DNA of 64,000 nucleotides from Treponema sp. (GTDB taxonomy: Bacteria; Spirochaetota; Spirochaetia; Treponematales; Treponemataceae), in the NCBI GenBank assembly GCA_024682655.1, contig JAIKYZ010000027.1:1071-65070 (forward strand). Reading direction: 5' to 3'. The notes beneath the pieces are model-generated. The model saw only the letters and a program-made list of their open reading frames with translations. It searched no databases and was not told where the DNA came from. How positions within the stretch are numbered: the first letter of the stretch is position 1; each line of letters starts with the position of its first letter. Of this stretch, positions 1-64,000 are shown piece after piece. The position numbers were made by a program, and so were the translations under genes.

Positions 1-1
1 A

Positions 2-3000
2 GTATATGCAATTCTTGATGAAGTAGTAAAAGAGCATCCGGTTATGCTTAACCGTGCGCCTACACTTCACCGTCTTGGTATTCAGGCATTTGAACCTGTA
101 CTTGTAGAAGGAAAAGCTCTTAAGCTTCACCCACTCGCATGTAAGGCCTTCAACGCCGACTTCGATGGTGACCAGATGGCTATCCACGTACCTCTGACTC
201 AGGCAGCTCAGATGGAATGCTGGACCTTGATGCTTTCTGCAAGAAACCTTCTTGACCCAGCTAACGGTAATACAATCGTTGCTCCTTCTCAGGACATGGT
301 ACTTGGTATTTACTACATGACTGCTATTAAACCTAACGCAAAGGGAACCGGAAAACGTTTCAGTAATCCTGATGAAGTTAGAATGGCAGCTGAACTTGGA
401 AATATTGAATGGCAGGCTTTGATTAAAGTTCCTGCACCTAAAAAATCATTTGATGCAAATGCTCTTAAAGTAAAGAATGATGATGCCTTTACTCAGGGTA
501 ATCAGACTTTCGAAGAAGGTGAATTAATCGAAACTTCAGCTGGACGTCTTGCATTTAATGAAGCTATGCCAGAAGAAATTGATTATGTAAACCGCCAGAT
601 GTTTGATAAATCACTCAAGAAGATGATTGAACACGTTTATCATACAAAAGGTTCTTGGATTACAATCAAAATGCATGATGCTATCAAGGATGTTGGTTAT
701 AAAAACGCTACATTCTACGGTGCTACAATTTGTATCGATGATATTCTTGTTCCTGAAGAAAAAAAGAAGATGGTTGATGATGCAAATAAGCAGGTTGATG
801 ACATCATTGGAAAATACAGTAGAGGTATTATTACTGCAGAAGAAAGATATAACACAATCTTAAGTGTTTGGAATAAGACTAACGAAGACCTTACAAAGAT
901 AATGATGAGTAAGCTTGAAAAAGATAAGCAGGGCTTCAACACTATCTGGACAATGGCCAACTCTGGTGCCCGTGGTTCTCGTGGTCAGATTTCTCAGCTT
1001 GCTGCAATGCGTGGTTTGATGACTAAACCTAACGGATCAATCATCGAACTTCCTGTTAAGGCTAACTTTAAGGAAGGTCTTAACGTGATGGAATACTTTA
1101 TTTCTACTAACGCTGCCCGTAAGGGTCTTTCTGATACCGCTCTTAAGACTGCCGATGCCGGTTACATGACTCGTCGTCTTGTTGATGTTGCTCAGGATGT
1201 AGTAGTAAATGAAGAAGACTGTCGTACAATCAACGGTATTGATTACGCCGCTATTAAAGATGGTGATGATATTAAAATTCCTTTAAGCAAACGTATTGAA
1301 GGCCACTTTACAATTGAACGCGTTGTTCACCCAATTACAGGTGAATTACTTTGCGATGTAAATCAGTACATTGATGAAAACTTAGCAAAGAAAATTGAAG
1401 CCGCTGGTGTAGAAAAAGTAAAACTTAGAACTGTACTTACTTGTGAAGCTAAACATGGTATTTGTGTTCGCTGTTATGGTAAGAACCTTGCTCGTAATAA
1501 GATTGTTGAAATTGGTGAAGCAGTTGGTATTGTTGCAGCTCAGTCAATCGGTCAGCCTGGTACACAGTTGACACTTCGAACATTCCACTCTGGTGGTGCT
1601 GCCGAAATGTCTACAGATGATACAAATATTGTTCTTAAGTTTGATGCATTTATCACTGATATCAAAGGTAAGAGTGTTACAACTAAGAAGGGTTATGAAT
1701 TATTTACTCGTAAGGGTCAGATGACTGTAATCCGTATTTTGGATCAGGTTGCTCTTGAAAAAGGTGATAAACTTCTTATTGAAGATGGAAAGAGCCTCAT
1801 GAGAGGAACAGCTTTAATTTCTAGAGCTGGAAAAGATATTGAATCAAAAGTTACAGGTAAAGTTCTTGTAAAAGATGATGTTGTTTATATCGTAAGTAAA
1901 GAACAGAAAATCGAAATTGCAAATGGTTCTACAATTTACGTAAAAGCTGGTGATTTAGTTAAAAAATCAGTTCCAATTGGTGAATTTGAACCTTACTCAG
2001 AACCTATAATTGCTGAAAATGATGGTTATGTACACTTTGAAGACATTATTGTTGGTTCTACTCTTGATGAAAAGAAAGATAATGTTTCTGGTGCAATTGA
2101 ACGTACAATTTCTGGTTTACACCTTGATGTTAAACAGCCACGTATTCTTATTACAGATGAAGCTGGTAACGAATTAGGTACTTATTACCTTCCAGAAGGT
2201 GCTGTACTTAAGGTTGAAGATAAAGCCGCAGTTGAGAAGGGTATTACACTTGCAACTATTCCTAAGGCTGCTCAGAAAACAAACGATATTACTGGTGGTC
2301 TTCCACGTGTATCTGAATTGTTTGAAGCTCGTAAACCTAAGAATCCTTGTGTACTTGCAAAGATTTCTGGTACTGTTAAATTCGATGGTATCAACAAAGG
2401 TAAGCGTAAGGTAGTAGTTGAAGATAAGTTCGGTCAGAAGTATGAACATTTAGTACCAATGGCTAAACGTATGATCGTTCGTGATGGCGACCAGGTAGAA
2501 GCTGGTGAACAGCTTTGTGCAGGATCTCCAAATCCACAGGACGTACTTGCAATCCTTGGTGAAAATGCTTTACAGAATTACTTAATGGATGAAATCCAGT
2601 CTGTATATAGCGCACAGGGTGTAGATATCAATGATAAACATATTGGAATTATCGTTCGTCAGATGCTCCGCAAAGTTGAAATCGTATCTGTAGGTGATAC
2701 AAAATTCATCTTTGGTCAGCAGGTTGATAAATATAAGTTCCACGAAGAAAATCAAAGAGTTATTGCTGAAGGTGGTAAACCTGCTATTGGTCATCCAATG
2801 TTCCAGGGTATTACTAAGGCTTCTCTTGGTGTTGATTCATTTATTTCTGCAGCATCATTCCAGGAAACAACTCGTGTTCTTACAAATGCAGCTATTTCTG
2901 GAGCAACAGATGGACTTCATGGTATCAAGGAAAATGTTGCAATTGGTCATATGATTCCTGCCGGAACTGGTATTAAGGATTACAAAGATGTAAGACTTTT

Positions 3001-3121
3001 TGATGATACTGATAAGGATCTTGATTTACAGATGAATGAGATTCTTGAAAAACGTCGTCAGGAAGAAGAACTTGAATCTCAACATGAAGAAACAAGTTAT
3101 GAATCAGAAGAAAATGACTAA
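2..3121 (+). CDS. rpoC: RNA polymerase beta' subunit, 5'-truncated by the window edge
   Basis: [10 protein letters not shown] catalytic motif, [13 protein letters not shown] trigger loop, [13 protein letters not shown]; frame is open upstream of the ORF-track start at 44. Confidence 0.99.
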
Positions 3122-3143
3122 TTCTTCTATATAACATAATTAG

Positions 3144-3186
3144 AAAGGGTGGGGTGAGGATTAGATTTTCACTCCACCTTTTTTTA
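3144..3186 (+). terminator. Rho-independent terminator after rpoC
   Basis: AGGGTGGGGTGA...TCACTCCACCTT stem (G-U pairs) followed by a T-run. Confidence 0.8.
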
Positions 3187-3243
3187 TCTTTCCTGAGAAT
3201 TTATAAATTCAGTCAAAATTTATAGATACTTGGGTAAATTCTA

Positions 3244-3272
3244 TTGAATTCATTTTTTGAATTCACTAAAAT
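3244..3272 (+). promoter_or_regulatory. putative sigma70 promoter of rpsL-rpsG
   Basis: TTGAAT-N17-TAAAAT upstream of rpsL. Confidence 0.55.
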
Positions 3273-3349
3273 TGTTAAACCTATCCTTAATGGAGTTTTT
3301 ATTGAAAATCTTCCGGGGTGCTGACCGGAATAAAATAGGAGTATAGGCG

Positions 3350-3724
3350 ATGCCTACAATTAATCAATTAATCCGTCAGGGTCGTAAAGCGGCAGCTAAC
3401 AGAACCAAGTCTCCCGCACTTGATTCATGCCCTCAGAAACGTGGAGTTTGTACACGTGTTATGACTCAGACACCTAAGAAACCAAACTCAGCATTGAGAA
3501 AGATTGCTCGTGTTCGTTTGTCAAATGGTATTGAAGTAACTGCATACATTCCAGGTATTGGACATAACTTGCAGGAACACTCAGTAGTTTTAGTACGTGG
3601 TGGTCGTGTTAAGGACCTCCCTGGTGTACGTTATCACATTATTCGTGGTACAAAAGATACTCTTGGCGTTGAAGATCGTAAACGCGGTCGTTCAAAATAT
3701 GGTGCTAAGAGACCTAAGGCTTAA
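3350..3724 (+). CDS. rpsL: 30S ribosomal protein S12
   Basis: [11 protein letters not shown] and [11 protein letters not shown] motifs. Confidence 0.99.
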
Positions 3725-3736
3725 TGGAGGACTAAG

Positions 3737-4207
3737 ATGGGAAGACATAAGAAATCAATCGAACGTCCATTGATGCCGGATGTAAAATATAACAGCAAAG
3801 TAGTTTCAAAATTAGTTTGCCGTATGATGTTAGATGGAAAAAAAGATACTTGTCAGAAAATTGTTTATGAAGCAATGGATAAGTTAAAGGCTAAGACTGA
3901 CAAAGATCCTTTGGAAGTTCTTCTTAAGGCTCTTGATAATGTAAAACCAATGGTTGAAGTTAAATCTCGCCGTGTTGGTGGTGCTACATATCAGGTTCCA
4001 ATGGAGATTCGTGAATCACGTCGTGAAGCTCTTGCAATGAGATGGGTTATCGAAGCTGCAAGAAACAGATCTGGTCACGGTATGGCTGATACACTTGCTT
4101 CTGAATTATTAGATGCATTTAATAATACAGGTACAGCTTACAAGAAACGTGAAGACGTTCATAAGATGGCTGAAGCTAACAAAGCTTTTGCTCATTATAA
4201 GTGGTAG
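3737..4207 (+). CDS. rpsG: 30S ribosomal protein S7
   Basis: [15 protein letters not shown] and [12 protein letters not shown] motifs. Confidence 0.99.
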
Positions 4208-4225
4208 GTTGTTAGACCTTAACAG

Positions 4226-4258
4226 AAAGGCGTTTATTTTTATAAACGCCTTTTTTTA
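4226..4258 (+). terminator. Rho-independent terminator after rpsG
   Basis: perfect 12-bp stem AAAGGCGTTTAT/ATAAACGCCTTT, TTTT loop, T-run. Confidence 0.85.
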
Positions 4259-4288
4259 TTTTTAAATTAAAATTAAAGAGGTAATAAA

Positions 4289-5350
4289 ATGGCTGATGTA
4301 ATTGTTCGCCCTGTTAAATTGGACGATGCTTGTGATCTTTTGAAAATTTATTCACCCTATGTAGAAAATACGGCTGTCAGCTTTGAATATGAAACTCCAG
4401 GTCTTGAAGAATTTAAGGAGCGGATTAAAAACATTACTCAAAAGTTTCCTTATTTAGTTTTATGTAAAGATAATGAAATTCTCGGTTATACCTATGCGTC
4501 TACTTTCCATGCTAGAGCAGCTTATAATCATAGTGTTGAGCTTTCTATATATATAAGAAAAGATTGTCATAATTGTGGATATGGAAGAATTCTTTATAAC
4601 AAACTGGAAGAAGAATTAAAAAAGAAAGGTTTTTTAGTAATGTATGTCTGTATTGCTGCAAGTTCCAGAAATCCAGACAAAAATCTTACTGATGCCAGTA
4701 TTAAATTTCACGAAAAAATGGGATTTAATAATGCTGGATTTTTTAAGAATTGTGCTAAAAAATTTGGGTGTTTTTATAATATTGTTTATATGCAGAAAAA
4801 TATTTCTTCCGAATTTCAAGATAATGAAAAAACAATAGATACAAGTGAAGTTGTTGATGTTTATGACAATCAAAAACGGGTAACAGGAAAAACTATTCAG
4901 CGAAGTGATTTTTTTGAAAATAATGGACTTTTAAGACTTGTTATTCACCTTTGTATTTTTAATAAAGAAGGAAAAATGTTAATTCAGCAAAGGGCTTCTT
5001 CTAAAAAAACTGGTGCAAATATCTGGGATTTTTCGGTTAGTGGACAAGTAATGGCCGGGGAAAGTTCACAAGAAGGGGCTCAGAGAGAATTAAAAGAAGA
5101 GTTGGGTATTCTTGCGCAAATTTCTCAGGCTCCTCAATTTACTAAAATCTTTTTTAACAGTTACAACGATTATTATGTCCTTCATTTGGATTGTGATCCT
5201 GTAAATCTTAAGTTTAAAAAGGATGAAGTTCAGGATGTAAAATGGGCTTCAAGAGAAGAAGTTTTAAAATTAAGAGAGAAAAATAAATTTCTTTCATATC
5301 CTGAATCATTAATAGGATTGGTTTTTGATATTGGTCAGGGCAAAGATTAA
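4289..5350 (+). CDS. GNAT (phosphinothricin-acetyltransferase/YncA-like) N-acetyltransferase fused to a Nudix hydrolase
   Basis: N-half resembles Pat/YncA (TAVSFEYETP, ELSIYIR, GYGRILY, SIKFHEKMGF); C-half carries an exact Nudix box GQVMAGESSQEGAQRELKEELGI; SD GAGG upstream. Confidence 0.85.
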   Translation: MADVIVRPVKLDDACDLLKIYSPYVENTAVSFEYETPGLEEFKERIKNITQKFPYLVLCKDNEILGYTYASTFHARAAYNHSVELSIYIRKDCHNCGYGRILYNKLEEELKKKGFLVMYVCIAASSRNPDKNLTDASIKFHEKMGFNNAGFFKNCAKKFGCFYNIVYMQKNISSEFQDNEKTIDTSEVVDVYDNQKRVTGKTIQRSDFFENNGLLRLVIHLCIFNKEGKMLIQQRASSKKTGANIWDFSVSGQVMAGESSQEGAQRELKEELGILAQISQAPQFTKIFFNSYNDYYVLHLDCDPVNLKFKKDEVQDVKWASREEVLKLREKNKFLSYPESLIGLVFDIGQGKD

Positions 5351-5377
5351 AAAAGTCAAAAATGCTTTACCAACCTA

Positions 5378-5406
5378 TTGCATAAAAACTTTAAAAAATA
5401 TATAAA
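5378..5406 (+). promoter_or_regulatory. sigma70 promoter driving the tuf leader and tuf
   Basis: TTGCAT-N17-TATAAA. Confidence 0.7.
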
Positions 5407-5411
5407 TAAAA

Positions 5412-5876
5412 TAATACTCTTTAAATTAAGGGTTTACTATCTGCTTTTACGCAGAATTGGGTTCTTTGAGAAGACAGGCGGATTTATTCCGGTGCGACCG
5501 TAAAGTTAATCAGAAATGATTTTCAGGGAGGCGGCCCATGATTAAAGTAATTTGTTACCGTTGGTAATAATTATAGATAAACTTGATTTTGGGTTTCTGT
5601 CAGCCTTTAAGGCAAAACTCGAAATACCAAACCAAGTTGTCAAAATGTTAGAGATAACGAAAGGTGGTTACGGGTTTGAATCATTCCGAATTGATGGAAT
5701 GATAAATAATTTCTAATCTGTAAACTAATCTAAAATCTCTAATAATAGCAAATATTGTGTCTGCGAATGTGATGTTTCTTAGTGAAGAAATGTCTCATTC
5801 TGGCTTAAAGTGCAACACATAAAAATAAGTAAAGCCAGAAAAAGAAGAAAAAAAAGTTTCTGGCAAGGAGACAAAC
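5412..5876 (+). ncRNA. candidate long structured 5' leader or ncRNA upstream of tuf
   Basis: ~465 nt with no long ORF and many hairpins (GAAA and GAGA tetraloops); no tRNA/tmRNA/RNase P signature recognised. Confidence 0.5.
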
Positions 5877-7061
5877 ATGGCAAAGGAGAAGTTCGTTAGA
5901 ACTAAACCTCACATGAACGTTGGTACTATTGGTCACGTTGACCATGGTAAGACTACACTTTCTGCTGCTATCACTACATATTGTGGAAACAAATATGGTG
6001 ATAAAGTTCTTAAGTATGATGAAATTGATAACGCTCCAGAAGAGAAGGAACGTGGTATTACTATCAATACTCGTCACTTGGAATATCAGTCTGATAAGAG
6101 ACACTATGCTCATATCGACTGTCCAGGACATGCTGACTATATTAAGAACATGATTACTGGTGCTGCTCAGATGGATGGTTCTATCCTCGTAGTTTCTGCT
6201 CCAGATTCAGTTATGCCACAGACACGTGAACACTTGTTGCTCGCACGTCAGGTAGGTGTACCAAAGATCATCGTTTTCTTAAACAAAGTTGATATGGTTG
6301 ATGATCCTGATCTTCTTGAACTCGTAGTAGAAGAAGTAAAAGATACTATTAAAGAATATGGTTTCCAGGAAGACACTCCAATTATTAAGGGATCTGCTTT
6401 CAAAACATTGAACGACCCAGCTCCAGAAAACACAGCTTGTATCGAAGAACTTCTCCAGGCTATGGATACATGGTTTGATGATCCAGTTCGTGATGATCAG
6501 AAACCATTCTTGATGCCAATTGAAGACATCTTTACAATTTCAGGACGTGGTACTGTAGTAACAGGTAAGATCGAACGTGGTGTTGTAAATATGAACGATG
6601 CTGTACAGATCGTAGGTATCCGCCCAACAGCTGATACAACTGTAACAGGTATCGAAATGTTCCAGAAGACTCTTGATCAGGGTATGGCTGGTGATAACGT
6701 TGGTATCCTCCTTCGTGGTATTGAAAAGAAAGATGTTGTTCGCGGACAGGTTCTTGCTGCACCAAAATCTATCACTCCACACACAAAGTTCGAAGCTCAG
6801 ATTTACGTTCTTTCAAAGGAAGAAGGTGGACGTCACTCACCATTCTTCACTGGATATCGCCCACAGTTCTACTTCAGAACTACAGATATTACAGGAACTA
6901 TCGAACTTGAAGCTGGTACAGACATGGTAAAACCAGGTGATAACGTAAAAGTTATCGGTGAACTTATTCACCCTATCGCTATGGACGAAGGTCTTAAACT
7001 TGCTATCCGTGAAGGCGGTCACACAATCGCTTCTGGACAGGTAACAAAAATTATTGAATAG
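5877..7061 (+). CDS. tuf: elongation factor Tu
   Basis: [25 protein letters not shown]; SD AAGGAG. Confidence 0.99.
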
Positions 7062-7080
7062 TTTTTAATATTTTTGCTAC

Positions 7081-7110
7081 AAAAGGGCTGGTTATTTAAT
7101 CAGTCCTTTT
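7081..7110 (+). terminator. weak terminator/attenuator hairpin between tuf and rpsJ
   Basis: AAAAGGGCTG/CAGTCCTTTT stem, short T tail. Confidence 0.5.
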
Positions 7111-7132
7111 GTATCGCAATAGGAGTATAGAA

Positions 7133-7441
7133 ATGGCTAATGGAAAGATTCGTGTCAGACTTCGCGCATTTGACGTAGAGTTGATCGATCAGAGTGCTAA
7201 AGCCATCGTGCAGACTGTTCAGAAGGCTGGGGCAAAGGTTTCAGGACCTATCCCACTTCCAACAAAAATTAATAAGGTAACAGTATTGCGTTCACCTCAC
7301 GTAAACAAAAAGTCACGTGAGCAGTTTGAAATGCGTACTCACAAACGTCTTATTGATATTATGAACCCATCACAAGAAGTAATGGATTCATTGATGAAAC
7401 TTGAACTTCCTGCCGGTGTTGATGTAGTAATCACACAGTAG
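7133..7441 (+). CDS. rpsJ: 30S ribosomal protein S10
   Basis: [23 protein letters not shown]; start moved to the ATG after SD AGGAG. Confidence 0.99.
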
Positions 7442-7451
7442 TGAATTAAAA

Positions 7452-7557
7452 TGCCTGACCTTTATGGTTGGGAAAAGGGTACGGTCCCCTTGGATCTGGG
7501 ATGACGGCCTAAATTAATTTAATGGAATGATGGTAAGTAATTACCAGTCACTTCCAT
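7452..7557 (+). promoter_or_regulatory. structured intercistronic element before rplC (candidate r-protein leader)
   Basis: GC-rich stems plus the hairpin ATGGAA-TGA-TGGTAA-gtaa-TTACCA-gTCA-cTTCCAT ending just before the SD. Confidence 0.5.
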
Positions 7558-7573
7558 ATAGGAGAATATCAGA

Positions 7574-8194
7574 ATGAAAGGTCTGATTGCTAAAAAAGTT
7601 GGCATGACACAGATATTCGACGAAAGCGGTAATCTTACACCAGTAACCGTGATCCAGGTCGAGCCTAATGTTGTTGTTGCCAAGAAAACAAAGGAAAATT
7701 GCGGTTATGATGCAGTAGTTCTTGGTTTAGATGATATGAAAGCTTCTAAAGCAAGTAAAGCATATGCCGGTCAATTCCCAGAGAACATCAATCCAAAACG
7801 TCACTTGAAAGAGTTCCGTAGCTTTGAAAAGGACGTTAATGTTGGAGATGAAATTGGTCTTGAACTTTTTGAAGGTACACGTTTCTTAGACGTAACTGCA
7901 ACTTCAAAAGGTAAAGGTTTCCAGGGTGTTATGAAGAGATGGGGCTTCCATGGTGGTCGTGCTACTCATGGTTCTAAATTCCATCGTGAGCCAGGTGGTA
8001 CAGGTGAATGTACAACACCAGGACACAGTTTCAAAAATATTAAATTACCTGGAAGAATGGGATTCAAACGCGTAACAATTCAGAATTTGAAAGTAGTAAA
8101 AATTGATCCTGAATTGAAAGTAATTATGGTACGTGGTGCAGTTCCTGGAGTTAAGAATTGTACTCTTATCGTTAAGTCCGCAGTTAAGAAATAG
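7574..8194 (+). CDS. rplC: 50S ribosomal protein L3
   Basis: KKVGMTQIF, SKGKGFQGVMKRWGF. Confidence 0.99.
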   Translation: MKGLIAKKVGMTQIFDESGNLTPVTVIQVEPNVVVAKKTKENCGYDAVVLGLDDMKASKASKAYAGQFPENINPKRHLKEFRSFEKDVNVGDEIGLELFEGTRFLDVTATSKGKGFQGVMKRWGFHGGRATHGSKFHREPGGTGECTTPGHSFKNIKLPGRMGFKRVTIQNLKVVKIDPELKVIMVRGAVPGVKNCTLIVKSAVKK

Positions 8195-8204
8195 GAGATA
8201 GAAT

Positions 8205-8843
8205 ATGGAAAAGAAAGTATATTCAACTTCTGGAAAAGAGCTGCGTACAATTAATCTTGATGATAAAGTATTCGGTCTTCCAGTAAATGATGACGTAATC
8301 TATTATGCAATTACAAATGAATTAGCTAATAAACGTGTTGGTACAGCTTGTACAAAAACACGCAAAGAAGTTCACGGAAGTAATAACAAACCTTATAAAC
8401 AGAAGGGTACTGGTAATGCTCGTCGTGGTGATAAGAAATCTCCTATCACAGTAGGTGGTGGTACAATTTTTGGACCAAAACCAAGAGATTTCTCTTACTC
8501 AATTCCTAAAAAGGAAAAGAGACTTGCTATGATGACAATTTTAAGTGCTCACGCACAGGGTGATAGACTTACTGTTGTTGAAGATTTTACTATTGATAGT
8601 GGTAAAACAAAGGATTTAGTAAAGATTCTTAATAATTTTGCTAAAGATGAAAAGACAGTATTAATCTTGAAAGATGATGATTCAAAAGTAAAACAGGCAG
8701 GACGTAATATTCCTAACCTTACATTCCTTTCTTATAACCGTCTTAACGCTCATGATTTATATTATGGACGCAAAGTTGTAGTTATGGAAAGCGCAGTTAA
8801 ATCTCTTTCAGATTTCTATGCTAATGATAAGGAGGCTAAATAA
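8205..8843 (+). CDS. rplD: 50S ribosomal protein L4
   Basis: KPYKQKGTGNARRG, GGGTIFGPKPRD. Confidence 0.99.
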   Translation: MEKKVYSTSGKELRTINLDDKVFGLPVNDDVIYYAITNELANKRVGTACTKTRKEVHGSNNKPYKQKGTGNARRGDKKSPITVGGGTIFGPKPRDFSYSIPKKEKRLAMMTILSAHAQGDRLTVVEDFTIDSGKTKDLVKILNNFAKDEKTVLILKDDDSKVKQAGRNIPNLTFLSYNRLNAHDLYYGRKVVVMESAVKSLSDFYANDKEAK

Positions 8844-9127
8844 TGAATTACGAAGATATTCTTATTGAACCTGTTGTATCAGAAAAAGCAAGTGCTTTAC
8901 GTGAACAGAATAAATATGTATTCATCGTACAGCCAAGTGCAACAAAAACTCAGATTAAAGAAGCTGTTGCACGTATGTTTAAAGTAAAAGTTGTCGGCTG
9001 CACAACAATGAATGTGCTTGGAAAAATGAAACGTCTTCGTGGTAAACCAGGACGTACTTCTTCATACAAGAAAGCAATCGTTCGCCTTGCAGAAGGTGAA
9101 ACAATCGCTGTGTTTGAAGGTGTTTAA
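8843..9127 (+). CDS. rplW: 50S ribosomal protein L23
   Basis: PVVSEKA, YKKAIVRL; operon position. Confidence 0.98.
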   Translation: MNYEDILIEPVVSEKASALREQNKYVFIVQPSATKTQIKEAVARMFKVKVVGCTTMNVLGKMKRLRGKPGRTSSYKKAIVRLAEGETIAVFEGV

Positions 9128-9154
9128 TCCAAGTAGGAATTAAGGGGAATTAAG

Positions 9155-9982
9155 ATGGCTCTTAAAGTATTTAAGCCAATGACACCAGGTACACGTGGAC
9201 GTGTTGACTTGGTTCGTAGTGAACTGACAACCGATAGACCCGAAAAAACTTTGGTGTCAGGTAAAAAGTCAAATGGTGGACGCGGAGCTGGTGGTCGTAT
9301 TTCTGTACGTCATCAGGGTGGCGGTCACAAAAGACTTTATCGTGATATTGATTTCAAACGTGATAAGCACGGTATCCCAGGAACTGTCAAAGCAATTGAA
9401 TATGATCCTAACAGAAGTGCTAATATCGCTTTGATTTATTATGCTGACGGTGATAAACGTTATATCATCGCTCCTAAAGGATTGCAGGTTGGCCAGAAGA
9501 TTATGTCTGGTGATAATGCAACTCCAACAGTTGGAAATGCACTTCCTCTAAATGCAATTCCAGTTGGTTTCACAATTCATAATATTGAATTGACACTTGG
9601 TAAAGGTGGTCAGTTGGTTCGCTCAGCTGGAGCTAGCGCTATGATCGCTGGTCGTGAAGGCGATTATGTAATCGTACGTTTACCTTCAAGTGAAATGAGA
9701 AAAATTAACGGTAAGTGTTACGCTACAATTGGTGTTGTAGGTAATGAAGAACACATGAACGTTAAGCTTGGTAAAGCTGGTCACAAACGCTGGATGGGTA
9801 TCCGTCCTACAGTTCGTGGTATGGCAATGAACCCAGTTGATCATCCACTTGGTGGTGGTGAAGGTGCCGGTAAAGGTCGTAACCCTGTTACTCCATGGGG
9901 ACAGCCTTGTAAAGGTTACCAGACACGTAACAAGAGAAAGACATCTAGCAATTTTATTGTTAGCCGTCGTAAGAAGAAGTAA
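9155..9982 (+). CDS. rplB: 50S ribosomal protein L2
   Basis: [30 protein letters not shown]. Confidence 0.99.
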
Positions 9983-9999
9983 TCGCAGAGGAGATAATA

Positions 10000-10287
10000 G
10001 TGTCAAGATCTGTTAAGAAAGGACCATTCGTAGAAAAATCACTCTACAAAAAGGTTCAGGCAATGAATAAAGAAGCAGATAAGAAGATTATTAAAACATA
10101 TTCTCGCTGCTCAACAATCATCCCAGAAATGGTAGGTAATACTATTTCTGTTTATAATGGTAAATCATGGATTCCTGTATATGTTACAGAAAACTTAGTT
10201 GGACATAAACTCGGTGAGTTTGCACCAACTCGTACATATCATGGACATGGTGGTTCAGACAAAACAGCCGCTAAGGCTAATTCATAG
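10000..10287 (+). CDS. rpsS: 30S ribosomal protein S19 (GTG start)
   Basis: [21 protein letters not shown]. Confidence 0.99.
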
Positions 10288-10296
10288 GTGGATATT

Positions 10297-10653
10297 ATGG
10301 CTGAGAAAAAAGGTTATGTAGCCACTACAAAATTCCTTATTGCATCACCAACTAAGGTTCGTCCAGTTGCTAATGTAATTAAACAGAAGTCCTATTCGGA
10401 AGCTATGGCAATTCTTGCTAATATGCCACAGAAAGGTGCAGATTTAATCAGTGCTACTTTAAAGTCAGCTGCTGCAAACGCACTCAACCAGAATAGCAAG
10501 TTAGATGAAGATATGCTTTACGTTAAAGAAATAAGAATTGACGAAGGTCCAAGACTCAAGAGAGTATGGTTCCGTGCACGTGGTCGTGCTGATCAGCTCT
10601 TAAAACGTATGTGCCATATTACCGTTGTCGTTGACGAAAAGGCGGGGGAATAA
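10297..10653 (+). CDS. rplV: 50S ribosomal protein L22
   Basis: [23 protein letters not shown]. Confidence 0.98.
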
Positions 10654-10654
10654 A

Positions 10655-11398
10655 GTGGGACAGAAAGTTAATCCTATTGGTTTACGTTTAGGTGTAAACA
10701 AGACATGGCAGTCACGTTGGTATGCAGATCCACGTGAATATGCAGATTTAGTTCTTGAAGATATCAAAATCAGAAATATGGTTCGTGATCTTCCAGAATG
10801 TAAAAATGCCGATATAGCTGAAATTGAAATTGTTCGCCATCCACAGCGCGTAACAATCATTATTCATACAGCTCGCCCAGGTGTTATTATTGGTGTAAAA
10901 GGTGCATCAATCGAAAAGATTAGTGCAGATATTCAGAAGCAGCTTACAAAGAAAGTACAGATTAAGATTAAAGAAATCAAACGTGCTGATTTGAACGCAT
11001 CATTAATCGCTCAGAATATCGGTCGTCAGTTAGTTGGTCGTGGATCATTCCGTAAGGCAATGAAACAGGCTGTAAGTAGCGCTATGAGAGCCGGAGCTTT
11101 AGGAATTAAAGTTCGTCTTAGTGGTCGTCTCGGTGGAGCAGATATGTCTCGTACTGAAGAACACAAAGAAGGACGTGTTCCACTTCATACTCTTCGTGCT
11201 GACATTGATTACGGTACATTTGAAGCTCTTACTACATACGGAAAAATTGGTATTAAAGTATGGGTTTATAATGGAATGAATTATGGTATTGACCATAATG
11301 AAGATGCTGGTCAGCTTGTAAAGAAGCCAAGACGTCAATCTCGTCAGGCTGCTGATAAGACTGAGGGTTCTGATTCTGCTAAAAAGGCAAGGAGTTAG
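10655..11398 (+). CDS. rpsC: 30S ribosomal protein S3 (GTG start)
   Basis: [26 protein letters not shown]. Confidence 0.99.
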
Positions 11399-11401
11399 TA
11401 T

Positions 11402-11821
11402 ATGCCACTTAGTCCTAAAAGAGTAATTCACCGTAAGGTACAGCGTGGACGTGAAAAAGGTAACGCTACACGTAACAATACAATTGATTTTGGTGATATC
11501 GCATTAGTTGCTATGGAACCAACTTGGCTTGACGCCAGAGTTATCGAAGCAGCCCGTGTTGCTATCAACCGTAAGTTGGATCGTAAAGGTAATGTTTGGA
11601 TCAGAATTTTCCCAGATAAACCTATTACTAAGAAACCAGCTGAAGTTCGTATGGGTAAGGGTAAAGGTGCTCCAGATCATTGGGCAGCTGTTATCAAACC
11701 AGGTATGATTATGTTTGAAGTTGGTGGTGTTGATCTTGCATTGGCTCAGAGAGCACTTGAGCTTGCTGCAGACAAATTACCAGTTAAAACTAAAATAGCT
11801 TATAAGCCAACAAGAGACTAG
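11402..11821 (+). CDS. rplP: 50S ribosomal protein L16
   Basis: [24 protein letters not shown]. Confidence 0.99.
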
Positions 11822-11831
11822 GAGGAATAAG

Positions 11832-12044
11832 ATGGCTAATTCAAAGAAAAAGAATGACAATGAACTGTCTTATAAAGAACTAGTTGCTAAGCGTGATGAG
11901 CTTAAAAAGGAATACATGGATCTTCGTTTTAAAATGATTATTTCCCATGTAGATAATCCAATGCAGAAACGTACAATTCGTAGAGAAATTGCACGTTTGA
12001 ACACATTTATTCGCCAGAAAGAAATTGCTGGCGATAATAAATAG
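11832..12044 (+). CDS. rpmC: 50S ribosomal protein L29
   Basis: operon position; RREIARLNT motif. Confidence 0.96.
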   Translation: MANSKKKNDNELSYKELVAKRDELKKEYMDLRFKMIISHVDNPMQKRTIRREIARLNTFIRQKEIAGDNK

Positions 12045-12054
12045 GAGCTGAACC

Positions 12055-12330
12055 GTGGAAAAAGAGACTGTTCAGACTGTAAAGGCTGCAAAAAGATCTT
12101 TTGTTGGAACTGTTACTTCAGAAGCAATGGATAAAACTATTGTTGTAACAATCGAAACTAAAAAAAGAGATCGTCTTTACAAGAAGTATGTTACTAGATC
12201 TAAGAAATACATGGCTCATGATGAAATGAATGATGCACATGTTGGAGATACTGTTCGTATCGTTGAGTGTCGCCCGCTCAGCAAGAATAAATGCTGGCGT
12301 TTGGCTGAAGTAGTTGAAAGAGCTAAATAG
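12055..12330 (+). CDS. rpsQ: 30S ribosomal protein S17 (GTG start)
   Basis: MDKTIVV, GDTVRIVECRPLSKNK. Confidence 0.99.
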   Translation: MEKETVQTVKAAKRSFVGTVTSEAMDKTIVVTIETKKRDRLYKKYVTRSKKYMAHDEMNDAHVGDTVRIVECRPLSKNKCWRLAEVVERAK

Positions 12331-12340
12331 GAGTTAAATT

Positions 12341-12709
12341 ATGATTCAGATGCAATCTTGTATGACAGTTGCTGATAACTCCGGAGCTAAAATTGCTCAG
12401 TGTATCAAAGTTATCGGTGGTTCACATCGTAGATACGCTGGTATCGGTGACATTGTTGTAGTAGCTATCAAAGATGCTATTCCAACATCAACAATTAAAA
12501 AGGGTACAATTGAAAAAGCTGTAATTGTACGCCAAGCTAAAGAATACCGTCGTCCAGATGGAACTTACATTCGTTTTGATGATAACGCTTGTGTTATCGT
12601 AGATGATAGTAAAAATCCAAAAGGAAAACGTATTTTTGGACCTGTAGCTCGTGAGCTTCGTGATATGGATTTTATGAAAATCATTTCATTAGCTCCAGAG
12701 GTTCTTTAA
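12341..12709 (+). CDS. rplN: 50S ribosomal protein L14
   Basis: [25 protein letters not shown]. Confidence 0.99.
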
Positions 12710-12719
12710 GGAGTATCTT

Positions 12720-13034
12720 ATGTTGAAAAAATACAAAATCCATAAAGACGACACAGTACAGGTACTAGCTGGAAAAGATAAGGGAAAACGTGGAACTGTA
12801 GTTCGCATTATCCCTGATAAAGATGCAGTTATAGTATCTGGTGTAAACATTGTTAAAAAAGCAATGAAAAAGAGAAGCCAGCAAGACCAAGGTGGTATTG
12901 CAGAAGTAGAAGCTCCTCTTAATATTTCAAATGTTGCAATCGTATGTAAAAAATGCGGTCCAACAAGAATTGGTTATAAAAAAGACGGCGACAAGAAAGT
13001 TCGTGTTTGCCGTAAATGTGGAGAAATCTTGTAA
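12720..13034 (+). CDS. rplX: 50S ribosomal protein L24
   Basis: KOW motif [22 protein letters not shown]. Confidence 0.99.
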
Positions 13035-13585
13035 TGGCAAATTACGTACCTCGGCTTAAGAAAGTCTATAAAGACGAAATCGCCCCAGCTCTTGTAAAAG
13101 AGTTTAATTACACTACTCCAATGCAGATTCCTGCAGTAAAAAAAGTAGTTGTAAGTATGGGTGTAGGTGAAGCTCTCACAAATAAGAAACTCCTTGATGC
13201 CGCAGTTACTGACTTGACAGCTATCACAGGTCAGAAGGCTGTAAAAACAAAGGCAAAGAAGAGTATTGCTAACTTTAAACTTCGTGAGGGTAATGAAGTG
13301 GGAGCAATGGTAACATTGCGCGGAAACATTATGTATGAATTCCTTGATCGTTTGATCAACGTAGCATTCCCACGTATTAAGGATTTCCGTGGAATCAAAG
13401 CAACTGGTTTTGATGGTCACGGTAATTTCTCAGTTGGTATTACTGAACAGTTAATATTCCCAGAAATCGACTTTGATAAAGTTGTAAAAATCGCTGGTAT
13501 GAATATTACTATTGTAACAAGTGCTGCTACAGATGCTGAAGCTAAGTCACTTCTTACTAAGTTCAATATGCCATTCCGTAAGTAG
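13034..13585 (+). CDS. rplE: 50S ribosomal protein L5
   Basis: [23 protein letters not shown]; ATG overlaps the rplX stop. Confidence 0.99.
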
Positions 13586-13592
13586 GTGAAGT

Positions 13593-13778
13593 ATGGCAAA
13601 AAAATCAATGGTTATTAAAGCAGCCCGCAAACAGAAGTATGCAACAAGAGAATACAATCGTTGCCAGATCTGCGGACGTCCTCGTGGATATTTGCGAAAG
13701 TATAAGATGTGTCGTCTTTGTTTCCGTAAATTAGCAAGTGAAGGCCAGCTTCCTGGCGTTACTAAATCAAGTTGGTAG
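13593..13778 (+). CDS. rpsZ: 30S ribosomal protein S14, Zn-binding (type Z)
   Basis: 61 aa, CQICGRP...CRLCFR. Confidence 0.98.
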
Positions 13779-13787
13779 GAGATAGAA

Positions 13788-14186
13788 ATGAGTGCATCAG
13801 ATCCAGTAGCAGATATGCTCACAAAGGTTCGTAATGCGGCTATGGCCCGCCATGAAAAAGTAGATGTTCCAGCTTCAAAGCTTAAGCTCGAAATTGTTAA
13901 GATTATGAAGACTGAAGGCTACATCAAGAACTTTAAGAAGGTTCAGGAAGACGGAAAAAATACAATCCGTATCTTCTTGAAATATGATGAAGAGAATAAT
14001 CCAGTAATCCATGGTGTTAAGAAAATTTCTACACCAGGTCGCCGTGTTTATTCTGGTTACAAAGATTTACCACGTGTTTACAATGGTTATGGTACAATTA
14101 TCGTTTCAACTTCTTCTGGTGTTACAACTGGTAAGAAAGCTGCAGAAAAGATGGTTGGTGGTGAATTAGTTTGCACAATTTGGTAA
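13788..14186 (+). CDS. rpsH: 30S ribosomal protein S8
   Basis: [22 protein letters not shown]. Confidence 0.99.
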
Positions 14187-14201
14187 TAGGAGTAGGTAGG
14201 T

Positions 14202-14741
14202 ATGTCTAAAGTAGGTAAACTTCCTGTTGCTATTCCAGCAGGTGTAACAGTAACAGTTGCAAACAATCTTGTTTCAGTTAAAGGTCCTAAGGGCGAACTT
14301 AAACAGGATTTTAGTAATAATGTTAAAGTTGAAGTAAAGGGCACTGAAGTTGTTCTTACTACAGCTAATGATACAAAGCAGGCAAATGCAGACCACGGTC
14401 TTTATAGAGCTTTGATTGCTAACATGATAAAAGGTGTTTCTGAAGGATATTCAAAAACATTAATTATTACAGGTGTTGGTTTCAGAGCTGAAGTAAAGGG
14501 AAAAGAACTTGTAATGAACCTTGGTTATTCAAGTGATTACATTGTTATTATTCCTGATGGTCTTACAATTGTTGCCACTCCAGATGGAAAAGTAACTGTT
14601 TCTGGTATTAGTAAACAGTTGGTTGGTGAGTTCTGTTCGCAAATTCGTAAGTTAAGAAAACCTGAACCTTATAAAGGAAAAGGTATTCGCTACGAAAACG
14701 AAGTTATCAGACGTAAAGTCGGTAAAACTGGTGTTAAATAA
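14202..14741 (+). CDS. rplF: 50S ribosomal protein L6
   Basis: [13 protein letters not shown]. Confidence 0.99.
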
Positions 14742-14752
14742 GGTGAAGCTAT

Positions 14753-15115
14753 ATGTTTAAGAAAATGAATGATAAAAACAGAAAACGCTTGCACAGAAAA
14801 ATTCATATCCGTAAATCAGTTTATGGAACTGCAGATAGACCAAGAATGACTGTTACTCGCAGTAACAAGAACATTTCTGTCCAGGTAATTAATGATGACG
14901 AAGGTAAAACTTTAGCTTCTATTTCAACACTTGAAAAAGAATTTGCTAAAATTAAACCAAATACTGAAGGAGCTGCACAGCTTGGTGAAGCATTTGGTGC
15001 TCGTCTTAAGGAAAAGAAAATTACAAAAGTAGTTTTCGATCGTAATGGTTATCTTTACCATGGAGTTGTAAAAGCACTCGCTGATGGAACTCGTAAAGCA
15101 GGAATTGAATTCTAG
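14753..15115 (+). CDS. rplR: 50S ribosomal protein L18
   Basis: [19 protein letters not shown]. Confidence 0.99.
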
Positions 15116-15124
15116 GAGTTGAAG

Positions 15125-15649
15125 ATGGAAGAACATCAGAAGAAATTTGATAAAGAACCTAAAGAAAAGAGAGAAGAATACATCGAAAAGCTTGTAACTC
15201 TTAACAGAACAAGTAAAACTGTAAAAGGTGGACGTCGTATGGCTTTCTCTGCTTTAACAGTTGTTGGTGATGGTAAGGGTCGTGTAGGATACGGACTTGG
15301 TAAAGCTAACGATGTATCTGAAGCTATCAAAAAGAGTATTGATAAGGCAAAGAGAAGTCTTGTAACTGTTCCATTAAAGAACGGTACATTACCACATGAT
15401 GTTGTTGGTAAATACAAGTCTTCATCTGTACTTGTAAAACCAGCTTGTTCCGGTACTGGACTTATCGCTGGTGGAACTGTACGTGCAATTATGGAAGCAG
15501 CTGGTGCAACAGATTTACTTTCTAAATCATTAGGATCTAGTTCAGCAGTAAATGTAGTTAGAGCTACATTTGATGCTATTTCTAAATTAATGGATGCTAA
15601 GAAAGTAGCAGCTAATAGAGGTAAAACTCTTGATGAGTTGTGGGGTTAG
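15125..15649 (+). CDS. rpsE: 30S ribosomal protein S5
   Basis: KTVKGGRRMAFSALTVVGD, GTGLIAGG. Confidence 0.99.
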   Translation: MEEHQKKFDKEPKEKREEYIEKLVTLNRTSKTVKGGRRMAFSALTVVGDGKGRVGYGLGKANDVSEAIKKSIDKAKRSLVTVPLKNGTLPHDVVGKYKSSSVLVKPACSGTGLIAGGTVRAIMEAAGATDLLSKSLGSSSAVNVVRATFDAISKLMDAKKVAANRGKTLDELWG

Positions 15650-15652
15650 AGT

Positions 15653-15841
15653 ATGGCTAAAGCAAAACAGATTAAAGTTACATTAGTTAAGAGTGTAATT
15701 GGTCAGAAACCAGATAACGTTGCAACAGTAAGAAGTCTTGGACTTAAGAAGATTAATTCTTCTAAAATCCATAAGGATAACGATGCTATCCGTGGTATGA
15801 TTGCAAACGTTTCTCATTTAGTTAAAGTTGAGGAGATGTAG
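15653..15841 (+). CDS. rpmD: 50S ribosomal protein L30
   Basis: VTLVKSVIG, GMIANVSHLVKVEE. Confidence 0.98.
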   Translation: MAKAKQIKVTLVKSVIGQKPDNVATVRSLGLKKINSSKIHKDNDAIRGMIANVSHLVKVEEM

Positions 15842-15842
15842 T

Positions 15843-16325
15843 ATGGCAGATTATAATCCAATTTTAAGCGCTCCTCAGGGTGCTAATAAGAATCCAAAAC
15901 GTGTTGGACGTGGTTCTTCATCAGGACTTGGTACAACAGCAGGTAAAGGTAATAAGGGACAGCAGTCTCGTTCAGGTGGAAAAACTTATGTAGGTTTTGA
16001 AGGTGGACAGATGCCTTTATACAGACGTATCGCTCACAAAGGTTTTTCTAACTATCCTTTCAAGAAAGAATACGTTTGTATCAATCTTGATCAGCTTGAA
16101 GCTAAATTTGATAATGGTGCAACAGTAGATAAAGAAGCTCTTAAAGCTAAGGGATTTATTTCTAAGAAAACTGATACTCTTGTAAAAGTTCTTGGAAATG
16201 GAGAACTCAAAAAGAAGTTAACTATTGTTGTAGACAAAGTTTCTGCATCAGCAAAGGCTAAAATCGAAAAAGCCGGTGGTTCTGTAACTACAGCAGATGC
16301 TGAAAAAACCGAAGAGAAAAAGTAG
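15843..16325 (+). CDS. rplO: 50S ribosomal protein L15
   Basis: RVGRGSSSGLGTTAGKG, GFEGGQMPL. Confidence 0.99.
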   Translation: MADYNPILSAPQGANKNPKRVGRGSSSGLGTTAGKGNKGQQSRSGGKTYVGFEGGQMPLYRRIAHKGFSNYPFKKEYVCINLDQLEAKFDNGATVDKEALKAKGFISKKTDTLVKVLGNGELKKKLTIVVDKVSASAKAKIEKAGGSVTTADAEKTEEKK

Positions 16326-16338
16326 AGTGGAGTAGTAC

Positions 16339-17673
16339 ATGGCAAGCAATCCAATTGTAAATATGTTTAAAGTTAAAGAATTGAGAGATCGTTTGTTTTT
16401 TACATTCTTAGTATTAGCAGTATTCCGTTTAGGATCTGTATTAACAATTCCTGGAATTGATGCAAATGTTCTTATTCAGTACTTTGATGACTTGGCTGCT
16501 CAGAATAAAAATGCATTCGCAAGCTATATGGACTTCTTTGTTGGAGGAGCTTTCTCAAACTTCTCTATTCTTATGCTTGGTGTAATGCCTTACATCTCTA
16601 TGCAGATTATTATGCAGCTTGCTGTGATTATTTTCCCATCTCTTAAAAGAGTCTCACAAGAAGACGGTGGCCAGCGTAAGATTGCTCAGTATACAAGAGT
16701 AGGTACTATCCTTGTTTGTCTTTTGCAGTCTTTCGCTGTAACTAGATACGCTCTCAGCATTCCAGGTTGTATTATTCTTGAGAACAGAGTTCTCTTTAAT
16801 ATTCTTGCAATGCTGACAGTAACAACTGGTTCAATGGTTACTGTATGGTTAGGAGATCAAATTACAGCTCGCGGTATTGGTAATGGTATATCAATGATGA
16901 TTTTTGCAGGTATCGTAGCTCGTATGCCTAATGCTATTGTTGAATTAGTTCAACAGGTAAAAGCAGGCGAAGTTCAGCTTGTATTTGTTATCTTGGTATT
17001 GATCATGTACATTGCAATTATTGCATTGGTAATTTATGAAGAGTCTGGTGTTCGCAAGATCCCAGTAAACTATGCAAAACGTGTTGTTGGAAGAAAAATG
17101 TATGGCGGACAGAGCACATACATTCCATTTAAGGTAAATCCTTCAAATGTTATTCCTTTAATCTTTGCATCTTCAATTTTGACTTTACCAATTACATTAT
17201 TTTCAATGTTATCAAATGGTCAGAACACACCAAAATGGGTTAGTAATCTTTCAAGATTCTTAACTCCAAATGGTCTTTGGTACAATATTTTGTTAGTTGT
17301 TCTTATTGTCTTCTTTGCTTACTTCTACACTCAGGTAACCCTGAACCCTACAGAAATTGCAAAGAATATCAGAGAAAACGGCGGCTCCATTCCTGGTATT
17401 AGTTCAGATAAGACAGAAGAATATCTTACAAAGATTTTGAATAGACTTATATTACCTGGATCTTTGTTCCTTGCATTTATTGCAATTATTCCAACTGTAA
17501 TTCAGTTACTGTTTGGATTCCCTCAGTCTGTTTCTCAACTGATGGGTGGAACTTCATTAATTATCATGGTCGGTGTTGATCTTGATACAATGAGTCAGGT
17601 TGAAGCTCTGTTGAAAATGCATCATCACGATGGATTAACAACAAAGGGCAAAATCAGATCACGAAGTTTATAA
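16339..17673 (+). CDS. secY: preprotein translocase subunit SecY
   Basis: LGVMPYIS, GIGNGISMMIFAGI, GGTSLIIMVGV; about 10 hydrophobic segments. Confidence 0.99.
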   Translation: MASNPIVNMFKVKELRDRLFFTFLVLAVFRLGSVLTIPGIDANVLIQYFDDLAAQNKNAFASYMDFFVGGAFSNFSILMLGVMPYISMQIIMQLAVIIFPSLKRVSQEDGGQRKIAQYTRVGTILVCLLQSFAVTRYALSIPGCIILENRVLFNILAMLTVTTGSMVTVWLGDQITARGIGNGISMMIFAGIVARMPNAIVELVQQVKAGEVQLVFVILVLIMYIAIIALVIYEESGVRKIPVNYAKRVVGRKMYGGQSTYIPFKVNPSNVIPLIFASSILTLPITLFSMLSNGQNTPKWVSNLSRFLTPNGLWYNILLVVLIVFFAYFYTQVTLNPTEIAKNIRENGGSIPGISSDKTEEYLTKILNRLILPGSLFLAFIAIIPTVIQLLFGFPQSVSQLMGGTSLIIMVGVDLDTMSQVEALLKMHHHDGLTTKGKIRSRSL

Positions 17674-17701
17674 AAAAAATTCCGTGAATTACTAGAAAAG
17701 A

Positions 17702-17783
17702 AAAGAGAATATTGGTATAGTATCTTTTACCGAATTGCTCTCATTGCGAGGTGCTGAAAATTCGGTGAAAGAATATTCTCTTT
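17702..17783 (+). promoter_or_regulatory. putative internal promoter (extended -10 TGGTATAGT) and structured leader of the rpmJ-alpha operon
   Basis: extended -10 at 17713-17721; nested stems TTTTACCGAATT/AATTCGGTGAAA and AAAGAGAATATT/AATATTCTCTTT. Confidence 0.5.
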
Positions 17784-17795
17784 GGGGGCTTTATA

Positions 17796-17909
17796 ATGAA
17801 AGTACGAACCAGTGTAAAACCTATCTGTGATAAGTGTAAGGTTATTAAAAGAAACGGCGTTGTCCGTATTATTTGTACAAACCCAAAACATAAGCAGAGA
17901 CAGGGCTAA
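17796..17909 (+). CDS. rpmJ: 50S ribosomal protein L36 (missed by the ORF track)
   Basis: hand translation [37 protein letters not shown]. Confidence 0.99.
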
Positions 17910-17919
17910 GGAGTAACAG

Positions 17920-18288
17920 ATGGCTCGAATTGCGGGAGTAGATATCCCTAATAAACATGTAGGTACCGCATTAACTTATATTTATGGTATCGGTCGTTCA
18001 TCAGCAAAGAAGATTTGTGATGAAGCAAAAGTTGATTCTGAAAAAATGATGAATGATTTATCTCAAGATGAGCTTAACAAGCTTCGTGAAATTATCGATA
18101 GAGACTACAAAGTTGAAGGTCGTCTTCGTTCAGAAATCGGTCTTAACTTAAAACGTCTTATGGATATTGGTTGCTATAGAGGTCTTCGTCATAAGAGTGG
18201 TCTTCCTGTTCGTGGACAGCGTACACGTACAAACGCACGTACACGTAAAGGTAAGAAGAAGACTGTTGCTAATAAGAAGAAAGCATAA
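17920..18288 (+). CDS. rpsM: 30S ribosomal protein S13
   Basis: [25 protein letters not shown]. Confidence 0.99.
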
Positions 18289-18305
18289 GGCGGAGGATAA
18301 TTAGA

Positions 18306-18686
18306 ATGGCTACCGTTAAGAAACGAAAGGAAAAAAAGAGCGTATACGAGGGTAATGTATATATCCAGGCTACGTTCAACAATACAATCGTAACTGTAAC
18401 AGATATGAAAGGAAATGCTCTTTCATGGGCTTCTTCTGGTGGACTCGGTTTCCGTGGAGCAAAAAAATCTACTCCATTTGCTGCACAGTCAGTTGCTGAA
18501 ACAGCATTACAGAAGGCTGCAAGTTATGGTTTACGCGAAGTACATGTATACGTTAAAGGCCCAGGAATGGGAAGAGAAAACGCTATACGTTCAATTGGTT
18601 TGATGGGATTAAAAGTAAAATCAATTTCTGATGTTACACCTATTCCACATAATGGCTGTCGTCCTCGTAAGACACGACGCATGTAA
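18306..18686 (+). CDS. rpsK: 30S ribosomal protein S11
   Basis: [21 protein letters not shown]. Confidence 0.99.
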
Positions 18687-18704
18687 TTTCTGAGGAGAAC
18701 TATT

Positions 18705-19286
18705 ATGGGTAAAAGCACACAACCATTATTAAAGAGATGTAAATCATTAGGTATTAATCCTGTTGTTATGGGTTATACTAAAGAATCAAAAAGAAACCAG
18801 AAAGAAGTAAGACGTAAGAAGTCAGAATATGGTATTCAGCTTGATGAAAAACAGAAAGTAAGATTTATCTATGGTGTTATGGAAAAACAGTTCCGTAATT
18901 ACTATGTGATGGCTACTAAAAAGAGTGGAGTTACAGGTGAAAACTTGTTACAGATCCTGGAATCTAGATTGGACAATGTAGTTTATCGTTTAGGTTTTGC
19001 TAAAACAAGACAGCAGGCTAGACAGATGGTAAACCACGGTCACATCCTTATTAACGGAAAGAAAGTTGATATTCCTTCTTTCTTAGTTAAAGTAGGAGAT
19101 GTTATCACTGTAAAAGAAAATTCAAGCATCAGAAAGTTAGTTGTATCAAATGGTGATAAAGTTGTTCCAGCATGGCTTGAAGCTGACAAAGATAATTTTA
19201 CTGGAAAGGTTGTTAATTTAGCTACAAAAGCAGATATTGATTATGAAGTTAAAGAAAACCTCATAGTTGAATATTATTCTAAATAA
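18705..19286 (+). CDS. rpsD: 30S ribosomal protein S4
   Basis: SEYGIQLDEKQK, LESRLDNVVYRLGF, ARQMVNHGH. Confidence 0.99.
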   Translation: MGKSTQPLLKRCKSLGINPVVMGYTKESKRNQKEVRRKKSEYGIQLDEKQKVRFIYGVMEKQFRNYYVMATKKSGVTGENLLQILESRLDNVVYRLGFAKTRQQARQMVNHGHILINGKKVDIPSFLVKVGDVITVKENSSIRKLVVSNGDKVVPAWLEADKDNFTGKVVNLATKADIDYEVKENLIVEYYSK

Positions 19287-19301
19287 TAAGAAGGAGTTCA
19301 G

Positions 19302-20363
19302 ATGGCACGCAAAAATTTGCTTAAAGGTTTTAAAAAGCCTAAGGGCATTACATTTGAACACAGCGTTACAAATTCTACATACGGAAAATTTATTGCCTAT
19401 CCTTTTGAAACAGGATTTGGAACAACAGTTGGTAATACTTTAAGAAGAGTTTTACTTTCTTCAATTCAGGGTTATGCAATTTCTTCTATCCGTATTACAT
19501 CTTATGATGATAGTGGAGTACCACATGTAATCAACAGTGAATTTGATAAGATTCCTAAGGTTGCTGAAGATACTCTTGAAATTATTAACACACTTAAGAT
19601 GATTCGTTTGCGTTTACCAAACGATGTAGAACAAGATACAATTAATTTTGAGTTCAAGGGTCCTGGAAAAGTTACAGGTAGTGACTTTACAAAAGAAGGT
19701 CAGCTTGAAGTAATGGAAGTAAGCAAAGACGTTTTAGTATTTACTATGAACGAAGGTGCTCACCTTGATATCGAAATTCAAGTGGATCTTGGTAGAGGAT
19801 ATGTACCTGCTGAAACTAACGAACATTACATTGAAATGGTTGGAACTATTCCAATGGATGCAATCTTCACTCCTGTTCCAAAAGTAAAATATTCAATTGA
19901 ACCTTGTCGTGTTGGTCAGAGAAATGACTATGATAAGCTCATCCTTGAAATTTGGACTGATGGAACAATCGCTCCAGTTGATGCTTTAGGTGAAGCTGCA
20001 AAGATTGCTAAAGATTTATTTGCTATCTTTGTAAACTTTAATGATAAAGATGTAATTGGAACTGATGAAACAGAAGAAGATGATGAGGATCTTCAGAAGT
20101 TACTTAATACTTCTGTTGATGACTTGGAACTTTCAGTTAGATCTTCTAATTGTTTGAAAAATGCAAATATTCGTACTATTGGCGAATTAACAAAGAAAAC
20201 AGAAGATGACATTGCCAAGACAAGAAACTTTGGTAAGAAGTCTCTACAGGAAATTAAAGAAAAACTGCAGAGTTGGAATCTTACTCTTGGAATGACAGAT
20301 TACAGTCATCTGAAGAATGCTGCAAATTTAACTAAGCAGAAGGAAGAAACAGATGAATCATAA
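19302..20363 (+). CDS. rpoA: RNA polymerase alpha subunit
   Basis: [31 protein letters not shown]. Confidence 0.99.
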
Positions 20364-20856
20364 GAATGGTTTTAATCCGCTTTCACGTACTACAGCACAT
20401 CGTCGTGCTATGTCACGCAATATGGTAACTTCTCTCTTTAGATATGAGCGAATTACAACAACTAAAGCTAAAGCACTTGAAGTTAGAAGAAGTGCTGAAA
20501 AATTAATCACTAGAGCTAAAGTTGATTCTGTACACAATCGTCGTGAAGTAGCTAAATATATTCAGGATGAAAAAATTCTTGACAAACTTTTTAAGGATAT
20601 CGCTCCTCGTATGCAGGAACGCAACGGTGGTTATACACGCGTACTTAAATTAGGATACCGTCAGGGTGACGCAGCAGATGTTGTTATTCTTGAATTAGTT
20701 GATTATAAGCTTGAGAAAGCCGATGAAGAAACAAAAAAAGAAAAGAAGCCTGCTAAAAAAGTAGAAAAACCAGCAAAAGCTGCTGATGATACTAAGAAAA
20801 AGGCAACAACAAAAGCAAAGAAAACCGAAACTAAAAAAGAAGAAGCTAAAGCATAA
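20353..20856 (+). CDS. rplQ: 50S ribosomal protein L17 with Lys/Glu/Ala-rich C-terminal tail
   Basis: [22 protein letters not shown]. Confidence 0.99.
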
Positions 20857-20887
20857 CTTGTTTTAGTGGATTTTTAAGGAGTCCGAA

Positions 20888-21115
20888 ATGTCAAAAAACC
20901 ATCGTGGATCAGGTATCAGATCATTAGCTTCTCATGGAAGAGGAACTTGTGCTATTTGTGGTAAAACAGATATTAAAGTTCTTTGGGAAAAAGAAATTAA
21001 TGGTCAGACAGTAAAGATTTGTAAATATTGTAATGCAGCTCTTAAAAATAAGGCTAGAAAAGAAGCTCCTGCTGCTGCAGCAGAAGCACCAGCTGAAGAA
21101 AGTGCAGCTGAGTAA
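20888..21115 (+). CDS. small basic Zn-ribbon protein of unknown function, last gene of the ribosomal superoperon
   Basis: SD AAGGAG, CAIC...CKYC, codon choices like the r-protein genes, terminator directly after. Confidence 0.8.
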   Translation: MSKNHRGSGIRSLASHGRGTCAICGKTDIKVLWEKEINGQTVKICKYCNAALKNKARKEAPAAAAEAPAEESAAE

Positions 21116-21137
21116 TTCTAAATATTTATGAACTATC

Positions 21138-21172
21138 AAATCCGTCTTATATACTAAGGCGGATTTTTTTTA
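21138..21172 (+). terminator. terminator closing the ribosomal superoperon
   Basis: AAATCCGTCTTA/TAAGGCGGATTT stem plus T-run. Confidence 0.85.
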
Positions 21173-21200
21173 TTAATTCTTACTTATAATAATTTTTTAA

Positions 21201-21229
21201 TTGTACATTCAGCAAATATTAGTTATTAT
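21201..21229 (+). promoter_or_regulatory. putative sigma70 promoter for the PilZ gene
   Basis: TTGTAC-N17-TATTAT. Confidence 0.5.
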
Positions 21230-21286
21230 AAAACATATTATTTTTTAAAGTGTCTTAAAATTTTCTTTAAGGATAAGTGCCTAGTA

Positions 21287-22219
21287 ATGAGTGTTTCTAA
21301 TAGTCATAAAATTTCTAATTATTACGATTTTTATCGTGATAAAGAAATTGTGTTTACGAAAGCAAATTTAAGATATTTAAGAATGGATCCACGCCAGATT
21401 TACATTAAATGTAATGGTGGACAGTGGCCTTGTATTCTCAACTCTTCTTCTTTACAACAAGCAAAGATAATTGTTGGAACTTCAAGTGGTGTATATCTTG
21501 AAATCAATAAAAGCAAAAATAAGAATTTGGTCCTAAGTTTACGCTATTGCTTTATTGATCAAAATAACCAGCCAATTCAATTCTTTGTTAATTCAAATGT
21601 TGTTGATATTAAACCTTATAAAGAAACAAATGAATTAGCTTTGATTACCCTTGAATTTACCCAAAGGCCACCTGATGATTTAATTTCTAGAATTGGTGAA
21701 TTTCTGGAAGTTAATCATAATTTTGAAACAAGAAAAGAAGAAAGAATTGCTATTAATGAAAATTCTTTGAGACAATTAGCAATTCCAAAGGAAGAATCTT
21801 TTATTTTTATTGCTGATGTTCCTAGAAAGTGTATCTTAAAAGATTTATCTTTTGGTGGAGCAAAAGTTTTAACTGTCGGAATTCCTAAATTTCTTGTGGA
21901 AAAAAGAACAGATTTACGCTTAATCTTCTCTGATACTGCAGAAAAAGTTTCTATTCCTGGTGTTATTAAAAGCGCAGACTTTTTACCAGGTAGAAAAGAT
22001 ATTGCAATTATCCATATTGAATTTATTCAGTCTGAAACTCCAATGGCCTATAAATTCCATATCAACAGTTATATCACTTCTTATCAAAAGCAAATGATTC
22101 AAAATCAAATTAAGAATCAAATTGCTGAAAGAAATTCTGAATTAAAGGCTGCACAGAAAAAAGCTGAAATTGAAAAAGCAATGAGCAAAAATGCAGCTGA
22201 AAATCAAGAAAATGAATAA
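21287..22219 (+). CDS. PilZ-domain c-di-GMP receptor (PlzA-like architecture)
   Basis: RKEER (RxxxR) and DLSFGG (DxSxxG) motifs after an N-terminal beta domain. Confidence 0.8.
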   Translation: MSVSNSHKISNYYDFYRDKEIVFTKANLRYLRMDPRQIYIKCNGGQWPCILNSSSLQQAKIIVGTSSGVYLEINKSKNKNLVLSLRYCFIDQNNQPIQFFVNSNVVDIKPYKETNELALITLEFTQRPPDDLISRIGEFLEVNHNFETRKEERIAINENSLRQLAIPKEESFIFIADVPRKCILKDLSFGGAKVLTVGIPKFLVEKRTDLRLIFSDTAEKVSIPGVIKSADFLPGRKDIAIIHIEFIQSETPMAYKFHINSYITSYQKQMIQNQIKNQIAERNSELKAAQKKAEIEKAMSKNAAENQENE

Positions 22220-22258
22220 ATAAAGTAAATTTAAAAAATCATATAAAAGAGGTTATTT

Positions 22259-23410
22259 ATGAATCCAGCAAATCCTTTAGAGTCGATTTATTATATTAAC
22301 ATTCCTGAAAATTTTAATCCTTCAAACGGGGCTTTTCAGATTGATAAAACAATTCAACTTCCTGTTCAGAGAAAAACAACCGAGGATCCGGGAAATTTTA
22401 ATCCAGAAGAAATTACAACTGAACAGATTCTTGCTGGTATTTTGACTGTTCTTGCTTATGATTCTAAAAATGCCCACTTAGATTATTACCGTTCAATTAT
22501 TAAGCAGGTAAAACCAAATATTAAAAAAGAACTTTGCGAAGCAGCAATTTTAAAAACAAAGAATGAAGATTACGAACTTGCAGAAGAAATCTTTAGAGCC
22601 TTGCTTGGTTTTGATCCAGAAGATTCTGCTGTTATCTTAAATATGGCTTTATTCTTAGATCAAAGAGCTGATGCTTATAGACGTTCTGGATTAAATGAAG
22701 ATGCCGATGCTTATGATTCAGATTCTTTGGCTTATTATGAAGAGGCAATGGAAGCAGATCCACCTTTAGCTGATGCCTTTTTTAATGCAGGATTTTTCTA
22801 TATGAAACAACACCAGTTTAGAGAAGCAAAGGATGCCTTTGAAACTTACCTTGCTTTGACTTGTGATGTTTCTGACGATGAACTTGGAGAAAATGGCGTT
22901 TATAAAAAGGAAAGAGCCCAGGAAATTGTTAATAATATTAATGCCCAGAATATTGATGATGAAACATATAAAGCTGCCTATGATTTTATAAAGAAGGGCC
23001 AGGAAGAAAAAGGTATTGAAGCTATAAGGGAATTTTTACAGTCTAATCCAAAAGTTTGGAATGCCTGGTTCTTATTGGGCTGGGGTCTTAGAAGACTTGA
23101 AAGATATTCTGATGCTAAAACTGCATTTTTACAGGCTGTAAAATTTGGTGCAGATAAAAATGTTGATACTTATAATGAACTTTCTTTGTGTTATGTTCAG
23201 GAAAAGGATTTTAAATCTGCTAAAGATTGTCTTATGAAGGCTTTTGCAATTGAACCTGAAAATGTGAAAATTATTTCAAACTTAGGATATCTGGCCCTTG
23301 CTGAGGGAAATAAAGAAGAGGCAAGAAAATATTTTACAAGTGTTCTAGAATTTGATCCTAAAGATGCAATTGCGGCTAATGAACTATTAAAATTAGAAAA
23401 AGAAAACTAA
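22259..23410 (+). CDS. tetratricopeptide repeat protein
   Basis: repeated TPR patterns (AFFNAGFFY, AWFLLGWGLRRL, SNLGYLAL). Confidence 0.85.
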   Translation: MNPANPLESIYYINIPENFNPSNGAFQIDKTIQLPVQRKTTEDPGNFNPEEITTEQILAGILTVLAYDSKNAHLDYYRSIIKQVKPNIKKELCEAAILKTKNEDYELAEEIFRALLGFDPEDSAVILNMALFLDQRADAYRRSGLNEDADAYDSDSLAYYEEAMEADPPLADAFFNAGFFYMKQHQFREAKDAFETYLALTCDVSDDELGENGVYKKERAQEIVNNINAQNIDDETYKAAYDFIKKGQEEKGIEAIREFLQSNPKVWNAWFLLGWGLRRLERYSDAKTAFLQAVKFGADKNVDTYNELSLCYVQEKDFKSAKDCLMKAFAIEPENVKIISNLGYLALAEGNKEEARKYFTSVLEFDPKDAIAANELLKLEKEN

Positions 23411-23411
23411 T

Positions 23412-23876
23412 TTATTTAAGATTTAAAATAGAAAGATCTATAGAATCACCTTCTTTTATACAGTTTTTCTCGAACCAGCCCTGGGGTACTTCAAGGGCGT
23501 AACGTACGGAACCTGTACTTACAATTGATGATAAACTGTAGGGTGTCATGTCGTAGATGTTTCTGATTTTTCCTTTGGAATCTATGTAGGCAATTGAAAG
23601 TGGGTGAGGGGTATTTTTCATCCAGAAAGAAAGAACCTGATCTTTGTTGAAGACAAATAACATTCCTGTTCCCTGTGGAATTATTCTTCGTCCCATATAA
23701 CCTTTTTGTCGGCTTTCCTGTGTGTCCGCAATTTCAACGTTAAGAAGGTATGAAATTCCGGCCTGTGTTCTAATGGTCAGAGTGTCTTTTCTTAATTTAT
23801 TTCTTTTACAGGAGATAGAAAAAAATAAACTTACTGACATTAGAAAAATTAAAAATACATACTTTTTTTTCATCAT
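23412..23876 (-). CDS. DUF192-family lipoprotein
   Basis: lipobox-like FSISC; GMLFVF, FWMKNT, YALEV motifs. Confidence 0.85.
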   Translation of the reverse strand: MMKKKYVFLIFLMSVSLFFSISCKRNKLRKDTLTIRTQAGISYLLNVEIADTQESRQKGYMGRRIIPQGTGMLFVFNKDQVLSFWMKNTPHPLSIAYIDSKGKIRNIYDMTPYSLSSIVSTGSVRYALEVPQGWFEKNCIKEGDSIDLSILNLK

Positions 23877-24418
23877 AGTTCATCCAAAAACATTTGACGT
23901 GTTTCTTCTTCTGCAGATTTTTGAATGTTTGAATAATTTTGAAGCTGGTCGAATGTTTCATTATCAATATATTTTAGGGTTAAAGGTTTTTCAAGACTTA
24001 AGGTAACTTCGTCATTTTTCCAGGAAGCGGCGTTTGGACTAATTGTGTCAGGTTCTCCGTATTTTTTTGTAAGGGTTGTAAAAATGGAATAATAATCCAT
24101 TCTTTTTGGATTTACATTTATTGTAATTATAAATAACTTTTCGTCATAAAATTGAAACCAGCAGTGGGAAAGAAAACTGGAACCTAATCCTCTTTGAGAG
24201 TCGGTTTCTATTAAAGTAGTTTGATTTGAAGGTACCAGAGAAACATCTCTTTCTCCATGATAACCAAAAGAAGAATCTTTTATTAAATTTGTTTTTGTGT
24301 CTTCTAAAGACATTCCTAATTGAATATTTTTATAACCTTTTGGCAGGTCTTTTGCGAATTGTGGAAAAAGAATAAAAATGAAGAGGGTTAAAAAAATAAT
24401 ATTCTTCTGGTAATTCAT
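23873..24418 (-). CDS. exported hypothetical protein
   Basis: N-terminal signal peptide; 4-bp overlap with the DUF192 gene. Confidence 0.7.
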   Translation of the reverse strand: MNYQKNIIFLTLFIFILFPQFAKDLPKGYKNIQLGMSLEDTKTNLIKDSSFGYHGERDVSLVPSNQTTLIETDSQRGLGSSFLSHCWFQFYDEKLFIITINVNPKRMDYYSIFTTLTKKYGEPDTISPNAASWKNDEVTLSLEKPLTLKYIDNETFDQLQNYSNIQKSAEEETRQMFLDEL

Positions 24419-24467
24419 ATTTTAATTATCGGAAGAATATTATTTAGGATTTAGTTTTAAATTCAAC

Positions 24468-25658
24468 TTATTTATCGCCAGGGTGTTTTCTATAGAAGGC
24501 AGCCTGTTTCATTAATTCAACAACATCTTTGATGAAAATCTTCTGATTTATAATCTTAATGTGATTGTCCTGCTGGAATTCATAAATTGCCTTAGCCTGA
24601 GCTTCGTGAGGAATACCACACAAATTAGCCAAGTCCTGACAAGAAAGATCACTCTGGTGCTGTTTATTAATAAGTGTATTAACATCGATATTTTTCTTTT
24701 CAAGTTGAAGAGAAAGCATATCAATCATTTTTGCTACTGGATTTGCAAGATTAGCATTATCAAGCTGACGGTACATTGACCACAGTCTTTCGGCTAAAGT
24801 AGTTGTAAGTTTGGCAACCAGCTGTGGTTGTGTTGCAACCATCTGATTAAAGTTTGCTCTGTTGATTACCATTAAATGACAATCTGTATGAGCAATGGCA
24901 CTAGCAGATCTTGGTTTGTTTTCCAATAAAGCCATTTCGCCAAACATATCTCCTTTGTGGAGAATTGCAAGGGTTACTTCGTTTCCATCTACAATTTTTG
25001 AAATAGAAACTTCTCCGCTTTGGATAATAAACATATCTGCACCTGGAGCTGATTCAGAGAAAATCATACAATCTTGTGGATATGAACGAGTCATTTCTGA
25101 ATTTGGTTCAAGATATACAGCATGTGTTTTTGGTTTTAAGAAAGCGAATTTCTTTTTAGCGTCTTCGGCATTTGGACCAACTGGTCTTGTCTTTAAATAT
25201 TGATAATATGCAAATACTGCAATATTGTGCTTTGAAGTTTTTTCGTAGAATCTTGCTACTTTATAAATCTGGTCGTAAGTTTCTGAAACAACTCCTTTTA
25301 AGGTTGCCTTTGTAAGCATTTCGTTCATTACACGCATGCGGTTTGCAAAGGTTTTAATTATTTTTAAAGCAACTGGAGTATTGTTTTTTATGAGATCTGG
25401 ATATTGTTCTTTTTTTACTGAGATTGCTACAACATCTGTCTTTGCGATGGCAGTTTCGATTTGAAGTCTGCCAGACATACAGGCAACTACACCAACGAAG
25501 TCTCCTGGTCCTAAAGCTACAGGAGTTGAACCACTGCCTGTTGCTTTGTAAGATTGAACAGAGCCTTGTTGAATAATATAAAAATGATCACTGTCTGATT
25601 TTCCTTCTACGACCAGATAAGCTCCAGGAGGAAAACGACTAATTTGTAACTGTAGCAC
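24468..25658 (-). CDS. Crp/Fnr-like protein with two cNMP-binding domains (GTG start)
   Basis: two cNMP folds, the second with canonical FGEMALLENKPRSASA; probable C-terminal HTH-like region; SD GAGG. Confidence 0.85.
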   Translation of the reverse strand: MLQLQISRFPPGAYLVVEGKSDSDHFYIIQQGSVQSYKATGSGSTPVALGPGDFVGVVACMSGRLQIETAIAKTDVVAISVKKEQYPDLIKNNTPVALKIIKTFANRMRVMNEMLTKATLKGVVSETYDQIYKVARFYEKTSKHNIAVFAYYQYLKTRPVGPNAEDAKKKFAFLKPKTHAVYLEPNSEMTRSYPQDCMIFSESAPGADMFIIQSGEVSISKIVDGNEVTLAILHKGDMFGEMALLENKPRSASAIAHTDCHLMVINRANFNQMVATQPQLVAKLTTTLAERLWSMYRQLDNANLANPVAKMIDMLSLQLEKKNIDVNTLINKQHQSDLSCQDLANLCGIPHEAQAKAIYEFQQDNHIKIINQKIFIKDVVELMKQAAFYRKHPGDK

Positions 25659-25685
25659 AGTATTACCTCATTATCTTAATAAATA

Positions 25686-25714
25686 AGTATAAATTTTGAT
25701 TTTTCATTTGTCAA
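25686..25714 (-). promoter_or_regulatory. sigma70 promoter of the cNMP-protein operon
   Basis: minus strand TTGACA-N17-TATACT. Confidence 0.75.
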
Positions 25715-25748
25715 CAAAAGTATTTTAACTAAGAAAAACCTTATATTG

Positions 25749-26735
25749 TTAATTGTCGACAAAAATTATTTCTGGCTCAAGGTTAAAAGAGTATTTTTCT
25801 TTAATTATTTTTTGAGTATATTGGACCAGATCTTTTACATCTTTTGCCTTTGCATTTCCTGTGTTGATTATAAAATTACCGTGGAAATCGGCAATTTTTG
25901 CTCCACCAATTTGATAACCTTTGAGTCCTGCCTGGTCAATTATTGCTCCGGAAGGTTTACCAAATTCATGATTGTTCTTAAAAACGGAACCTGCTGAAGG
26001 ATATTTAAAATGACCTTTTGAAACTCTTTCTGCTATAAATTTTTTGCAGTTACTTTCGATTTCTGCTTTATCTTCCGGGCTTTTTTGAGTTAAGAGGAAA
26101 GTTGCTGTTGTAATGAATTTTTGGGACTTTTGATAGGGTGATTTTTTATAAGCCCATTCTTCTTTAATTGTTTTACATTTTTTGAGGCTTACTTTACCAC
26201 TTGAAAAATCCATGTAGCTTGAGCATAAAAGAATATCTGAAATTTCTTTATTAAAACAACGGGCATTCATATAAAGAGCACCGCCAACGCTGCCCGGCAA
26301 ACCTGCAAATTCTTCCAGGCCTGATATGTTATTGTTTGTACAGAAATTTACAAGTTTAGACATTGGTGTTCCAGAAAAACAGGAAACAAGGCACTGGTCT
26401 TTTGTGATTTCTATTTTTCCAAATTCAGGAGGTAAATCTTCGGGCAAGAAATAATCTAAGTCCGAAAAATCCTGGGTAGAGATTACGACTTTTTCTAAAA
26501 CCTGATCGGTAAAAACTATATTGCTTCCACCACCTAAAATAAAAAATGGAACTTTATCTTCGAGTAAGGTATCTAAGACAATTTGAAAAGAATTGTAATT
26601 TAAGGGTTTAATAAATAATTGCGCCCTTCCACCGATTTTAAATGTTGTTTTGTTTGCCAGTGGTTCGTCTAAAAGGATTTTTCCTTTGAAGTGATCGTAA
26701 CTTTTTATTTTTGCAATAATTTCTTGAGTATTCAC
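25749..26735 (-). CDS. murB: UDP-N-acetylenolpyruvoylglucosamine reductase
   Basis: TTFKIGG, LGGGSNI, GLPGSVGGALYMNA, PSAGSVFKN, HGNFIIN. Confidence 0.97.
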   Translation of the reverse strand: MNTQEIIAKIKSYDHFKGKILLDEPLANKTTFKIGGRAQLFIKPLNYNSFQIVLDTLLEDKVPFFILGGGSNIVFTDQVLEKVVISTQDFSDLDYFLPEDLPPEFGKIEITKDQCLVSCFSGTPMSKLVNFCTNNNISGLEEFAGLPGSVGGALYMNARCFNKEISDILLCSSYMDFSSGKVSLKKCKTIKEEWAYKKSPYQKSQKFITTATFLLTQKSPEDKAEIESNCKKFIAERVSKGHFKYPSAGSVFKNNHEFGKPSGAIIDQAGLKGYQIGGAKIADFHGNFIINTGNAKAKDVKDLVQYTQKIIKEKYSFNLEPEIIFVDN

Positions 26736-26866
26736 GTTTTAATTATATCAATTTACTGAATTAAATTCACTTTAATTGAGGGTAAGTCAAAGATTTTTAT
26801 GCTTGTTGTTTAAGACTGGGGAAATCTATATAATTAATTACAGAATAGATAAAAATTTAGATAAAA

Positions 26867-27103
26867 AAGGTGGGGGTAGGGGGCAGTGACCTTCGCAGCA
26901 TAGCTGCTCGGAGACTCGCTAAAAACAGTCCACTGGACTGTTTTTGCCCTGCTTCGCAGTGCCGCTCCCTACCTATGAGAGGGGGTGCAGTCAGGCATAG
27001 CCTGCCTTTACGCATTTTGGAGGAGAATCCTAAAACGACCCGCTGCCGCAGCTCGTTTTTTAACGGATTTCCTATAAGAGCGGGGGGAGACTTACCCCAC
27101 CTT
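26867..27103. repeat. GC-rich multi-hairpin palindromic element (REP/MITE-like) in the cysS 5' region
   Basis: terminal inverted repeats AAGGTGGGG(G)TA / TACCCCACCTT; internal AAAAACAGTCCA-C-TGGACTGTTTTT and GCAGC/GCTGC hairpins. Confidence 0.65.
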
Positions 27104-27127
27104 AATTTTATCGAACAGAGGTATTTT

Positions 27128-28669
27128 ATGGCATTGAAATTATACAACACTATGGGTCACAAAATGGAAGATTTTAAACCTATTCACGAAGGCTTTGCTG
27201 GTTTTTATGGATGTGGTCCTACAGTTTATAATTATGCTCACATTGGAAATCTTAGAGCTTATGTTTGCTGGGATATCCTTGATAAAACTTTAGATTATTT
27301 AGGCTATAAAATTAAACACGTAATGAATATCACTGATGTTGGACACCTTACCGGGGACAATGACGAAGGTGAAGATAAAATGAAAAAATCGGCTGCAGAA
27401 AGACATCAGTCGGTTCTTGAAGTTGCCCAGTTTTATACTGATGCCTTTATGAAAGATATTGATGCTTTGAATATTCGTCACCCTGATGTTATTTGTAAGG
27501 CTACTGAACATATTGATGAAATGATTGACTTGATTAAAGAGATTGAAGCTAATGGTCATACTTATATGGCTGGTGGAAATCTTTATTACGATATTTCTAC
27601 TTATCCTGATTATGGAAAACTTGCTAATTTAAATCTTGATGAATTGAAGGCTGGTGCTGGAAAACGTAAGGTTGTTGTTGTTGATGAAAATAAACGTAAC
27701 CCTGGGGATTTTGTTCTTTGGTTTACTAAGTCTAAGTTTGAAGATCAGGCTATGACTTGGGATTCTCCTTGGGGCCGTGGTTATCCTGGCTGGCACATTG
27801 AATGTTCTGCTATGAGTATGAAATATCTTGGTAAGCACTTTGATATTCACACTGGCGGTATTGATCATGTTCCTGTTCACCATACAAATGAAATTGCTCA
27901 GAGTGAAGGTTCTTTTGATCAGGCTGAGAGTGCTAAGGGGCCTTGGGTAAAATACTGGATGCACAATGAATTTTTAATTCTTGAAGGCGGAAAGATGAGT
28001 AAATCTTCTGGCCATTTTATTACCTTGCAGACATCGCTTCCTGAGGAAAAGGGTTTTTCTTTAAAGGATAAGGGCTACGAAGCTTTGGATTATAGATTTT
28101 TCCTTTTGACAGGACATTACAGAAAACAGCTGGTATTCTCTTTTGATGCCCTGGATTCTGCAAAATCTTCAAGAGTCGCCTTAAATCAAAGACTTGCAAA
28201 GTTGATTAAAAAGGCTAATGAAAGTGAAGGTCTTGGTCTTACAGAAAAGAATTTTGCCCAGATTTTGGGAAAAATTAATCCTGACTGTGATAATCTTAAG
28301 AAATTTAAAGAAGGCTTGGAAAATGACCTTGCAACTCCTGTGGCTTTGGCTGCTATGCAGGTAGAATCAAATGGTAAGGGGCAGAGAAAAGCTTCTGAAT
28401 CTTTGGCTGCAATTTTCCAGATGGACAAGGTTTTAAGTCTTGATGTTATTAAAAATGGCTTTAAGGTTATTGAAGAAGAGGAAAAGGCAAATTTAAATCT
28501 TCATGCTGGAGATCCTGAGGCTGATGAAATTGATGCTTTAGTTGCTGAAAGAAGTTTGGCAAAGAAAAATAAAGATTGGGCAAAGGCCGATGAGATTCGC
28601 AATAAATTAACAGAAAGGGGTATTGTTATTATTGATACTCCAAATGGTCCAACCTGGAAGAGACAGTAA
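27128..28669 (+). CDS. cysS: cysteine--tRNA ligase
   Basis: CGPTVYNYAHIGN, GYPGWHIECSAM, KMSKS; start reset to ATG 27128 after SD GAGG. Confidence 0.98.
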   Translation: MALKLYNTMGHKMEDFKPIHEGFAGFYGCGPTVYNYAHIGNLRAYVCWDILDKTLDYLGYKIKHVMNITDVGHLTGDNDEGEDKMKKSAAERHQSVLEVAQFYTDAFMKDIDALNIRHPDVICKATEHIDEMIDLIKEIEANGHTYMAGGNLYYDISTYPDYGKLANLNLDELKAGAGKRKVVVVDENKRNPGDFVLWFTKSKFEDQAMTWDSPWGRGYPGWHIECSAMSMKYLGKHFDIHTGGIDHVPVHHTNEIAQSEGSFDQAESAKGPWVKYWMHNEFLILEGGKMSKSSGHFITLQTSLPEEKGFSLKDKGYEALDYRFFLLTGHYRKQLVFSFDALDSAKSSRVALNQRLAKLIKKANESEGLGLTEKNFAQILGKINPDCDNLKKFKEGLENDLATPVALAAMQVESNGKGQRKASESLAAIFQMDKVLSLDVIKNGFKVIEEEEKANLNLHAGDPEADEIDALVAERSLAKKNKDWAKADEIRNKLTERGIVIIDTPNGPTWKRQ

Positions 28670-28769
28670 TTTTACAAAGCTTAGAGTTTTCTAATGATTG
28701 TAACTTTTAAAAGTTCCTTTTGTTTTTTTTATTAGGCCGCGTGTATAAAGGGGTCTGTAAAAATATTTT

Positions 28770-28797
28770 TGTAACCTTTGAAATTGTAGGGTGTTAT
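28770..28797 (+). promoter_or_regulatory. putative ECF-sigma autoregulatory promoter
   Basis: TGTAAC-N16-TGTTAT ending 4 nt before the sigma gene ATG. Confidence 0.5.
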
Positions 28798-28801
28798 TAA
28801 T

Positions 28802-29359
28802 ATGGATAGTGAGCAGAATCAAGAATTAGTTCCGTTGAATGCGGCTAATCCTGTTGATTTTCGGAAAATTTACAATGAATGTATGACTATGATTTACAAG
28901 GTCTCATTTAGAATTGTAAATGATGAAGAAGCGGCAGAAGATTTAGCTCATGATTCTCTTATTAAGGCTAACGAAAAAGGTCTGGTTTTTCCGACAATTA
29001 ATGATGCCAAGTACTGGTTAATTAGGGTCGTAAAAAATGCCTCTCTGAATTATGTAAAACGTAAGGAAAGGGAAAGAAAGGCCTATGAAAAAGCCTTGTA
29101 TGAAGGTGAGAGGAAATCAGAATCTGGTGAGACTGATTTATTAAAACAAGAATCAATTAATAAGGCTAGGGAAGCTTTAAAAAAACTACCAAAGAACTTA
29201 CAGGAAGTCCTTATGCTGCGTGAATACGGAGATATGAATTATAAGGAAATTGGTAAAGTTCTGGGAATTACAGAAGGTAATGTTAAGGTTAGGATTTTTA
29301 GAGCCAGGGAACAGCTTTTAAAAATTATAGGAGATGAAAATGTCTACATGCCCGACTAA
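28802..29359 (+). CDS. ECF RNA polymerase sigma factor (RpoE-like)
   Basis: region 2 AEDLAHD/YWLIRVVKNASLNY; region 4 YKEIGKVLGITEGNVKVRIFRAR. Confidence 0.93.
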   Translation: MDSEQNQELVPLNAANPVDFRKIYNECMTMIYKVSFRIVNDEEAAEDLAHDSLIKANEKGLVFPTINDAKYWLIRVVKNASLNYVKRKERERKAYEKALYEGERKSESGETDLLKQESINKAREALKKLPKNLQEVLMLREYGDMNYKEIGKVLGITEGNVKVRIFRAREQLLKIIGDENVYMPD

Positions 29360-30068
29360 AGATTTGCTTTCGGTTTATTTGGATAATGAACTTCCTGAAA
29401 TTTATAAAGCAGAATACGAAGCTCATATTAAATCTTGCCCAAAATGTAGCCAGGAACTTGAAAAGTTAAAGGCTTTAAGGGGGCTTTTTCAGGCCGATGC
29501 TAAAGCTATAACTCCAGATTCTCATTATTTAGATCAATCTTATGAAAGACTTATGATTAAAATGAAGTATTCTAAGGTTGCTTCTTCTTCGAAAAAAATT
29601 ATTTCTTCTAATAAATTTAATTTTAATAAAATTACTTATGTTGCAACTGCTATTGCGGCGGCGGCTGTTTTTGCCCTTGTTATTCCTCTTGGATTAAAAT
29701 TAGGTTCAAATTCTACTTCAAGTGCCCCTGCGAATATTGCTTCAATTCCTTCTCTTTCTTCTAATATTGCTTCTGATTATACAAATAATATTTCCTTAAA
29801 TAGTGGAAGAAGTGTGTTAATTTCGGGTAATATAGAGAAATCAGTCTTATCTTCGGTAAATAGAGGTTATAAGAATAATTCTATTGTTAGAAATATTAGT
29901 AATACTGCTAATGCTTCTGGAAATATGATTAAGGATGTTGAAGTCTTTAGACCTGATTTTGCTGATGAAGAGACAATCTCTATAAGAGTTACTGTTCCTG
30001 GAATGAATTCATCTTCTGTTGTTGCAGAATTTGAAATGCCGGTAACTGTAATTTTAGGCAAGAATTAG
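29340..30068 (+). CDS. zinc-binding transmembrane anti-sigma factor (zf-HC2/ZAS)
   Basis: LSVYLDNEL...HIKSCPKC (HxxxCxxC); single TM helix; overlaps the sigma gene. Confidence 0.88.
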   Translation: MSTCPTKDLLSVYLDNELPEIYKAEYEAHIKSCPKCSQELEKLKALRGLFQADAKAITPDSHYLDQSYERLMIKMKYSKVASSSKKIISSNKFNFNKITYVATAIAAAAVFALVIPLGLKLGSNSTSSAPANIASIPSLSSNIASDYTNNISLNSGRSVLISGNIEKSVLSSVNRGYKNNSIVRNISNTANASGNMIKDVEVFRPDFADEETISIRVTVPGMNSSSVVAEFEMPVTVILGKN

Positions 30069-31777
30069 TGGAATCTTCTAACAGTTTTAATTACATTTTT
30101 AGACGCTACCCCTTTTTTAGGGTTTTATTATTGGTAATTCTCTTAGGAATAATTGTTGCTTCTATACTTTTTATCAATCACCGTATAAAGCCTATTCCTG
30201 AAATTGAGTCTATTGTCCCTCCTGTTGGTTCTCCGGGGGATGTTGTTATTATAAGCGGTAAAAATTTTGGTGACGCCAGAAATATGAGTTATGTTGAATT
30301 TTCTGGTTCAAAATTAACTTCTTCTTCTTATATTTCCTGGTCAGATACTCAGATTAAACTTGTACTTCCTGCAAATATTCGTGATGGTTTGGTTGTTGTT
30401 GGAACTAAAGATTCAAGATCTAAACCTTCGCTTTTTGCAAATGAAGTTGATATTCCTGTTCCTGTAACAACTTATGTTCAATCTACAAAACCTGTAATCA
30501 CAGAAGTTTCTTCTAAAAAATTCAAAGTTGGTGATTTGATTAAAATTAGCGGAAACAATTTTGGCGAAAGTAGAAATAAGACAAAAGTTCTTTTTACAAT
30601 GGATTACAACAACAAGATAAAAGAAAGCGATGTAAAAAATATTAATCTGCTTACAGAAAATATGCTGGAAGCAAATGAAAATGAATTTGATTATCTTTCC
30701 TGGTCAAATACAGAAATAGAATTATACGTTCCAGATGGAATTTCTTCGGGTATTATGTATATTGATACTGGTAAAGAAAAATCGGAAGCCTTGTATTACA
30801 CTCTGGATGATTCTATTGGAAGTAAAACTTTTACCAATAAAAAAATCTACCTTATGGAATACACTGCAGATATTGCTGATGTTGTTACTAATGACACTGC
30901 AACAATTACCCTGCGCTGTCCACTTCCTGAAGTTTACAGCCTTCAGCCAAATTTGGAAATTACAGATGTAACCCCTAGTCCTATTTTATATAACTATCAA
31001 AAAGATTTAATTCATCAGGTTGTTAGAAATAAAAGTTCTAATAATAAGAGTTTCTTTGACCAGACTTTTGTTCTTACTGTTTATGAAGTAAAAACTAATG
31101 TAAATGTAGATAAAGTAGGTTCTTATAAAAATATTAATCCTGTAGTTCTTGAAAATGCCTTAAAAGCAGATTCTTTTAATCCTTGTGATAATCAGGATAT
31201 TCTTGAGTTGTGCCTTAAAATTGTTGGCCGCGAAAAAAATCCTTATAAAAAGGCCAAGATGATTTATGATTATATGTGTGATAATTATAGAATCTTAAAA
31301 AACACAAGAAAGGGTGATGCAAATCCTTTGGATATGTTGAAATCTAAAAAAGGTGATGCTTATGATTTTGCGGTTATCTACACTAGCCTGCTGAGGGCCG
31401 CAGATATTCCTGCTTATACAGATTCTGGAGTTTTAGTTGGACAGGATTTTGTAACCCAGGTTCACTGGTGGAGTGAATTTTATCTTGAAGGTTTTGGTTG
31501 GATCCCTGTTGATACTGCTTTAGGTGCAGGTCTTGAATATAATAAGTGGAATGAAGGAAAGATTGAAGATTCCAGAGAATATTATTTTGGAAATCTTGAT
31601 TCTCATCACATAACTTTCTCTAGGGGCTGGAATCAGTTGAAACCTTTTAGTCAGGATAATAAAATTGTACAGCAGCCTAGAAGTTTTGCTCTTCAGTCTA
31701 TTTGGGAAGAGGCTTCTAATTCTACTGTTAAGTACAGCAGTTATTGGAGTGTTCCAGTAATTAAAGGCCTTTATTAA
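30068..31777 (+). CDS. membrane-anchored IPT/TIG-repeat protein with a transglutaminase-like domain
   Basis: N-terminal TM; two IPT repeats (GDVVIISGKNFG, GDLIKISGNNFG); HWWSEFYLEGFGWIPVD. Confidence 0.85.
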   Translation: MESSNSFNYIFRRYPFFRVLLLVILLGIIVASILFINHRIKPIPEIESIVPPVGSPGDVVIISGKNFGDARNMSYVEFSGSKLTSSSYISWSDTQIKLVLPANIRDGLVVVGTKDSRSKPSLFANEVDIPVPVTTYVQSTKPVITEVSSKKFKVGDLIKISGNNFGESRNKTKVLFTMDYNNKIKESDVKNINLLTENMLEANENEFDYLSWSNTEIELYVPDGISSGIMYIDTGKEKSEALYYTLDDSIGSKTFTNKKIYLMEYTADIADVVTNDTATITLRCPLPEVYSLQPNLEITDVTPSPILYNYQKDLIHQVVRNKSSNNKSFFDQTFVLTVYEVKTNVNVDKVGSYKNINPVVLENALKADSFNPCDNQDILELCLKIVGREKNPYKKAKMIYDYMCDNYRILKNTRKGDANPLDMLKSKKGDAYDFAVIYTSLLRAADIPAYTDSGVLVGQDFVTQVHWWSEFYLEGFGWIPVDTALGAGLEYNKWNEGKIEDSREYYFGNLDSHHITFSRGWNQLKPFSQDNKIVQQPRSFALQSIWEEASNSTVKYSSYWSVPVIKGLY

Positions 31778-31806
31778 TTGGTTTATAAATTGTAAAAGGA
31801 GTTTTT

Positions 31807-32508
31807 ATGTCTACAAAAGTTTTAAGTGTAGGTGGTTCAATTATTGTTCCTGAAAAACCAGATACTGATTTTTTGGTTAAATTTGTTTCTATGTGTATAG
31901 AATGGCTTAAAGAAGATAAGTCTAGACGTTTAATTTTAGTAGCAGGAGGTGGAGCTCCAGCAAGAGTTTACCAGAATGCTTATAAAGAAGTTGCAGAAAA
32001 AACAGGTCTTGCTTCTGAAGATATGGCAGCTGACTGGATTGGTATTATGGCTACTAGAATTAATGCTCAGTTGTTAAAAGCCTCTTTTGGCGAATACTGC
32101 AAAAATGATGTTGTTTATAATCCAACTCTTGAAGATTTAAAATTTGATGGCCAGGTTTTAGTTGCTTCTGGCTGGAAACCAGGTTTTTCTACCGATACAG
32201 ATGCTGTTTATCTTGGAGAAAAATTTGATGCTAAGACAATTGTAAATCTTTCTAACATCGAAAAAGTTTACACTGACGATCCAAGAAAAAATCCAGATGC
32301 TAAGCCAATCGATTCAATTTCCTGGGCAGATTTCCGCAAGATTGTTGGAGATGAATGGGTTCCTGGAAAGAATTGTCCATTTGACCCAATTGCCTCTAAA
32401 AAAGCCGATCAGCTTGGAATGAAGGTAATTTGTGCTTCTGGTAAAAATATTGAAAATATTAAATCTATTTTGAATGAAAAAGAATATATTGGAACTACAA
32501 TTGGTTAA
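31807..32508 (+). CDS. pyrH: UMP kinase, archaeal/spirochaete type
   Basis: VLSVGGS, VAGGGAPARVYQ, GWKPGFSTD, VYTDDPRKNP, PFDPIA. Confidence 0.92.
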   Translation: MSTKVLSVGGSIIVPEKPDTDFLVKFVSMCIEWLKEDKSRRLILVAGGGAPARVYQNAYKEVAEKTGLASEDMAADWIGIMATRINAQLLKASFGEYCKNDVVYNPTLEDLKFDGQVLVASGWKPGFSTDTDAVYLGEKFDAKTIVNLSNIEKVYTDDPRKNPDAKPIDSISWADFRKIVGDEWVPGKNCPFDPIASKKADQLGMKVICASGKNIENIKSILNEKEYIGTTIG

Positions 32509-32523
32509 TTTATAGTTTTTTAT

Positions 32524-32661
32524 AAAAAAAAGGCAGGAAATTAATATCTGAGCTGCACTTGGCTGTGGATTTAATTTCCTGCCTTTTTTATTTAGGGTTT
32601 ATTACAAACCCTAAAAACGAGCGAGTCAAGGCCTTGAGCGAAGCGTGCCTTGACCGGTCGT
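32524..32661. repeat. array of three hairpins including a bidirectional terminator in a convergent gap
   Basis: 19-bp perfect stem AAAAAAGGCAGGAAATTAA/TTAATTTCCTGCCTTTTTT; TTTAGGGTTT/AAACCCTAAA; GTCAAGGC/GCCTTGAC. Confidence 0.7.
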
Positions 32662-32676
32662 ATGGCTCAACAAATG

Positions 32677-33306
32677 TTAATTTTTTGGGAAAAGTAATTC
32701 CATTTCGCAGAGGATTTTTTCTATTTTTTGATCGTATTCTGGGTCGCTTGCCCAATTTCCTGTAAGATCTTGAATAGTATCTGCGTGTTTTGTTTTGTGT
32801 GGCCAATCATAACGAGGGTCCACAAGTTCATTATTGAGTTTTACATCTTCGTCTGTTGCATAGGCGTGTAGATGCTGAATATGAGCCCTAATTCCTAATA
32901 ATTTGGTTGGAAAACTTTCGCCTGGGTTATCTTTATCTATAGCGCCAAGCCCGCAAAAATTGTTCATACTTGCTTTTACAAGGTTTCCAAATTTTAAATA
33001 GCCTGTTTCAAGACACATCTGGGCAAAAGCAACATCGGAATTGATTCCTTCATCATTTGCTTCAGCTATGTAATTTGCGGCCATATTTAAAATTTCGTTT
33101 ACATCTGCATTTGGTCTTTTTGATAGAAAATATCTTGTTAATTGACCAGCGTTTAACTGACCCTTATCCATAAGTTTTCTTGAAAGATATGGCTGGGGAG
33201 GGAGCTCTATTTCTTGAGTCTTTGGTGTACTTTTACAGGAAAAAAGTAGGAGACTGGCTGAAATAAGTGTGAGTAAAATAGTTAATTTCTTCATAGGTCT
33301 TTTCAT
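32677..33306 (-). CDS. glucosaminidase-domain (GH73-like) lipoprotein
   Basis: lipobox LLFSC; AFAQMCLETG, NNFCGLG, HIQHLHAYA, LTGNWASDPEY; alternative start 33294. Confidence 0.85.
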   Translation of the reverse strand: MKRPMKKLTILLTLISASLLLFSCKSTPKTQEIELPPQPYLSRKLMDKGQLNAGQLTRYFLSKRPNADVNEILNMAANYIAEANDEGINSDVAFAQMCLETGYLKFGNLVKASMNNFCGLGAIDKDNPGESFPTKLLGIRAHIQHLHAYATDEDVKLNNELVDPRYDWPHKTKHADTIQDLTGNWASDPEYDQKIEKILCEMELLFPKN

Positions 33307-33388
33307 GGTTGAAAAATATACACTTTATTAAAAAAAATTTAAATGGACTTCATAATTTGTTTCAATCAATTCAATTATATATGTAGAT

Positions 33389-34060
33389 ATGGAAACAAAT
33401 TTAACAAATAAAAAACTGGACTTGAGGGAAATGGCTCTTGAGCACGGAATGTCTTTTCCTTTTGATGAAGATTTGGTGGCTTTGATTTTGGGCTCTGGTA
33501 GTAAAGAATTTCCAATTCAAAGTATGGCACGAAAAATTGTGGAAACTTTGGATAATTCTAATGAAAAAGATATCGTTAGGAATTTACTAAGTGTAAAGGG
33601 AATTGGTAGTAGTAAGGCTTTGGCAATTGCTGCAGCCCTGGAACTGGGAAAAAGAAGAAGTAATCATTTGAGGGCACCTATCAGGACGCCGGAAGATATG
33701 ATTCCCTTTATTAAAAATTTTGCGGTTAGTAATAAGGAACGTTTTGTAGTTGTAACTTTAAATGGGGGGCATGAAATAATTCAGATTCATGTGGTTAGTG
33801 TTGGAACTTTGAACCGATCTTTAATTCATCCCCGCGAAGTATTTTCGGAGGCAATCAGGGAAAATGCTGCCGCGATGATTTTATGCCATAATCACCCCTC
33901 GGGGAATGTGGAGCCTTCTGAAGAAGATATTCAAACTACAAAGATTTTATTAAAAGCCTCTATAATTCTGGGAATTGATATTCTTGATCATATAATTGTA
34001 GACAGAGAGAAATATTATAGCTTTGTTGAACATAATCTATTGTTTACAAATGACGAGTAA
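33389..34060 (+). CDS. radC: RadC/JAB-domain protein
   Basis: HhH VKGIG; VHPREVF-like IHPREVF; HNHPSG...PSEED; LDHIIV. Confidence 0.92.
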   Translation: METNLTNKKLDLREMALEHGMSFPFDEDLVALILGSGSKEFPIQSMARKIVETLDNSNEKDIVRNLLSVKGIGSSKALAIAAALELGKRRSNHLRAPIRTPEDMIPFIKNFAVSNKERFVVVTLNGGHEIIQIHVVSVGTLNRSLIHPREVFSEAIRENAAAMILCHNHPSGNVEPSEEDIQTTKILLKASIILGIDILDHIIVDREKYYSFVEHNLLFTNDE

Positions 34061-34075
34061 GATAAAATTGCAGTT

Positions 34076-35950
34076 ATGAATTGCGGTAAAAAATTAAAGC
34101 CATTATTTTTGATTTTCACTTTGCTTTTTGTATGCAAGCCTTTATTTTCTGAGGAAATTTCATTTTTAGAGCCAAATAAAATTAAAGAAACTAAAGATCA
34201 ATCTACGGTCCTGGAAATTAAAACAAATGTTTTTGGGGCTGATGTTTATATCAACGAAGTTTATCTTGGAAAAACAAATCTTACTGTTTTAGATTATTTG
34301 TCCGGAAATTATTTTTTGAAAGTTAGTAAAAAGGGGTATGAGACAAAAAAATATCAGCTGGAAATCCAGAAGGGCTACCATCAAACTTATTACATTGAAT
34401 TGAAGGCTCTTTACGGAAATCTTTCTTTGTCTAATCTTGATGCTGACGCTTTAGTTTTTATAGATGGCCGAAAGCTTTCTCTTGACTTAGAGGAAATCGC
34501 CGGGGACGGACAGGAAACTTCCGCCGGGGAGAACGAAATTGCCGGGGGACAGGAAACTGCCGCCGGGGAGGGTGAAATCGCCGGGGGCGGACAGCAAACT
34601 GCAGCCGGGGAAAGCCAAATCGCCGGGGCACAGCAAATCGCCGCCGGGGAGGGTGAAATCGCCGGGGGCGCACAGCAAATCGCCGCCGGGGAAAACGAAA
34701 TCGCCAGGGGACAGGAAACTGCCGAGCCCCAGCAAGCCCAAAATCTTACACAAAAGCCTAAGTATTCTGCCAGTGTAAAAATCCCGGTTGGGGAGCATGA
34801 AGTTCTGGTTAGAAAATTTGGCTGTAAAGATTTTTATGCTGAGGTAACTATTCAAAAGGGCCAGACTTCATCGCTGGAAATTAAAGAAGAATTAATTGAT
34901 TTTGAAATTAAGTCTTTTGGCGTTTCTAAAAAATCTTTTAATCCTGAATATAAAAATTCAGTTGGCAGTGTAACTTTTGCTTTTGCCGTAACTGCAAGCC
35001 AGCCCCTTTCTTTTTACATTAAAAATTCAAAAGATGAGATTGTTTTTAATCATGAATGGAAGGAATTTAATAACTGGTATCAGTCGATTGTCTGGGACGG
35101 AAAAGATTCAGACGGCAATATTTTGCCAGATGGAGAATATGTCGCAAGTATTCAGAGCAGACATTATATTTTTAATCAGCCGGTAAAAATTGACACTACA
35201 ATTTCTTATCCTCTGTTCAGCATTTGTGATAACGGAATTGGAATTGGAGATTTACCTGCGGTTTTTGCAAGCATTTCCAGTAAAGATTCTGAATTTGGAA
35301 AAATGCTCACTTTGCCTTATTTTCAGTTAAAACCAATTTCTAAAGTTACCGGGGATAATCCCGCTTTTATAGCAGTAAAATCAAATGTAGGAATTGTAAC
35401 TACAATTCAAAATAATTATGAATTTAATCTTGGAGTTTCTTTGTATCCAGGACTTGAAGATGGAGGGCTTTCTTTGAATGGAAGTTTTAAGCTTGCTTAT
35501 GCTTCTAAACTTGGAGATTTCTTTAGTCTTACTTATGGTGGACTTCTTCGTTATGGTTTTACAAATGCTACTTTATATTCTGATTATATTGATAATGGAA
35601 GTGGATTTGGCTTAGGCGCCTTACTTGGTCTTGATTCAAAGATTTTAAAAATGGAACTTTCTTCTCAGTTATTTTTTAGGGAGAAAATTGTTGATAAGGA
35701 AAATCCAGAGGATTCTGTATTTTATTCAGTGTGGAAAAATGGGCTTACTTTGAGTGTAAAACCTGTAAATGTATTTAGTCTTTATTCCTGGCTTACTCTT
35801 GAAAATATAGATGCTCTTGATATTGGTGCAGGCTTTAATTTTATGCCTGCAGGAACTTCAATACTTTTTGATTTTAATTGTCAGACCGCTATTTTGTTTA
35901 ATTCTTCAAGTTATCTGACTTTTGGAATTATGTTGTCATATTTGTTCTAA
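34076..35950 (+). CDS. exported PEGA-domain protein with FlgD-like Ig segment and internal tandem repeat
   Basis: signal peptide; PEGA (TNVFGADVYINEVYLGKT); WDGKDSDGNILPDGEY Ig motif. Confidence 0.8.
   Translation: MNCGKKLKPLFLIFTLLFVCKPLFSEEISFLEPNKIKETKDQSTVLEIKTNVFGADVYINEVYLGKTNLTVLDYLSGNYFLKVSKKGYETKKYQLEIQKGYHQTYYIELKALYGNLSLSNLDADALVFIDGRKLSLDLEEIAGDGQETSAGENEIAGGQETAAGEGEIAGGGQQTAAGESQIAGAQQIAAGEGEIAGGAQQIAAGENEIARGQETAEPQQAQNLTQKPKYSASVKIPVGEHEVLVRKFGCKDFYAEVTIQKGQTSSLEIKEELIDFEIKSFGVSKKSFNPEYKNSVGSVTFAFAVTASQPLSFYIKNSKDEIVFNHEWKEFNNWYQSIVWDGKDSDGNILPDGEYVASIQSRHYIFNQPVKIDTTISYPLFSICDNGIGIGDLPAVFASISSKDSEFGKMLTLPYFQLKPISKVTGDNPAFIAVKSNVGIVTTIQNNYEFNLGVSLYPGLEDGGLSLNGSFKLAYASKLGDFFSLTYGGLLRYGFTNATLYSDYIDNGSGFGLGALLGLDSKILKMELSSQLFFREKIVDKENPEDSVFYSVWKNGLTLSVKPVNVFSLYSWLTLENIDALDIGAGFNFMPAGTSILFDFNCQTAILFNSSSYLTFGIMLSYLF
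34493..34726 (+). repeat. in-frame GC-rich tandem repeat, about 6 units of 39-42 bp
   Basis: encodes EIAG(G)xQ(E/Q)(T/I)AAGEx; recurring GAAATCGCCGGGG and GCCGGGGA. Confidence 0.92.
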
Positions 35951-36103
35951 TTTATTAAATTTTAGGAATGTTTAAATTGAATGGCTAAAATATCGCCATT
36001 CAATTTAACTTAGAGTTTCTTGCGAAACTCTTATATTGTTAATCAAATATCCTCGGTTGTTGAAACAACCTGCGGTATTTGATTTTAAAGAAAGGTTATA
36101 GTA

Positions 36104-37360
36104 ATGAAATTATATTCTCGTGGTCAGGTTTTTAGGTTCGTTTTAATTGTTTCTGTTTTGGTAGCAGGCCTAACAGCTCTTATTTGTGGAAAAATCTTCT
36201 CACAAAACAATAAAAATCAGTCTTTTGCAGCTTCAGAGGCAAAGGAAAATTCTGTAGAAGAAGTTGCTCAAGAGGAAAATTATCAACTTGCAAAATATGA
36301 AAATGAACTGGAGTTAGAAACTAATACTCCTGTTATTTCTGCAATGCCGGTTGCTAACGTAAATTATACCCAGGACGAAGTTCAAAATATTAATGTTTAT
36401 GAACTTTGTAATGATGCGGTTGTAAATATAAATACAAAAATTACTTCTTATGATTGGTTTTTGGAGCCTTATGTTTCGGATGGTGGCAGTGGTTCTGGTT
36501 CAATTATTGATAAACGAGGCTACATACTTACAAATGTACATGTAATTCAGAACGCGACAAAGATTTATGTTTCACTTTCGGATGGAACTCAGTATGAAGC
36601 CGAAGTTGTTGGCCAGGATTTAGACAGTGATCTTGCCGTTATTAAATTTGATCCTCCAGAGGGGGTTACTTTAAAAACCATAGGATTTGGAGATTCTACT
36701 GCTTTAAAAGTTGGACAGAAGGTTATAGCAATTGGAAATCCTTTTGGTATGGAAAGAACTATGACTTGCGGAATTGTTTCGGGGCTTGGTCGTCCAATTC
36801 AAAATTCAAACAACAGAATTATTAGAAATATGATTCAGACTGATGCTTCTATCAACCCGGGGAATTCTGGTGGACCTTTACTTGATACAAATGGAAAGAT
36901 GGTTGGAATTAACACAATGATTATGTCTAATTCTGGTTCTTCTTCCGGAGTTGGATTTGCGGTTCCAAGTCAAACTGCAATTAGAGTTGTAGCAGATCTT
37001 ATTAAATATGGAAAAGTTCAGAGGGGAACTCTGGATGTAAAACTTGTTCAAAACAGTCGTAGAATTGCTCAGTACGCAGGACTTGATATTTCAACTGGTA
37101 TGCTGGTTTCTGAAGTTACCAAAGGTGGAAATGCAGAAAAGGCCGGTATGCAGGGTGGTAGCGAGGCTGTTTATTATGGCAGCAGAAACTCTGTAATTTA
37201 TCTTGGCGGAGATATTATTATTAAGATTGATAATATAAAGATTTCAACTCTGGCAGATTATTATTCTGCTCTGGAAAGTAAAAAGCCTGGAGATGTAATT
37301 ACAGTTCTGGTAAGAAGAAATAATAAGGACGTAAGTCTAAAAATTACGCTTGGAGAATAA
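36104..37360 (+). CDS. htrA: HtrA/DegP-family serine protease with one PDZ domain
   Basis: TNVHV, SDLAVIK, TDASINPGNSGGPL; N-terminal TM. Confidence 0.93.
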   Translation: MKLYSRGQVFRFVLIVSVLVAGLTALICGKIFSQNNKNQSFAASEAKENSVEEVAQEENYQLAKYENELELETNTPVISAMPVANVNYTQDEVQNINVYELCNDAVVNINTKITSYDWFLEPYVSDGGSGSGSIIDKRGYILTNVHVIQNATKIYVSLSDGTQYEAEVVGQDLDSDLAVIKFDPPEGVTLKTIGFGDSTALKVGQKVIAIGNPFGMERTMTCGIVSGLGRPIQNSNNRIIRNMIQTDASINPGNSGGPLLDTNGKMVGINTMIMSNSGSSSGVGFAVPSQTAIRVVADLIKYGKVQRGTLDVKLVQNSRRIAQYAGLDISTGMLVSEVTKGGNAEKAGMQGGSEAVYYGSRNSVIYLGGDIIIKIDNIKISTLADYYSALESKKPGDVITVLVRRNNKDVSLKITLGE

Positions 37361-37364
37361 TTGA

Positions 37365-39362
37365 ATGAGAGAGTTTAAAGTTGTTTCTCCTTATGAGCCA
37401 AGTGGAGACCAGGCCCAGGCAATTGAAAAACTGAGCCAGGGATTTTTACGGGGCGATAAATATCAGACTCTTAAAGGTGTAACCGGTTCTGGAAAAACTT
37501 TTACAATGGCCAAAATTATTGAAAAAGTTCAAAGACCAACTTTAATCATAAGTCATAATAAAACACTTTCTGCCCAGCTTTACCGGGAATTTAAGACTTT
37601 TTTTCCAAACAATGCCGTTGAATATTTTGTTTCCTATTATGATTATTACCAGCCTGAAGCCTACGTTGCGGCCCGTGATTTATATATAGAAAAAGACTGT
37701 GATATCAATAAGGAAATTGACCAGCTTAGATTAGCCGCTACCTATAGTTTAATGGAAAGACGGGATGTAATTGTTGTTGCCACCGTCAGTTGTATTTATG
37801 GTCTGGGTATGCCAGATCTTTACAAGGAAATGAGGGTTCACCTGGAACTTGGTCAAACTCTTGATATTAAAAAATTTGCCGATTCTTTGATTTCTTTACA
37901 GTACACAAGAAATGATGATGTTCTTGACCGTGGAAATTTCCGCATTAAAGGTGATGTAATAGAAGTTTTTCCTCCTTATATGGAAACTGATGAAGCTTAT
38001 AGAATTGAACTTGATTGGGATGAAATAGTAAAGATTCGAAGATTTGAAGTTTTAAACCGTAATGTAACCGGGGAACTGGATGAAACTGTTTTTTATCCTG
38101 CCAAGCACTTTGTTGTTCCAAGAGAGCAGTTGATTAGTGCTACAGATAGAATCCAAAAAGAAATGGAAGAAAGGGTAGCAGAATTCCAGAAAGAAGGAAA
38201 AATACTGGAAGCCGAAAGAATTAAAACCCGTACAACTTATGATATTGAAATGTTAAAAGAAATGGGCTCTTGTCCGGGAATTGAAAATTATTCAGGGCCA
38301 ATTTCGGGGCGAAAATCTGGAGAACCTCCTGCAACTTTATTACATTATTTTCCAGATGATTTTTTATGTTTGATTGATGAAGCCCACGTTACAGTTCCAC
38401 AAATTGGGGCCATGTACGAAGGGGACAGAAGTCGTAAACAGAGTCTTATTAATTTTGGCTTTAGATTACCAAGTGCTTTGGATAACAGACCTTTGAAAAA
38501 AGCTGAATTCGACAAAAAGATGAATCAGATTATTTATGTAACTGCAACTCCTCGTCCAGATGAAGTAAAACAAAGTAGTCAGGTTGTTGAACAGCTTATT
38601 CGTCCTACAGGTCTTTTGGATCCTTTAATTGAAATTAGGCCTAGTGAAGGTCAAATGGAAGACATTTATAAGGAAGTTAAAGAAAGAATTGAAAAACATG
38701 AAAGAAGTTTGATTTTGACTTTAACTAAAAAAATGGCCGAAGATTTGACTCAGTATCTGACAGAATTAAATCTAAAAGTAAAATATATCCACTCTGAAAT
38801 TGATACCTTTGAAAGAGTTGAAATTTTAAAATCCCTGCGTTCAGGTGAAATTGACGTTCTGATTGGAATTAATCTTTTGCGAGAAGGTATTGATTTACCG
38901 GAAGTTTCTTTTATTGCAATTCTTGATGCAGATAAAATTGGATTTTTAAGGTCCGAAACTTCTTTGATTCAGATTATTGGTCGTGCAGCCCGTAATGCCC
39001 AGGGTATGGTTGTTATGTACGCTGACCATATGTCGCCTGCAATGGAAGCCGCTGTAAAAGAAACTAAACACAGGCGAGAAATCCAGGAAGCCTACAATAA
39101 AGAGCATGGAATTACTCCACAGACAATTAAAAAGGCTGTTGAAGATATTTTAATTCACGAGAAATCTGATGCCCAGGAAAATGCACAGCTGGATGTGGAA
39201 GTAATTAAAAATAAAGCAAATCTCTTTAATTCCAGTGAGCGTAAAAAAGTTATTAAGGCTCTTACCAAGCAGATGTCTGATTTTGCGGATAGAATGGAAT
39301 ACGAAGAAGCGGCTGCAATTCGTGACCAGATTAGGGAGATTGAAGCCCAGTACGGAAAGTAA
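37365..39362 (+). CDS. uvrB: excinuclease ABC subunit B
   Basis: GVTGSGKT, YYDYYQPEAY, GFRLPSALDNRPL, C-terminal UVR domain. Confidence 0.99.
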   Translation: MREFKVVSPYEPSGDQAQAIEKLSQGFLRGDKYQTLKGVTGSGKTFTMAKIIEKVQRPTLIISHNKTLSAQLYREFKTFFPNNAVEYFVSYYDYYQPEAYVAARDLYIEKDCDINKEIDQLRLAATYSLMERRDVIVVATVSCIYGLGMPDLYKEMRVHLELGQTLDIKKFADSLISLQYTRNDDVLDRGNFRIKGDVIEVFPPYMETDEAYRIELDWDEIVKIRRFEVLNRNVTGELDETVFYPAKHFVVPREQLISATDRIQKEMEERVAEFQKEGKILEAERIKTRTTYDIEMLKEMGSCPGIENYSGPISGRKSGEPPATLLHYFPDDFLCLIDEAHVTVPQIGAMYEGDRSRKQSLINFGFRLPSALDNRPLKKAEFDKKMNQIIYVTATPRPDEVKQSSQVVEQLIRPTGLLDPLIEIRPSEGQMEDIYKEVKERIEKHERSLILTLTKKMAEDLTQYLTELNLKVKYIHSEIDTFERVEILKSLRSGEIDVLIGINLLREGIDLPEVSFIAILDADKIGFLRSETSLIQIIGRAARNAQGMVVMYADHMSPAMEAAVKETKHRREIQEAYNKEHGITPQTIKKAVEDILIHEKSDAQENAQLDVEVIKNKANLFNSSERKKVIKALTKQMSDFADRMEYEEAAAIRDQIREIEAQYGK

Positions 39363-39387
39363 ATTTTCTTATTAGGGATTTGTCTTG

Positions 39388-39416
39388 TTGACAATTTTTA
39401 ATAAATTTTATATGCT
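39388..39416 (+). promoter_or_regulatory. sigma70 promoter of rpmB
   Basis: TTGACA-N17-TATGCT. Confidence 0.7.
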
Positions 39417-39467
39417 CTTAAAACTATCGTTAGATTTTGATTATTGTTTTAAGGAAGGATAAATACT

Positions 39468-39692
39468 ATGTCAAGAATGTGTGATGTTTGTGGAAAAGGT
39501 GTAATGTCTGGAAACAAAGTTAGTAAATCTTATAATCATACACGCAGAACATGGAGACCAAATCTTCATACAGTAAAAGCTAAGCTTCCAAACGGTGAAG
39601 TTAGAACTCTTAAAGTATGTTCTGGATGTTTGAATGCTGGATTTATTGACAAGAAAGTTAGAGTTCCAAAAGCAGAAGTTGCTCAGAACTAA
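39468..39692 (+). CDS. rpmB: 50S ribosomal protein L28 (Zn-ribbon form)
   Basis: CDVCGKG..SGNKVS...RRTWRPNL...CSGC. Confidence 0.98.
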   Translation: MSRMCDVCGKGVMSGNKVSKSYNHTRRTWRPNLHTVKAKLPNGEVRTLKVCSGCLNAGFIDKKVRVPKAEVAQN

Positions 39693-39732
39693 ATCTAGTT
39701 TTTTTTATTAATTCATCTTTTTTAGGGGAATT

Positions 39733-39775
39733 TGAAAGGCTGCTCATTTTGTTGAAGGGCAGCTTTTTCTTTTTT
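39733..39775 (+). terminator. terminator after rpmB
   Basis: AAAGGCTGCTC/GGGCAGCTTT stem plus T-run. Confidence 0.75.
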
Positions 39776-39799
39776 AAAGGCCTTTTTTTATTTTATGGC

Positions 39800-39902
39800 T
39801 TAGGGATTGGAGTGGCTTGTCCCAAAGGCCTGTCCTTTGGGATGGAGCGATAGCGGAACCACGGAAAGCCCGACCGCTTTAGCGGGAAGCTCCAAATTCT
39901 AA
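39800..39902. repeat. GC-rich branched palindromic element (REP-like)
   Basis: outer stem TTAGGGATTGGAG/CTCCAAATTCTAA; inner TCCCAAAGG/CCTTTGGGA and CCGCT/AGCGG hairpins. Confidence 0.65.
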
Positions 39903-40762
39903 ATCTTGATTAAAAGTCCATCCCAAGAAGGCATTACTTTTTTAGTGAGTTTTGGAAATTCTTTGAGGTGCTTTTTGATATACTTTTTTGTTGCCCTGTG
40001 GCCGTCGTGGTGGGTCATGTGGGTAAAATAAACTTTTTCTGCCCCGATTTTTTCTGCTGTCTGCATAGCTTGTAAATAATTAAAATGGGTTGAATGTTCT
40101 TTTACGCGAAGGGCATCGATTATAAGCACTTTGAGTTGTCCGCAATTTTTGTGAATTAAATCTATAGATTCCTGGCTGATGTAAGAGCAGTCTGTTAAAT
40201 AGGCAAGGGACTGGGATTTGCCATCTTTTTCTTCGGTTAAAAGCCAGCCCAGAGTTTCTAAATGACCGTGAAGCATTGGAATTGGTGTGATTTTTGTCTG
40301 GCCCAGGTAAAAACTTTCTTTTGCTTCTATCAAATTAACTTTTGCGTGTCCACCGCCTTCTTTTGGGGTAATAAAAAAATAGGAAAAACGGTTTTCTACA
40401 TCTTTGATTGTATTTTGGTTTGTGTAGATTGGAATTGGTTCTGCATCAAAAAAGTGGGCATTTGCTTCGGTCTTCTTAAAACAAACACTGGAATAGGAAC
40501 GTAAATCGTCAATTCCGTGAAGATGGTCGGCGTGACTGTGAGTTAAGAGAAGGGCATCTATTTTATTTACCTTATATTTTAAGGCCTGCAGACGAAATTC
40601 CGGGCCTATGTCTATAAGAATGTATTTATTATCTTTTGTAGTGATGTAAACTGAAGCCCGGTTTCTCTTATCCTTTGGGTTAAGTGACCGACAGACTTTA
40701 CAATTGCAGGCAATAACCGGAACCCCGTTACTTGTACCGCTTCCTAAAACTCTTAATTGCAT
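39899..40762 (-). CDS. PhnP-like metallo-beta-lactamase-fold hydrolase
   Basis: LGSGTSNGVP, THSHADHLHGIDDLR, YLTDC, FTHMTH; start reset to MQLRVLG. Confidence 0.9.
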   Translation of the reverse strand: MQLRVLGSGTSNGVPVIACNCKVCRSLNPKDKRNRASVYITTKDNKYILIDIGPEFRLQALKYKVNKIDALLLTHSHADHLHGIDDLRSYSSVCFKKTEANAHFFDAEPIPIYTNQNTIKDVENRFSYFFITPKEGGGHAKVNLIEAKESFYLGQTKITPIPMLHGHLETLGWLLTEEKDGKSQSLAYLTDCSYISQESIDLIHKNCGQLKVLIIDALRVKEHSTHFNYLQAMQTAEKIGAEKVYFTHMTHHDGHRATKKYIKKHLKEFPKLTKKVMPSWDGLLIKI

Positions 40763-40808
40763 GGGCTTATTATACTGATATTTGTATTGATGGAAAATAC
40801 AGTTTTTT

Positions 40809-40942
40809 ACAAACGGATTTGCTCGCATCTAACGATGCTCCCTTTTTTTTGGTGAATCCCGTTAGGGATGAACAAATCCGTTTGTGATGAAACCTAAAAA
40901 AGTGAATCCCGTTAGGGATGAACAAATCCGTTTGTGATGAAA
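40809..40942. repeat. two 41-bp direct repeats (40852-40892, 40902-40942) plus one inverted variant (40809-40838)
   Basis: GTGAATCCCGTTAGGGATGAACAAATCCGTTTGTGATGAAA twice, period 50 bp; inverted copy GCATCGTTAGATGCGAGCAAATCCGTTTGT. Confidence 0.92.
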
Positions 40943-41104
40943 TTGATTTAGATTAAAGTTTGAATTTGTTTTTTGTACAGTGTGAACAAAGATTCTTTTT
41001 TGTGTAATTTAATTGTTAATGTAAATCTTCAATTCTATTCCATAATAACTAAAATTATTCTAAAATAGTTTAATAATATTAAAAATGTTTAATAGGAGGA
41101 TACT

Positions 41105-42031
41105 TTGTCTGGTGGTTCAATGTTTTTACAACAGTTAATAAATGGATTGTCGCTGGGAAGCATCTACGCTCTTATAGCACTTGGTTATACAATGGTTTAC
41201 GGTATTGTAAAACTGATCAATTTTGCTCATGGCGATGTTATGATGATAGGTGCCTATGCGGGATATTTTGTTTTAATCAAAATGTGCAAAAATGGTAATG
41301 ATATTAACGTAACAGTATTTGGAATGATTTGCGCCTTCCTTGCTGCTATGGTTTTTTGTGCTTTACTTTCTTTGTTGATTGAACGCTTTGCTTATAGACC
41401 TTTAAGAAATGCACCACGTTTAAATTCTTTAATTACAGCCATTGCGGTTGAACTTATTTTACAGAATGTAATGCGTGTACTTCCTTTTGTTGGTCCAAAC
41501 CCTAAACAGTTCCCAACTATGCCTTTACAGAACTTTGGAATTGGTGCAACAGGAGTTTCAATTTCAAATCTTCAGTTGATAGTAATTGGTTCTTCAATTG
41601 TTCTGATGGTTATTTTGAATATTGTTGTAAACTACACAAAAACCGGAAAGGCCATGCGTGCAGTTTCTTATGATATGCAGGCCGCAAGTCTTATGGGTAT
41701 CTCTGTAAATAAAACAATTGCCATTACTTTTGTAATTGGTTCTATTTTAGCAGGTGCTGGTGGAATCTTATATGCAACAGCTTATCCTCAGATTGAACCT
41801 ACAATGGGTTATATGCCTGGTCTTAAGGCCTTTGTTGCGGCAGTTTTGGGTGGAATTGGTTCTATTCCAGGTGCCATGGTTGGTGGTGTTTTACTTGGGG
41901 TTGCAGAAACTCTTACAAAAGGTTTTATTTCATCTCAGTATGCTGATGCAATTTCTTTTGGTATTTTGATTGTGATTTTACTTGTTAAACCAACAGGTAT
42001 TTTTGGCAAAAAACGTACAGTTAAAGTTTAA
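41105..42031 (+). CDS. livH: branched-chain amino acid ABC transporter permease
   Basis: LINGLSLGSIYALIALG, NFAHG, AAVLGGIGS; TTG start after AGGAGG. Confidence 0.95.
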   Translation: MSGGSMFLQQLINGLSLGSIYALIALGYTMVYGIVKLINFAHGDVMMIGAYAGYFVLIKMCKNGNDINVTVFGMICAFLAAMVFCALLSLLIERFAYRPLRNAPRLNSLITAIAVELILQNVMRVLPFVGPNPKQFPTMPLQNFGIGATGVSISNLQLIVIGSSIVLMVILNIVVNYTKTGKAMRAVSYDMQAASLMGISVNKTIAITFVIGSILAGAGGILYATAYPQIEPTMGYMPGLKAFVAAVLGGIGSIPGAMVGGVLLGVAETLTKGFISSQYADAISFGILIVILLVKPTGIFGKKRTVKV

Positions 42032-42055
42032 GTAAAGGTAAAGGAGATTAATGTT

Positions 42056-43087
42056 ATGAAAAATAAGAACTTAAGAAATACATTGATTCTTGCAGCCTTT
42101 GCTTGTGCTGCAGTTGTTATTCCGGCAATTTTAATTAAATTCGAAGTATTAAATGCATATACCGCACAGATTATTACACTTGCTGGAATTAATGCCATTA
42201 TGGCTTTGAGCGTTAATATTATCTGTGGTATTACAGGTCAGCTTTCTTTGGGTCAAGCCGGATTTATGGCTATTGGTTGTTATGCCACAATTATTTTGAC
42301 TCAGGACTGCCATATTCCTCTTGTAATTAGTATTATTCTTGCAGCCCTTATTACTGCCCTCTTTGGATTTTTGATTGGTTTTCCAACTCTTAAATTGGAC
42401 GGGGACTATCTTGCAATTGTAACTCTGGGATTTGGCGAAATTATCCGTGTAGTTCTTGTAAATCTTAAGGGAATTACTGGTGGTCCAAACGGAAAGCAGT
42501 TTATTACCCCTTTAGCCTTTAATTCAACTCTGGCTTATTGTGTAATTATTGGAGTTCTGGTGGCAATTGTAATTTTACTGCAGAACTTTATTCGTTCAAC
42601 TTACGGTCGTGCAATTATTGCGGTTCGTGATGATGAAATTGCGGCTAATTCTTCAGGTATTCCAGTATTCAAATATAAGATGGTTGGATTTGTAATTGCT
42701 TCTTTTGTTGCAGGAATTGGCGGTGGTCTTTATTCATCTTTTATTGGATTTGTAAAACCAGAGCAGGCTTCCTTTAATAACTCAATCAATTATTTGATTT
42801 ACGTTGTACTTGGCGGTATGGGATCTACAACAGGTTCTATTCTTGCGGCCTTTGTTCTTACTTATTTACAGGAATTCTTAAGATTCTTAAAGAATTTCAG
42901 ACTTTTGATTTATCCTGTAATTTTGATTATTGTTATGCTTTTCCGTCCTCAGGGATTACTTGGTCACAAAGAAATGTCTTTTGTAGGCCTTGTTGACTGG
43001 TGCAAAAAATCAGAAAATTGGAAAAATCTTGGAAAAAATATAAAAGGTCTTTTTTCAAAAAAAAATAAAGAAGGAGGTTCAAAATAA
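42056..43087 (+). CDS. livM: branched-chain amino acid ABC transporter permease
   Basis: GQLSLGQAGF, GDYLAIVTLGFGEI, GRAIIAVRDDEIAA. Confidence 0.95.
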   Translation: MKNKNLRNTLILAAFACAAVVIPAILIKFEVLNAYTAQIITLAGINAIMALSVNIICGITGQLSLGQAGFMAIGCYATIILTQDCHIPLVISIILAALITALFGFLIGFPTLKLDGDYLAIVTLGFGEIIRVVLVNLKGITGGPNGKQFITPLAFNSTLAYCVIIGVLVAIVILLQNFIRSTYGRAIIAVRDDEIAANSSGIPVFKYKMVGFVIASFVAGIGGGLYSSFIGFVKPEQASFNNSINYLIYVVLGGMGSTTGSILAAFVLTYLQEFLRFLKNFRLLIYPVILIIVMLFRPQGLLGHKEMSFVGLVDWCKKSENWKNLGKNIKGLFSKKNKEGGSK

Positions 43088-43879
43088 ATGAGCGAAATAA
43101 AAACTGTCCTTCAGGCAAATGAAATCTCAATTGTTTTTGGTGGTCTTACCGCAGTTAGTCATTTTTCTTGTGAATTAAAAGAAGGTGAACTTGTTGGTTT
43201 GATTGGTCCAAATGGTGCTGGTAAAACAACTATTTTTAATATGTTGAGTGGGGTTTATACTCCAACTTCCGGTCAGATTACTTTTATGGACCGTAATGAT
43301 AAGGTTCGTATTATTAATAAAAAATCTCCAGCTCAATTAAATAAACTTGGAATTGCCAGAACTTTCCAGAACATTCGTTTGTTTAATTCTCAGACTGTTG
43401 CTGATAATGTTAGAATTGCTTTACATAATCAGAGAATTGTAAATCCTCTTGATGTTTTATTTAGAAGTCCAAAATTCCGACGTGATGAAAAATTAATGGA
43501 TGAAAAAGTAAATGAATTACTTGAAATCTTAAAAATCAGCAATAAAAAATATGAACTTGCTTCTAATCTTCCTTACGGAGAACAGAGAAAACTGGAAATT
43601 GCCCGCGCTTTAGCTTCTAATCCAAAAGTTTTATTATTGGATGAACCTGCCGCTGGTATGAATCCTCAGGAAACTGAAGAACTCCGTCAGATGATAGAAT
43701 TGATTCGCAAACATTTTAATTTGACTGTTTTGTTGATTGAACATGATATGAAATTTGTTATGCAGATTTGCGAAAGAATCATGGTTCTTGATTATGGTAG
43801 AATTATTGCAGAAGGTCTGCCAGAAGAAATCAAAAAGAATCCTGATGTTATCAAAGCTTATCTTGGAAGTGAAGCCTAA
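43088..43879 (+). CDS. livG: branched-chain amino acid ABC transporter ATPase
   Basis: GPNGAGKTT, ARTFQNIRLF, LPYGEQRKLEIARAL, LLLDEPAAG. Confidence 0.95.
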   Translation: MSEIKTVLQANEISIVFGGLTAVSHFSCELKEGELVGLIGPNGAGKTTIFNMLSGVYTPTSGQITFMDRNDKVRIINKKSPAQLNKLGIARTFQNIRLFNSQTVADNVRIALHNQRIVNPLDVLFRSPKFRRDEKLMDEKVNELLEILKISNKKYELASNLPYGEQRKLEIARALASNPKVLLLDEPAAGMNPQETEELRQMIELIRKHFNLTVLLIEHDMKFVMQICERIMVLDYGRIIAEGLPEEIKKNPDVIKAYLGSEA

Positions 43880-43889
43880 GGAGTCCGAA

Positions 43890-44597
43890 ATGTTGTTAAA
43901 AGTTGAAAATCTAACAGTAAATTACGGGGCAATTCGAGCTCTTAAAAATATTTCTTTTGAAGTTGATAAAGGTGAAATTATTACTTTGATTGGTTCAAAC
44001 GGAGCCGGTAAAACAACAACTTTACATTCAATTTCAAATATCATTAAAAAAGCAGAGGGTAAAATTACTTTTAACGGTCAGGATATTACAAATCTTGCTG
44101 CCGATAAAATTGTTACTCATCATTTAATTCAAGTTCCAGAGGGAAGACGTATTTTCCAGAATTTATCTGTAAAAGAAAATCTTGAATTAGGTGCTTTTCT
44201 CCGTAAGGATAAAAAGGGCATTCAATCTGATATGGAAAGGGTTTTTGAATACTTCCCAAGAATGAAAGAAAGAATTAAACAGAATGCCGGTACTCTTTCT
44301 GGTGGTGAGTTACAGATGCTGGCTATGGGGCGTGCTTTAATGGCTCAGCCAGAACTTTTATTACTTGATGAACCTTCAATGGGACTTGCACCTATTTTTG
44401 TTGATGAAATCTTTAATATTATTCAAAAAATTAATAATGATGGTACAACTATCCTTCTAGTTGAACAAAATGCTTTTAAAGCTTTGTCAATTGCTAATCG
44501 AGGGTATATACTTGAAACAGGAGAAATTACAAAGAGTGGTCCTGCTCAAGATTTAATTTCAGATCCTGCGATTAAGCAAGCTTATTTAGGAGGCTAA
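43890..44597 (+). CDS. livF: branched-chain amino acid ABC transporter ATPase
   Basis: GSNGAGKTT, QVPEGRRIF, LSGGELQM; start reset after SD AAGGAG. Confidence 0.95.
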   Translation: MLLKVENLTVNYGAIRALKNISFEVDKGEIITLIGSNGAGKTTTLHSISNIIKKAEGKITFNGQDITNLAADKIVTHHLIQVPEGRRIFQNLSVKENLELGAFLRKDKKGIQSDMERVFEYFPRMKERIKQNAGTLSGGELQMLAMGRALMAQPELLLLDEPSMGLAPIFVDEIFNIIQKINNDGTTILLVEQNAFKALSIANRGYILETGEITKSGPAQDLISDPAIKQAYLGG

Positions 44598-44599
44598 TT

Positions 44600-45244
44600 A
44601 TGATTATTAAAGATGTAATGACTAGAAATCCGATTTGTGTAGAAGTTGATACTTCAATTGTGAAGGCAAAAGAAATTTTAAAGAAAAATAATTTCAGTAA
44701 GCTTCCTGTTATTGATAAACAGAAAAAATTAGTTGGAATTATTACAAAGAATGATATTTCTAAAGTTTCGCCTTCTGATGCTACAACCTTGGATAAATAT
44801 GAAATTTCAGCTTTGCTGGATAAATTAACCTGTGGAAAATGTATGACAAAAGACGTTATTACAATTTCCGAAGATCAGGTAATTGAAGAAGCTGCAAGAA
44901 TTATGGTAGACAGCAATATTGGTTGTGTACCAGTTGTAAAAGATGACCTTGTAATTGGAATTGTTACCGAAAGTGATTTGTTCGAAATGTTTACAAATAT
45001 GTTCTGTGCCCGTATGAAGGGTGTTCGTGCAAATTTCCAGATGGCAGATAAACCAGGTTCACTTGCAGGCTTGTTTAGCAAAATTGCAGAATTGGGAGGA
45101 AACATTGTTTCCGTAGTTACTCGTGAATCAGAAAGTGCTGGAAACCGTAGAGTTACAATCAAAGTTCTTGATATTGAACTTGAACCAGTAAAGAAAATTC
45201 TTGAAGATTGCGGAGCAACAATCATAGATATACGTGTCGCATAA
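44600..45244 (+). CDS. CBS-pair plus ACT-domain protein (AcuB-like)
   Basis: two CBS repeats (LPVID, GIVTESD) and C-terminal DKPGSLA ACT motif. Confidence 0.85.
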   Translation: MIIKDVMTRNPICVEVDTSIVKAKEILKKNNFSKLPVIDKQKKLVGIITKNDISKVSPSDATTLDKYEISALLDKLTCGKCMTKDVITISEDQVIEEAARIMVDSNIGCVPVVKDDLVIGIVTESDLFEMFTNMFCARMKGVRANFQMADKPGSLAGLFSKIAELGGNIVSVVTRESESAGNRRVTIKVLDIELEPVKKILEDCGATIIDIRVA

Positions 45245-46712
45245 TTATTCTTCAGGCCAAGTAATTACCTATTTTTTGAAAAACGAAAAATCTGTTTTTA
45301 CTGCAAATGATTTTTGCAAATATCTTAAACGCTATGGGGTAAAAATTACTTTATCCCAGGCGACAGATTTACTTCGTTCTTCAAATATTATTTTTCCTCT
45401 TATAAACGACCAGTTCATTACCAGAGCCGGCGCCTTTACTAATAAATATTTTAGTTTTAAACCAAGTAAAGAAGAAGTAGAAAAAGGCTATTTTTTAATA
45501 GGCCACCGTGGAATGCCTTTTGTAAATCCTGAAATTAATCCGGATTCTTTTGGTGTTTACAGTGGAAATGGTGAATCTACTGTTATTCCTACAGGCGTAA
45601 CTTTTTCTATGAATCTTGCTATGGATGTTTTTGCCCTTTTTGGCGAAGGTTATGTACTTCCATATATTCTTAATGACAGAGCTAATAAGAATGTATCTTT
45701 ATCCTCTGTTCAGTATAATCTTCCAAGTCAGGTTACTTTAACTGCCTGGCCAATAAGTCAACTTAAGGGCGGTAAAAATTTTACCTATGGAGATAGAATT
45801 TTATGTAGGGTTATCGACTGGGAATCATCTTCAATTTCTATGTCGGTTTTAAAAAATGAATCTCAAAAAATGTCTATTTCAAAGGCTTCAATAGAAAGAG
45901 AAAACTGGTACTCTGCCTTTGAAGATGGTTTACTGCAGGGATTTGATAAGCATGGTCCAATGAATTCAATAGAAGAACAGCTGGCTCTTTTATTTTTGGA
46001 AAACCAGGAAAGTCTTATCATGAAAAACTGCGGTTCCTGCGAAGAATTTTTAAAACACACAAAAAAGATTGCATTTTCTTCTTATGGAGTTGAATCCAGA
46101 ATCTGGAAAAGTGGCCAGGACGTTCCTTATATTGGACAGTGGAATAAAGATTACAATAAGGAGTTGATTTTAGCAGATGTGACTGTAACTTTTACTCCTA
46201 CAATTGTTGATGCCTACCTTTTGGATTATATTGCGAATGATAAAAATAATAAAAAAGACGATGAAAGTTTTGAACTTCTTTTTGATAAAGTGATTCCAAG
46301 TGTTCTTAAAATGAACAGTCAAGAAAGGGAACTCGTTTTATTGAATATGAAAAAGCGTCATGATATACTGAAAAAGTCGTATAGTCAATTTTCAGATTAT
46401 AAGATAGCGCCTTTAAGACGGAGAATTCTTACTTTATTTTCCGATGTTAGTAAACTTTTGTGCGATATTGCTAATTCAGGAATAAAGGTAATTGATTTTC
46501 CTCAACAGGAACTGGTTGTACTTTCTCAGCTTTTTTCTCATACAGCAAGACTATTGGAAGAAGTAGTCGATTTTCCTGTAAAAGACCAGATACCACTTGA
46601 AGAACTTTCTTTATCCCTTGAAGGAATGGAAGAAACCTTTGATGGTATTAGGGGAATTCTAACAATGGAATTAGAAAAGAACAGGCGTAAAGGTTTTGAA
46701 ATTATTAGTTAA
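45234..46712 (+). CDS. hypothetical protein (492 aa)
   Basis: long ORF overlapping the upstream stop; no family recognised. Confidence 0.75.
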   Translation: MSHNYSSGQVITYFLKNEKSVFTANDFCKYLKRYGVKITLSQATDLLRSSNIIFPLINDQFITRAGAFTNKYFSFKPSKEEVEKGYFLIGHRGMPFVNPEINPDSFGVYSGNGESTVIPTGVTFSMNLAMDVFALFGEGYVLPYILNDRANKNVSLSSVQYNLPSQVTLTAWPISQLKGGKNFTYGDRILCRVIDWESSSISMSVLKNESQKMSISKASIERENWYSAFEDGLLQGFDKHGPMNSIEEQLALLFLENQESLIMKNCGSCEEFLKHTKKIAFSSYGVESRIWKSGQDVPYIGQWNKDYNKELILADVTVTFTPTIVDAYLLDYIANDKNNKKDDESFELLFDKVIPSVLKMNSQERELVLLNMKKRHDILKKSYSQFSDYKIAPLRRRILTLFSDVSKLLCDIANSGIKVIDFPQQELVVLSQLFSHTARLLEEVVDFPVKDQIPLEELSLSLEGMEETFDGIRGILTMELEKNRRKGFEIIS

Positions 46713-46752
46713 AAGTTAATAATATAATAAAGTTCTAGGAGATTGAGGAAAA

Positions 46753-47217
46753 ATGGAAAATGATGTAGATATTGCACAGTTGATTCATCAGGGTGGAATT
46801 ATTACCGATATGGAAGGGGATAATCCCAAAGAAATCTATGAAAAAGTATCAAAGATGATAAAATTACCCGATGGTATAACTTCTGAGCAAGTGTATAATG
46901 CATTGTGTGCTCGTGAAGATGTTCTTAGTACAGCAGTTGGTAACGGAATTGCTTTACCACATGCTCGTGCACCAATTATGAAGAGTGAAAAAGATCAGAA
47001 AATTGTTGTAGTTTATCTGAAAAAGCCTATGGAAATGCAGGCTCCTGATGAACGCCCAGTAACAACAATGTTTATTCTTCTTACCTATAATTCACAGGTA
47101 CATTTAAAAATTTTATCTACATTAGCTGGACTTTTTAGAAGTTTACGATTTAGAAAAGCTCTTGAAGATAAGGCTTCAGAACAAGTTCTTTCGGCTTTGA
47201 TAAAAGAATTAGACTAA
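46753..47217 (+). CDS. PTS EIIA (Fru/Mtl/Ntr-type) domain protein
   Basis: AREDVLSTAVGNGIALPHAR, HLKILSTLA. Confidence 0.9.
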   Translation: MENDVDIAQLIHQGGIITDMEGDNPKEIYEKVSKMIKLPDGITSEQVYNALCAREDVLSTAVGNGIALPHARAPIMKSEKDQKIVVVYLKKPMEMQAPDERPVTTMFILLTYNSQVHLKILSTLAGLFRSLRFRKALEDKASEQVLSALIKELD

Positions 47218-47255
47218 AGTTATATTTTTATTAATAGATTTACGAGGTATTAATT

Positions 47256-49232
47256 ATGGACAAAAAAGGTGTTGAGGCAGTTGCACTTTCAATTCGCAGC
47301 TTGTCAATGGACGCTATTCAGAAGGCAAATTCAGGTCACCCAGGCCTTCCACTTGGTGCAGCAGAAGCAGCTGCTCTTCTTTATGGTGAAATAATGAAAC
47401 ACAATCCTGCTAATTCAAAATGGGCTGATAGAGACCGTTTTATTCTTTCTGCAGGTCATGGATCTATGTTACTTTATTCAATCCTTCACTTGGCTGGATA
47501 TAAAGTTTCTATGGACGATATTAAGGACTTCCGTCAGGTAGGTTCAAAATGTCCAGGTCACCCAGAATATGGTGAAACAGACGGTGTTGAATGTACTGCT
47601 GGTCCTCTTGGTCAGGGTGTTTCAATGGCTGTTGGTATGGCAATGGCAGAATCTATGCTTGCTGCAAAATTCAATACAGCTAAACACACAATCGTAGATC
47701 ACTATACCTATTCATTAGTTGGTGAAGGTTGTTTACAGGAAGGTGTTGCTTCTGAAGCTTCTTCTTTGGCCGGAAACTTAAAACTTGGAAAATTAATCGT
47801 ATTCTACGATGAAAATAAAATCTCAATTGATGGTTGTACAGATATTACTTTCACTGATGATATTGCAAAACGCTACGAAGCTTATGGCTGGCAGGTTTTG
47901 CGCGGTGACATGTATGATGTAGAAGGAACTCTTGAACTTGTAAATAAAGCAAAAGCTAATAAAGATCAGCCTTCTTTGATTATGCTTAAATCAATTATCG
48001 GTAAGGGTGCTCCAAAAGAAGGTAAAGCTGATGTTCACGGGGCACCACTCGGAGCAGAAGGAATTATTGAAGCAAAGAAAAAACTTGGTCTTCCAACAGA
48101 TAAAGATTTTTATGTTCTTCCTGAAGCTTATAAATATTTTGAAGATAAAAAAGCATCTTTTGCTAAAGCTGAAGCTGACTGGAATGCTGAATTTGACGCT
48201 TGGGCTAAAGAAAATCCTGAACTTAAAAAAGAATGGGATGCATATCATGCTGACGGCGTAACAAACGCAGATGTAAAAGATGTTGAATATAAAGTAGGCG
48301 ATGCTTGTGCTACTCGTGATGCTTCTGGAAAAGCCTTAAATGTAATTGCAGCTCGTTATGGTAACTTGGTTGGTGGTTCTGCTGACCTTATGGGACCAAA
48401 TAAGACTGCTTTCAAAGATACAGATAATGGTACTTTCAGCCCAGCTAACCGCAAGGGTCGTACAATTGAATACGGTATCCGTGAATTTGCAATGTCTGCT
48501 GTTGCTGCTGGTATTTCTTTACACGGTGGTCTCCGTCCATTCTGTGCTACCTTCTTAGTATTTGCTGACTACTTAAGAGGTTCTTTAAGAGTTGTTTCTT
48601 TGATGAAACAGCCTGTAATTTATGTATTCACTCATGATTCAATCTACGTTGGTGAAGACGGACCTACACATCAGCCAATTGAAACTATGACTTCTTTGCG
48701 TGCAATTCCTGGAGTTCAGGCAATTCGTCCTGGTGACCCAGAAGAATCTATGGAAGCCTGGAAAATTGCTTATGCTTCTAAAGATCACCCAGTTTGTATG
48801 GCATTTACTCGTCAGGCACTTGCTGTTTACGAAAAAGCAGATAAAGACTGGAAAAAGAACATGGCAGAAAAAGGTGCTTATGTTGTAGCAGAAGGTTCTG
48901 CTAATCCTGATATTACAATCTTAGCTTCTGGTTCTGAAGTAAATATGGCTTTGGACGCTGTTAAACTTGTAAGTGGAAAAGCAATTCGTGTAGTTTCTGT
49001 TCCAGATTTAAAGAAATTCTCTGAACTTTCTAAGGCTGAACAGAATAAGATTATGGGAAATCCAAAACGCGTTGTTTGTACTGAAGCTGGTATTTCTATG
49101 GAATGGTTACAGTTTACAGATAAAGAAAACTGCTTCTGTATTGACCGCTTTGGTGCTTCTGGTCCAGCTAAAAAAGTTGCTGAATACCTTGGATTCACTG
49201 CTGAAGGTCTTTCAAAGTTACTTAATAAGTAA
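47256..49232 (+). CDS. tkt: transketolase
   Basis: SGHPG, RDRFILSAGHGSM, GPLGQG, EYGIREFAM, GEDGPTHQP. Confidence 0.98.
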   Translation: MDKKGVEAVALSIRSLSMDAIQKANSGHPGLPLGAAEAAALLYGEIMKHNPANSKWADRDRFILSAGHGSMLLYSILHLAGYKVSMDDIKDFRQVGSKCPGHPEYGETDGVECTAGPLGQGVSMAVGMAMAESMLAAKFNTAKHTIVDHYTYSLVGEGCLQEGVASEASSLAGNLKLGKLIVFYDENKISIDGCTDITFTDDIAKRYEAYGWQVLRGDMYDVEGTLELVNKAKANKDQPSLIMLKSIIGKGAPKEGKADVHGAPLGAEGIIEAKKKLGLPTDKDFYVLPEAYKYFEDKKASFAKAEADWNAEFDAWAKENPELKKEWDAYHADGVTNADVKDVEYKVGDACATRDASGKALNVIAARYGNLVGGSADLMGPNKTAFKDTDNGTFSPANRKGRTIEYGIREFAMSAVAAGISLHGGLRPFCATFLVFADYLRGSLRVVSLMKQPVIYVFTHDSIYVGEDGPTHQPIETMTSLRAIPGVQAIRPGDPEESMEAWKIAYASKDHPVCMAFTRQALAVYEKADKDWKKNMAEKGAYVVAEGSANPDITILASGSEVNMALDAVKLVSGKAIRVVSVPDLKKFSELSKAEQNKIMGNPKRVVCTEAGISMEWLQFTDKENCFCIDRFGASGPAKKVAEYLGFTAEGLSKLLNK

Positions 49233-49254
49233 TTTATTCTTTTTGATATAGAAT

Positions 49255-49303
49255 AAGGCGTTTATAAAAATCGTTATTACGAGATTTATAAACGCCTTTT
49301 TAT
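49255..49303 (+). terminator. terminator after tkt
   Basis: 14-bp stem AAGGCGTTTATAAA/TTTATAAACGCCTT plus T-run. Confidence 0.85.
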
Positions 49304-49349
49304 TTGCCTGTCATTTACAAAGCACTTATTTCTAATGTAAAATTACTAT

Positions 49350-51269
49350 ATGAAGAAGCCGGGAGAAAAAAGGTTAACCTTTGCAGTTTGTGTTTCTGGT
49401 TATAACTGGGAATGGGATTATAGAATTATTAATGGAATTCTTCGTAAATGTCAGAAAAATGATGTAAATCTTTTAATTTTTAATTCTCTTATGCTTAAAG
49501 GAGATTTTCCAAAAGGAATTGAGATAACAAAAAATCTTGTCCGTGGAGAATCAGAAATCTTTAATCTTATCAATTATGATTTGGTTGATGGAGTTATTCT
49601 TTTAGGAGACTCTATTTATCGAAGAAAATCAATTCAAGAAATCTCTGATAAATGTGATTTACATAAAATTCCCTGTATAAACATAAATGACGTACGTACA
49701 AAACTTAAACATAATGTTTATTTGGAAAACACTCATGCAATGGAGCTGGTAGTTGACCATCTTGTAAAGGTGCATAATTGCAAGAGAATCAATTTTATTG
49801 GTGGATATCCTGATAACAAAGAAACAATTGAACGCCTAGCTGCCTATAAAAAAATCCTTACAGAAAATAATATTCCAATTCAGGAAGAAAGAATTGATTA
49901 TGGTCATTTCTGGAAACATTCTGTTGAATGTGTTGAAAAAATGCTTGAATTTGATGTTCCGGAAGCAATTGTTTGTGCCAATGATACAATGGCAGTCTTA
50001 ATTTCTGATTATCTTAAAAACCGGGGATTTAAAATTCCTCAGGATATTATTATTACCGGTTTTGATGGAATTAATGATGCTTTTGCCTATCATCCTACTA
50101 TTACAACCGTTTCTTCAGATTTTGAAAGTACAGGTGCTAGAACTTATGAAATGATGGAAGAACTGATAAAGGGTAATAAGGATATTGGAGATATTACAAT
50201 TCAATCAGAATTAATTATTCAGGAATCTTGTGGTTGTATGCACTTACAAAAGGAAGAGCATAATTTTATAGACAGCCGTTATAACGAAAAGAATTTCACC
50301 CTGGATTTTAATAAGAGACTGGTAAAGACAAATATTTATATTTCAGATTCCAATACTTCTGATGAAATTTATTATCATCTTCTGTCAGGTGCCGAATCTT
50401 TTGGTTTTAAGAGATTTACTTTCTGTCTAAATGCAGATTTGGAAAATAGCAGTAAGTTTTTCTTTAGTAATAATGACCAGAATAATTATGGAATAGCTAA
50501 AAATCTTTTTGAAGTATATTTGGATGAAAACAGTAAGGTATGCCGTAAGGATTTTGAAGCTTCGCAATTGTTGTCTTATGATTTCTTAAATGGTCCTGAG
50601 CCTGTTGTAATGACTTTTTCTCCTTTGTATTACAAGACCTATTTTTTGGGCTATATGGCCTTTGAACCTGTAAAACTAAAACTTGAAGTAGATGGGGATT
50701 ATTTCTTTCTTTATTCTTTACAGGCCGCAAATGAAATTCAGAGTTTTTATGTAAAAAGAGAACTGGAAATTATAAACAAAATAGATTATATGACCGGGCT
50801 TTATAATCGTCGTGGAATGGATAAAGTTTGCAAAGATATTTTAGACGAATTGAAATATGAAAAAAAGCATCTTTATATGCTCTGTGCCGATATAGATAAT
50901 CTAAAAATTATTAACGATAAATATGGCCACGAAGCAGGGGATAGTGCAATTATCCAGATAGCATCAGCAATTAAAAAGGTTTTTGCAGATTATGCCTGTA
51001 TTAGAACTGGTGGAGATGAATTCTGCATAATTATAAGTGAAGACAAAAAAATCAACGTTGAAAAGATGATTAAAAAGGTGGACGAGGAATTAAAAATTTA
51101 TAATAAAAACAGTCAGCTACCTTACAGTCTTTTATGTAGTTGTGGTTATTATTCTCTTGATTCAGATAAATTTATCAGTTTTGAAGATATGCAGAACAAG
51201 GCAGATAGGAATTTATACGAGGTAAAGGCAAAGCATCATCAGAAAAAATTATTTGCCCCAAAAATCTAG
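49350..51269 (+). CDS. diguanylate cyclase with LacI-type sugar-binding sensor domain
   Basis: PEAIVCANDTMA, ITGFDG, PTITTV sensor motifs; DYMTGLYNRR, NDKYGHEAGD, RTGGDEF. Confidence 0.9.
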   Translation: MKKPGEKRLTFAVCVSGYNWEWDYRIINGILRKCQKNDVNLLIFNSLMLKGDFPKGIEITKNLVRGESEIFNLINYDLVDGVILLGDSIYRRKSIQEISDKCDLHKIPCININDVRTKLKHNVYLENTHAMELVVDHLVKVHNCKRINFIGGYPDNKETIERLAAYKKILTENNIPIQEERIDYGHFWKHSVECVEKMLEFDVPEAIVCANDTMAVLISDYLKNRGFKIPQDIIITGFDGINDAFAYHPTITTVSSDFESTGARTYEMMEELIKGNKDIGDITIQSELIIQESCGCMHLQKEEHNFIDSRYNEKNFTLDFNKRLVKTNIYISDSNTSDEIYYHLLSGAESFGFKRFTFCLNADLENSSKFFFSNNDQNNYGIAKNLFEVYLDENSKVCRKDFEASQLLSYDFLNGPEPVVMTFSPLYYKTYFLGYMAFEPVKLKLEVDGDYFFLYSLQAANEIQSFYVKRELEIINKIDYMTGLYNRRGMDKVCKDILDELKYEKKHLYMLCADIDNLKIINDKYGHEAGDSAIIQIASAIKKVFADYACIRTGGDEFCIIISEDKKINVEKMIKKVDEELKIYNKNSQLPYSLLCSCGYYSLDSDKFISFEDMQNKADRNLYEVKAKHHQKKLFAPKI

Positions 51270-51357
51270 GTATATTGTAGGCTGCTGGTAAATATTGTAT
51301 TAAAACACTATATGTGGTATATTCAAGTCATAAATCAATTATAAAAGAGGTCTTATT

Positions 51358-52656
51358 ATGCCTTATACCGAGCCAACAAGTCTTGCGATTGTTGCCTGTC
51401 CTGGTGGCGAAGCTTTCGCCAATGAAGTCATAACGCACCTTAAACACATGTACAAACACCGCTTCACTTTGAAGAACGATGTTGTGTCAAAGCGTTATGA
51501 GCTGACTAAAGAAGAGCTTGTACAAAAGATTAATCTGCAGAACGATTTGCAGACTAGTGATGTTTGTATAAGAGGTGCTACTAATAAGTACAGACCGCCT
51601 GTATTCAAAGTTAATGCACGGTTTACTTATTTTGCTAATGGTGAGGTTAAGACCGAACTTTTAGACACTGTCCGTGGAAAAGATGTATTTATTTTCCAGG
51701 ATGTAGAAAACCACGAAGTTCTTGAATTGAACGGTGGTGCAAACAAAATCAGAATGACTGTAAACGATCATGTTATGTCATTACTGGTTACTATTGATGC
51801 TGTTCGTATGGCAGGTGCAGGAAATATTACACTTGTAGTTCCAGCCTATCCATATGCTCGCCAGCACAAAAGAAAGGGCCGCGAAGGACTTACAGCTAGT
51901 CTTTTAGGTCACATTTATGAAATGCAGAGCGTTTCTCGTATTATTACACTCGATTTACATTCCCGTGAAATTCCTAATGCATTCTCAAGATTAAATCTTG
52001 ATAATCTTCATGCAAGTTATCAGATTATCCGTGAATTGGGCAAAATCGTAGATTTAACTGGGCAGACAGAAGATATGGTTATTGTTTCTCCTGATACAGG
52101 TGCCATTGACCGTAATAAATTCTATGCTTCTGGTTTAAAACTCCCACTTGCTATGATTTACAAAGAGCGTGATTATTCTATCGTAACTCAGGATGCTCAC
52201 TCTACAAATATTAAATCTGTAAAACTTTTAGGAGATGTAAAGGGTAAGGTTGCATTCCTGGCTGATGATATGCTGGGTACAGGTGGAACTTTACTTAAAG
52301 CTATGTCTTTCTTAAAAGAACAGGGCGCTACAAAAGTTATTTGTGCAATTTCTCTTCCATTCTTTACAGGTGATGCAATTAAAAACTTTGATGAAGCTTA
52401 TGAAAAAGGACTTTTCTACAGAATCATCGGTACAAATGCAGTTTACCACGAAGAACTTTTAAACAGAGAATGGTACATTTCAACAGATGTAAGTGGTCTT
52501 TTTGCAAATGTAATTACAAGAATTCATTATAATCAGTCTTTAAGCGAACTTCTTGATAACCGTAATATTATCGAAAAGGTAGTAAAACAGAGTCCAGCAG
52601 GACAATCAAAAGTTGCTGCAAGTACAGACGAAAATGAAAAAAAGGAAGATAAATAG
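51358..52656 (+). CDS. prs: ribose-phosphate pyrophosphokinase, long variant
   Basis: FANGEVK, PYARQ, TLDLH, SPDTG, DDMLGTGGT. Confidence 0.9.
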   Translation: MPYTEPTSLAIVACPGGEAFANEVITHLKHMYKHRFTLKNDVVSKRYELTKEELVQKINLQNDLQTSDVCIRGATNKYRPPVFKVNARFTYFANGEVKTELLDTVRGKDVFIFQDVENHEVLELNGGANKIRMTVNDHVMSLLVTIDAVRMAGAGNITLVVPAYPYARQHKRKGREGLTASLLGHIYEMQSVSRIITLDLHSREIPNAFSRLNLDNLHASYQIIRELGKIVDLTGQTEDMVIVSPDTGAIDRNKFYASGLKLPLAMIYKERDYSIVTQDAHSTNIKSVKLLGDVKGKVAFLADDMLGTGGTLLKAMSFLKEQGATKVICAISLPFFTGDAIKNFDEAYEKGLFYRIIGTNAVYHEELLNREWYISTDVSGLFANVITRIHYNQSLSELLDNRNIIEKVVKQSPAGQSKVAASTDENEKKEDK

Positions 52657-52661
52657 GTCTG

Positions 52662-53807
52662 ATGACTGAAAGTGTCTTTGTCCTTGATATTGGAACGACT
52701 TCACTAAAGGCAGGATTAGTTTCTGCTGATGGTGAGGTCGTTTTTATTTTTAGAAAAAAGTATTTTGCTCCCCTTTCCCTTGATGTTTCAAAATATTGGT
52801 TATCGGCTTTTGACTTAGCTTTCCAAAAGGCTAAAAAATTTTCAAAAAAGCGGGATATTCAGATTAAGGCAATTTGCATTTCTGGAAACGGTCCTACAAT
52901 TGTCGATTGCCGGGGAAAAACTCTTTTATGGAATGGCAGTAATATTCCTCTTGAGCTCAAAGAAAAAGCCCGCCTGGAATTAGAAAAAATCAACCTGCAG
53001 TTAAAAGAAAAAAATATCCATTCTTTATTTCTTCCAAGAATATTATTATTTAAGGAAGTTTACAAAAATTCCTTTGATAAATCGTCTTATATTTTTTCGG
53101 GGCCTGAATATTTAATTTACAAATTAACCGGCCAGGCCCTTACAATTTTACCGGAAAAACGTTATCAAGCTGCCTATTGGGATTCGGCTCTTTTAGATTC
53201 TCTGGGCTTAGCGGCCGAAAAATTCCCTGCCTTTGTAAATACTGCTTCTTTGTCTGGATATTTTAAGGGCCTTCCAGTATTTGCCGGCGGGCCTGATTTT
53301 ATTGTCGCTTTAATTGGTACAAATACTTTAAGTCCAGGAAAAATCTGTGACAGGTCTGGTTCTTCAGAAGGAATTAATCTTTGTGTAAATAAAGAAATTC
53401 ACCGGGATGGCCTTAGAACTCTGCCTTCCCTTATTCCTGATTTGTGGAATTGCTCTGTTTTAATTCCAAATAGCAGTAAATTAAGGGAAAACGAAAGATT
53501 AGGTAAACTTAAAGAAGGTCTTAAACTTTTACAGGAGCTTTCAAAAGAAAATGATTTTGAATTCCCTCTGAAAATGAAAGTTACCGGAGGTCAGACTAAA
53601 AATTCCTTCTGGATGCAGAAAAAGGCTACATTTCTTGAGATGGAACTGGAAGTTTGCGATTGTCCGGATTCTGAACTTTTGGGGGACGCCTGTATAGCCT
53701 GGATGGGTCTTGGAAAATATCAGTCTTTAGGTCAGGCTGCCCAGGTTATTTCAAAAGTAGAAAGAAGTTACAAAGCCCAGACTGAGAAAAATTTGCTTAA
53801 GGACTAA
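52662..53807 (+). CDS. FGGY-family carbohydrate kinase, compact
   Basis: LDIGTTSLKA, AICISG, VTGGQTK, LLGDACIA. Confidence 0.8.
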   Translation: MTESVFVLDIGTTSLKAGLVSADGEVVFIFRKKYFAPLSLDVSKYWLSAFDLAFQKAKKFSKKRDIQIKAICISGNGPTIVDCRGKTLLWNGSNIPLELKEKARLELEKINLQLKEKNIHSLFLPRILLFKEVYKNSFDKSSYIFSGPEYLIYKLTGQALTILPEKRYQAAYWDSALLDSLGLAAEKFPAFVNTASLSGYFKGLPVFAGGPDFIVALIGTNTLSPGKICDRSGSSEGINLCVNKEIHRDGLRTLPSLIPDLWNCSVLIPNSSKLRENERLGKLKEGLKLLQELSKENDFEFPLKMKVTGGQTKNSFWMQKKATFLEMELEVCDCPDSELLGDACIAWMGLGKYQSLGQAAQVISKVERSYKAQTEKNLLKD

Positions 53808-53810
53808 ATT

Positions 53811-54464
53811 ATGACAGTTTATAAAATTCCTCAAAATCTAAAAGCAATTATTTTTGATATTGATTCAACTCTCTACACCAATTCTGCTTATGCTTTTGAA
53901 CAGGTTGATTGTCAGGTTAGACAGTATGCAAAAGAGATTGGAATTACTGCCGAAGAAGCTAGAAAAAAGGTCGCTGATTATAGAAAACTCTTTGCCCAGG
54001 AACATGAGGGAAAAAAAGTAAGTCTTGGAAATACCTTACTTGCCTTTGGAATTCCAATTGAAAAGAGTGTAGAGTGGAGAAAATCACTTTTAGAGCCTGC
54101 CAATTTTTTGAGCCGGGACCAAAAATTATTTGAAGAACTTAAAATCTTGCAAAAAGAATATAAATTGATTTGTGTTACAAATAATCCTGTTTTACCTGCC
54201 AGAAAAACTCTGGAGGCCCTGGGAATAAGTGAATTTTTCCCGGAAATTGTGGGATTAGATAGCTGTTTTAAATCAAAACCTGCCCTGGAACCTTTTATGA
54301 AAGCCTGCCAGATACTTGAATTAGAAGCCCAGAATTGTCTTGCTATTGGTGACCGTTATGATATGGATATTTCTCTGCCTCTTGAAATGGGTATGGGGGG
54401 AATTTTAGTAAAAGGGGTTAGTGAAATATATAATTTACATTCAATAATTTCCTTTAATGCATAA
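53811..54464 (+). CDS. HAD-superfamily hydrolase
   Basis: FDIDSTL motif I, VTNN, KP, IGDRYDMD. Confidence 0.9.
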   Translation: MTVYKIPQNLKAIIFDIDSTLYTNSAYAFEQVDCQVRQYAKEIGITAEEARKKVADYRKLFAQEHEGKKVSLGNTLLAFGIPIEKSVEWRKSLLEPANFLSRDQKLFEELKILQKEYKLICVTNNPVLPARKTLEALGISEFFPEIVGLDSCFKSKPALEPFMKACQILELEAQNCLAIGDRYDMDISLPLEMGMGGILVKGVSEIYNLHSIISFNA

Positions 54465-54491
54465 TTTTACTTTTTATGTTATATTTAAAAT

Positions 54492-55331
54492 ATGGAAATC
54501 AAAGATTTTAGCGACAAGGTAGAATTTACCAATGATGGAAGGCTTTCTTTGTTTTTTGTGGGGACAGGATCAGCTTTTTCCAAGGAATTCTTTCAAAATA
54601 ATCTAATAATTGTAAAGGGAAAGGATCACATCTTGATTGACTGTGGAACTTTATTACCTTTTATATTAGAAGTTGCTTATCACACAAGTATATCTGAAAT
54701 AGAAAACGTTATTTTAACTCATCCACATGCAGACCATATTGGTGGAGTAGAAGAATTAATCTTAAACGGCAGATATGTTAAAAAATCTAAAATAAATATA
54801 ATTATAACCGACGAATTTAAAGAACTTTTGTGGGAACAAACTTTAAGGGGTGGTTGTCAGTATAGTGAAGACGGAAAAATGACTTTTGATGATTATTTTA
54901 ATCAGATTAAGCCTGCTGAAATTCCTGGAACTCCCTGGCCTATGTGGGAAGCAAATATTGGTTCTATAAATATTAAACTTTTCAGAAGTTTTCATGTTAC
55001 TACAATGCCTAATTCCTTTGAAAATTCACAGTTTTCTGTTGGTATGATTATTGATGATAGAATTTTATTCCCTGGCGATACTCAATTTAAGCCAGATCAG
55101 CTTGATTGGATTTTAAATCATTACAATATTGAATGTATTTTCCATGACTGCGATGTATCTGGTTTTAGCGAAGGAGTTCATGCTACTTATCAACAGTTAA
55201 AAACTCTTCCGGACGAGGTAAAGAAAAAAATGTATTTATGCCATTACAATAAAAGTGCCTGTAAAATCAATTCAAAGGCAGATGGATTTGCAGGTTTTGC
55301 TCGTAAAGGTAAGTATTATATTTTTGATTAA
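54492..55331 (+). CDS. MBL-fold metallohydrolase, Apyc1-like putative cyclic-nucleotide phosphodiesterase
   Basis: GTGSAFSK, LIDCG, THPHADHIGGVEE, FHV, GDT, FHDC, GVHA, LCHY. Confidence 0.8.
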   Translation: MEIKDFSDKVEFTNDGRLSLFFVGTGSAFSKEFFQNNLIIVKGKDHILIDCGTLLPFILEVAYHTSISEIENVILTHPHADHIGGVEELILNGRYVKKSKINIIITDEFKELLWEQTLRGGCQYSEDGKMTFDDYFNQIKPAEIPGTPWPMWEANIGSINIKLFRSFHVTTMPNSFENSQFSVGMIIDDRILFPGDTQFKPDQLDWILNHYNIECIFHDCDVSGFSEGVHATYQQLKTLPDEVKKKMYLCHYNKSACKINSKADGFAGFARKGKYYIFD

Positions 55332-55372
55332 TCAAAAATGGTAATAATAATTTAATAAAGATGGAGAAATAA

Positions 55373-56677
55373 ATGAAAAAAATTCTGATTGCATCTACAA
55401 ATGTTGGTGTAATTGATATTGTAAAAAGTGTCTGTAATAAATTTGCCTTATACTTTGATCCTATTTTTTGTCCTGATACAGAAGAAGCTTTAAGCTTTAT
55501 TGATTATGAAATTCCAGAAATTAAAATCCTTGATTTTACCAGTAGCACTATTGATTCTTTTAGGATTTTAAACGCAATCGATTCTGACCCTTGGCTTCAT
55601 AACGGTGGAATTATTGCAATTGTTAAAGATAAAAAAACTGTACAGGAATTTGAATCTAAGAAAAATCCTAATATCCTTGCAATTCAGGTAATTGAAGCTT
55701 TTAAAGAAAATTTTGAAAGACTTCTTAAGATTCTTTGGAATAATCAGCAGTTCCTTTTTAATCGAGGAATGCAGGAATCTATAAACGGTGTTGAAAAAGG
55801 AAAATTTATTTGTGGAAATGATCCTTTTGATATCCGAATGTATGCAAGTTTCCTGGTGAATTATTTATATTGTACAAACCGAATTGATGAAGATGGTCGT
55901 TATGCCCTTCAAACTACTTTTATGGAAATGCTTACAAACGCCCTTGAACACGGTAACTGTAATATTTCTTATGAAGAAAAAAGTAAGTGGTTGGAAAAGG
56001 GTGGAAATATTCTTGATTTAATTAAGGAAAAATCAAAAGACCCTGTGATTGGTGCTAAAAAAATCCACATTGAATATGTTATTGGAAAGGAAAAATCTAC
56101 TTTTACAATTACAGATGAAGGTGATGGTTTTGATTGGCGTTCAAGAGTTCAAAATGATGACTTTACAATGGAAACTCATGGACGTGGAATCTTTATGTCC
56201 AAAAATCTTGTTACAGGATTAACTTACAATGATAAGGGTAATCAAGTTTCTTTTGAAATACAAAATCTTATGAACGTTTCTAATAATGTTCCTTTGATTA
56301 TGTCTACCTTTGCAACTGTTCAATATACAAAACATCAGATTGTTTGCCGTCAGAATGAACCTTCAAATGATTTATTCTTTATTGTGTCGGGCCGATATGG
56401 AGTTTATGTGGATGGAAAATTACTTTCTGTTCTTACTCCAAAAGATATATTTATTGGCGAAATGGCCTTTCTTTTGAATGACCGTCGTTCAGCTACAATT
56501 ATGTCTGCTGGGCAGGGACAGTTGATTCGTATTCCTAAAGTTTCTTTCTTGAATCTTATTAGAAAAAATCCACACTATGGAATATTCCTTTCTAAACTTT
56601 TGGCTCAGAGAGTAACAAATCAAAATCGTAAAACAATTGAACTTTCCAACGAAATCCTGGAATTAAAAAATAAATAA
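55373..56677 (+). CDS. receiver-like + RsbW-type HATPase + cNMP-binding domain protein
   Basis: PEIKILD; EMLTNALEHGN, DEGDGFD, HGRGI, YNDKGN; FIGEMAFLLNDRRSAT. Confidence 0.85.
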   Translation: MKKILIASTNVGVIDIVKSVCNKFALYFDPIFCPDTEEALSFIDYEIPEIKILDFTSSTIDSFRILNAIDSDPWLHNGGIIAIVKDKKTVQEFESKKNPNILAIQVIEAFKENFERLLKILWNNQQFLFNRGMQESINGVEKGKFICGNDPFDIRMYASFLVNYLYCTNRIDEDGRYALQTTFMEMLTNALEHGNCNISYEEKSKWLEKGGNILDLIKEKSKDPVIGAKKIHIEYVIGKEKSTFTITDEGDGFDWRSRVQNDDFTMETHGRGIFMSKNLVTGLTYNDKGNQVSFEIQNLMNVSNNVPLIMSTFATVQYTKHQIVCRQNEPSNDLFFIVSGRYGVYVDGKLLSVLTPKDIFIGEMAFLLNDRRSATIMSAGQGQLIRIPKVSFLNLIRKNPHYGIFLSKLLAQRVTNQNRKTIELSNEILELKNK

Positions 56678-56694
56678 AAGGATTTAAGTTTAAA

Positions 56695-56736
56695 ATAAAA
56701 AAATCGGGACTTTATTAAAAGCCCCGATTTTTTTTT
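56695..56736. terminator. bidirectional terminator between the cNMP-kinase gene and the tRNA
   Basis: A-run, AATCGGG.CTTT/AAAG.CCCGATT stem, T-run. Confidence 0.85.
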
Positions 56737-56809
56737 GATCCTAATGCGAGTCGAACGCACGACCTTTCGCTTAGGAGGCGAATGCTCTATCCAGCTGAGC
56801 TACAGGATC
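56736..56809 (-). tRNA. tRNA-Arg(CCT)
   Basis: reverse complement GATCCTGTAGCTCAGCTGGATAGAGCATTCGCCTCCTAAGCGAAAGGTCGTGCGTTCGACTCGCATTAGGATCA folds to a cloverleaf, anticodon CCT; CCA not encoded. Confidence 0.96.
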
Positions 56810-56854
56810 AGATTTATTTAATATAGCAAAAAAACTATAAAAAATCTCGTAAAA

Positions 56855-58531
56855 TTAGAAAAGACCGGAAATAATTCCATTATCATCAACATCAATGTTT
56901 AATGCTGCTGGTGCTTTTGGAAGTCCAGGCATTGTCATAATATCTCCGGCAAGGGCAACAACAAATCCTGCTCCCGCATATAACTGAACGTCTCTTACAG
57001 GGAAGGTAAAGCCACTTGGAGCGCCAATTAATTTTGGATCATGACTGATTGAATTCTGGGTTTTGGCAATACAAACTGGTAATTTGCCATATCCGGCATC
57101 TTCAAAAGCCTTGAGTTTTTTAAGGGCTGCTGAGTCAAATTCAAGGTCCCCGGCTCGGTAGATTTCTTTGGCAATAGTTTTAATTTTTTCTGCAAGTGGT
57201 AAATCCAAAGAATAAAGTGGATGATAATCAGCTTTTCCACTGTCTGCAATTTCTGCTACTGTGCGGGCAAGTTCTGCTGTACCTTCTCCGCCTTTTTCCC
57301 AGCCTTCAGAAAGAACTGCCTTTGTTCCCAATTTTTCGCAAAGATTTTTTAAAAGTTCAATTTCTTTGTCGCTATCTGTAATAAATTTGTTGATAGCAAC
57401 AACTGCTGGAAGTCCAAATTTTGCAATATTTTCTATGTGAGTTTTAAGATTTTCGAAGCCTTTTTCCAGGGCCTGGCAGTTTTCGCTTGAAAGTTCTGTT
57501 TTAGCAAGACCACCGTGCATTTTTAAGGCTCTGATTGTTGCAACAATAACTACTGCATTAGGTTTTAAACCTGCAGAGCGGCATTTTATATCTAGGAATT
57601 TTTCGGCACCTAAATCTGCTGCAAATCCTGCTTCTGTTACAACGTAATCCCCACTGGCAAGAGCGCAAAGGGTAGCATTTACAGAGTTACAACCGTGGGC
57701 AATGTTAGCAAAAGGACCACCGTGAACAAAGGCTGGATTTTTTTCCAAAGTTTGAACAAGATTTGGTTTGATTACGTCTTTTAAGAGGGCTGCAACTGCA
57801 CCAGTACATTTAAGCTGTCCAAAGGTAATATTTTCTTTCTTGTAGTTCTGACCAATTACAATGCGGTTAATTCTTTCTTTTAATTCTGTGATTGTTTTTG
57901 AAAGACATACAATTGCCATAATTTCTGAGGCAACGGCGATTGTAAAGTGGTCTTCTCTAGGTACGCCCTGAATTCTTCCTCCAAGTCCAATAATTATGTT
58001 GCGGAGGGCTCTGTCGTTTAAATCTAAACAGCGTTTCCAGGTAATTGTTCTTGGGTCAAGGTTTAATTCATTTCCCTGCTGAATATGATTATCAATTAAG
58101 GCTGCAATAAGATTATTTGCAATGCTGATGGCGTGAATATCACCTGTAAAGTGCAGATTTATATCTTCCATAGGAACAATCTGTGCATATCCACCGCCGC
58201 AGGCTCCACCTTTTACTCCAAAACAAGGTCCAAGACTTGGTTCACGTAAGGCAACAACTGTCTTTTTTCCAATTTTATTTAAGCCGTCTGCAAGTCCAAT
58301 AGAAACTGTAGATTTTCCTTCTCCGGCTGGAGTTGGTGTAACAGCTGTAACAAGAATCAATTTTCCTGGATTTTTACTTGCTTTATCCTGTAAAGTTTTA
58401 AGTTCTTCAAAAGTGATTTTAGCTTTATAAGGACCGTAAAGTTCCAGGTCACCTTCTTTGATACCAATTTTTTCAGCAACCTGAGTAATTGGAATCATCT
58501 TGTTTTTCTGAGCGATTTCTATATCTGTCAT
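56855..58531 (-). CDS. fhs: formate--tetrahydrofolate ligase
   Basis: TPAGEGKST, LREPSLGP, LHFTGD, HGGPFANIAHG, TEAGF, MPGLPK. Confidence 0.98.
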   Translation of the reverse strand: MTDIEIAQKNKMIPITQVAEKIGIKEGDLELYGPYKAKITFEELKTLQDKASKNPGKLILVTAVTPTPAGEGKSTVSIGLADGLNKIGKKTVVALREPSLGPCFGVKGGACGGGYAQIVPMEDINLHFTGDIHAISIANNLIAALIDNHIQQGNELNLDPRTITWKRCLDLNDRALRNIIIGLGGRIQGVPREDHFTIAVASEIMAIVCLSKTITELKERINRIVIGQNYKKENITFGQLKCTGAVAALLKDVIKPNLVQTLEKNPAFVHGGPFANIAHGCNSVNATLCALASGDYVVTEAGFAADLGAEKFLDIKCRSAGLKPNAVVIVATIRALKMHGGLAKTELSSENCQALEKGFENLKTHIENIAKFGLPAVVAINKFITDSDKEIELLKNLCEKLGTKAVLSEGWEKGGEGTAELARTVAEIADSGKADYHPLYSLDLPLAEKIKTIAKEIYRAGDLEFDSAALKKLKAFEDAGYGKLPVCIAKTQNSISHDPKLIGAPSGFTFPVRDVQLYAGAGFVVALAGDIMTMPGLPKAPAALNIDVDDNGIISGLF

Positions 58532-58532
58532 A

Positions 58533-59018
58533 TTAAACCTCTAATTTGATTTCTCTTCCTGTTCTTTTGTATTTTATAACTTCAACACCAGCGGTTTTAA
58601 GTAATTCTTTTGAAACAATATTCATTGGGGTTCCGTCATATTTGTCGGAATCGTAAATTACTGTTTTTATTCCAGCTTGAATTATTGCTTTTGCACATTC
58701 ATTGCAGGGAAAAAGTGTTACGTAAAGTTTTGTGCCTTGAAGCGAACCGCCCCGGTAATTTAAGATTGCATTTAATTCACTGTGTACAACGTAAGGGTAT
58801 TTTGTATCGATTTGATCACCTTCGCGGGCCCAGGGAAATTTTTCATCTGAGCAGCCAAGTGGAAAACCGTTGTAGCCCATAGAAAGGATTTTATTTTCCT
58901 GACTAACAATGCAGGCTCCAACCTGAGAGTTTGGATCTTTTGAACGAAGCGCAGAAAGTGCTGCGATTCCCATAAAATATTCGTCCCAACTTATGTAGTC
59001 TTGTCTTTTTGCTATCAT
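58533..59018 (-). CDS. dCMP deaminase (ComEB-like)
   Basis: RSKDPNSQVGAC, GYNG, HSELNAI, TLFPCNECAK. Confidence 0.93.
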   Translation of the reverse strand: MIAKRQDYISWDEYFMGIAALSALRSKDPNSQVGACIVSQENKILSMGYNGFPLGCSDEKFPWAREGDQIDTKYPYVVHSELNAILNYRGGSLQGTKLYVTLFPCNECAKAIIQAGIKTVIYDSDKYDGTPMNIVSKELLKTAGVEVIKYKRTGREIKLEV

Positions 59019-59097
59019 AAATAGTCCTGAAAATAAGATATATTATTTTAACTGAAGATATACATTTGAACAAGATGTGTAAATCTGCACTAAAATT

Positions 59098-59916
59098 CTA
59101 TTCAAAGATTTTATCCAAATCCTCGTCTTCCAGATATTTGTATTCTCCGGCCTCAAGTTCTAAATCTAAGGGCAGATTACCAATTTTAATACGCTTTAAA
59201 AATATTACTTTATTTCCAACCGCCTGGAACATTCTTTTTACCTGATGATATTTTCCTTCCTGAATAGTTAAAATTGCAAGATTCTGGGCCTTAATTTGCT
59301 CAAGAGGCATAACTTCTTCAATAGAACTTTTTCCCAGGTAAATCTTTGCTTCTTCCAAATCTGGAAATCTTACTCTGGCACTCTGGCAGGTAAAGCCTTC
59401 TTCGTTATCTTCCGGGCCCACGGTAATTCCTTCAAGAAATTTCTTTTTGATTTCTTCCTGACTCTGGGGATTTTCACTTTTTTCCAAGAGGCAGAAATAA
59501 GTTTTATCAACATGATTTTTTGGCGAAATTAAACGATGAGTTAATTCCCCGTCGGTGGTAAATAAAAGCAGGCCTTCGGTGTCCATATCAAGTCGGCCAA
59601 CAAGATGAAGTTTATCCTGCAGATATGGAGTTTTCATGTCCTCATCAAGTAAATCAAAGACAGTTTGATGTTCCCCGTCTTTATTTGATGAGATTGTGTG
59701 CATGATTTTATTCATCATCAGATAAATGTGGCCGTGAAGATTGATTTCTTCGCCATCGACACTTATCTGATCATTTTGGCTGTCTATTCCAAATCCTGGA
59801 TCAAAAATCTGTTTTCCATTTACAAGAACCTGACAAGATCTGAGTAATTTTTTTATATCTTTTCTTGAACCAAAACCTTCGTGAGATAATAGTTTATCAA
59901 TTCTTTCTTTACTCAT
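59098..59916 (-). CDS. RsuA-family rRNA pseudouridine synthase
   Basis: S4 domain RIDKLL; GRLDMDTEGLL; EGKYHQVKRM. Confidence 0.92.
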   Translation of the reverse strand: MSKERIDKLLSHEGFGSRKDIKKLLRSCQVLVNGKQIFDPGFGIDSQNDQISVDGEEINLHGHIYLMMNKIMHTISSNKDGEHQTVFDLLDEDMKTPYLQDKLHLVGRLDMDTEGLLLFTTDGELTHRLISPKNHVDKTYFCLLEKSENPQSQEEIKKKFLEGITVGPEDNEEGFTCQSARVRFPDLEEAKIYLGKSSIEEVMPLEQIKAQNLAILTIQEGKYHQVKRMFQAVGNKVIFLKRIKIGNLPLDLELEAGEYKYLEDEDLDKIFE

Positions 59917-59986
59917 TGATGACTCCTGTAAATAAAAGTTACTTTCTTACTTGAAAATCAGCAAGGGTAAAATAAGCTGGAATCAC

Positions 59987-61348
59987 TTATTTTCTTTCTG
60001 TAAGAGGAATAAATTTTCTTTCGGCAGAAACGTTCTTGTAAGCTGGACGGTAGATTCTTCCGCCAGAAATTATTTCCTCTATACGGTGAGCAGACCAACC
60101 GGCAATTCTGGAAATTGCAAAGATTGGAGTAAAGAGTTCACGTGGAATATCAAGCATAGAATAAACAAAACCAGAGTATAAGTCGACATTTGCACAAATT
60201 GGTTTATCTGAATGATGAACTTCCTGAATAATTTTTGGAGTTACTCTTTCGATTGTATCGTAAAGATTGAATTCATCCATAAATCCTTTTTCTTTTGCCA
60301 ATTCTTTTGCTTTTTGTTTAAGTAAAACTTCACGAGGATCACTGATTGTATAAACTGCATGACCCATACCATAAACAAGTCCTGAATTATCAAAAGCTTC
60401 TTTTTGAGCAATTTTTCTAATGTAGTCTGAGACTTCTTTTTCGCTGCTCCAGTCTTTTACATTTTCTTTGATATCATCCATCATTTCGATTACTTTGATA
60501 TTTGCTCCACCATGACGACGTCCTTTTAAAGAACCAATAGCCGCTGCAATGGCTGAGTAAGTATCTGTATCTGCCGAAGAAACTACGTGAACTGTAAGTG
60601 AGGAGTTGTTACCTCCACCATGTTCTGCGTGAAGAATTAAAGCCAAATCCAAAGTTTCTGCTTCAAGTCTTGTATACTGCTTATCTGATCTTATAAGTCT
60701 TAAGAAGTTTTCGGCAGTTGAAAGTTCAGGCTTTGGATTGTGAACGTACATTGATTTATCATCATAATATCTTCTTTTTGCCTGATAACCGTAAGCTGCA
60801 ATTGTAGAAAAACGTGCAATTAACTGTAAACACTGGCGAACAATATTTGCAACAGAGCGGTCTTCTGGATTGTCATCATAAGAATAAGATGCAAGAACAC
60901 CACGGGCCATCTTGTTCATAATATCGTTTGAAGGTGCTTTCATAATCATGTCTTCGGTAAAGTTTGGAGGAAGTACACGGCATTCACCAAGATAATTTGA
61001 AAATTTTGTTAACTGGTCCTGATTTGGAAGTTCACCAAAAACCAGAAGATATGCAATCTGTTCAAAACCAAATTGTTTATTTTTTTCTGCATCGTGAATT
61101 AAATCTTCAACATTATAGCCACGGTAAATCAGACGTCCTGGAACTGCAATTTTCTGTCCGTTTTTAATTTCATAACCAACTACATCACCAATTCTTGTAA
61201 GACCTACAAGAACACCAGTGCCGTTTGCGTTTCTTAAACCTCTTTTAACATCATATTTAACATATAAATCTGGATTGATTGGATCGTTGTGTATGGCGAG
61301 TTTTTCAAGTTTCTTGAGAATTGCCAGTTTTTCTTTTTCTGTAGACAT
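59987..61348 (-). CDS. gltA: citrate synthase
   Basis: HAEHGGG, HGGAN, GMGHAVY, DPR, ANVDLYSG, FAISRIAGW; start probably the second ATG. Confidence 0.92.
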   Translation of the reverse strand: MSTEKEKLAILKKLEKLAIHNDPINPDLYVKYDVKRGLRNANGTGVLVGLTRIGDVVGYEIKNGQKIAVPGRLIYRGYNVEDLIHDAEKNKQFGFEQIAYLLVFGELPNQDQLTKFSNYLGECRVLPPNFTEDMIMKAPSNDIMNKMARGVLASYSYDDNPEDRSVANIVRQCLQLIARFSTIAAYGYQAKRRYYDDKSMYVHNPKPELSTAENFLRLIRSDKQYTRLEAETLDLALILHAEHGGGNNSSLTVHVVSSADTDTYSAIAAAIGSLKGRRHGGANIKVIEMMDDIKENVKDWSSEKEVSDYIRKIAQKEAFDNSGLVYGMGHAVYTISDPREVLLKQKAKELAKEKGFMDEFNLYDTIERVTPKIIQEVHHSDKPICANVDLYSGFVYSMLDIPRELFTPIFAISRIAGWSAHRIEEIISGGRIYRPAYKNVSAERKFIPLTERK

Positions 61349-61457
61349 CTTTGCCCCCATGAAAATGTATAAATATACAAGAATTGCCCTTTGAAATTAC
61401 ATAATTATACGAAACTGAGATAACAAATTCAATAATTTTGGGAAAATTTGCAAAAAA

Positions 61458-62219
61458 TTAATGGGACTTTCTGTAAAAACCTATAGAAGCGGGAATGTTT
61501 TTTGTTGATTTTGCACAAATATATCCAAACTCAGGACAATACATGGCACTTGAATGACCGCCGTCAAATTCCAGACCATCAGAGCAGTTTAATTCCTGTA
61601 ATAAAGCGGCACATTCTTGGTAAGTCATTCCGGAAAGATCTGTTTTTAGGCTGGAAGTTACACAAAGCAGGTAAAGGAATCTGCCGTCTGAACTTAAACC
61701 ACAGGCTGTGCGGGATCTTTTATATTTTTTGAATTCCTGAATTTGATTATCCTGTAAAATTGTAAAATAAGCCCCAATAAGGGTTGGGTATTTTGCAATT
61801 TCTTCTGAGCTTTGGTTTTTTATTACTTTTGCCCTCAGTTGATTTTCTTCGTTAAAATAAAAGGCCAGGGCAGAATATTTTTCCTGGGCTTGAGATAAAA
61901 TCTGGTCATTAAATTTATTAAGGCCCAGAAGCTGGCATTGATTATTTTGGTCGTAATAGTAGGGTGTAGAGTTGATTGCATAATCAAGGTCATTTTCTTC
62001 TGCAAAATCTGAAACAGAGTAAAATTCCTGGGTGTTTATGCCCAAAACTAAAGAGACGGAATTTAAATCAATTTTACTTATGTAGGCGGTGGCATTCCTT
62101 AATTTAATTGGAGGAATGTAATCCTGGCTAAAATCAATTTCCGACCAGTTTGTTGTCTGGCAGGAAATTAAAGCGAATAGAAATAATGTAGAAAAAAAAT
62201 ATAGTATTTTTCTTTGCAT
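61458..62219 (-). CDS. phosphodiester glycosidase (NAGPA-like) family lipoprotein
   Basis: lipobox ALISC; RSRTACG; GMTYQE; FDGGHSS. Confidence 0.75.
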   Translation of the reverse strand: MQRKILYFFSTLFLFALISCQTTNWSEIDFSQDYIPPIKLRNATAYISKIDLNSVSLVLGINTQEFYSVSDFAEENDLDYAINSTPYYYDQNNQCQLLGLNKFNDQILSQAQEKYSALAFYFNEENQLRAKVIKNQSSEEIAKYPTLIGAYFTILQDNQIQEFKKYKRSRTACGLSSDGRFLYLLCVTSSLKTDLSGMTYQECAALLQELNCSDGLEFDGGHSSAMYCPEFGYICAKSTKNIPASIGFYRKSH

Positions 62220-62224
62220 AAAAC

Positions 62225-62848
62225 TTATTGGTGTTTAGTTGCAAATCTTTGAGAAGGAGTTACAATCCACAGGGCTTCAACGTCGCTGTCTCCGGCATTT
62301 TCCAAAAAGTGAGGAACTCCGGCCGAAAAAGAAACACTGTCGCCTTCTTCAAGAATATATTCTGTGTTGTCGTAAGTAAGTTTGATTTTTCCTTTGATTA
62401 TAAGACCAATTTCTCGTCCAATATGACCGTAAGAACCGTGGTGAGTATGAGTTCCTACAGGGATTTTAAGAATATAACTTTCCATAGAATTATTTTTATC
62501 GCTATTATTCTGTGGAGCTGCTAATTCTTCGTAAACAATTCCATCTTCGTCAATAGTTGGTCTTTCATGAGATCTGATAATATTTACTGGTCTGGATTTT
62601 CTATATTCTTCAAAGAGGAATTCAAGATTTATATCAAGAACATCTGCAAGGGAAAGTAAAGTGTCGATTGCAGGGCTAACGTGGTTTCTTTCAATCTGAG
62701 AAACAAGACTTTCACTTACTCCTGCTTTTTGAGCTACAACTTTTAAGGTATAGCCCTTTTCTTCTCGAACTTTTCTAAGTTTTTCCCCAAAGTGATAAGG
62801 TACTTTGTTCTTTTTTTCTGAGGTTGAATTATTTTGCGAAGGTGTCAT
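62225..62848 (-). CDS. XRE-family HTH regulator with cupin domain
   Basis: LRKVREEKGYTLKVVAQKAGVSESLVSQIERN; EGDSVSFSAGVPH; start probably MTPSQ. Confidence 0.9.
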   Translation of the reverse strand: MTPSQNNSTSEKKNKVPYHFGEKLRKVREEKGYTLKVVAQKAGVSESLVSQIERNHVSPAIDTLLSLADVLDINLEFLFEEYRKSRPVNIIRSHERPTIDEDGIVYEELAAPQNNSDKNNSMESYILKIPVGTHTHHGSYGHIGREIGLIIKGKIKLTYDNTEYILEEGDSVSFSAGVPHFLENAGDSDVEALWIVTPSQRFATKHQ

Positions 62849-63902
62849 TATTTTGTTTCTCCTGGTTTTGCTCTGTAACAAACTGAATAAAGTAGTCTTC
62901 TAGAGTTTTTTTAGGACCTTCCTGGTGCCATCTTGCTCTAGAGCGTGCATTATCTCTTCGAATTGTGTACATAGTGTAAAAGTCTCTATAATCTAATCCC
63001 GCATCGGCTTTTACGTGTTCGCCAAGGAATTTTGAAACTTCATCACGTCCAATAGCCGAAATCCCCTGTTCCTTGAGGTTTCGTCTTAAAAGGGCTATTT
63101 GTTCAAAAGAAATTCCAAAAAGGAACTCTTCCATTGCCTGTGCAACTCCGTTGTCTCCCATTTTTCTTTTGATAAATGAAATCCACTGGTCATCCATCTG
63201 CATAGAAATCATAAGTAATTCTGAGGTCCCCATCATTGTTCCAAAAGCAGGGGCCAGTCTTCTACGTGCAGTCCAAACTGCCTGAAGAACAGGTGCTACA
63301 GTTTCTATTGTCTGATCATTCCAGTGTTCCCACAAAAGTAAAAGTGACATTGCCCATTGTCTGCGGAATTCCATTGGCTGGCTTTGATCGCAAATAAGGT
63401 TCATGTAAACATCTTCTACCAAAAGAGAGAACATAGAAAGTATAGTTTCGTTTTCAAATTTTTTTGAGATAGCTTCAAATTCTGTGCCCAGGTGTTTTGC
63501 ATATTTTGAAAATGAAGATAAGGTATGAGCCTTTGCAACTAAAAGTGCCTTTCCTAAAATTGCTTTTGATGGCAGTTGTAAAGTCTTATCGCCTTCTACC
63601 TGGTGTTTAATCAAAGAATCAATTAAAGTTTTTGGAGTTCTGGTTCCACCTGTTAATTCATGACGTTCCAAAAGGGAAGGGAATTTTGCAATCGACTGGG
63701 CCATTCCTTCAAGGTCGGCAATACGATTATAAAAAATTTCAGCCCTTTCCTTATCATTTTTTTCAATGACAGGCATAAGCTCATTGATTAAGCCATTTTG
63801 ACGAGGTGTAAATATTGCTGCTTTATCGTTGATATCTTCTTTTTCGTCTTTATCAAAAAAACTGTTAATATCAACCTTTTCGAATTCTAATGTGTCTGCC
63901 AT
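62829..63902 (-). CDS. hypothetical protein (357 aa, predicted helical)
   Basis: long ORF; no family recognised; 3' end overlaps the XRE gene start. Confidence 0.75.
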   Translation of the reverse strand: MADTLEFEKVDINSFFDKDEKEDINDKAAIFTPRQNGLINELMPVIEKNDKERAEIFYNRIADLEGMAQSIAKFPSLLERHELTGGTRTPKTLIDSLIKHQVEGDKTLQLPSKAILGKALLVAKAHTLSSFSKYAKHLGTEFEAISKKFENETILSMFSLLVEDVYMNLICDQSQPMEFRRQWAMSLLLLWEHWNDQTIETVAPVLQAVWTARRRLAPAFGTMMGTSELLMISMQMDDQWISFIKRKMGDNGVAQAMEEFLFGISFEQIALLRRNLKEQGISAIGRDEVSKFLGEHVKADAGLDYRDFYTMYTIRRDNARSRARWHQEGPKKTLEDYFIQFVTEQNQEKQNNDTFAK

Positions 63903-64000
63903 ATTCTTTGCTGAACTTTAATTATTTTGAATATCTTTATCCACATTATAAATCAAAAAATTCATTTTTTCCACCGATAATTGAAATATGCGTAAATATA

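Follow-up and report, generated by a model that had tools for sequence, protein, structure and literature searches.

The window (the whole stretch of DNA that was analysed, 64,000 nucleotides) corresponds to positions 1071-65070 of contig C70 in a Treponema assembly of 2.74 Mb and 151 contigs. Its early part holds an intergenic region between a GNAT-NUDIX fusion gene and tuf, preceded by rpoC, rpsL and rpsG and followed, after tuf, by a series of ribosomal-protein genes. In window coordinates, the features framing this region are:

44-3121: rpoC, 5' of the leader
3350-3724: rpsL, 5' of the leader
3737-4207: rpsG, 5' of the leader
4289-5350, + strand: GNAT-NUDIX fusion gene, bordering the intergenic leader region on its 5' side
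5378-5406, + strand: sigma-70-type promoter read from the sequence, with TTGCAT at 5378-5383 (-35), a 17-nt spacer and TATAAA at 5401-5406 (-10)
5865-5870, + strand: Shine-Dalgarno sequence AAGGAG, assigned with the start codon from the sequence, the EF-Tu domains and the alignment
5877-5879, + strand: tuf start codon ATG
5877-7061, + strand: tuf, encoding EF-Tu domains and bordering the leader region on its 3' side
7109-7441: rpsJ (S10), second gene of the operon, after tuf
7574-8194: rplC, 3' of the leader
8205-8843: rplD, 3' of the leader
8843-9127: rplW, 3' of the leader

The usual order in relatives is rpsL, rpsG, a terminator, a gap of 520-710 nt and tuf; the GNAT-NUDIX gene is an insertion, found in this genome and two others. 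An earlier note on this DNA had described a TTGCAT-N17-TATAAA promoter about 470 nt upstream of tuf, and this element is indeed present at 5378-5406 and conserved: TTGnnn-N17-TATAAT is kept in almost all of 79 aligned relatives, in most of which it follows the rpsG terminator hairpin, and TTG and TATAA(A/T) occur at the same spacing also in other genera. The transcription start is predicted near 5413. A simple consensus scanner did not list the promoter, owing to a threshold effect, and the alignment of 79 sequences shows no second conserved promoter. Sigma-54 promoters follow a GG-to-GC spacing rule of 12, and a reading of TGGCTTAAAGTGCA as such a promoter was rejected, its spacing being 10.

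The same note had placed no tRNA and no long open reading frame between promoter and tuf. Likewise, a tRNA and tmRNA scan of the leader returned nothing, and the only open reading frames are of 41 and 54 amino acids, with TTG starts and without conservation. A nine-codon upstream frame (MIKVICYRW, 5538-5567) was considered and rejected, as its ATG is not kept and most relatives carry CCCUU-G or CCCUA-A. Prediction of intrinsic terminators between 5200 and 6000 found none anywhere. As read from the sequence, positions 5413-5876 represent a promoter-driven, non-coding and highly structured 5' leader of a predicted tuf-rpsJ-rplC-rplD mRNA.

The structured character of the leader is evident from both folding energies and comparative data. 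The + strand of 5412-5876 folds with a minimum free energy of -122.5 kcal/mol, compared with -93.7 (sd 6.1) kcal/mol for dinucleotide shuffles (z = -4.73; none of 100 shuffles did as well), and folding of the - strand is weaker (z = -3.3). In a main alignment of 79 Treponema sequences with less than 90% identity, which are 30-60% identical to the window, RNAalifold predicted 61 pairs, 38 of them with compensatory double changes. Standard pairs account for 94.5% of cells, as opposed to 38-48% when the partners are slid by 1-3 columns, cells with double changes number 751 versus 108-194 in the slid controls, and the covariation score is 0.458 against about 0.10 in controls; none of 500 shuffles equalled any of the observed measures. 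Similar figures were obtained from a central-domain alignment (72 sequences, five of them from other genera; 89.8% paired versus 29-51% slid) and from a 3'-domain alignment (88.1% versus 30-53%). As MAFFT aligned the middle region badly, anchor-based permutation tests were used there. Read on the opposite strand, the abundant G-U pairs would turn into C-A mismatches, and the tuf (+) strand is therefore taken as the functional one. Invariant or near-invariant in the alignment are the promoter hexamers, the 13-nt block GGGTTCTTTGAGA, GTAAA, TTCAG, the loop CGTTG, CCARACC, GGTGG and a 34-nt stretch of the 3' domain, while the stems between conserved blocks vary. In combination, these data make the existence of a structured leader RNA near certain. 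The earlier note had named a lack of conservation or covariation in tuf upstream regions as a finding that would speak against its proposal of a highly structured leader of about 465 nt; family-wide conservation and strong covariation were found instead.

On the comparative model the leader folds into about a dozen helices, most of them covariation-supported, with M3 and the closing helix of Pf as exceptions. From 5' to 3' the map runs from P1 through single-stranded BoxA, a four-way junction closed by P2 (Pa, Pb/Pc, M1/M2), M3, M4/Pd, Pe and a linker to the three-way Pf domain and a terminal hairpin:

5440-5455, + strand: P1, small hairpin UCUGC-UUUUAC-GCAGA just 5' of BoxA; most relatives have a hairpin of variable sequence here
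5459-5471, + strand: BoxA-like element GGGUUCUUUGAGA; the model leaves it unpaired, and it hardly varies among 79 sequences
5473-5477 / 5597-5601, + strand: P2, long-range helix GACAG / CUGUC closing the four-way junction of Pa, Pb/Pc and M1/M2
5479-5491, + strand: Pa, hairpin CGGA/UCCG; 5 of 5 pairs change on both sides
5492-5532, + strand: Pb/Pc stem with asymmetric internal loop GUAAA (5500-5504), pair G5505-C5524 and hairpin Pc (5508-5521)
5534-5545 / 5583-5594, + strand: M1, irregular long helix spanning 5534-5594 and enclosing M2 and an A-rich joiner
5550-5571, + strand: M2, hairpin inside M1 with conserved loop C-GUU-G
5603-5613, + strand: M3, hairpin GCCU/AGGC
5615-5621 / 5671-5677, + strand: M4, spanning 5615-5677 and enclosing Pd
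5626-5629 / 5665-5668 and 5636-5641 / 5653-5658, + strand: Pd, with near-invariant internal loops CCARACC and GAUGAU.GGUGGU
5680-5703, + strand: Pe, hairpin with conserved loop GAA..AU; 8 of 8 pairs change on both sides
5704-5755, + strand: linker of 52 nt, poorly conserved, unstructured and G-poor
5756-5819, + strand: Pf 3' domain, with closing helix UGUGU.UGC/GCA.ACACA, a covarying branch (5765-5800) and the genus-invariant stretch UUCUGGCUUAAAGUGCAACACAU
5834-5865, + strand: terminal hairpin GCCAGAAA/UUUCUGGC, adjoining the Shine-Dalgarno sequence; 5 of 6 pairs change on both sides

The long-range helix P2 performed clearly in the permutation test, with an own-partner complementarity of 4.43 compared with 3.89 (sd 0.07) after permutation (0 of 2000 permutations reached the own score), and it occurs in the co-varying forms CAG/CUG, CGG/CCG and UUGG/UCAA. 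The corresponding values were 0.622 versus 0.567 permuted for M1 (2 of 1000 reaching the own score) and 0.794 versus 0.538 for M2 (0 of 1000). In Pb/Pc all 12 pairs show changes on both sides around the invariant GUAAA, and the pair G5505-C5524 becomes A-U in three sequences (L088, L118 and L140). M4/Pd, which covaries in the central-domain alignment, is the most widely conserved part of the leader. The closing helix of Pf is predicted from invariant bases, without covariation support. The linker contains 17% C and 9% G, compared with 16% C and 26% G in the other leader sequence, and C exceeds G in 76 of 83 sequences; the excess of C over G is modest, and the linker is weakly suggested as a candidate Rho entry site. 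A search for a trans partner of the invariant 3' block yielded genome-wide complementary or identical 11-12-mers only in unrelated coding contexts, and this candidate was rejected.

The chain of stems drawn by eye in the earlier note is recovered in large part: CTGC/GCAG corresponds to P1, CGGA/TCCG to Pa, AATCA/TGATT to Pc, TTACC/GGTAA to M2, TCATTCC/GGAATGA to Pe and GAATG..TTTCTT/AAGAAA..CATTC to the branch of Pf, and GCCTT/AAGGC is M3, the pairing of which is kept while the stem sequence varies, as judged by eye in the alignment. Conversely, the comparative data pair the bases of the proposed long stem ACTTG...CAAGT otherwise (M1, 5534-5545/5583-5594) and replace the hairpin GTTA-GAGA-TAAC by Pd (5636-5641/5653-5658). 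Both of these elements occur in the single-sequence minimum-free-energy fold. The suggestion that GNRA loops make tertiary contacts likewise fell away, as the GAAA loop of Pc is not conserved.

The distribution of the leader was followed with blastn, exact scans and two covariance models. By blastn, matches were found in 18 of 25 genomes of the genus (including that of the window), immediately 5' of tuf wherever tuf was located. With an invariant 22-mer as exact pattern, public genomes yielded at least 120 loci, nearly all of them from Treponema, and among the matches listed each had a ribosome-binding site and start codon of the tuf type no more than about 80 nt away; the matching relatives include T. 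bryantii, T. porcinum, T. ruminis and T. zioleckii from gut or rumen, and also T. socranskii. Model R1 (3' domain) matched once in each of 16 genomes of the genus, and G189, which was also sampled, gave none. In other genera R1 gave weak matches only; five of six were confirmed 5' of tuf, and the sixth (G135) lies on a short contig on which tuf was not found. When the five other-genus loci were read, rpsG, the terminator, the promoter, the hairpin, BoxA, Pa, CGUAAAG, M1/M2, M4/Pd, Pe and the linker were all kept, as was a small hairpin at the Shine-Dalgarno sequence, whereas the 3' domain had diverged, with AUUAUAAUAC in place of the genus-invariant UUCUGGCUUAAAGUGCAACACAU. Model R2 (central domain) gave exactly one match per genome in 164 of 201 Treponemataceae genomes (121 of 128 high-quality genomes; 21 of 24 genera), and all of 22 further matches that were inspected lay directly 5' of tuf. 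Searches with R2 at the order and phylum level returned 37 and 17 matches, all of them in Treponemataceae and none in the other Spirochaetota families sampled. The 5' domain is reduced in genera g29 and g37. In the 1.14-Mb genome G067 nothing of the leader is left but the Pd hairpin, some 220 nt ahead of tuf, and a recognisable BoxA is missing.

The Infernal search against Rfam suggested in the earlier note returned no family for the leader: at the gathering score, the covariance models of Rfam 15 matched the window only in a tRNA (56736-56809), and at E<=10 over 5250-5950 only snoRNA-type chance matches below 20 bits were obtained. The kinds of RNA tested in this way without a match include riboswitches, RNase P, tmRNA, 6S, SRP, OLE, GOLLD, HEARO, ROOL, raiA and ribosomal-protein leaders. 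The absence of tmRNA, RNase P and T-box signatures reported from the sequence was thereby borne out, in the case of tmRNA also by the dedicated scan, and the literature searched contained no earlier description of the leader RNA. By all these searches, the leader would represent an RNA family that has not been catalogued before and is specific to Treponemataceae. The covariation, the strict linkage to tuf and the lack of an Rfam match together support the original proposal of an undescribed cis-regulatory RNA or large non-coding RNA at the head of the tuf-S10 superoperon.

The same observations bear on the possibility that the RNA is an independent, stable non-coding RNA acting in trans, which either has its own promoter or is excised from the leader, while most tuf expression would depend on a start further downstream or on processing. 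Its size and complexity are closer to those of large non-coding RNAs than to those of leaders, a processing site or a weak promoter could lie in the AU-rich linker (5704-5755), and a single hairpin survives alone in G067. Yet there is no terminator before tuf and no second conserved promoter in the alignment, structure and conservation extend to the Shine-Dalgarno sequence, and in all genomes examined the RNA has the same place and direction with respect to tuf. We regard such an independent RNA as quite improbable.

BoxA is the NusB-S10 binding site of rRNA leaders. The BoxA-like block of the tuf leader, 13 of its approximately 465 nt, has a core, GUUCUUUGA, that is identical to BoxA of the organism's own rrn leader (GUUCUUUGACA), and its surroundings match as well. 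The organism's own contigs C69 and C70 end at 16S genes, the leaders of which show a promoter, a hairpin GUCGC..GCGAC and then GUUCUUUGACAgauCAGGGAAGG or GUUGUUUGACA; in the tuf leader the promoter is followed by a hairpin CUGC..GCAG and then GGGUUCUUUGAGAagaCAGG, with BoxA about 46 nt past the predicted start, between P1 and P2, and single-stranded in the model. The rrn leaders of relatives have the same promoter-hairpin-BoxA layout, and the tRNA-23S spacer (ITS) of a congener carries GAUCUUUGACA...GGGAAGG 5' of the 23S gene. In a genome-wide search of intergenic regions with a relaxed BoxA pattern, the layout of hairpin plus BoxA was seen only in the two rrn leaders and the tuf leader, the flanks being judged by eye. 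The other intergenic matches to the pattern were mostly T-runs. The factors concerned are present: the genome encodes NusB (123.9 bits), S10 (NusE) at 7109-7441 and Rho (RNA-binding domain with 116.1 bits, in a 589-amino-acid frame).

Published BoxA sequences are UGCUCUUUAACA for E. coli and AUGAUCUUUGAAA for B. subtilis, the latter located just after a small 5' hairpin and binding NusB directly (PMC13753749), and the consensus in gamma-proteobacteria is GYTCTTTAANA (PMC5725501). The tuf-leader element GGGUUCUUUGAGA, from a member of the Spirochaetota, fits this gamma-proteobacterial consensus at 10 of 11 positions, and it has the core UCUUUGA.A in common with the NusB-binding sequence of B. 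subtilis. Within the family, BoxA of rrn varies between GAUAUUUGACA, GGUCUUUGAUA and GUUCUUUGACA, and that of tuf across genera between GUUCUUUGAGA and AUUCUUUA(A/G)(G/A)A, a U-rich core being common to tuf and rrn BoxA. Compared genus by genus, the tuf form was not seen to track the rrn form (for instance, g18 has GAUAUUUGACA in rrn versus GUUCUUUGAGA in tuf). As BoxA is short and U-rich and its tuf form does not follow that of rrn, recognition of both by the same protein is only plausible. A pairing of BoxA CUUUGAG with the invariant CUUAAAG of the 3' domain was rejected, since other genera keep BoxA and yet carry AUUAUAAUAC there. The retention of BoxA in genera whose 3' domain has diverged argues against its conservation merely as the pairing partner of that domain. 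On this sequence evidence, we consider it fairly probable that the element would function as a Nus-factor site.

A classical autogenous ribosomal-protein leader offers a different account of the same blocks. An operon-encoded protein (L4, as is the case in E. coli, or else L3, L23, S19 and others) or the neighbouring S7 would bind an rRNA-like site, for example the internal loops of Pd, and repress translation, the BoxA-like block then being a structural or anti-Shine-Dalgarno element. The location at the head of a ribosomal-protein operon and the near-invariant internal loops within a covarying hairpin are as expected for such a leader, and the S10 and str operons of E. coli are so controlled (PMC3616713). 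In addition, RNAalifold pairs UCUUU of the BoxA block with GGAGA of the Shine-Dalgarno sequence, a candidate alternative to a single-stranded BoxA. However, these five pairs show little or no variation, and the complementarity, of a generic U-rich/purine-rich kind, spans 400 nt and lacks covariation. Furthermore, the 5' block fits BoxA and lies in a BoxA context, known ribosomal-protein leaders are several-fold smaller, and the conserved blocks show no resemblance to 16S, 23S or ITS sequences of a congener, where fuzzy block searches and blastn-short found nothing past 8-9-mers. This reading appears unlikely, if still deserving of some weight. It is compatible with the explanation that we prefer.

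At the 3' end of the leader, two helices may compete next to the ribosome-binding site. Within the genus, the 5' arm of the terminal hairpin (GCCRGA) can alternatively pair with the invariant UCUGGC at 5799-5804; in this alternative helix 88.6% of cells are paired, compared with 31-47% in slid controls, and the inner four pairs are kept in 97-100%. Its changes are one-sided transitions only, without two-sided covariation, and the same 5' arm also covaries with its partner in the hairpin. As read from the alignment, this is the pattern expected for mutually exclusive helices, short of proof.

Mutually exclusive helices at the ribosome-binding site would also suit a large or tandem riboswitch, in which one or more domains would bind a small molecule that signals the state of translation (guanine nucleotide, alarmone, polyamine or metal ion) and would control the entry of Rho or of ribosomes. 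Such an RNA would likewise account for the many invariant unpaired nucleotides within covarying helices, for the multi-helix junction and for an unstructured, G-poor linker without an intrinsic terminator, as in Rho-dependent riboswitches. Against this, metabolite riboswitches usually control several loci, while the leader occurs once per genome at one gene only; it exceeds known aptamers two- to fourfold in size and resembles no riboswitch in Rfam, and the gene context suggests no candidate ligand. We accordingly rate a riboswitch as very unlikely.

The reading that we prefer, and to which we attach a reasonable though far from full degree of belief, is that of a multi-domain cis-acting leader in which BoxA would load NusB-S10 and be followed by some 12 conserved helices and then by the competing helices at the Shine-Dalgarno sequence. 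NusB-S10 (NusE) would bind BoxA on the emerging RNA, as on rRNA leaders, and tether the RNA to the polymerase. The polymerase could thereby be made resistant to Rho over the long untranslated leader and the operon of about 15 kb; alternatively, initiation of tuf translation could be repressed, as in the cases of suhB and lambda N. Since S10 is encoded by the second gene of the operon (rpsJ), the latter option would amount to feedback by S10. For the domains further downstream, binding of another factor is probable, either a ribosomal protein or a small molecule, which would bias the terminal hairpin versus the alternative UCUGGC helix and so set access to the ribosome-binding site. A more far-reaching version would see the leader as a miniature rRNA-like platform, loaded during transcription with the Nus complex (NusB-S10) at BoxA; once compactly folded, this particle would bind several components of the translation apparatus (S10 together with other ribosomal proteins, EF-Tu or a nucleotide signal), so that the tuf-S10-spc-alpha superoperon would be gated, via Rho and the ribosome-binding site, by the status of ribosome assembly. 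This version is speculative, and we think it improbable.

EF-Tu and the ribosomal proteins of the S10, spc and alpha operons form the core of the translation machinery, and to our knowledge the control of their synthesis is largely unknown beyond gamma-proteobacteria and Firmicutes. The leader would rank among the largest and most intricate cis-acting leaders of bacteria and, according to the literature searched and Rfam, would be the first described for tuf. If the preferred reading is true, control by BoxA and Nus factors reaches beyond rRNA to the main superoperon of ribosomal proteins, in a distant phylum, and the tuf BoxA makes the proposed autoregulation of S10 (NusE) via BoxA directly testable. 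The family-wide presence of the leader, including genera that appear to hold oral and pathogenic treponemes, makes it a lineage-specific marker, and the covariance models and helix map provide a starting point for an Rfam family.

Among known systems, T-box leaders are marked by a stem I with a specifier loop and by a T-box sequence whose antiterminator competes with a terminator, and they precede genes related to aminoacyl-tRNA. Such a leader was ruled out, as RF00230 gave no match even at E<=10 and no terminator is present; a T-box reading of GGUGGU was likewise dismissed, as this block pairs in cis with ACCA in Pd with covariation support. OLE, GOLLD, HEARO, ROOL and raiA, large bacterial RNAs whose function is not known, resemble the tuf leader in their length of several hundred nucleotides, their many covarying helices, their invariant unpaired bases and their restricted phylogenetic range. 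However, they are free-standing genes, whereas the tuf leader is fixed in the 5' UTR of one gene and matches none of their covariance models. The L4-interacting S10 leader of E. coli is, similarly, a cis-acting structured leader at an S10 ribosomal-protein operon, and controls both transcription and translation; together with the S7-dependent str leader it is narrowly distributed, in gamma-proteobacteria (PMC3616713). It measures about 170 nt, lies directly before rpsJ and comprises the hairpins HD and HE with an intrinsic terminator at its end, while the leader described here precedes tuf, lacks a terminator in 5200-6000 and has no Rfam similarity to it. The S7-interacting str RNA is intercistronic between rpsL and rpsG and resembles the S7 site of 16S rRNA; the tuf leader lies 3' of rpsG, behind a terminator and its own promoter, and is without 16S similarity.

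Closer parallels are found with BoxA-containing RNAs. With the rrn leader, on which NusB-S10, NusG, NusA, SuhB and S4 form an antitermination complex, the tuf leader has in common the promoter, the small hairpin, a single-stranded BoxA core UCUUUGA and a long structured untranslated RNA; it differs in that BoxA is followed by 400 nt of leader and protein-coding genes rather than rRNA, and in lacking the GGGAAGG box found after BoxA in rrn leaders of Treponemataceae. BoxA-mediated autorepression has been shown for suhB, in lambda, nutL represses the translation of N over a distance of about 200 nt with the RNA looping to the polymerase, and BoxA has been predicted 5' of rpsJ, or of the first gene of rpsJ-containing operons, so that NusE is probably autoregulated in diverse species (PMC5725501). 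The published search for such sites covered gamma-proteobacteria and distances of up to 50 bp from the start codon, whereas the tuf BoxA belongs to the Spirochaetota, lies about 400 nt from the Shine-Dalgarno sequence, farther than in the known cases of repression, and is separated from the start by a dozen conserved helices. What the tuf leader shares with suhB, rpsJ/nusE and lambda nutL-N is a BoxA in the 5' UTR of a Nus-factor operon, here one with S10 as its second gene.

The apical loop of Pd, a hairpin within the most widely conserved part of the tuf leader, carries an insertion of approximately 60 nt in one relative (L043:2404-2963), as seen in the alignment of relatives, and insertions of 20-40 nt are found in the loops of the hairpins Pa and Pc in other relatives. 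Thus, these three loops tolerate expansion and are probably solvent-exposed. A strongly reduced form of the leader was observed in genus g37, in a single-contig genome of 1.14 Mb:

G067:C1:203700-204900, reduced tuf leader (L223)

At this locus the gene upstream of tuf is other than rpsG, and all that is left of the leader is the Pd hairpin (GAUGCCAAACCAGUCAUC...GAUGGUGUUCAGGUGGGUCC), whose flanks are GC-rich.

The Treponema-specific leader is also carried by public assemblies labelled Lachnospiraceae, Desulfovibrionaceae, Paratractidigestivibacter, Bacteroidaceae, Parabacteroides distasonis and Anaerobutyricum (loci L023, L028, L035, L059, L080 and L089, all "cleanbin" records). Because of its presence, these assemblies are probably mislabelled or mis-binned.

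BoxA, the Nus-factor (NusB-S10) site, was located in the rRNA operon leaders of the window genome (G000), each comprising promoter, hairpin and BoxA:

C69:7500-7756, rRNA operon leader
C70:92400-92698, rRNA operon leader
C43:~4487, rRNA operon leader

BoxA reads GUUCUUUGACA except at C43, where it is GUUUUUUGACA. Located 5-7 nt 3' of BoxA is a conserved GGGAAGG(A)AA box, which occurs in genera across the Treponemataceae as well as in the tRNA-23S spacer; it may correspond to boxC in a lineage-specific form.

Upstream of the tuf leader, the window contains an additional gene:

window 4289-5350, ORF of 353 aa encoding a GNAT acetyltransferase-NUDIX fusion, located between rpsG and the tuf leader

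This insertion at the rpsG/tuf-leader junction is shared with only two of the 17 relatives examined; in the remainder, rpsG is followed by its own terminator and then the tuf-leader promoter, with nothing between. Downstream, rpsJ and rplC are separated by a spacer of 132 nt (window 7442-7573), unusually long by the standards of this operon.

In the Treponemataceae genomes examined (window 3350-7061 and relatives), the classical rpsL-rpsG-fusA-tuf order lacks fusA, and the tuf leader stands at the position held by fusA in E. coli.

Follow-up and report, generated by a model that had tools for sequence, protein, structure and literature searches.

In the window, by which we mean the whole stretch of 64,000 nucleotides of a Treponema sp. 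genome that was analysed (contig JAIKYZ010000027.1), the region 3350-7061 shows a str-operon order of genes, rpsL-rpsG-(terminator)-leader-tuf, without fusA; EF-G-like genes are located on other contigs (C72, plus C55 or C28 with weak tuf similarity). The terminator 3' of rpsG lies at 4224-4255 and is followed by an open reading frame (4289-5350) for a fusion of a GNAT acetyltransferase with a NUDIX domain, comprising 353 aa. Since most aligned relatives have rpsG with its terminator directly before the leader promoter, the GNAT-NUDIX gene looks like a lineage-specific insertion. A gap of 526 nt separates it from the tuf gene (5877-7061), which was assigned by Pfam, and the leader described here is located inside this gap. 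Downstream of tuf follow rpsJ (start at 7134), rplC and the remaining ribosomal protein (r-protein) genes. The spacer between tuf and rpsJ (7062-7133) contains a 12-bp hairpin (ACAAAAGGGCUG...CAGUCCUUUUGU, about 7081-7112) with no U-tract after it. Rather than a terminator, this hairpin seems to be an element for processing or stability, or a partial attenuator, and the Shine-Dalgarno sequence (SD) of rpsJ, UAGGAG, is found at 7120-7125 upstream of the ATG at 7134. A scan for tRNA and tmRNA genes in positions 1-12000 found none. The features of the leader and of the tuf initiation region are as follows.

5378-5407, plus strand: promoter-like sequence TTGCAT-17-TATAAAT, conserved in relatives
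5440-5455, plus strand: variable hairpin preceding the BoxA-like block
5461-5471, plus strand: BoxA-like sequence GTTCTTTGAGA, agreeing with GYTCTTTAANA at 10/11 positions
5756-5764, plus strand: 5' strand of helix P1, UGUGU(C)UGC, pairing with 5812-5819
5765-5800, plus strand: hairpin P2, with a conserved base GAA/UUC and a variable top, identified by covariation
5798-5806, plus strand: upstream partner of the alternative helix, UUCUGGCUU, forming 9 perfect pairs with 5832-5840 in the window
5801-5811, plus strand: bulge UGGCUUAAAGU of 11 nt separating the 3' strands of P2 and P1, recognised by its invariance
5812-5819, plus strand: 3' strand of P1, GCA(A)CACA, from RNAalifold and pair counts
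5820-5833, plus strand: A-rich single-stranded linker, from 109 relatives
5834-5864, plus strand: hairpin P3 adjoining the SD, with 5' arm GCCAGAAA (5834-5841), A-rich loop (5842-5856) and 3' arm UUUCUGGC (5857-5864)
5865-5870, plus strand: SD AAGGAG, followed by a 6-nt spacer and the tuf ATG (5877-5879)

The 3' end of the 16S rRNA of the genus reads ...GAUCACCUCCUUUCU, and the spacer between GGAG and AUG measures 6 nt in 97 of 109 relatives.

An earlier note on this DNA had described two mutually exclusive stems abutting the tuf SD and had interpreted them as a translational switch for EF-Tu synthesis. All of its coordinates proved exact, with TTCTGGCTT at 5798-5806, AAGCCAGAA(A) at 5832-5841, TTTCTGGC at 5857-5864, the SD AAGGAG at 5865-5870 and the start codon at 5877. 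A script confirmed that AAGCCAGAA (5832-5840) pairs perfectly with the upstream partner over 9 bp and that GCCAGAAA, beginning at 5834, pairs perfectly with 5857-5864 over 8 bp, ending at the SD. The hairpin GAATG...CATTC (5765-5800), proposed as a third competitor, indeed shares three nucleotides (TTC) of its 3' arm with the upstream partner. In structural terms, this partner consists of the base of P2 (UUC) and the first bases of the bulge (UGGC..), and the segment for which both partners compete is the 5' arm of P3. Among 5000 shuffles of the 127-nt leader that preserved dinucleotides, 8.9 % contained a perfect 8-bp stem and 2.7 % a 9-bp stem anywhere; one segment with two distinct 8-bp partners was found in 0.1 %. 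The double pairing is real and goes beyond chance expectation in this window. Furthermore, RNAfold assigns the region 5740-5900 a free energy of -33.6 kcal/mol (z = -2.87 compared to shuffles), and the predicted fold contains P2 as well as the 5834-5864 hairpin.

The comparison with relatives was based on 121 instances, representing 109 distinct Treponema tuf leaders, and the structure was derived from RNAalifold, a covariance model and pair counts. It shows that the module (5756-5876) is composed of a long helix, P1 stacked on P2, with an invariant bulge, followed by the linker and by P3 flush with the SD. P1 (UGUGU.UGC/GCA.CACA) comprises 8 pairs with 98.4 % of the cells paired and is nearly invariant within the genus; its U8 pairs with A in 53 and with G in 32 sequences. 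Because of this invariance the evidence for the pairing of P1 is thermodynamic and comes from the comparison with other genera, and the replacement of the inner pairs UGC/GCA by GUA/UAC in sister genera supports P1 as a helix. P2 varies in length between 34 and 53 nt and shows double compensatory changes in 6 of 8 modelled pairs, with 28-41 sequences per variable pair. The bulge, whose UGGC serves as upstream partner in the alternative pairing, is invariant apart from an exchange of C to U in three species, both among 38 leaders gathered without a sequence pattern and at 17/17 tuf loci of the genus from a protein search; within it a mini-stem GCU(UAA)AGU is predicted to be possible. The linker of the 109 relatives measures 11-18 nt (median 13), contains 57 % A and starts with a nearly invariant UAAAA.

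The stem abutting the SD, part of the original proposal, is real. P3 was found in 109/109 relatives with -6 to -15 kcal/mol, and all 7 of its modelled pairs show double compensatory changes (for example GUC/GAC, GCU/AGC, UCCUGU/ACAGGA and GUUGAAAC/GUUUCAAC); its base is GCC...GGC in most relatives, and it covers at most the first A of AAGGAG. For P2 and P3 together, 13 pairs carry double changes, in 251 cells compared to 65 in shuffles (0/500 shuffles reach the observed value); overall, 91.8 % of the cells pair in the model versus 33-54 % when the partners are slid. P1, P2, the mini-stem in the bulge and P3 also appear in the minimum free energy (MFE) folds of the relatives. In the 38 leaders gathered without a sequence pattern 27 core positions are invariant, amid a freely drifting P2 top, P3 stem and loops.

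The alternative pairing is kept to a much smaller extent. Of the 109 relatives, 39 have 4 bp, 33 have 5 bp and another 33 have 6 bp as their longest contiguous pairing between the P3 arm and the bulge, and the core that is retained is the bulge (C)UGGC with GCC(R)(G) of P3. The 9-bp helix is specific to this genome, whose alternative duplex (-13.9 kcal/mol) is the strongest among all 109. Likewise, the duplicated TTCTGGC, on whose conservation the earlier note had staked its model, persists in its second copy merely as YYGGC and is replaced entirely in some species (ACAGGA, GUUUCAAC, GAGAUU). Over the 109 species, which are related by descent, the duplex between arm and bulge has a mean energy of -6.8 to -7.0 kcal/mol, compared to -3.7 for shuffled arms, of which 0/200 come as low, and to -3.9 with the helix flipped. 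L015, L109 (UCCUGU), L130, L121 and L044 possess little or no complementarity, yet P3 and the bulge are intact; in L015 and L109 the arm-to-bulge duplex reaches just -0.9 kcal/mol. As UGGC is invariant even in these two, where the P3 arm cannot pair with it, the bulge must do more than pair with P3. If the core of the alternative helix is imposed on the fold, this costs on average 7.2 kcal/mol relative to the P3 state (3.4 kcal/mol in the window), and the P3 state is the MFE structure in nearly all species. The SD is buried in neither conformer, and the alternative helix frees the 3' arm of P3 alone; in this respect the proposed logic of a riboswitch expression platform does not hold. In addition, the alternative helix crosses P1, so that the two would coexist in an H-type pseudoknot and not be mutually exclusive. 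Covariation among relatives, which had been suggested as a check, is clear for P2 and P3 and uninformative for the alternative pairing, because the bulge never varies except for the C to U exchange, which keeps a wobble. What stands of the proposed EF-Tu switch is a selected, structured tuf leader that keeps part of the competing complementarity, whereas a two-state switch was not demonstrated. We infer that the complementarity between arm and bulge is a secondary, genus-specific feature and not the conserved core of the mechanism.

The distribution of the module is narrow. A tuf protein search retrieved 17 loci of the same genus, 17/17 with this leader; the identity of the tuf proteins goes down to 81-85 % inside the genus. 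When genomes representing species were scanned for the exact pattern, more than 100 instances were added, each directly before tuf and each in Treponema, including T. bryantii, T. ruminis, T. porcinum, T. zioleckii, T. socranskii and many metagenome-assembled genomes from gut and rumen. The covariance model finds exactly one copy in the genome of the window and one in each of 55/55 sampled genomes of the genus; outside the genus, among 301 genomes of the order, it detects merely weak variants in two other genera. The best sequence look-alike in the same genome (contig C2:791, 14/15 positions) lies inside a coding frame (YFWLKV) and was rejected as a second copy. Exact-pattern matches outside Treponema (Woeseiaceae, Halomonas, Shewanella and others) have no tuf downstream and different flanks; as 596 Gb of sequence should yield about 35 matches by chance, they were set aside. 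The gammaproteobacterial matches to CTGGYTTAAAGTGCGGCACA (Woeseiaceae, Halomonas, Shewanella, Pseudohongiella; loci L031, L036, L041, L050, L069, L071, L102, L107 and others) have conserved flanks in common (..TTCTTTGC CTGGCTTAAAGTGCGGCACATA..) and probably belong to a conserved gene encoded on the other strand, unrelated to the Treponema leader. Searches with cmscan against Rfam 15 gave no family match in 3000-8000 (E up to 1) or in 5380-5900 (E up to 10), the only hits being noise (snoRNA, miRNA, and the L20 leader at unrelated terminators). A description of the Treponema tuf leader was also not encountered in full-text literature searches or in the first 200 of 408 supplementary files of a human-microbiome catalogue of structured RNAs. 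In kind, the module is a structured leader acting in cis on a translation operon, and neither Rfam 15 nor the searched literature contains it. One locus per genome and a narrow range are typical of an autoregulatory leader rather than of a metabolite riboswitch.

The module closes a leader of about 460 nt that precedes the tuf-rpsJ-r-protein operon and is conserved across the family. In relatives rpsG and its terminator are followed by a conserved promoter-like TTGAnn-17-TATAAAT and then by roughly 300 nt of conserved structured RNA leading into P1, and the start of the leader is kept in 15/15 aligned relatives of the genus, in 91 distinct leaders and in most sister genera of the family. The conservation of the promoter suggests that the module is co-transcribed with the long leader. 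In the window, about 250 nt of conserved structured RNA come after the BoxA-like sequence; conserved blocks between 5378 and 5750 are CGUAAAGUUAAU, UUUUCAGG, ACCAAACC-AGUUGUC, GAUAAUGAU-GGUGGU and a hairpin with the loop CGAAUWGAUGR; this part of the RNA has no Rfam match either. A 9-codon upstream reading frame in this region, MIKVICYRW (5538-5567, with an SD-like GGGAGG), is an unlikely leader peptide, because its ATG and frame are lost even in the closest relatives (L002, L003). A further upstream frame, starting from the AUG in 'AUGCC' at the base of P3, is missing in the window (AAAGCC) and in several relatives.

The beginning of the long leader resembles the BoxA/Nus leaders of rrn, suhB and rpsJ (PMC5725501), in that a variable hairpin is followed by GGGUUCUUUGAGA, which matches 10 of the 11 positions of the BoxA consensus GYTCTTTAANA (PMC5725501). 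The rrn leaders of the genus contain a similar hairpin, followed by GCUUUUUGAAAGG, GCUGUUUGACAGG or GUUUUUUGACAUA, and the operon downstream of the tuf leader encodes NusE (S10). BoxA elements have been described before rpsJ or rpsJ-containing operons, and autoregulation by NusE was proposed (Baniulyte et al. 2017; PMC5725501). Unlike in these leaders, the candidate BoxA-like block is separated from the module, which follows about 400 nt downstream, and the bulge is not a BoxA: the module itself has no match to GYTCTTTAANA, the bulge region reading UUCUGGCUUAAAG. A pairing of the bulge (CUUAAAG) with the BoxA-like block (CUUUGAG) over 7 bp including one G-U was considered and rejected, as about two such matches are expected by chance per 400-nt leader and the pairing is lost in sister genera.

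The tuf loci of nine other genera of the family were examined for comparison. Most of them share the long leader with its promoter, variable hairpin and the blocks GGGUUCUUUGAGAGUCA, CCGUAAAG, GCCAAACC..GUCAUC, AGGUGG and CGAAUnGAUGG, and at least five possess the P1/P2 hairpin. Their bulge is rich in A and U (UUAUAAUA, UUAAAAUA) and lacks GGC. In L203, L205, L207, L209, L210 and L204 the hairpin is followed by a run of 7-8 U, a terminator-like arrangement 20-110 nt before tuf that resembles attenuators based on intrinsic termination. In the genus itself P1 is followed by the A-rich UAAAAAUAAG and P3 by the SD AAGGAG, so that there is no terminator, and a terminator scan of 5200-6000 returned 0 sites. 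The GCC...GGY flank of the SD is present in sister genera that lack the bulge GGC; it is older, and its conservation is therefore independent of the alternative pairing. To judge from the sequences compared, this genus acquired UGGC, the A-rich linker and the long variable P3 together as innovations of its own, a pattern that would fit a shift from termination-type to translation-type control within the family.

The reading that we favour, with a probability of roughly 40 %, is that the module acts as a translational operator for a trans-acting factor. It is drawn from the single locus per genome, the narrow range, the invariant unpaired bases and the operon of translation genes downstream, the module sitting directly before tuf-rpsJ-rplC.... 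The bulge and its sequence-conserved flanking helices would form the docking site, and the most likely candidate for the factor is a protein of the translation apparatus that is made from the operon or acts on it, such as an r-protein of the S10 operon, S10/NusB or EF-Tu. Occupancy of the site would control the access of the 30S subunit to the tuf initiation region, which is 13-18 nt and one hairpin away; as P3 takes up at most one base of the SD, a block of initiation by occupancy is something that we infer. The outcome would be a translational feedback on the synthesis of EF-Tu and probably also of the S10-operon proteins. The complementarity between GCC(R) of the P3 arm and UGGC of the bulge could couple occupancy of the bulge to the opening of P3, either through a pseudoknot or through invasion.

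The leader of the E. coli S10 operon, which is bound by L4 and autoregulatory, likewise has a narrow distribution and occurs at one locus per genome. The Treponema module resembles such S10/L4-type leaders as a structured 5' leader of a translation operon including rpsJ-rplC-rplD, with covarying helices around invariant unpaired nucleotides. It differs from the S10 leader in its first gene, which is tuf and not rpsJ, and in the absence of an L4-type terminator hairpin. Most characterised r-protein leaders mimic rRNA. Neither rRNA mimicry nor similarity to any Rfam leader was detected here, and the lack of mimicry counts against the operator: matches to 16S or 23S rRNA of the same genus, in either orientation, do not go beyond 7-mers, and on rRNA the covariance model, run with filters off, reaches at most 6.3 bits. 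Mimicry at the level of structure could go unnoticed in such comparisons.

The translational operator has to be weighed against several other readings. The closest to the original proposal is a two-state switch, in which the 5' arm of P3 pairs either with the bulge or with the P3 3' arm and a ligand, a tRNA or a protein would set EF-Tu translation. In this case an H-type pseudoknot would form with P1 and place the A-rich linker in its groove, and the signal would be GTP, ppGpp or an uncharged tRNA whose GCCA pairs with UGGC. The logic is that of riboswitch platforms and H-type pseudoknot aptamers (preQ1, SAM-II), where one arm has two mutually exclusive partners, one in the conserved part and the other beside the SD, and an A-rich tail follows the first helix; covarying helices with invariant junction nucleotides (P1/P2 and the bulge) are a riboswitch-type feature as well. 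The rarity of the double pairing in shuffles, the enrichment of the arm-to-bulge duplex over both controls, the presence of at least 4 contiguous pairs in 107/109 relatives, the bulge C to U exchange that keeps a wobble with a G of P3, and the joint appearance of UGGC, linker and long P3 in the genus all speak for such a switch. However, the nested alternative is energetically costly nearly everywhere, some relatives dispense with it while keeping P3 and the bulge, the invariant bulge offers no support by covariation, and the GCC...GGY on the SD side predates the GGC of the bulge. Unlike in riboswitches, the SD is never sequestered, and instead of a spread across several genes or many taxa the element always occurs before tuf, once per genome and in one genus, without an Rfam match at E up to 10. 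The UGGC bulge is also reminiscent of the UGGN bulge of T-boxes, but Rfam T-box models gave no hit at the same threshold and a specifier architecture was not recognised. Altogether we regard the two-state switch as unlikely. An evolutionary variant, according to which an ancestral attenuator hairpin was rebuilt into an H-type pseudoknot sensor (UGGC, linker, GCC(R)) that toggles the SD-flanking hairpin, appears still more doubtful; GTP or ppGpp, the GCCA end of uncharged tRNA, EF-Tu or S10-NusB may be its signal.

A constitutive architecture without any sensing is a possible, if not very probable, explanation. P1/P2 would descend from a leader-terminal hairpin, the attenuator of the sister genera, and serve RNA processing or mRNA stability; P3 would insulate the ribosome binding site, its A-rich loop together with the linker would let ribosomes stand by or S1 land, so that tuf is translated at a very high rate, and the alternative pairing would be incidental. 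This agrees with the P1/P2 hairpin and terminator-like U-run of the sister genera, with the block AUGCCUUUAAUCUGGUAAGGAGGAUCAA before the SD, which is invariant in four genera, with the base composition of the P3 loops (61 % A, 3.5 % C) and of the linker, and with the thermodynamic dominance of the P3 state. It leaves unexplained, however, why 11 unpaired nucleotides and sequence-invariant helices persist amid freely drifting stems, and why the element was retained and even tightened in a genus that has given up the U-run. The invariant bases could also be a signal at the DNA level, with TTAAAGT of the bulge as -10 region of an internal tuf promoter, whose transcripts would start near 5818-5822 and carry linker, P3 and SD only. 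At the equivalent place the DNA of sister genera reads TATAAT (g16, g20) or TAAAAT (g23), and L209 has a near-consensus TTGAAA-17-TATAAT. The hexamer of the genus is TAAAGT, though, without a conserved -35 or TG extension, the -35 position falling into the freely covarying P2 arm; a promoter scan of 5750-5830 finds none, and the consensus promoter shared by the family sits 400 nt upstream. As 25 contiguous invariant bases and the compensatory changes of P2 point to selection on the RNA, we consider an internal promoter very unlikely. Even less probable is a control by CsrA, whose dimer would repress tuf translation through a dual site formed by GGA in the P3 loop and GGA in the SD. The genome encodes CsrA (86.7 bits, contig C122), and a GGA in the P3 loop, often as AAGGAA, is present in 34/109 species compared to 12.8 ± 3.0 expected (maximum 22 in 500 shuffles); but the P3 loop of the window, AAGAAGAAAAAAAAG, has no GGA, as is the case in 69 % of the relatives, and P1/P2 and the bulge would be left without explanation.

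EF-Tu is among the most abundant bacterial proteins. Outside E. coli, little is understood of how its synthesis is matched to the output of ribosomes, and the feedback on tufB in E. coli is not known to have been explained by a mechanism. Throughout a genus of gut and rumen spirochaetes about 27 leader nucleotides remain invariant within a defined fold directly ahead of the ribosome binding site of tuf, and this compact RNA of about 120 nt is a concrete target for the study of binding partners and of translational feedback. If the factor proves to be an r-protein, S10-NusB or EF-Tu, the module would represent a new autoregulatory circuit; a small molecule or a tRNA as factor would make it a new riboswitch class. 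The pseudoknot sensor, if true, would be a new class of RNA sensors dedicated to EF-Tu synthesis.

Follow-up and report, generated by a model that had tools for sequence, protein, structure and literature searches.

A highly expressed TP_0214-family miniprotein encoded at the end of a Treponema ribosomal-protein operon may be ribosome-bound

The last gene of a ribosomal-protein operon in Treponema encodes a 75-residue miniprotein of a catalogued, function-unknown family, PF27208 (TP_0214), which has more than 1000 members. The gene occupies positions 20888 to 21115 (stop codon included) of the forward strand of the window, the 64,000-nucleotide stretch of Treponema sp. DNA analyzed here. With a probability of about 40%, we infer that its product is an RNA-binding protein bound to the ribosome, either as an accessory ribosomal protein or as a tight partner; the RNA binding, the subunit and the site are equally putative. 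This reading is proposed because of co-expression with ribosomal-protein genes, abundance, charge, and the behavior of forms with and without zinc ligands (C+/C-), and because of operon membership and synteny across an entire order, together with the rsmA/ksgA and thrS contexts found elsewhere.

The ATG of the miniprotein gene lies 31 nt after the end (20856) of rplQ, its upstream neighbor in the same transcription unit, which encodes bL17 (20353–20856, forward strand; identified from the ORF list and by Pfam Ribosomal_L17, E 8.6e-38). The Shine-Dalgarno (SD) sequence AAGGAG, at 20876–20881 of the forward strand, is positioned 6 nt 5' of the ATG. Both the coordinates and the strong SD confirm what had been proposed by an earlier sequence-only reading of this DNA, which had also placed the gene in the same terminator-bounded unit as rplQ. 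This placement holds: in a consensus scan of the forward strand, no promoter-like or terminator-like site was found from rpoA/rplQ to the miniprotein ORF, and the sole forward-strand terminator of the alpha operon is an intrinsic terminator directly 3' of the gene (21138–21174), with a 12-bp stem, a 5-nt loop and a U-run. Its hairpin (21138–21166) folds at -14 kcal/mol (z = -5.0), which was not equalled by any of 200 shuffles. The ORF is a real gene, and it is the last of the ribosomal-protein operon. Position alone is no proof of a ribosomal function, since genes without a ribosomal product, rpoA and secY among them, also occur in ribosomal-protein operons.

Two features on the reverse strand were rejected. 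A 71-aa antisense ORF (20924–21139) and a terminator-like hairpin (21087–21065) are both by-products of the repeated GCA, GCT and GAA codons that specify the Ala/Glu tail of the miniprotein. Several other features of the region were recorded. The 37-aa rpmJ (bL36), too short for the ORF list, is located at 17796–17909 inside the 247 nt that separate secY from rpsM, and the interval from secY to rpmJ is without adk, map and infA. The bL17 protein carries a Lys/Ala/Glu-rich C-terminal tail of ~45 residues that is similar to a histone H1 tail (residues about 120–167, positions 20710–20856); this tail differs in length among relatives, with a bL17 of 177 aa at one related locus (L010) and of 164 aa in T. 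pallidum. Beyond the terminator, a promoter-like site (21202–21229) precedes a gene for a PilZN3 + PilZ protein (21287–22219, E 5.9e-54), likely a c-di-GMP receptor, and this is followed by a gene for a TPR protein (22259–23410).

Codon usage was assessed with a codon adaptation index (CAI) weighted on the ribosomal-protein genes of the window's cluster, and 1718 ORFs from the genome, each 200 aa or longer, served as the reference. The miniprotein gene has a CAI of 0.834, which tops every gene of the cluster and falls at the 99.8th percentile of the 1718 ORFs, bearing out the codon preference of ribosomal-protein type that had been noticed earlier. Its log-likelihood ratio is +0.119 per codon compared to a genome mean of -0.17, a value reached by 4% of random 75-codon chunks.

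The T. pallidum orthologue supplies expression data. In a genome of 1,139,633 bp (G142), the gene located directly after rpoA-rplQ and 5' of grpE-dnaK (L030:1501–1698) encodes a 65-aa protein that matches the published Tp0214/TPANIC_0214 (WP_010881662.1) letter for letter. Tp0214 is the type member of the family; the window protein is 48% identical to it (E 6.7e-15), and a common rpoA-rplQ-gene order was found, identifying the two as orthologues. They differ in that the window copy has four Cys and an acidic Ala/Glu/Pro tail, whereas Tp0214 has lost three Cys and has a basic tail.

In one proteome study, TP0214 (7 kDa) heads the 50 T. pallidum proteins of highest abundance with an NSAF of 19.6, above L34 and S18 (Osbak 2016, PMC5015957). 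This top rank was not reproduced in a later study, where TP0214 was not among the highly abundant proteins (Houston 2023, PMC10600179); the lack of agreement is a point against the ribosomal reading. The abundance tables of the later study rank Tp0214 at 102 and 144, beside L5, RRF, trigger factor, L21, S19 and S17, and report a sequence coverage of 84.6% and detection in 8 sample sets, compared to 1 for L17 (PMC10600179). Tp0214 transcripts were at 220–576 in vitro and 793–866 in rabbits, compared to 69–130 and 187–189 for rplQ and 342–425 and 741–768 for rpoA, and Tp0214 was among the genes that are higher in vivo, alongside rpsO, rpsS and rpmC (De Lay 2021, PMC8525777). Mass spectrometry detects Tp0214 at an abundance like that of ribosomal proteins. 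High expression of the gene is supported by codon usage in the window and by proteomics and RNA-seq for the T. pallidum orthologue, and operon anatomy, codon bias and the T. pallidum RNA and protein levels support co-transcription and co-expression with ribosomal-protein genes.

The same co-expression evidence could be produced by a transient factor for ribosome biogenesis, hibernation or quality control, one that acts on immature or idle subunits and stays outside the translating ribosome. The differing abundance of Tp0214 between the T. pallidum proteome studies would fit such a factor. However, abundance at the level of ribosomal proteins and the codon bias are above what is usual for assembly factors, and the miniprotein has no similarity to known factors.

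Conservation beside rplQ had been set in advance as a test that could overturn a ribosomal role. Within the order it was upheld, as the rpoA-rplQ-gene order is present at 44/44 Treponematales loci examined, with an AAGGAG or GGAGG SD sequence 5' of the orthologue in every one of them. The distance between rplQ and the gene has a median of 14 nt and ranges from -17 to 64 nt, with one outlier of 289 nt. In two genomes of the same genus (G017, L010:1501–2352; G020, L011), rplQ is followed after 3 nt by the miniprotein gene and then, after 21 nt, by rpsD. In these two genomes, where rpsD is directly 3' of the miniprotein gene instead of 5' of rpoA (either relocated or as a second copy), the miniprotein gene is internal to the ribosomal-protein operon. 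In a further genus (g15; L019, L020, L022, L024 and L027) the orthologue appears to start with GTG (VSKAHRGKG...) and to overlap the end of rplQ by 17 nt, with GGAGG upstream, and its translational coupling to rplQ would be tighter than that in the window.

The gene was found in 40/41 relatives from the window's order. A larger sample of Treponematales gave 375/401 genomes (256/262 of those of high quality) and 100/104 genera, almost always with a single copy. A profile search of 301 genomes of the phylum detected the gene in every member of the order that was sampled, in five genomes that belong to two further families of the class, and in two genomes of other classes; no family member was found in seven sampled genomes of family f8, which are Borrelia-sized (1.0–1.8 Mb), or in about 250 other Spirochaetota genomes. 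When a profile of short members was used, more than 1000 proteins were retrieved, many of them from Paenibacillus, Cohnella, Fontibacillus, Tuberibacillus, Cloacimonetes and metagenomic lineages. The TP_0214 family is near-universal in Treponematales and patchy elsewhere, and it is not confined to spirochaetes. The proposal of a lineage-specific spirochaete protein must be given up, as the family is also present in Paenibacillaceae, Cloacimonadota and other phyla and is absent from most Spirochaetota. This patchiness, which extends to the absence from Borrelia-sized genomes, argues against a ribosomal protein.

Outside Treponematales the link to rplQ is lost, and the claim of conservation beside rplQ does not extend beyond the order. 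In Cloacimonetes the gene is located 60 nt 5' of rsmA/ksgA, and in one uncultured lineage it is located 37 nt 5' of thrS and divergent from truA. In 7/10 lineage contexts it is a stand-alone gene with unrelated neighbors. No known RNA leaders or riboswitches were found 5' of the stand-alone copies. One stand-alone homologue (G134, L051:1–5201) lies ~2.7 kb 3' of the end of a 23S-5S rRNA operon, after era (on the opposite strand), clpP and a gene for an EEP-family nuclease. Translation-linked contexts account for 3/10 (Treponematales, Cloacimonetes and the thrS lineage), a mild enrichment that is not significant and is at most suggestive. The loss of ribosomal context outside one order and the predominance of stand-alone copies count against the ribosomal reading. 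The position next to rsmA/ksgA, which encodes a late 30S assembly enzyme, and a patchiness resembling that of hibernation factors would suit the transient ribosome factor described above, which we nevertheless regard as improbable in view of its expression level.

The stand-alone contexts also bear on a different explanation, that the miniprotein is an abundant general nucleic-acid binder, such as a nucleoid protein or RNA chaperone, which is co-expressed with the ribosome and is not a stable component of it. Most non-treponemal lineages carry it as a single gene on its own, and the patchy phyletic pattern is what would be expected of accessory nucleoid proteins. In its small size, strong basicity and abundance the protein can be compared to a 7-kDa chromatin protein, and it is absent from solved ribosomes. 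On the other hand, a general nucleic-acid binder does not readily account for the tight coupling to the rplQ operon throughout the order, at times between two ribosomal-protein genes, or for the two further translation-linked contexts, and the miniprotein is unlike any known nucleoid protein. This explanation deserves to be taken seriously, although it appears unlikely.

The sequence of the miniprotein consists of a basic core and a tail of opposite charge, with pI values of 10.05 for residues 1–58 and 4.05 for residues 59–75. Alignments across phyla delimit a conserved core of ~56 aa, in which M1, K3, R6, G7, R18, G19, C21, C24, K30, C45, K46 and C48 vary little or not at all; most invariant positions are basic. 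The N-terminus reads M-(S/A/P)-K, a start that is common to many ribosomal proteins. Residues 1–20 (20888–20947) form a conserved basic segment, MSK(N/A)HRGxG...GRG, that was recognized from the alignments. A basic N-terminal arm had been described here; the basic character and its conservation stand, whereas a floppy arm is not predicted, since these residues are modelled confidently within the domain (pLDDT 86–89). The cysteines C21, C24, C45 and C48 (codons at 20948, 20957, 21020 and 21029) have the spacing CAIC-x20-CKYC and are invariant among C+ members, and this conservation and the AlphaFold2 secondary structure together point to a C4 metal site spanning residues 21–48 (20948–21031). 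A basic alpha-helix is predicted after the second CxxC (residues 46–59, 21023–21064; AlphaFold2 pLDDT 85–94). The Ala/Glu/Pro tail, residues 59–75 (21062–21112), is acidic and of low complexity, as had been noted, with a pLDDT of about 50. In other members its length varies from none (56-aa forms ending in ...ANKK, in other Treponematales families) to more than 50 Ala/Glu/Pro residues, so that the tail is a variable element specific to some lineages. An acidic tail is unusual in a ribosomal protein and is a further point against the ribosomal reading.

AlphaFold2 models, built from an alignment of 82 sequences, had a mean pLDDT of 82 for the window protein (85–94 over residues 1–60) and, for a Cloacimonetes member of 58 aa, of 83.6. 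The two models contain the same elements, namely two short N-terminal helical turns, a C21xxC24 knuckle, a beta-hairpin at 33–44 and a helix opened by C45xxC48. The predicted fold is, with good confidence, a treble-clef-like C4 zinc finger and not a two-hairpin ribbon. The sequence-only reading, which had called the motif a zinc ribbon, was correct about the four Cys; the second CxxC begins a helix in the AlphaFold model, and a treble-clef-like arrangement is indicated instead.

Both models were compared to 350,542 PDB chains using Foldseek, and nothing was found at E <= 0.001. Top matches of the first model, themselves non-significant, were to the ClpX zinc-binding domain (ZBD; E 0.16–0.9, TM 0.36–0.6), and further non-significant neighbors at E 1–5 were FYVE, ZZ, PHD, UPF1-CH and eL24/Rlp24. 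Other generic fingers ranked first with the second model. That the best structural neighbors, although non-significant, are protein-binding fingers (ClpX ZBD, FYVE and ZZ) is evidence against a ribosomal protein. It raises the question of a ClpX-ZBD-like protein-interaction module, such as a decoy or adaptor of ClpXP. The ClpX ZBD (PF06689, PDB 2DS5–2DS8) is similar in its C4 spacing (CxxC-x18-20-CxxC), its beta-hairpin and its helix at the second CxxC, and weak HMM matches to zf-C4_ClpX and clpX were also obtained. However, none of these matches is significant (PF06689 scored 12.5 bits compared to a gathering cut-off of 27, E 0.14) and the second model favors other fingers. The ClpX ZBD is the N-terminal domain of an AAA+ unfoldase that binds proteins, and it is without the invariant basic MSKxHRGxG segment. 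A cationic antimicrobial peptide may be considered alongside, as Tp0214 was listed as a candidate by predictors only (Houston 2022, PMC9200625). These predictors respond to any cationic peptide, and the miniprotein has no signal peptide or export context. Either function is highly improbable.

Resemblance to bL28, bL33, eL24, bS22 and bL38 had been put forward in favor of a ribosomal protein, and it could not be maintained: no sequence or structural similarity to them was found with Pfam, the PDB or Foldseek. Searches of all PDB sequences with phmmer and with the family profile returned nothing significant. For bL28, bL31, bL32, bL33, bL36 and uS14, no Pfam ribosomal family scored above its cut-off and no PDB match was above threshold. 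Neither bS22 nor bL38 (bb0162 of B. burgdorferi and bL38 of F. johnsoniae) was matched in the PDB by phmmer, profile or Foldseek; eL43 appeared only at E 0.75–2.2, and eL24/Rlp24 only at E 2.5–5 in Foldseek. As judged from these sequence and model comparisons, the miniprotein is not any solved ribosomal protein. No chain of a solved ribosome, that of B. burgdorferi included, is alike in sequence or fold, which argues against the ribosomal reading. None of the solved ribosomes comes from a lineage with the TP_0214 family; no Treponema or Paenibacillus ribosome structure was found in the PDB, and none of Treponema in the literature searched.

Accessory ribosomal proteins have been found by cryo-EM in bacteria, namely bS22, bL37 and bL38 of M. 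smegmatis, F. johnsoniae and B. burgdorferi (bb0162) (PMC10618245). As with the miniprotein, these are tiny, were previously unannotated or hypothetical, and have a patchy distribution, and sequence analysis gave no sign that they were ribosomal (PMC10618245). They differ in that bL38 and bS22 are without a zinc site and that TP_0214 has no PDB similarity to bS22, bL37 or bL38. In addition, the Borrelia-sized genomes lack the TP_0214 family.

A second comparison is offered by the loss of cysteines in the genus of T. pallidum. In 6/6 sampled genomes of this genus (1.1–3.4 Mb; L070–L074 and L078), three of the four ligands are lost and the region reads CP(V/I)TGQTG...(V/I)SK(V/I)GRA; the hairpin is retained despite this loss, as is the N-terminal motif. 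Several metagenomic members display the same pattern. Because the T. pallidum genus does without three of four ligands, the zinc is likely to be structural and dispensable. Makarova et al. reportedly described C+/C- forms of Zn-ribbon ribosomal proteins in 2001. The miniprotein resembles C+/C- zinc proteins of the ribosome (uS14, bL31, bL32, bL33, bL36, bS18 and bL28) in being small and basic with a single structural Cys4 site, in its ribosomal-protein operon, codon bias and abundance, and in the loss of ligands by a whole clade that retains the protein. The treble-clef ribosomal proteins uS14 and eL24 are likewise small and basic with a single structural Cys4 site. It differs from both groups in having no sequence similarity or significant fold similarity to them and no paralogue pairs, and in that ribosome binding by TP_0214 is hypothetical. 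No Zur-style pairs of C+ and C- paralogues were present in any of the 375 genomes with the gene. As uS14 and bL36 of the T. pallidum genus keep their zinc ligands, general ribosomal zinc economy was ruled out as a cause. The Cys loss is thus not part of such an economy, and this too is a point against the ribosomal reading.

The protein had been described as unannotated, which is no longer accurate: NCBI nr already contains the exact window protein, under the name of a hypothetical protein, and it is assigned to PF27208. The assignment is a precomputed domain annotation; in a collection of 5.8 billion proteins, PF27208.1 is attached to the window-identical protein and to all 419 + 1009 homologues, which places the miniprotein in the TP_0214 family. 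Our own Pfam and NCBIfam scans of the window protein gave only sub-threshold matches to generic zinc fingers (zf-BED, CPxCG, ClpX, aMBF1 and Lar), and, with 82 family members, a Pfam scan matched FYVE, BED, NrdR, PaaD and the like without pointing to any one family consistently. In the literature searched, no operon-wide analysis was found, nor any mention of the zinc-free clade or of the wider phyletic range.

Some JGI records name family members aMBF1 or Elf1, and NCBI records use hypothetical protein. Both names were rejected. The match to aMBF1 (TIGR00270) scored 18.6 bits compared to a cut-off of 110, with only the zinc-finger part aligned and no HTH, and Elf1 is absent from the Pfam matches of members, this label resting on a weak finger match. 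These records are one of the reasons to consider a small subunit or regulator associated with RNA polymerase; another is that in all Treponematales the gene shares an operon with rpoA and is located two genes 3' of it. Small zinc-finger proteins are known to bind RNA polymerase elsewhere, as do DksA/TraR and the archaeal RpoP/RpoN. However, the Elf1 and aMBF1 labels are sub-threshold zinc-finger matches, the relocated gene never accompanies rpoA, rpoB, rpoC or rpoZ, and the protein is much more abundant than RNA polymerase subunits. A polymerase partner is therefore considered quite improbable.

The ribosome-bound reading can be set out as follows. The 3' end of the rpsM-rpsK-rpsD-rpoA-rplQ mRNA would encode the protein, and its translation would reach the level of ribosomal proteins. 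Its ~6-kDa basic core (pI about 10), followed by a variable tail, would be held by one treble-clef-like Cys4 zinc site, with the zinc having a purely structural role. As an RNA-binding protein that is an accessory part of the ribosome or binds it tightly, it may contact rRNA through the invariant basic residues K3, R6, R18, K30 and K46, and the acidic tail, where present, would face the solvent. A stronger form of this reading is that TP_0214 is an unrecognized stoichiometric ribosomal protein of Treponematales (the agent of syphilis among them), Paenibacillaceae and Cloacimonadota, which exists both with and without bound zinc. This would need a new bL or bS number and is possible, if on the doubtful side.

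TP_0214 is a function-unknown, highly expressed gene that is near-universal in a whole bacterial order, and one study placed its T. pallidum orthologue first in abundance among the proteins of that cell. If it is ribosomal, it would add a new accessory protein to the catalogue of the bacterial ribosome and a fresh case of zinc-ligand loss in a translation protein. It would also give the ribosome a clade-specific surface feature in a pathogen against which ribosome-targeting drugs are used. Should it prove non-ribosomal, it would still be an abundant nucleic-acid-binding miniprotein that merits characterization.

What the first reader, a model, noticed from the sequence alone, without database searches (positions are those of the whole stretch)
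40809..40942. Three-copy two-hairpin motif with built-in covariation between phnP-like and liv genes
Seen: two exact 41-bp direct repeats and one inverted copy share the pattern GA-[5-bp stem]-GTTA-[stem]-GA(A/G)-CAAA-TCCG-TTTGT. In the inverted copy the first stem is GCATC/GATGC instead of ATCCC/GGGAT: 4 of 5 pairs changed but all still pair, while both loops are invariant. That indicates selection on structure in single-stranded RNA or DNA. The 9-bp spacer rules out CRISPR. Inference: a new REP-type unit recognised by an HUH nuclease, or a tandem RNA motif serving both divergent transcripts (liv transporter; MBL hydrolase).
Basis: partly seen in the sequence, partly recalled or inferred. Interest (0 to 1): 0.65.

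Follow-up and report, generated by a model that had tools for sequence, protein, structure and literature searches.

The report
Orphan copies of cross-phylum palindromic repeat
The three hairpin motifs are real, but they do not control the neighbouring genes: they are gene-less copies of a small palindromic DNA repeat found in gut and rumen bacteria of many phyla, whose full-length form carries a small nuclease gene of unknown function.

Summary
Units lie at 40809-40840 (inverted), 40854-40885 and 40904-40935, and the variable stem differs at 4 of 5 pairs yet still pairs.

The unit is one member of a dispersed family. I found 15 copies in this genome and at least 243 units in 49 other genomes. 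These genomes are labelled Treponema, Neisseriaceae, Kiritimatiellae, Lentisphaerae, Verrucomicrobia, Bacteroidales and 'Myxococcales' UBA4248, and are mostly ruminant gut MAGs.

Across 141 distinct units:
- The variable helix covaries strongly: 5 of 6 pairs show double changes.
- The 13-mer ACAAACGGATTTG, the TAAC loop and a 2x2 mismatch are fixed.

Units usually form ~77-nt inverted pairs that fold into a Y shape. In 17 loci the same two arms enclose a ~128-aa PDDEXK_3 (GxxExxY) nuclease gene. Pairs also sit in frame inside HsdS and MmeI-family genes.

Congeners with the same MBL/livH gene order have a 95-185-nt spacer without units. A liv or MBL regulatory RNA is therefore rejected.

Membership tests for REP/RAYT, Ssn/NTS, integron attC and CRISPR all failed.

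Best reading: orphan, MITE/REPIN-like copies of an undescribed nuclease-associated palindromic element. No movement or enzyme activity has been shown.

The parts
40809..40842 (+). Unit A. On the + strand it reads ACAAACGGATTTG-CTC-GCATC-TAAC-GATGC-TCCC. It is the left arm of the 77-nt inverted pair.
   Evidence: covariance model 50.8 bits, E 1.8e-12.
40843..40851 (.). T8-G linker between the two arms of the pair. With hairpin A it matches a terminator-like consensus on the + strand.
   Evidence: T-rich linkers are seen in low-GC hosts only.
40852..40885 (-). Unit B. It reads ACAAACGGATTTG...TAAC... on the - strand and GTGA-ATCCC-GTTA-GGGAT-GAA-CAAATCCGTTTGT on the + strand. It is the right arm of the pair.
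   Evidence: covariance model 50.8 bits.
40809..40885 (.). Complete 77-nt inverted pair (A + linker + B). This is the commonest form of the family. As single-stranded DNA it is predicted to fold into a Y.
   Evidence: Fold z -6.3 and -6.9. In other genomes, 60 pairs measure 72-95 nt, with modes at 76-77 and 79-80 nt.
40902..40935 (-). Unit C, a solo unit identical to B. It is preceded by an A6 linker remnant and followed by the same 7-nt flank GATGAAA as B, so it is a local 50-nt tandem duplication.
40852..40942 (+). Two exact 41-nt direct repeats (40852-40892 and 40902-40942). These are B and C with their shared flank.
39899..40762 (-). Flanking gene: MBL-fold hydrolase (Lactamase_B_2). It is not part of the element.
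41105..42031 (+). Flanking gene: branched-chain amino-acid ABC permease (LivH-like, BPD_transp_2). It is not part of the element.

Best explanation
The three units are gene-less (non-autonomous or relic) copies of a small palindromic repeat element. They are not a regulatory device of the MBL or liv genes.

**Anatomy of the element**
- The basic arm is about 34 nt.
- It holds a fixed 13-mer, ACAAACGGATTTG.
- It then holds a hairpin with free stem sequence but obligatory pairing, a fixed TAAC/GTTA loop, and a fixed 2x2 mismatch closed by a covarying pair.
- Two arms in inverted order, joined by a ~6-18-nt linker, make the common ~77-nt form. A+B is one such pair.
- In the full-length form the linker is replaced by a ~128-aa PDDEXK_3 (GxxExxY) PD-(D/E)xK nuclease gene.

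**Shown**
- The family exists, with this architecture.
- It occurs across phyla.
- It shows insertion-type differences between homologous genes.
- It is absent from the same spacer in congeners.

**Inferred**
- The fixed parts are contacts for a protein that reads the arm as a folded single strand or a cruciform. The PDDEXK_3 nuclease is the most likely candidate.
- That interaction underlies the spread of the arms.

This genome assembly has no PDDEXK_3 gene, so its 15 units are orphans. Unit C arose by a local 50-nt tandem duplication of B. Any local effect is a by-product, for example the weak terminator-like hairpins on both strands between two divergent genes.
For: **A dispersed family**
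- This genome has 15 units in 7 loci.
- Only 5 of 25 genomes of the genus carry units.
- An exact 19-base pattern is found in at least 119 loci of species-representative genomes and at least 120 metagenome contigs.
- In total, 243 units come from 49 genomes of very different lineages.

**Residence in different hosts**
- The GC content of the variable stem tracks host GC, which ranges from 30 to 68% (rho 0.65, p 5e-7).
- The AT-rich 13-mer stays fixed across these hosts.

**Structural constraint**
- In the variable helix, 5 of 6 pairs carry double changes, 317 cells in all, with 93.7% paired. None of 500 shuffles reached this.
- Positions 15/32 and 16/31 are T.C and C.T in 124 of 141 units.

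**Link to the nuclease gene**
- PDDEXK_3 is the commonest neighbouring gene: 18 of 239 loci.
- In 9 of 17 of these genes, an arm ends 12 nt before the start codon.
- The simplest copies are arm-gene-arm.

**Insertion-type behaviour**
- The pair sits in frame between the MmeI_TRD and MmeI_C domains. Homologues L080 and P0038 lack it.
- It sits at two other sites in MmeI-family genes, between the two HsdS target-recognition domains, and in two further proteins.

**This locus**
- G001, G005, G007 and G065 keep the divergent MBL/livH pair with a 95-185-nt spacer and no unit. Here the spacer is 342 nt, and the extra block contains A, B and C.

**Context**
- Flanking-gene arrangements are -+ 16, ++ 23, -- 18 and +- 9.
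- Solo units lie 12 co-directional against 9 anti-directional with the flanking genes.
Against: - No transposition event, target-site duplication or presence/absence difference between near-identical strains was seen. The flanks only extend the palindrome (A...T).
- The closest congener is too diverged for a base-level empty site here. The MBL protein is 68% identical at best and the spacer DNA cannot be aligned.
- PDDEXK_3 is absent from this genome and from 9 of 13 carriers tested. One of these is UBA4248, which has at least 66 units.
- Three of 7 PDDEXK_3 genes in carriers have no units nearby.
- A PD-(D/E)xK nuclease alone is not a known transposase.
- No known transposase family recurs near the units.
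- A host-level function of the repeats is not excluded.
Confidence: 0.7

Rival explanations
1. The units are host-serving REP/BIME-like repeats. They would act in any orientation as transcription barriers, mRNA 3'-end stabilisers, or sites for nucleoid or topology proteins, and would be kept because they benefit the cell rather than spread selfishly.
For: - Hairpins A and C followed by T-runs match a terminator consensus: 2 found against 0.3 expected.
- Some copies in this genome sit directly after a gene with a 9-bp stem and a T9 run (C82, C139).
- The units form inverted dimers and tandem amplifications like BIMEs.
- Published REPs are mostly extragenic, and some lie inside genes (PMC3733652).
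Against: - T-runs are missing in high-GC hosts.
- 16 of 66 classifiable clusters lie between divergent genes and only 9 between convergent genes.
- Solo units show no orientation bias.
- The identical 13-mer and loop across phyla, and the in-frame copies inside enzymes, are hard to explain by a host terminator role.
- Only 5 of 25 genomes of the genus have the units.
Confidence: 0.12
2. The units are cut sites for a trans-acting, site-specific single-strand DNA nuclease, working like NTS/SRM repeats with Ssn. Their number and position would then modulate DNA uptake, recombination or defence rather than the element's own mobility.
For: - The Ssn paper shows hairpin repeats with fixed flanks that surround their own small nuclease gene and are cut only as single-stranded DNA (PMC11893778).
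- Here the same design recurs with a PDDEXK_3 gene.
- Units concentrate in restriction-modification and defence islands.
Against: - None of 243 units matches the published SRM search sequence.
- Small GIY-YIG genes occur in only 2 of 13 carriers and not beside units.
- Most carriers lack PDDEXK_3.
- No biochemical data exist for PF13366, which is listed as 'Unknown' in PMC3424549.
Confidence: 0.1
3. The pairs are attC-like recombination sites, that is, cassette boundaries used by an integron-type tyrosine recombinase on folded single strands.
For: - In several R-M operons each inserted gene (PDDEXK_3, DinD-like, hsdS) is followed by a pair, like cassettes (L063, L157).
- The loops read CTAAC/GTTAG, like integron core sites.
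- Complete integron-integrase genes are present in carriers G002 and G009, a contig-truncated copy in G011, and a pseudogene in T. porcinum. They are absent from non-carriers G001, G006 and G018.
Against: - No unit lies next to any intI gene.
- The real attC array beside intI in G002 is a different ~70-nt repeat and gives no model hit.
- This genome and all non-Treponema carriers lack IntI.
- The outer stem is fully paired, with no unpaired spacer or extrahelical bases.
- The AAC/GTT motifs lie in inner loops, not at the outer ends.
Confidence: 0.04
4. The units are a cis-regulatory or small RNA. Candidates are a riboswitch or leader for the liv transporter or the MBL hydrolase, or a protein-sponge RNA that presents the GGA-containing loop ACGGAU.
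For: - The units lie in the 342-nt spacer upstream of both genes.
- On the other strand the 13-mer reads ACAAA-CGGA-UUUGU. From my own knowledge this resembles CsrA/RsmE sites.
- Contig C86 has 8 tandem copies of the 13-mer followed by one hairpin and a T8 run.
Against: - No Rfam family matches.
- Units are absent upstream of 29 LivH and 29 MBL orthologues. Four of these genomes keep the same gene pair.
- There is no orientation bias relative to genes.
- Copies occur inside coding sequences.
- The 13-mer 'hairpin' has no compensatory changes.
Confidence: 0.03

Closest known systems
REP/BIME and REPIN elements with their RAYT transposase (GTAG-tagged REPs; PMC3733652)
   Same: - Short palindromic units with a fixed unpaired tag next to a hairpin.
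- Usually arranged as inverted dimers, which are amplified in tandem.
- Mostly intergenic, sometimes inside genes.
- A gene-bearing version is flanked by the same repeats.
   Different: - The tag is G(T/C)GA, partly paired, not GTAG or CGTC.
- There is an extra fixed 13-mer.
- Copy number is low: 15 here.
- No Y1/RAYT gene is flanked by units.
- The enclosed gene is a PD-(D/E)xK nuclease.
- The same arm sequence occurs across phyla, whereas REPs are usually specific to a species or genus.
Ssn (GIY-YIG) single-strand nucleases and their NTS/SRM hairpin repeats (PMC11893778)
   Same: - A small single-domain nuclease gene is framed by hairpin repeats with fixed, oriented flanks.
- Many gene-less copies lie elsewhere in the genome.
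- The design occurs in several phyla.
   Different: - The nuclease fold is different: PDDEXK_3, not GIY-YIG.
- The repeat sequence is different: 0 of 243 units fit the SRM pattern.
- Activity on the repeats is untested here.
Rickettsia palindromic elements (RPE; Ogata et al. 2000, from my own knowledge)
   Same: Small palindromic repeats that insert in frame into protein-coding genes and are translated as extra peptide segments at tolerant sites.
   Different: - RPEs are confined to Rickettsia and are not known to have a gene-carrying form.
- Here the copies in this window are intergenic.
- The in-frame cases are in other genomes, in HsdS, MmeI-family and other genes.
MITEs and their parent insertion sequences (for example Correia/NEMIS elements, from my own knowledge)
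   Same: - Size under 100 nt.
- Terminal inverted repeats of 13-17 nt.
- Patchy distribution.
- A longer form exists with the same ends.
   Different: - No target-site duplication could be identified.
- The longer form encodes no known transposase.
- Internal hairpins with covarying stems and fixed loops are not a MITE feature.
Integron attC sites
   Same: - Imperfect palindromes of about 60-140 nt between genes.
- Structure is conserved more than sequence.
- They are recognised as folded single strands and may have a branched fold.
   Different: - No linkage to intI.
- No unpaired spacer or extrahelical bases.
- The real attC sites of a congener are a different repeat.

Membership tests
REP/REPIN-RAYT | Unpaired GTAG (or CGTC) tag at one end of the palindrome | tested here: not met
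   The consensus tag on the corresponding side is G-[T/C]-G-A, and its second base pairs across the helix. Family definition taken from PMC3733652.
REP/REPIN-RAYT | A RAYT (Y1_Tnp, PF01797) gene flanked by the repeats | tested here: not met
   14 Y1_Tnp genes were found in 8 of 12 carrier genomes. None has a unit within about 1.5 kb. This genome's own copy (C145) is also unflanked.
REP/REPIN-RAYT | Units arranged as inverted dimers, with tandem amplification | tested here: met
   60 inverted pairs of 72-95 nt. Tandem arrays with periods of 52, 105, 109 and 259 nt.
Ssn/SRM repeats | Match to the published SRM search sequence HGTCWY..RNCYNB | tested here: not met
   0 of 243 units with flanks match, and nothing in the window locus matches. 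Pattern taken from PMC11893778.
Ssn/SRM repeats | A small GIY-YIG (cd10448-type) gene flanked by the repeats | tested here: not met
   Small GIY-YIG ORFs occur only in this genome (C51) and in G042. Neither contig holds a unit, and the other hits are UvrC-sized.
Integron attC | Arrays next to an integron integrase, or the same repeat as the lineage's attC sites | tested here: not met
   No model hit within the intI loci of G002, G009, G011 and T. porcinum. G002's attC repeat is a different sequence.
Integron attC | R''/R' cores at the outer ends, with an unpaired central spacer and extrahelical bases | tested here: not met
   The outer 13-17 bp are perfectly paired. The AAC/GTT motifs lie in the loops of the inner hairpins.
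CRISPR array | Identical repeats separated by unique spacers of about 25-40 nt | tested here: not met
   The gap between B and C is 9 nt. In other arrays the gaps are constant linker sequence (L048).
MITE | Short element with terminal inverted repeats | tested here: met
   Pairs of 72-95 nt with 13-17-nt inverted ends.
MITE | Target-site duplication | tested here: inconclusive
   The flanks are A/T-rich and mostly extend the palindrome (A on the left, T on the right). TA on both sides occurs in only a minority of pairs.
MITE | A longer autonomous relative with the same ends that encodes a transposase | tested here: inconclusive
   A longer form with the same arms exists and encodes PDDEXK_3. 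This is not a known transposase, and no transposase family recurs near units.
MITE | Insertion polymorphism between homologous sites | tested here: met
   MmeI-family genes occur with and without the pair at the TRD/C-domain junction, and with pairs at two other sites. The MBL/livH spacer is filled here and empty in four congeners, though only at synteny level.
Riboswitch / leader RNA | Conserved position upstream of the same gene family across species | tested here: not met
   No unit near 29 MBL orthologues or 29 LivH orthologues. No Rfam match.
Intrinsic terminator | Hairpin followed by a U-run, downstream of and co-oriented with genes | tested here: not met
   The consensus is met by units A and C locally. 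At family level the T-run is absent in GC-rich hosts, and there is no orientation or gene-end preference.

The most novel reading that the evidence does not exclude
The arm is the recognition site of the PDDEXK_3 (GxxExxY) protein. The arm consists of a fixed 13-mer plus a hairpin with a fixed GTTA loop and a tandem G.A mismatch.

On this reading, PDDEXK_3 is a structure- and sequence-specific nuclease that acts on folded single-stranded or cruciform DNA. Gene plus arms would then form a previously undescribed kind of mobile or self-propagating element. That element crosses phylum boundaries in the gut, leaves 77-nt Y-shaped gene-less copies such as the ones in this window, and can live in frame inside enzymes.
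Probability: 0.25. Interest if true: 0.8.

Novelty: new variant of a known kind. Interest (0 to 1): 0.55.

Why it matters
**For annotating this genome**
The result is negative but useful. The block between the MBL hydrolase and the liv operon is repeat DNA, not a leucine- or amino-acid-sensing RNA.

**For the field**
- The family gives an unusually clean natural mutagenesis of a nucleic-acid recognition site. In hosts from 30 to 68% GC the stem letters drift with the host, while the 13-mer, the tetraloop and a 2x2 mismatch stay fixed.
- It ties this site to PF13366, a large nuclease family listed as 'function unknown'. That makes a direct biochemical test possible: protein plus a ~34-nt arm oligonucleotide.
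- It adds a case of palindromic repeats translated in frame inside restriction-modification enzymes, at domain junctions. This may matter for how those enzymes diversify.

Tried and rejected
- **Rfam:** the locus gave only noise.
- **Intrinsic terminator or CsrA-sponge RNA:** I considered this after seeing the reverse orientation and the 8-fold 13-mer array on C86. I dropped it because the family shows no orientation or gene-end bias and the 13-mer hairpin has no covariation.
- **RAYT link:** rejected.
- **Ssn/GIY-YIG link:** rejected.
- **Integron attC:** this looked promising because IntI occurs in several Treponema carriers. The real attC array is a different repeat, and no unit lies near intI.
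- **Phage or plasmid origin:** no exact match in IMG/VR. No blastn match in the phage or plasmid collections.
- **Literature:** no paper holds either 13-mer. 'GxxExxY', 'PDDEXK_3' and 'PF13366' return only survey mentions.
- **Solved structures:** none for the PDDEXK_3 protein by sequence.
- **Strand of the structure:** non-Watson-Crick cells in the 5-bp stem are 9 G.T against 22 A.C on the ACAAAC strand.
- **Base-level empty site for this locus:** not obtainable, because the congeners are too diverged.

Full report
**1. What is in the window**

The 342-nt spacer runs from 40763 to 41104. It lies between an MBL-fold hydrolase gene (39899-40762, minus strand; Lactamase_B_2) and a LivH-type permease gene (41105-42031, plus strand; BPD_transp_2).

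It holds three copies of a ~34-nt unit:
- Unit A, 40809-40842, reads ACAAACGGATTTG-CTC-GCATC-TAAC-GATGC-TCCC on the plus strand.
- Units B (40852-40885) and C (40902-40935) are identical to each other and lie the other way round. On the plus strand they read GTGA-ATCCC-GTTA-GGGAT-GAA-CAAATCCGTTTGT.

The 41-nt exact direct repeat (40852-40892 and 40902-40942) is B and C plus a shared 7-nt flank, GATGAAA. C is therefore a local 50-nt tandem duplication.

Four of the five stem pairs differ between A and B/C, and all still pair.

**2. It is a family, and the covariation is real**

A first search of the whole assembly (2.74 Mb, 151 contigs, 34.6% GC) found the same unit at six other places, each with another stem sequence that still pairs.

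A covariance model built from 13 copies finds 15 units in 7 loci in this genome, at E from 1e-8 to 1e-12. Below these there is only noise. One noise hit lies in the window at 5888-5920, inside the start of an EF-Tu gene.

In the genus, only 5 of 25 genomes carry units, with 1, 3, 8, 15 and 16 copies.

An exact 19-base pattern, ACAAACGGATTTG-N7-CTAACG, was scanned over one genome per prokaryotic species.
- Nearly all come from ruminant gut MAGs, plus the cultured Treponema porcinum.
- The records are labelled Treponema, Spirochaetaceae, Neisseriaceae, Kiritimatiellae, Lentisphaerae, Verrucomicrobia, Bacteroidales, Alpha- and other Proteobacteria, and 'Myxococcales' UBA4248.
- UBA4248 alone has at least 66 units.

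A metagenome scan gave at least 120 more contigs. A viral-contig scan gave none.

From the genome loci I extracted 243 units in 49 genomes. With this genome's 13 distinct copies added, there are 141 distinct sequences.

On these 141 sequences:
- The helix formed by columns 14-21 and 26-33 is paired in 93.7% of cells.
- 5 of its 6 pairs carry changes on both sides, 317 cells in all.
- None of 500 shuffles, and none of the slid controls, comes near this.
- Columns 15/32 and 16/31 are T.C and C.T in 124 of 141 units. On the other strand this is a tandem G.A/A.G mismatch.
- The closing pair 14-33 switches between T-A (82 units) and C-G (39 units).
- The loop TAAC and the 13-mer are more than 90% fixed.

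The GC content of the variable stem follows the GC content of the host locus (30-68%; rho 0.65, p 5e-7). The AT-rich 13-mer does not move. Three things follow:
- The units are resident in very different hosts and are not binning artefacts.
- Stem letters are free.
- The fixed parts are under strong constraint.

**3. Architecture**

Units come mostly as inverted pairs: unit, a linker of ~6-18 nt, then a unit of a slightly different subtype in the opposite orientation. The total is 72-95 nt, most often 76-77 or 79-80 nt. A+B (40809-40885, 77 nt) is such a pair.

As single-stranded DNA it is predicted to fold into a Y. The two 13-mers form an outer stem that encloses the two small hairpins. The z score is -6.3 on one strand and -6.9 on the other.

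Variants of the 13-mer are not compensated between the two arms of a pair. The outer stem is therefore a consequence of two conserved sites in inverted order. It is not itself shown to be selected.

Pairs or single units are amplified in tandem in several genomes: 52 nt x 9, 105 nt, 109 nt x 4, and 259 nt.

**4. What travels with it**

I clustered all ORFs in the fetched loci.

The commonest neighbour is a ~128-aa protein that matches PDDEXK_3 / 'GxxExxY' (PF13366, E 1.6e-39). It is present in 18 of 239 loci. It is 75-85% identical between records labelled Bacteroidales, Treponema, Kiritimatiellae and Alphaproteobacteria.

I examined 17 such genes:
- In 9, a unit in fixed orientation ends 12 nt before the start codon.
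- The simplest copies are unit-gene-inverted unit (L321, L322, L314, L366).
- The others are unit-gene-unit-inverted unit.

The 77-nt pair is thus the same element with the gene replaced by a short linker.

The other recurrent neighbours are HsdS, MmeI-family enzymes, HsdM, Fic-like, DinD/Bro-like and RhuM-like genes. These are typical of restriction-modification and defence islands. No transposase family recurs.

The link to PDDEXK_3 is not obligatory:
- This genome has no PDDEXK_3 gene.
- 9 of 13 carriers tested also lack it.
- 3 of 7 PDDEXK_3 genes in carriers are not flanked by units.

PF13366 is listed as function unknown, with multiple transfers between divisions, in the 2012 PD-(D/E)XK survey (PMC3424549).

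**5. It behaves like an insertion**

The pair has one frame open through both arms. In that frame ACAAACGGATTTG reads KQTDL and CAAATCCGTTTG reads QIRL.

It is found in frame in several proteins:
- MmeI-family enzymes, at three different places. One place is exactly between the MmeI_TRD and MmeI_C domains. Homologues lack the insert there: L080 and P0038 read NNFPW-CNPT(D/E)EQK. One protein carries two inserts (P0018).
- HsdS, between its two target-recognition domains.
- An unassigned 981-aa protein and a 557-aa protein in other phyla.

At the locus in question, four congeners (G001, G005, G007, G065) keep the divergent MBL/livH pair. Their LivH is 85-88% identical. Their spacers are 95-185 nt and hold no unit. 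The alignment places the whole A-C block in a gap.

No unit lies near 29 MBL orthologues or 29 LivH orthologues of the genus.

**6. What it is not**

- **Not a known RNA family**.
- **Not a leader or riboswitch** (section 5).
- **Not primarily a terminator.**
  - A and C match a terminator consensus locally.
  - T-runs are absent in GC-rich hosts.
  - Of 66 classifiable clusters, 16 lie between divergent genes and only 9 between convergent genes.
  - Solo units are 12 co-directional against 9 anti-directional with the genes.
- **Not REP/RAYT.** The tag is neither GTAG nor CGTC, and none of 14 Y1_Tnp genes is flanked by units.
- **Not an Ssn/SRM repeat.** None of 243 units fits the published pattern, and small GIY-YIG genes are rare and unlinked.
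- **Not attC.**
  - Integron integrases occur in some Treponema carriers.
  - Their cassette arrays use a different ~70-nt repeat, and no unit lies there.
  - The fold lacks the unpaired spacer and extrahelical bases.
- **Not CRISPR.** The gaps are 9 nt or constant linker sequence.

**7. Most likely mechanism**

*Shown:* a conserved, structured arm; two arms enclosing either a short linker or a PDDEXK_3 gene; spread across phyla; insertion-type differences.

*Inferred:*
- The fixed loop, mismatch and 13-mer are protein contacts.
- The requirement for intrastrand pairing with free sequence means the arm is read as a hairpin, in single-stranded DNA or in an extruded cruciform.
- The enclosed nuclease is the obvious candidate reader. 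This follows the analogy with Ssn and its NTS repeats (PMC11893778) and with RAYT and REPs.

How copies are made is unknown. No target duplication, no transposase and no moving copy were seen.

The units in this window are orphans in a genome without the gene. Their local effect, if any, is incidental.

**8. Earlier notes of this scan**

Searches returned notes that describe the same kind of element: arms framing GxxExxY genes, and in-frame copies. One note, e1-4851940, covers a locus that looks the same as my L140.

I reached the PDDEXK_3 link independently, before reading them. I re-derived the architecture.

The notes pointed me to the Ssn paper. They also record later checks that price the 'new class of mobile element' reading low, at 8-20%. 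I keep that caution.

**9. Verdict**

- The locus itself is ordinary repeat DNA.
- The family is an apparently undescribed variant of the nuclease-plus-hairpin-repeat theme.
- The fixed-versus-free anatomy is very clean, and a direct experiment is available.

Noticed in passing
Own genome contig C86:4290-4455 (outside the window): Eight tandem copies of ACAA(A/G)CGGATTT, each followed by a T-run, with a period of 17-18 nt. They run into one complete unit and a T8 run, between a divergent cation-diffusion-facilitator gene and another gene. Here the 13-mer is amplified on its own, without the hairpin.
   Followed up: partly
Own genome contig C148:37245-37820 (outside the window): Four copies of a ~32-nt repeat, AAAATTAGGCG(C)GAGCGGAAGAAGACTGCAAG, spaced 142-198 nt apart between a SulP gene and polA. 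One inverted pair of units sits in the first gap. I did not determine what this second repeat is.
   Followed up: no
Own genome contig C70:70823-70994 (about 5.9 kb beyond the window's end): Four units in alternating orientation (two pairs, 93-nt period) between convergent Hsp20 and MraY-like genes. Their linkers lack T-runs.
   Followed up: partly
L247 (congener G002, contig C2:946000-966000): A complete integron integrase gene (407 bits against TIGR02249) lies next to an array of at least 7 attC-like repeats of ~70 nt, ATAACAAAGGTTCG...GTTGTTAT, spaced 0.8-2.2 kb apart. This looks like a chromosomal integron in a rumen Treponema.
   Followed up: partly
L056:3925-4045 and other UBA4248 loci: In 'Myxococcales' UBA4248 the units are often combined with runs of a 7-nt repeat (GGAATTC/GGAATGC). 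Together they form composite elements of 200-370 nt between genes, for example between the genes of an RND efflux operon (L055).
   Followed up: no
P0009-P0013 (MmeI-family proteins, around residue 640): Where L049 and P0018 carry this element in frame, other homologues carry a different ~25-aa insert, SNTRHSETSAEESNKKRDVSPSLNMTQ. This may be the translation of another palindromic repeat at the same junction.
   Followed up: no
L165 (own genome C145:52757-53503): A 248-aa protein with an N-terminal IS200-like Y1 transposase domain (PF01797) and a C-terminal extension. It is single copy and is not flanked by any repeat I could see.
   Followed up: partly

Follow-up and report, generated by a model that had tools for sequence, protein, structure and literature searches.

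A chromosomal Apyc1-family gene in a Treponema genome, a candidate housekeeping cyclic-nucleotide phosphodiesterase

Results

The locus and its reading frame

We analysed a window of 64,000 nucleotides (positions 1,071 to 65,070 of contig JAIKYZ010000027.1) from the MAG of a gut or rumen Treponema, 2.74 Mb in 151 contigs and 94% complete. Positions 54492..55331 of the window hold, on the + strand, one open reading frame (ORF) of 279 aa with an ATG start in the ORF listing. It stands in a co-directional string of genes. Upstream lie genes for a PRPP synthetase (51358-52656, +), an FGGY-like kinase (52662-53807, +) and, immediately before it, a HAD hydrolase (53811-54464, +); downstream follows a gene for a 434-aa protein with an RsbW-like HATPase_c_2 domain and a cNMP-binding domain, both assigned with Pfam (55373..56677, +). 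The gaps along this string are 5, 3, 27 and 41 nt, and it is followed by a convergent formate-THF ligase gene and by genes for a dCMP deaminase, a pseudouridine synthase and citrate synthase. No terminator-like sites were found on the + strand between 51935 and 57000. Sigma-70 promoter-like sites were as common as in shuffled sequence (31 vs 31.2) and are therefore uninformative on operon structure. The ORF at 54492..55331 probably shares one transcript with the PRPP synthetase, FGGY and HAD genes, and in this strain the downstream neighbour is probably on that transcript as well. The co-directional string is headed by a 639-aa protein (49350-51269, +) that joins a LacI-type periplasmic-binding-like domain to a GGDEF domain; its counterpart at locus L025 is 44% identical.

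The original prediction assigned this ORF to the Apyc1 family from a series of eleven motifs, all of which are present in the translation in the order stated: GTGSAFSKEF..N at residues 24-37, LIDCG at 48-52, THPHADHIGGVEE at 76-88, LWEQTLRGGCQYS at 113-125, DYF at 134-136, FHV at 167-169, DTQF at 196-199, FHDC at 217-220, GVHA at 228-231, LCHY at 249-252 and FARKGKYY at 269-276. The corresponding profile match, described below, is far beyond chance. Named homologues carry the source label 'MBL fold metallo-hydrolase [Treponema sp.]'.

Family membership and predicted structure

The Apyc1 family consists of class II phosphodiesterases with an MBL fold and a binuclear metal site, which convert 3',5'-cyclic mononucleotides (cNMPs) to 5'-NMPs and are relaxed in their base specificity, accepting cCMP and cUMP as well. 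The translated ORF matched PF23023 (Anti-Pycsar_Apyc1) with 106.7 bits (E = 1.8e-30; gathering cut-off 50 bits), residues 19-278 covering profile positions 4-246 of 250, and this was the single match to the model in its genome. Among PDB sequences, the best matches were three Apyc1 entries, 7T28 (E = 1.5e-35), 7U2R (5.6e-33) and 7U2S (1.8e-30), with the next MBL protein after the Apyc1 chains at E = 3e-5. A tblastn search of 50,697 phage records matched 42 Bacillus phages, the founder SBSphiJ among them, at 30-34% identity over more than 90% of the query; for the Apyc1 proteins of SBSphiJ and BSP38 the identity was 31-34%. A single-sequence search for related loci returned mostly generic MBL proteins through the THPHADHI pattern, the true relatives being L022-L026.

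An AlphaFold2 model built on a 103-row alignment had a mean pLDDT of 97.0 and a pTM of 0.94. Foldseek against the PDB placed 7U2R, 7U2S (two chains) and 7T28 at ranks 1-4 (E = 1.1e-24 to 9.2e-19, TMt 0.83-0.93), at 27-30% identity to the query model. Weaker matches included a B. anthracis ElaC homologue and YhfI (about 1e-13). The predicted fold is that of an Apyc1-like MBL protein. Profile, sequence and fold all uphold the claimed homology, and 54492..55331 holds a genuine Apyc1-family gene that is intact and chromosomal.

The window encodes a second MBL-fold protein (39899-40828, -) of the PhnP family. Its closest match is the 6B9V diphosphatase (E = 3e-45), and it also lies near the Brucella AMP/GMP-bound proteins 3QH8 and 3MD7.

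Catalytic residues and the Apyc1-specific loop

Residues were compared in two alignments, one of 11 sequences including four phage enzymes and one of 103 sequences spanning the family. The HxHxDH metal-binding motif (H77 P H79 A D81 H82) is read directly from the codons cat cca cat gca gac cat at 54720..54737 (+). Residues H77, H79, D81, H168, D196 and H230 are invariant in both alignments, and in the larger one conservation reaches at least 90% for H82, E87 and H251. Two residues of SBSphiJ Apyc1, E74 and Y112, are auxiliary catalytic residues supplied by the opposing protomer. In the 11-sequence alignment they correspond to E87, whose codon lies at 54750..54752 (+), and to Y124. Both E74 and Y112 are needed for cCMP hydrolysis by the SBSphiJ enzyme (Hobbs 2022, PMC9117128). 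The position of Y124 holds Y or F across the whole close Treponema clade and is variable family-wide, even the Paenibacillus enzymes having no Y there.

Y124 falls within the Apyc1-specific loop GGCQYSEDGKMTFDDYF (residues 120-136; 54849..54899, +), located by alignment. This loop was so termed by Hobbs 2022 (PMC9117128) and by Tesson 2024 (PMC11724313), and the latter tied its length to activity. In Apyc1 enzymes it binds nucleotide and extends into the pocket of the partner protomer. The spacing from GG to DYF is 12 residues in the query, against 14 in SBSphiJ, 13 in BSP38, 11-12 in the Paenibacillus enzymes and a median of 12 in the phage/Paenibacillus clade. As judged from these alignments, the loop is of normal length, and the metal ligands and both auxiliary catalytic residues of Apyc1 are conserved.

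Phylogeny and clade features

A maximum-likelihood tree of 125 sequences resolved three well-supported groups of 13, 46 and 60 rows. The 13-row clade holds phages SBSphiJ, BSP38 and G together with both Paenibacillus enzymes, and the 46-row clade consists of unnamed representatives. Within the group of 60, the query falls in a 36-row clade (aLRT 95) whose members are only Spirochaete sequences and unnamed representatives. This 36-row clade separates into a same-genus part, which includes the query, and a part from other families, a split that fits vertical inheritance.

Two features set the query clade apart from the phage/Paenibacillus clade. The N-terminus is longer by about 16 residues (23 vs 8 residues before GxGxAF), which form an extra beta-strand in the AlphaFold2 model, and the segment from H168 to D196 is about 8 residues longer (27 vs 19). 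These additions could alter the specificity of the query clade, whose identity to the Apyc1 proteins assayed so far is no higher than about 30-35%.

Genomic neighbourhood

The order PRPP synthetase, FGGY-like kinase, HAD hydrolase and Apyc1 homologue was kept in eight other loci of the same genus and in all the metagenomic contigs consulted, and in some relatives these genes overlap. In other families of the order, the Apyc1 gene is flanked on one side by a divergent gene for an M23-type peptidase and on the other by htpG (L103-L115). The upstream genes there, on the opposite strand, encode a PSP1-like protein, a small unknown product, a bactofilin and the M23 peptidase, and htpG is followed downstream by an ArfB-like gene. 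Among these other-family neighbours, which were named by eye from representative sequences, no conserved cNMP-related gene was found.

The original prediction saw no phage context at this locus, and the wider comparison bears this out: the neighbours are housekeeping genes, the gene order recurs in other Treponema genomes, and no phage-like or mobile surroundings were found at any Spirochaete locus examined. A protein of anti-Pycsar counter-defence would be encoded by a phage, a prophage or a mobile element; here we found housekeeping neighbours, synteny shared between species and a clade of nothing but Spirochaete sequences and unnamed representatives.

The HAD hydrolase at 53811-54464 (+) adjoins the Apyc1 gene genus-wide. 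Its best NCBIfam matches are TIGR02253 and a pyrimidine 5'-nucleotidase model (61 bits, below cut-off), and it might act on the 5'-NMP product. The HATPase_c_2 and cNMP-binding gene between the Apyc1 gene and FTHFS is a strain-level indel in human-gut Treponema.

Cyclic nucleotide signalling in the genome and its relatives

The genome contains ten matches to the class III cyclase domain. Nine of the ten were confirmed as large multidomain sensory proteins (L122-L130), with Reg_prop/Y_Y_Y beta-propeller, HNOBA, receiver, CHASE2, dCache-HAMP and 7TMR-DISM domains; four of these nine scored about 195-200 bits on the Guanylate_cyc model. Nine cNMP-binding domains are present in seven proteins. Two of the nine are found in one 399-aa ORF, a further cNMP receiver, near the ribosomal/ECF region of the window (about 24831-25637, -; C70:25901-26707). 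Among other phosphodiesterase families, PF02112 (PDEase_II) had no match, NF041851 gave nothing near its cut-off and none of six metallophosphoesterases matched a CpdA model, although in a MAG that is 94% complete the absence of these families is no proof. PADLOC gave weak to moderate PycC matches on class III cyclases. We considered and rejected a Pycsar system in this genome, as the matches amounted to PycC cross-matches of sensory cyclases through the common cyclase domain, with no cyclase-effector pair evident.

We then compared 61 related genomes. PF23023 was matched above its cut-off in 34, a further genome had one truncated copy, and the gene was missing from the remaining 26 (about 43%). 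Cyclases were present in all 61 (2-25 each), so that the 26 genomes lacking the Apyc1 gene still have at least two. The Apyc1 homologue is therefore not the indispensable or unique eraser of cNMPs in the lineage, and another, unrecognised phosphodiesterase must exist there and may exist here too. Carriers had more cyclases than non-carriers (mean 10.1 vs 5.5; Mann-Whitney p = 0.0008, uncorrected for phylogeny), and the link between carriage and cyclase number was not significant within the genus (p = 0.30).

Proposed function and alternative explanations

We consider it likely that this Apyc1-family member, which is chromosomal and inherited vertically, degrades the cell's own cNMP signals rather than acting as a phage counter-defence protein. 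The sensory class III cyclases of this Treponema would make a cNMP, most likely cAMP and/or cGMP, which the Apyc1 homologue would degrade; its removal would reset the signal read by the cNMP-binding proteins. The many cyclases and cNMP-binding proteins, together with no other recognised cNMP phosphodiesterase, make such an eraser role plausible. The original prediction had spoken of the housekeeping cNMP phosphodiesterase of a signalling circuit. That proposal is reasonable and supported: the housekeeping role fits this genome, with its at least nine sensory cyclases, seven cNMP-binding proteins and lack of any other recognised family of cNMP phosphodiesterases. A caveat is that 26 of 61 relatives lack the gene, which is thus neither unique nor indispensable as an eraser in the lineage.

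The ORF might instead encode another MBL nuclease or phosphodiesterase mislabelled by similarity (an RNase Z/BN-like tRNA-processing enzyme, a PhnP-like enzyme or a 2',3'-cNMP phosphodiesterase), which we regard as highly improbable. The MBL fold is common to all of these candidates, one source names a homologue 'ribonuclease BN', and copies in several phage records are annotated as ribonuclease Z. The original prediction had itself pointed to RNase Z and PhnP as clades that might prove closer, and neither did. No NCBIfam equivalog was reached in the profile search, the RNase Z (TIGR02651) and PhnP (TIGR03307) models scoring 36.5 and 17 bits against cut-offs of 292.95 and 272.25. Apyc1 was decisively nearer both in sequence and in fold (Foldseek E = 1e-24, compared with 1e-10 to 1e-12 for RNase Z and 6e-9 for PhnP), and a separate PhnP-family MBL protein is already encoded in the window (39899-40828). 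Also very unlikely is that the enzyme serves the host by regulating or switching off an immune signal (cCMP/cUMP) of the Pycsar type, as suggested for some host homologues of Apyc1. Apyc1 enzymes cut both cCMP and cUMP, the possibility was raised by Hobbs 2022 (PMC9117128), and the PADLOC matches could be taken to point the same way. However, these are the cross-matches expected of a common cyclase domain, and all nine cyclases examined are large multidomain sensory proteins. The best PycC-like protein, L126, is a REC-cyclase with a response-regulator gene before it and a gene for a large multi-pass membrane protein after it; no recognisable small Pycsar-type effector adjoins it, and there is no defence island around the Apyc1 homologue.

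The neighbouring genes suggest two further explanations. The Apyc1 homologue could have a metabolic role in a nucleotide/sugar-phosphate salvage operon with the PRPP synthetase, the FGGY-like kinase and the HAD phosphatase (for example, taking cNMP or a different phosphodiester by way of NMP to the nucleoside). Close packing of the four genes throughout the genus (3-27 nt gaps here) and the pyrimidine 5'-nucleotidase model as second-best NCBIfam match of the HAD protein speak for this. However, both the HAD and the FGGY assignments lie under all curated cut-offs, and outside the genus the linkage is missing, M23 peptidase and htpG genes taking its place, so that it may reflect merely inherited gene order; we find salvage quite unlikely. 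Somewhat less so, but still unlikely, is that the eraser and the protein at 55373-56677 form a dedicated, previously undescribed cNMP-gated partner-switching module. The two genes are on the same strand, 41 nt apart, with a good SD before the second; the neighbour combines an ATPase domain of the RsbW type with a cNMP-binding domain that is intact; and the adjacency is seen again in L003, L018, L022, L023, L025, L143 and L145-147. Against this, the two genes adjoin each other only in a subset of one genus, other Spirochaete families having the M23 peptidase and htpG arrangement, and 18 other genomes carry both but on separate contigs or at a distance of 14 kb. An orthologue of the neighbour is present in 36 of 61 relatives, with no phyletic association between the genes (both in 23 genomes, Apyc1 only in 12, neighbour only in 13, neither in 13; Fisher p = 0.29; odds ratio within the genus 0.86). 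One and the same Apyc1 protein (P0072) is encoded both where the neighbour is present (L143) and, in more cases, where it is absent (L142, with 11 similar places, and L144). These four results (distribution, adjacency, co-occurrence and strain polymorphism) show that the pairing is facultative. The two-gene module as an obligate system is largely refuted, and we rejected a conserved partnership on the grounds of synteny, phyletic pattern and strain polymorphism.

Degradation of the cell's own cNMP signals remains our preferred reading. A more ambitious version of it, which we hold to be unlikely, is that the Spirochaete clade, with its additional N-terminal strand and its 8-residue insertion beside metal ligand H168, is a functionally distinct Apyc1 subtype. 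It would then be the main eraser of cNMPs in gut and rumen treponemes, whose sensory-cyclase networks are unusually large, and in some strains it would be coupled transcriptionally to a cNMP-gated RsbW-like kinase, which would make a built-in feedback loop.

Relation to known enzymes

Among the Apyc1 structures, 7T28 is the enzyme of phage Bsp38, and 7U2R and 7U2S are bacterial enzymes from Paenibacillus (Hobbs 2022, PMC9117128). The phage enzymes (SBSphiJ, Bsp38) share with the query the Pfam family, the HxHxDH/His/Asp ligands, equivalents of E74 and Y112 and a similar loop length, 7T28 matching the model with a Foldseek E of 9e-19 and a TMt of 0.83. Unlike them, the query is chromosomal in a Spirochaete, has a housekeeping context and no anti-defence setting, belongs to another clade and carries the N-terminal extension and the longer segment after H168. 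The best structural matches are the enzymes of Paenibacillus sp. J14 (7U2R) and P. xerothermodurans (7U2S), at E = 1e-24 and TMt 0.90-0.93. Like the query, the bacterial Apyc1 proteins of Paenibacillus and of Tesson 2024 belong to the same family and are encoded by non-mobile chromosomal genes; the Paenibacillus enzymes are about 27-30% identical to the query and group with the phage rather than the Spirochaete clade.

Enzymes with the role proposed for the query are known from other families. B. subtilis YhfI and related proteins (6KNS/6KNT) are MBL-fold homodimeric cNMP phosphodiesterases preferring cAMP/cGMP, but they are far more distant from the query (sequence E = 0.59, 16% identity, Foldseek E about 1e-12, TM about 0.65-0.78), and the YhfI group has no Apyc1-specific loop. 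CpdA (class III) and PDEase_II (PF02112, class II) have the same proposed job, the removal of cAMP, and their families are unrelated or distantly related to the query.

Chromosomal Apyc1 homologues and a housekeeping role for them are already in print, and the present gene is an added member from a Spirochaete clade; it reveals no new mechanism or system. Many closely related bacterial proteins were reported by Hobbs 2022 (PMC9117128), who raised a possible role for host Apyc1 in the control of Pycsar or of other cNMP signalling. In Tesson 2024 (PMC11724313), about 81% of 2,301 Apyc1 instances lay in non-mobile chromosomal DNA, and Apyc1 was argued to be bacterial in origin, to serve for housekeeping cNMPs and to have been co-opted by phages several times. 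Several bacterial homologues cleaved cNMPs in that study, with activity depending on loop integrity; several cleaved all four, a housekeeping regulation of cNMPs was proposed, and some of those tested were weak or inactive. The main text of that paper mentions neither Spirochaetes nor Treponema, and our search, among the papers available to us, for a Treponema cAMP phosphodiesterase or a cNMP-degrading enzyme of gut or rumen treponemes found none. The gene is a concrete candidate cNMP phosphodiesterase for these treponemes, which carry many sensory adenylate/guanylate cyclases. In addition, a vertically inherited Spirochaete clade is a further piece of evidence for Apyc1 having begun as a housekeeping enzyme of bacteria and having been taken up by phages later.

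One member of the 60-row clade, P0132 (40% identical to the query), is encoded on a contig (L148:1-10873) with a run of many small same-strand ORFs, among them NAMPT, radical SAM, thymidylate synthase and ParB-CE proteins and an ORF that strongly matches a PHROG. The contig may belong to a phage; if so, it would hint that phages acquired Apyc1 once more, from the 60-row clade.
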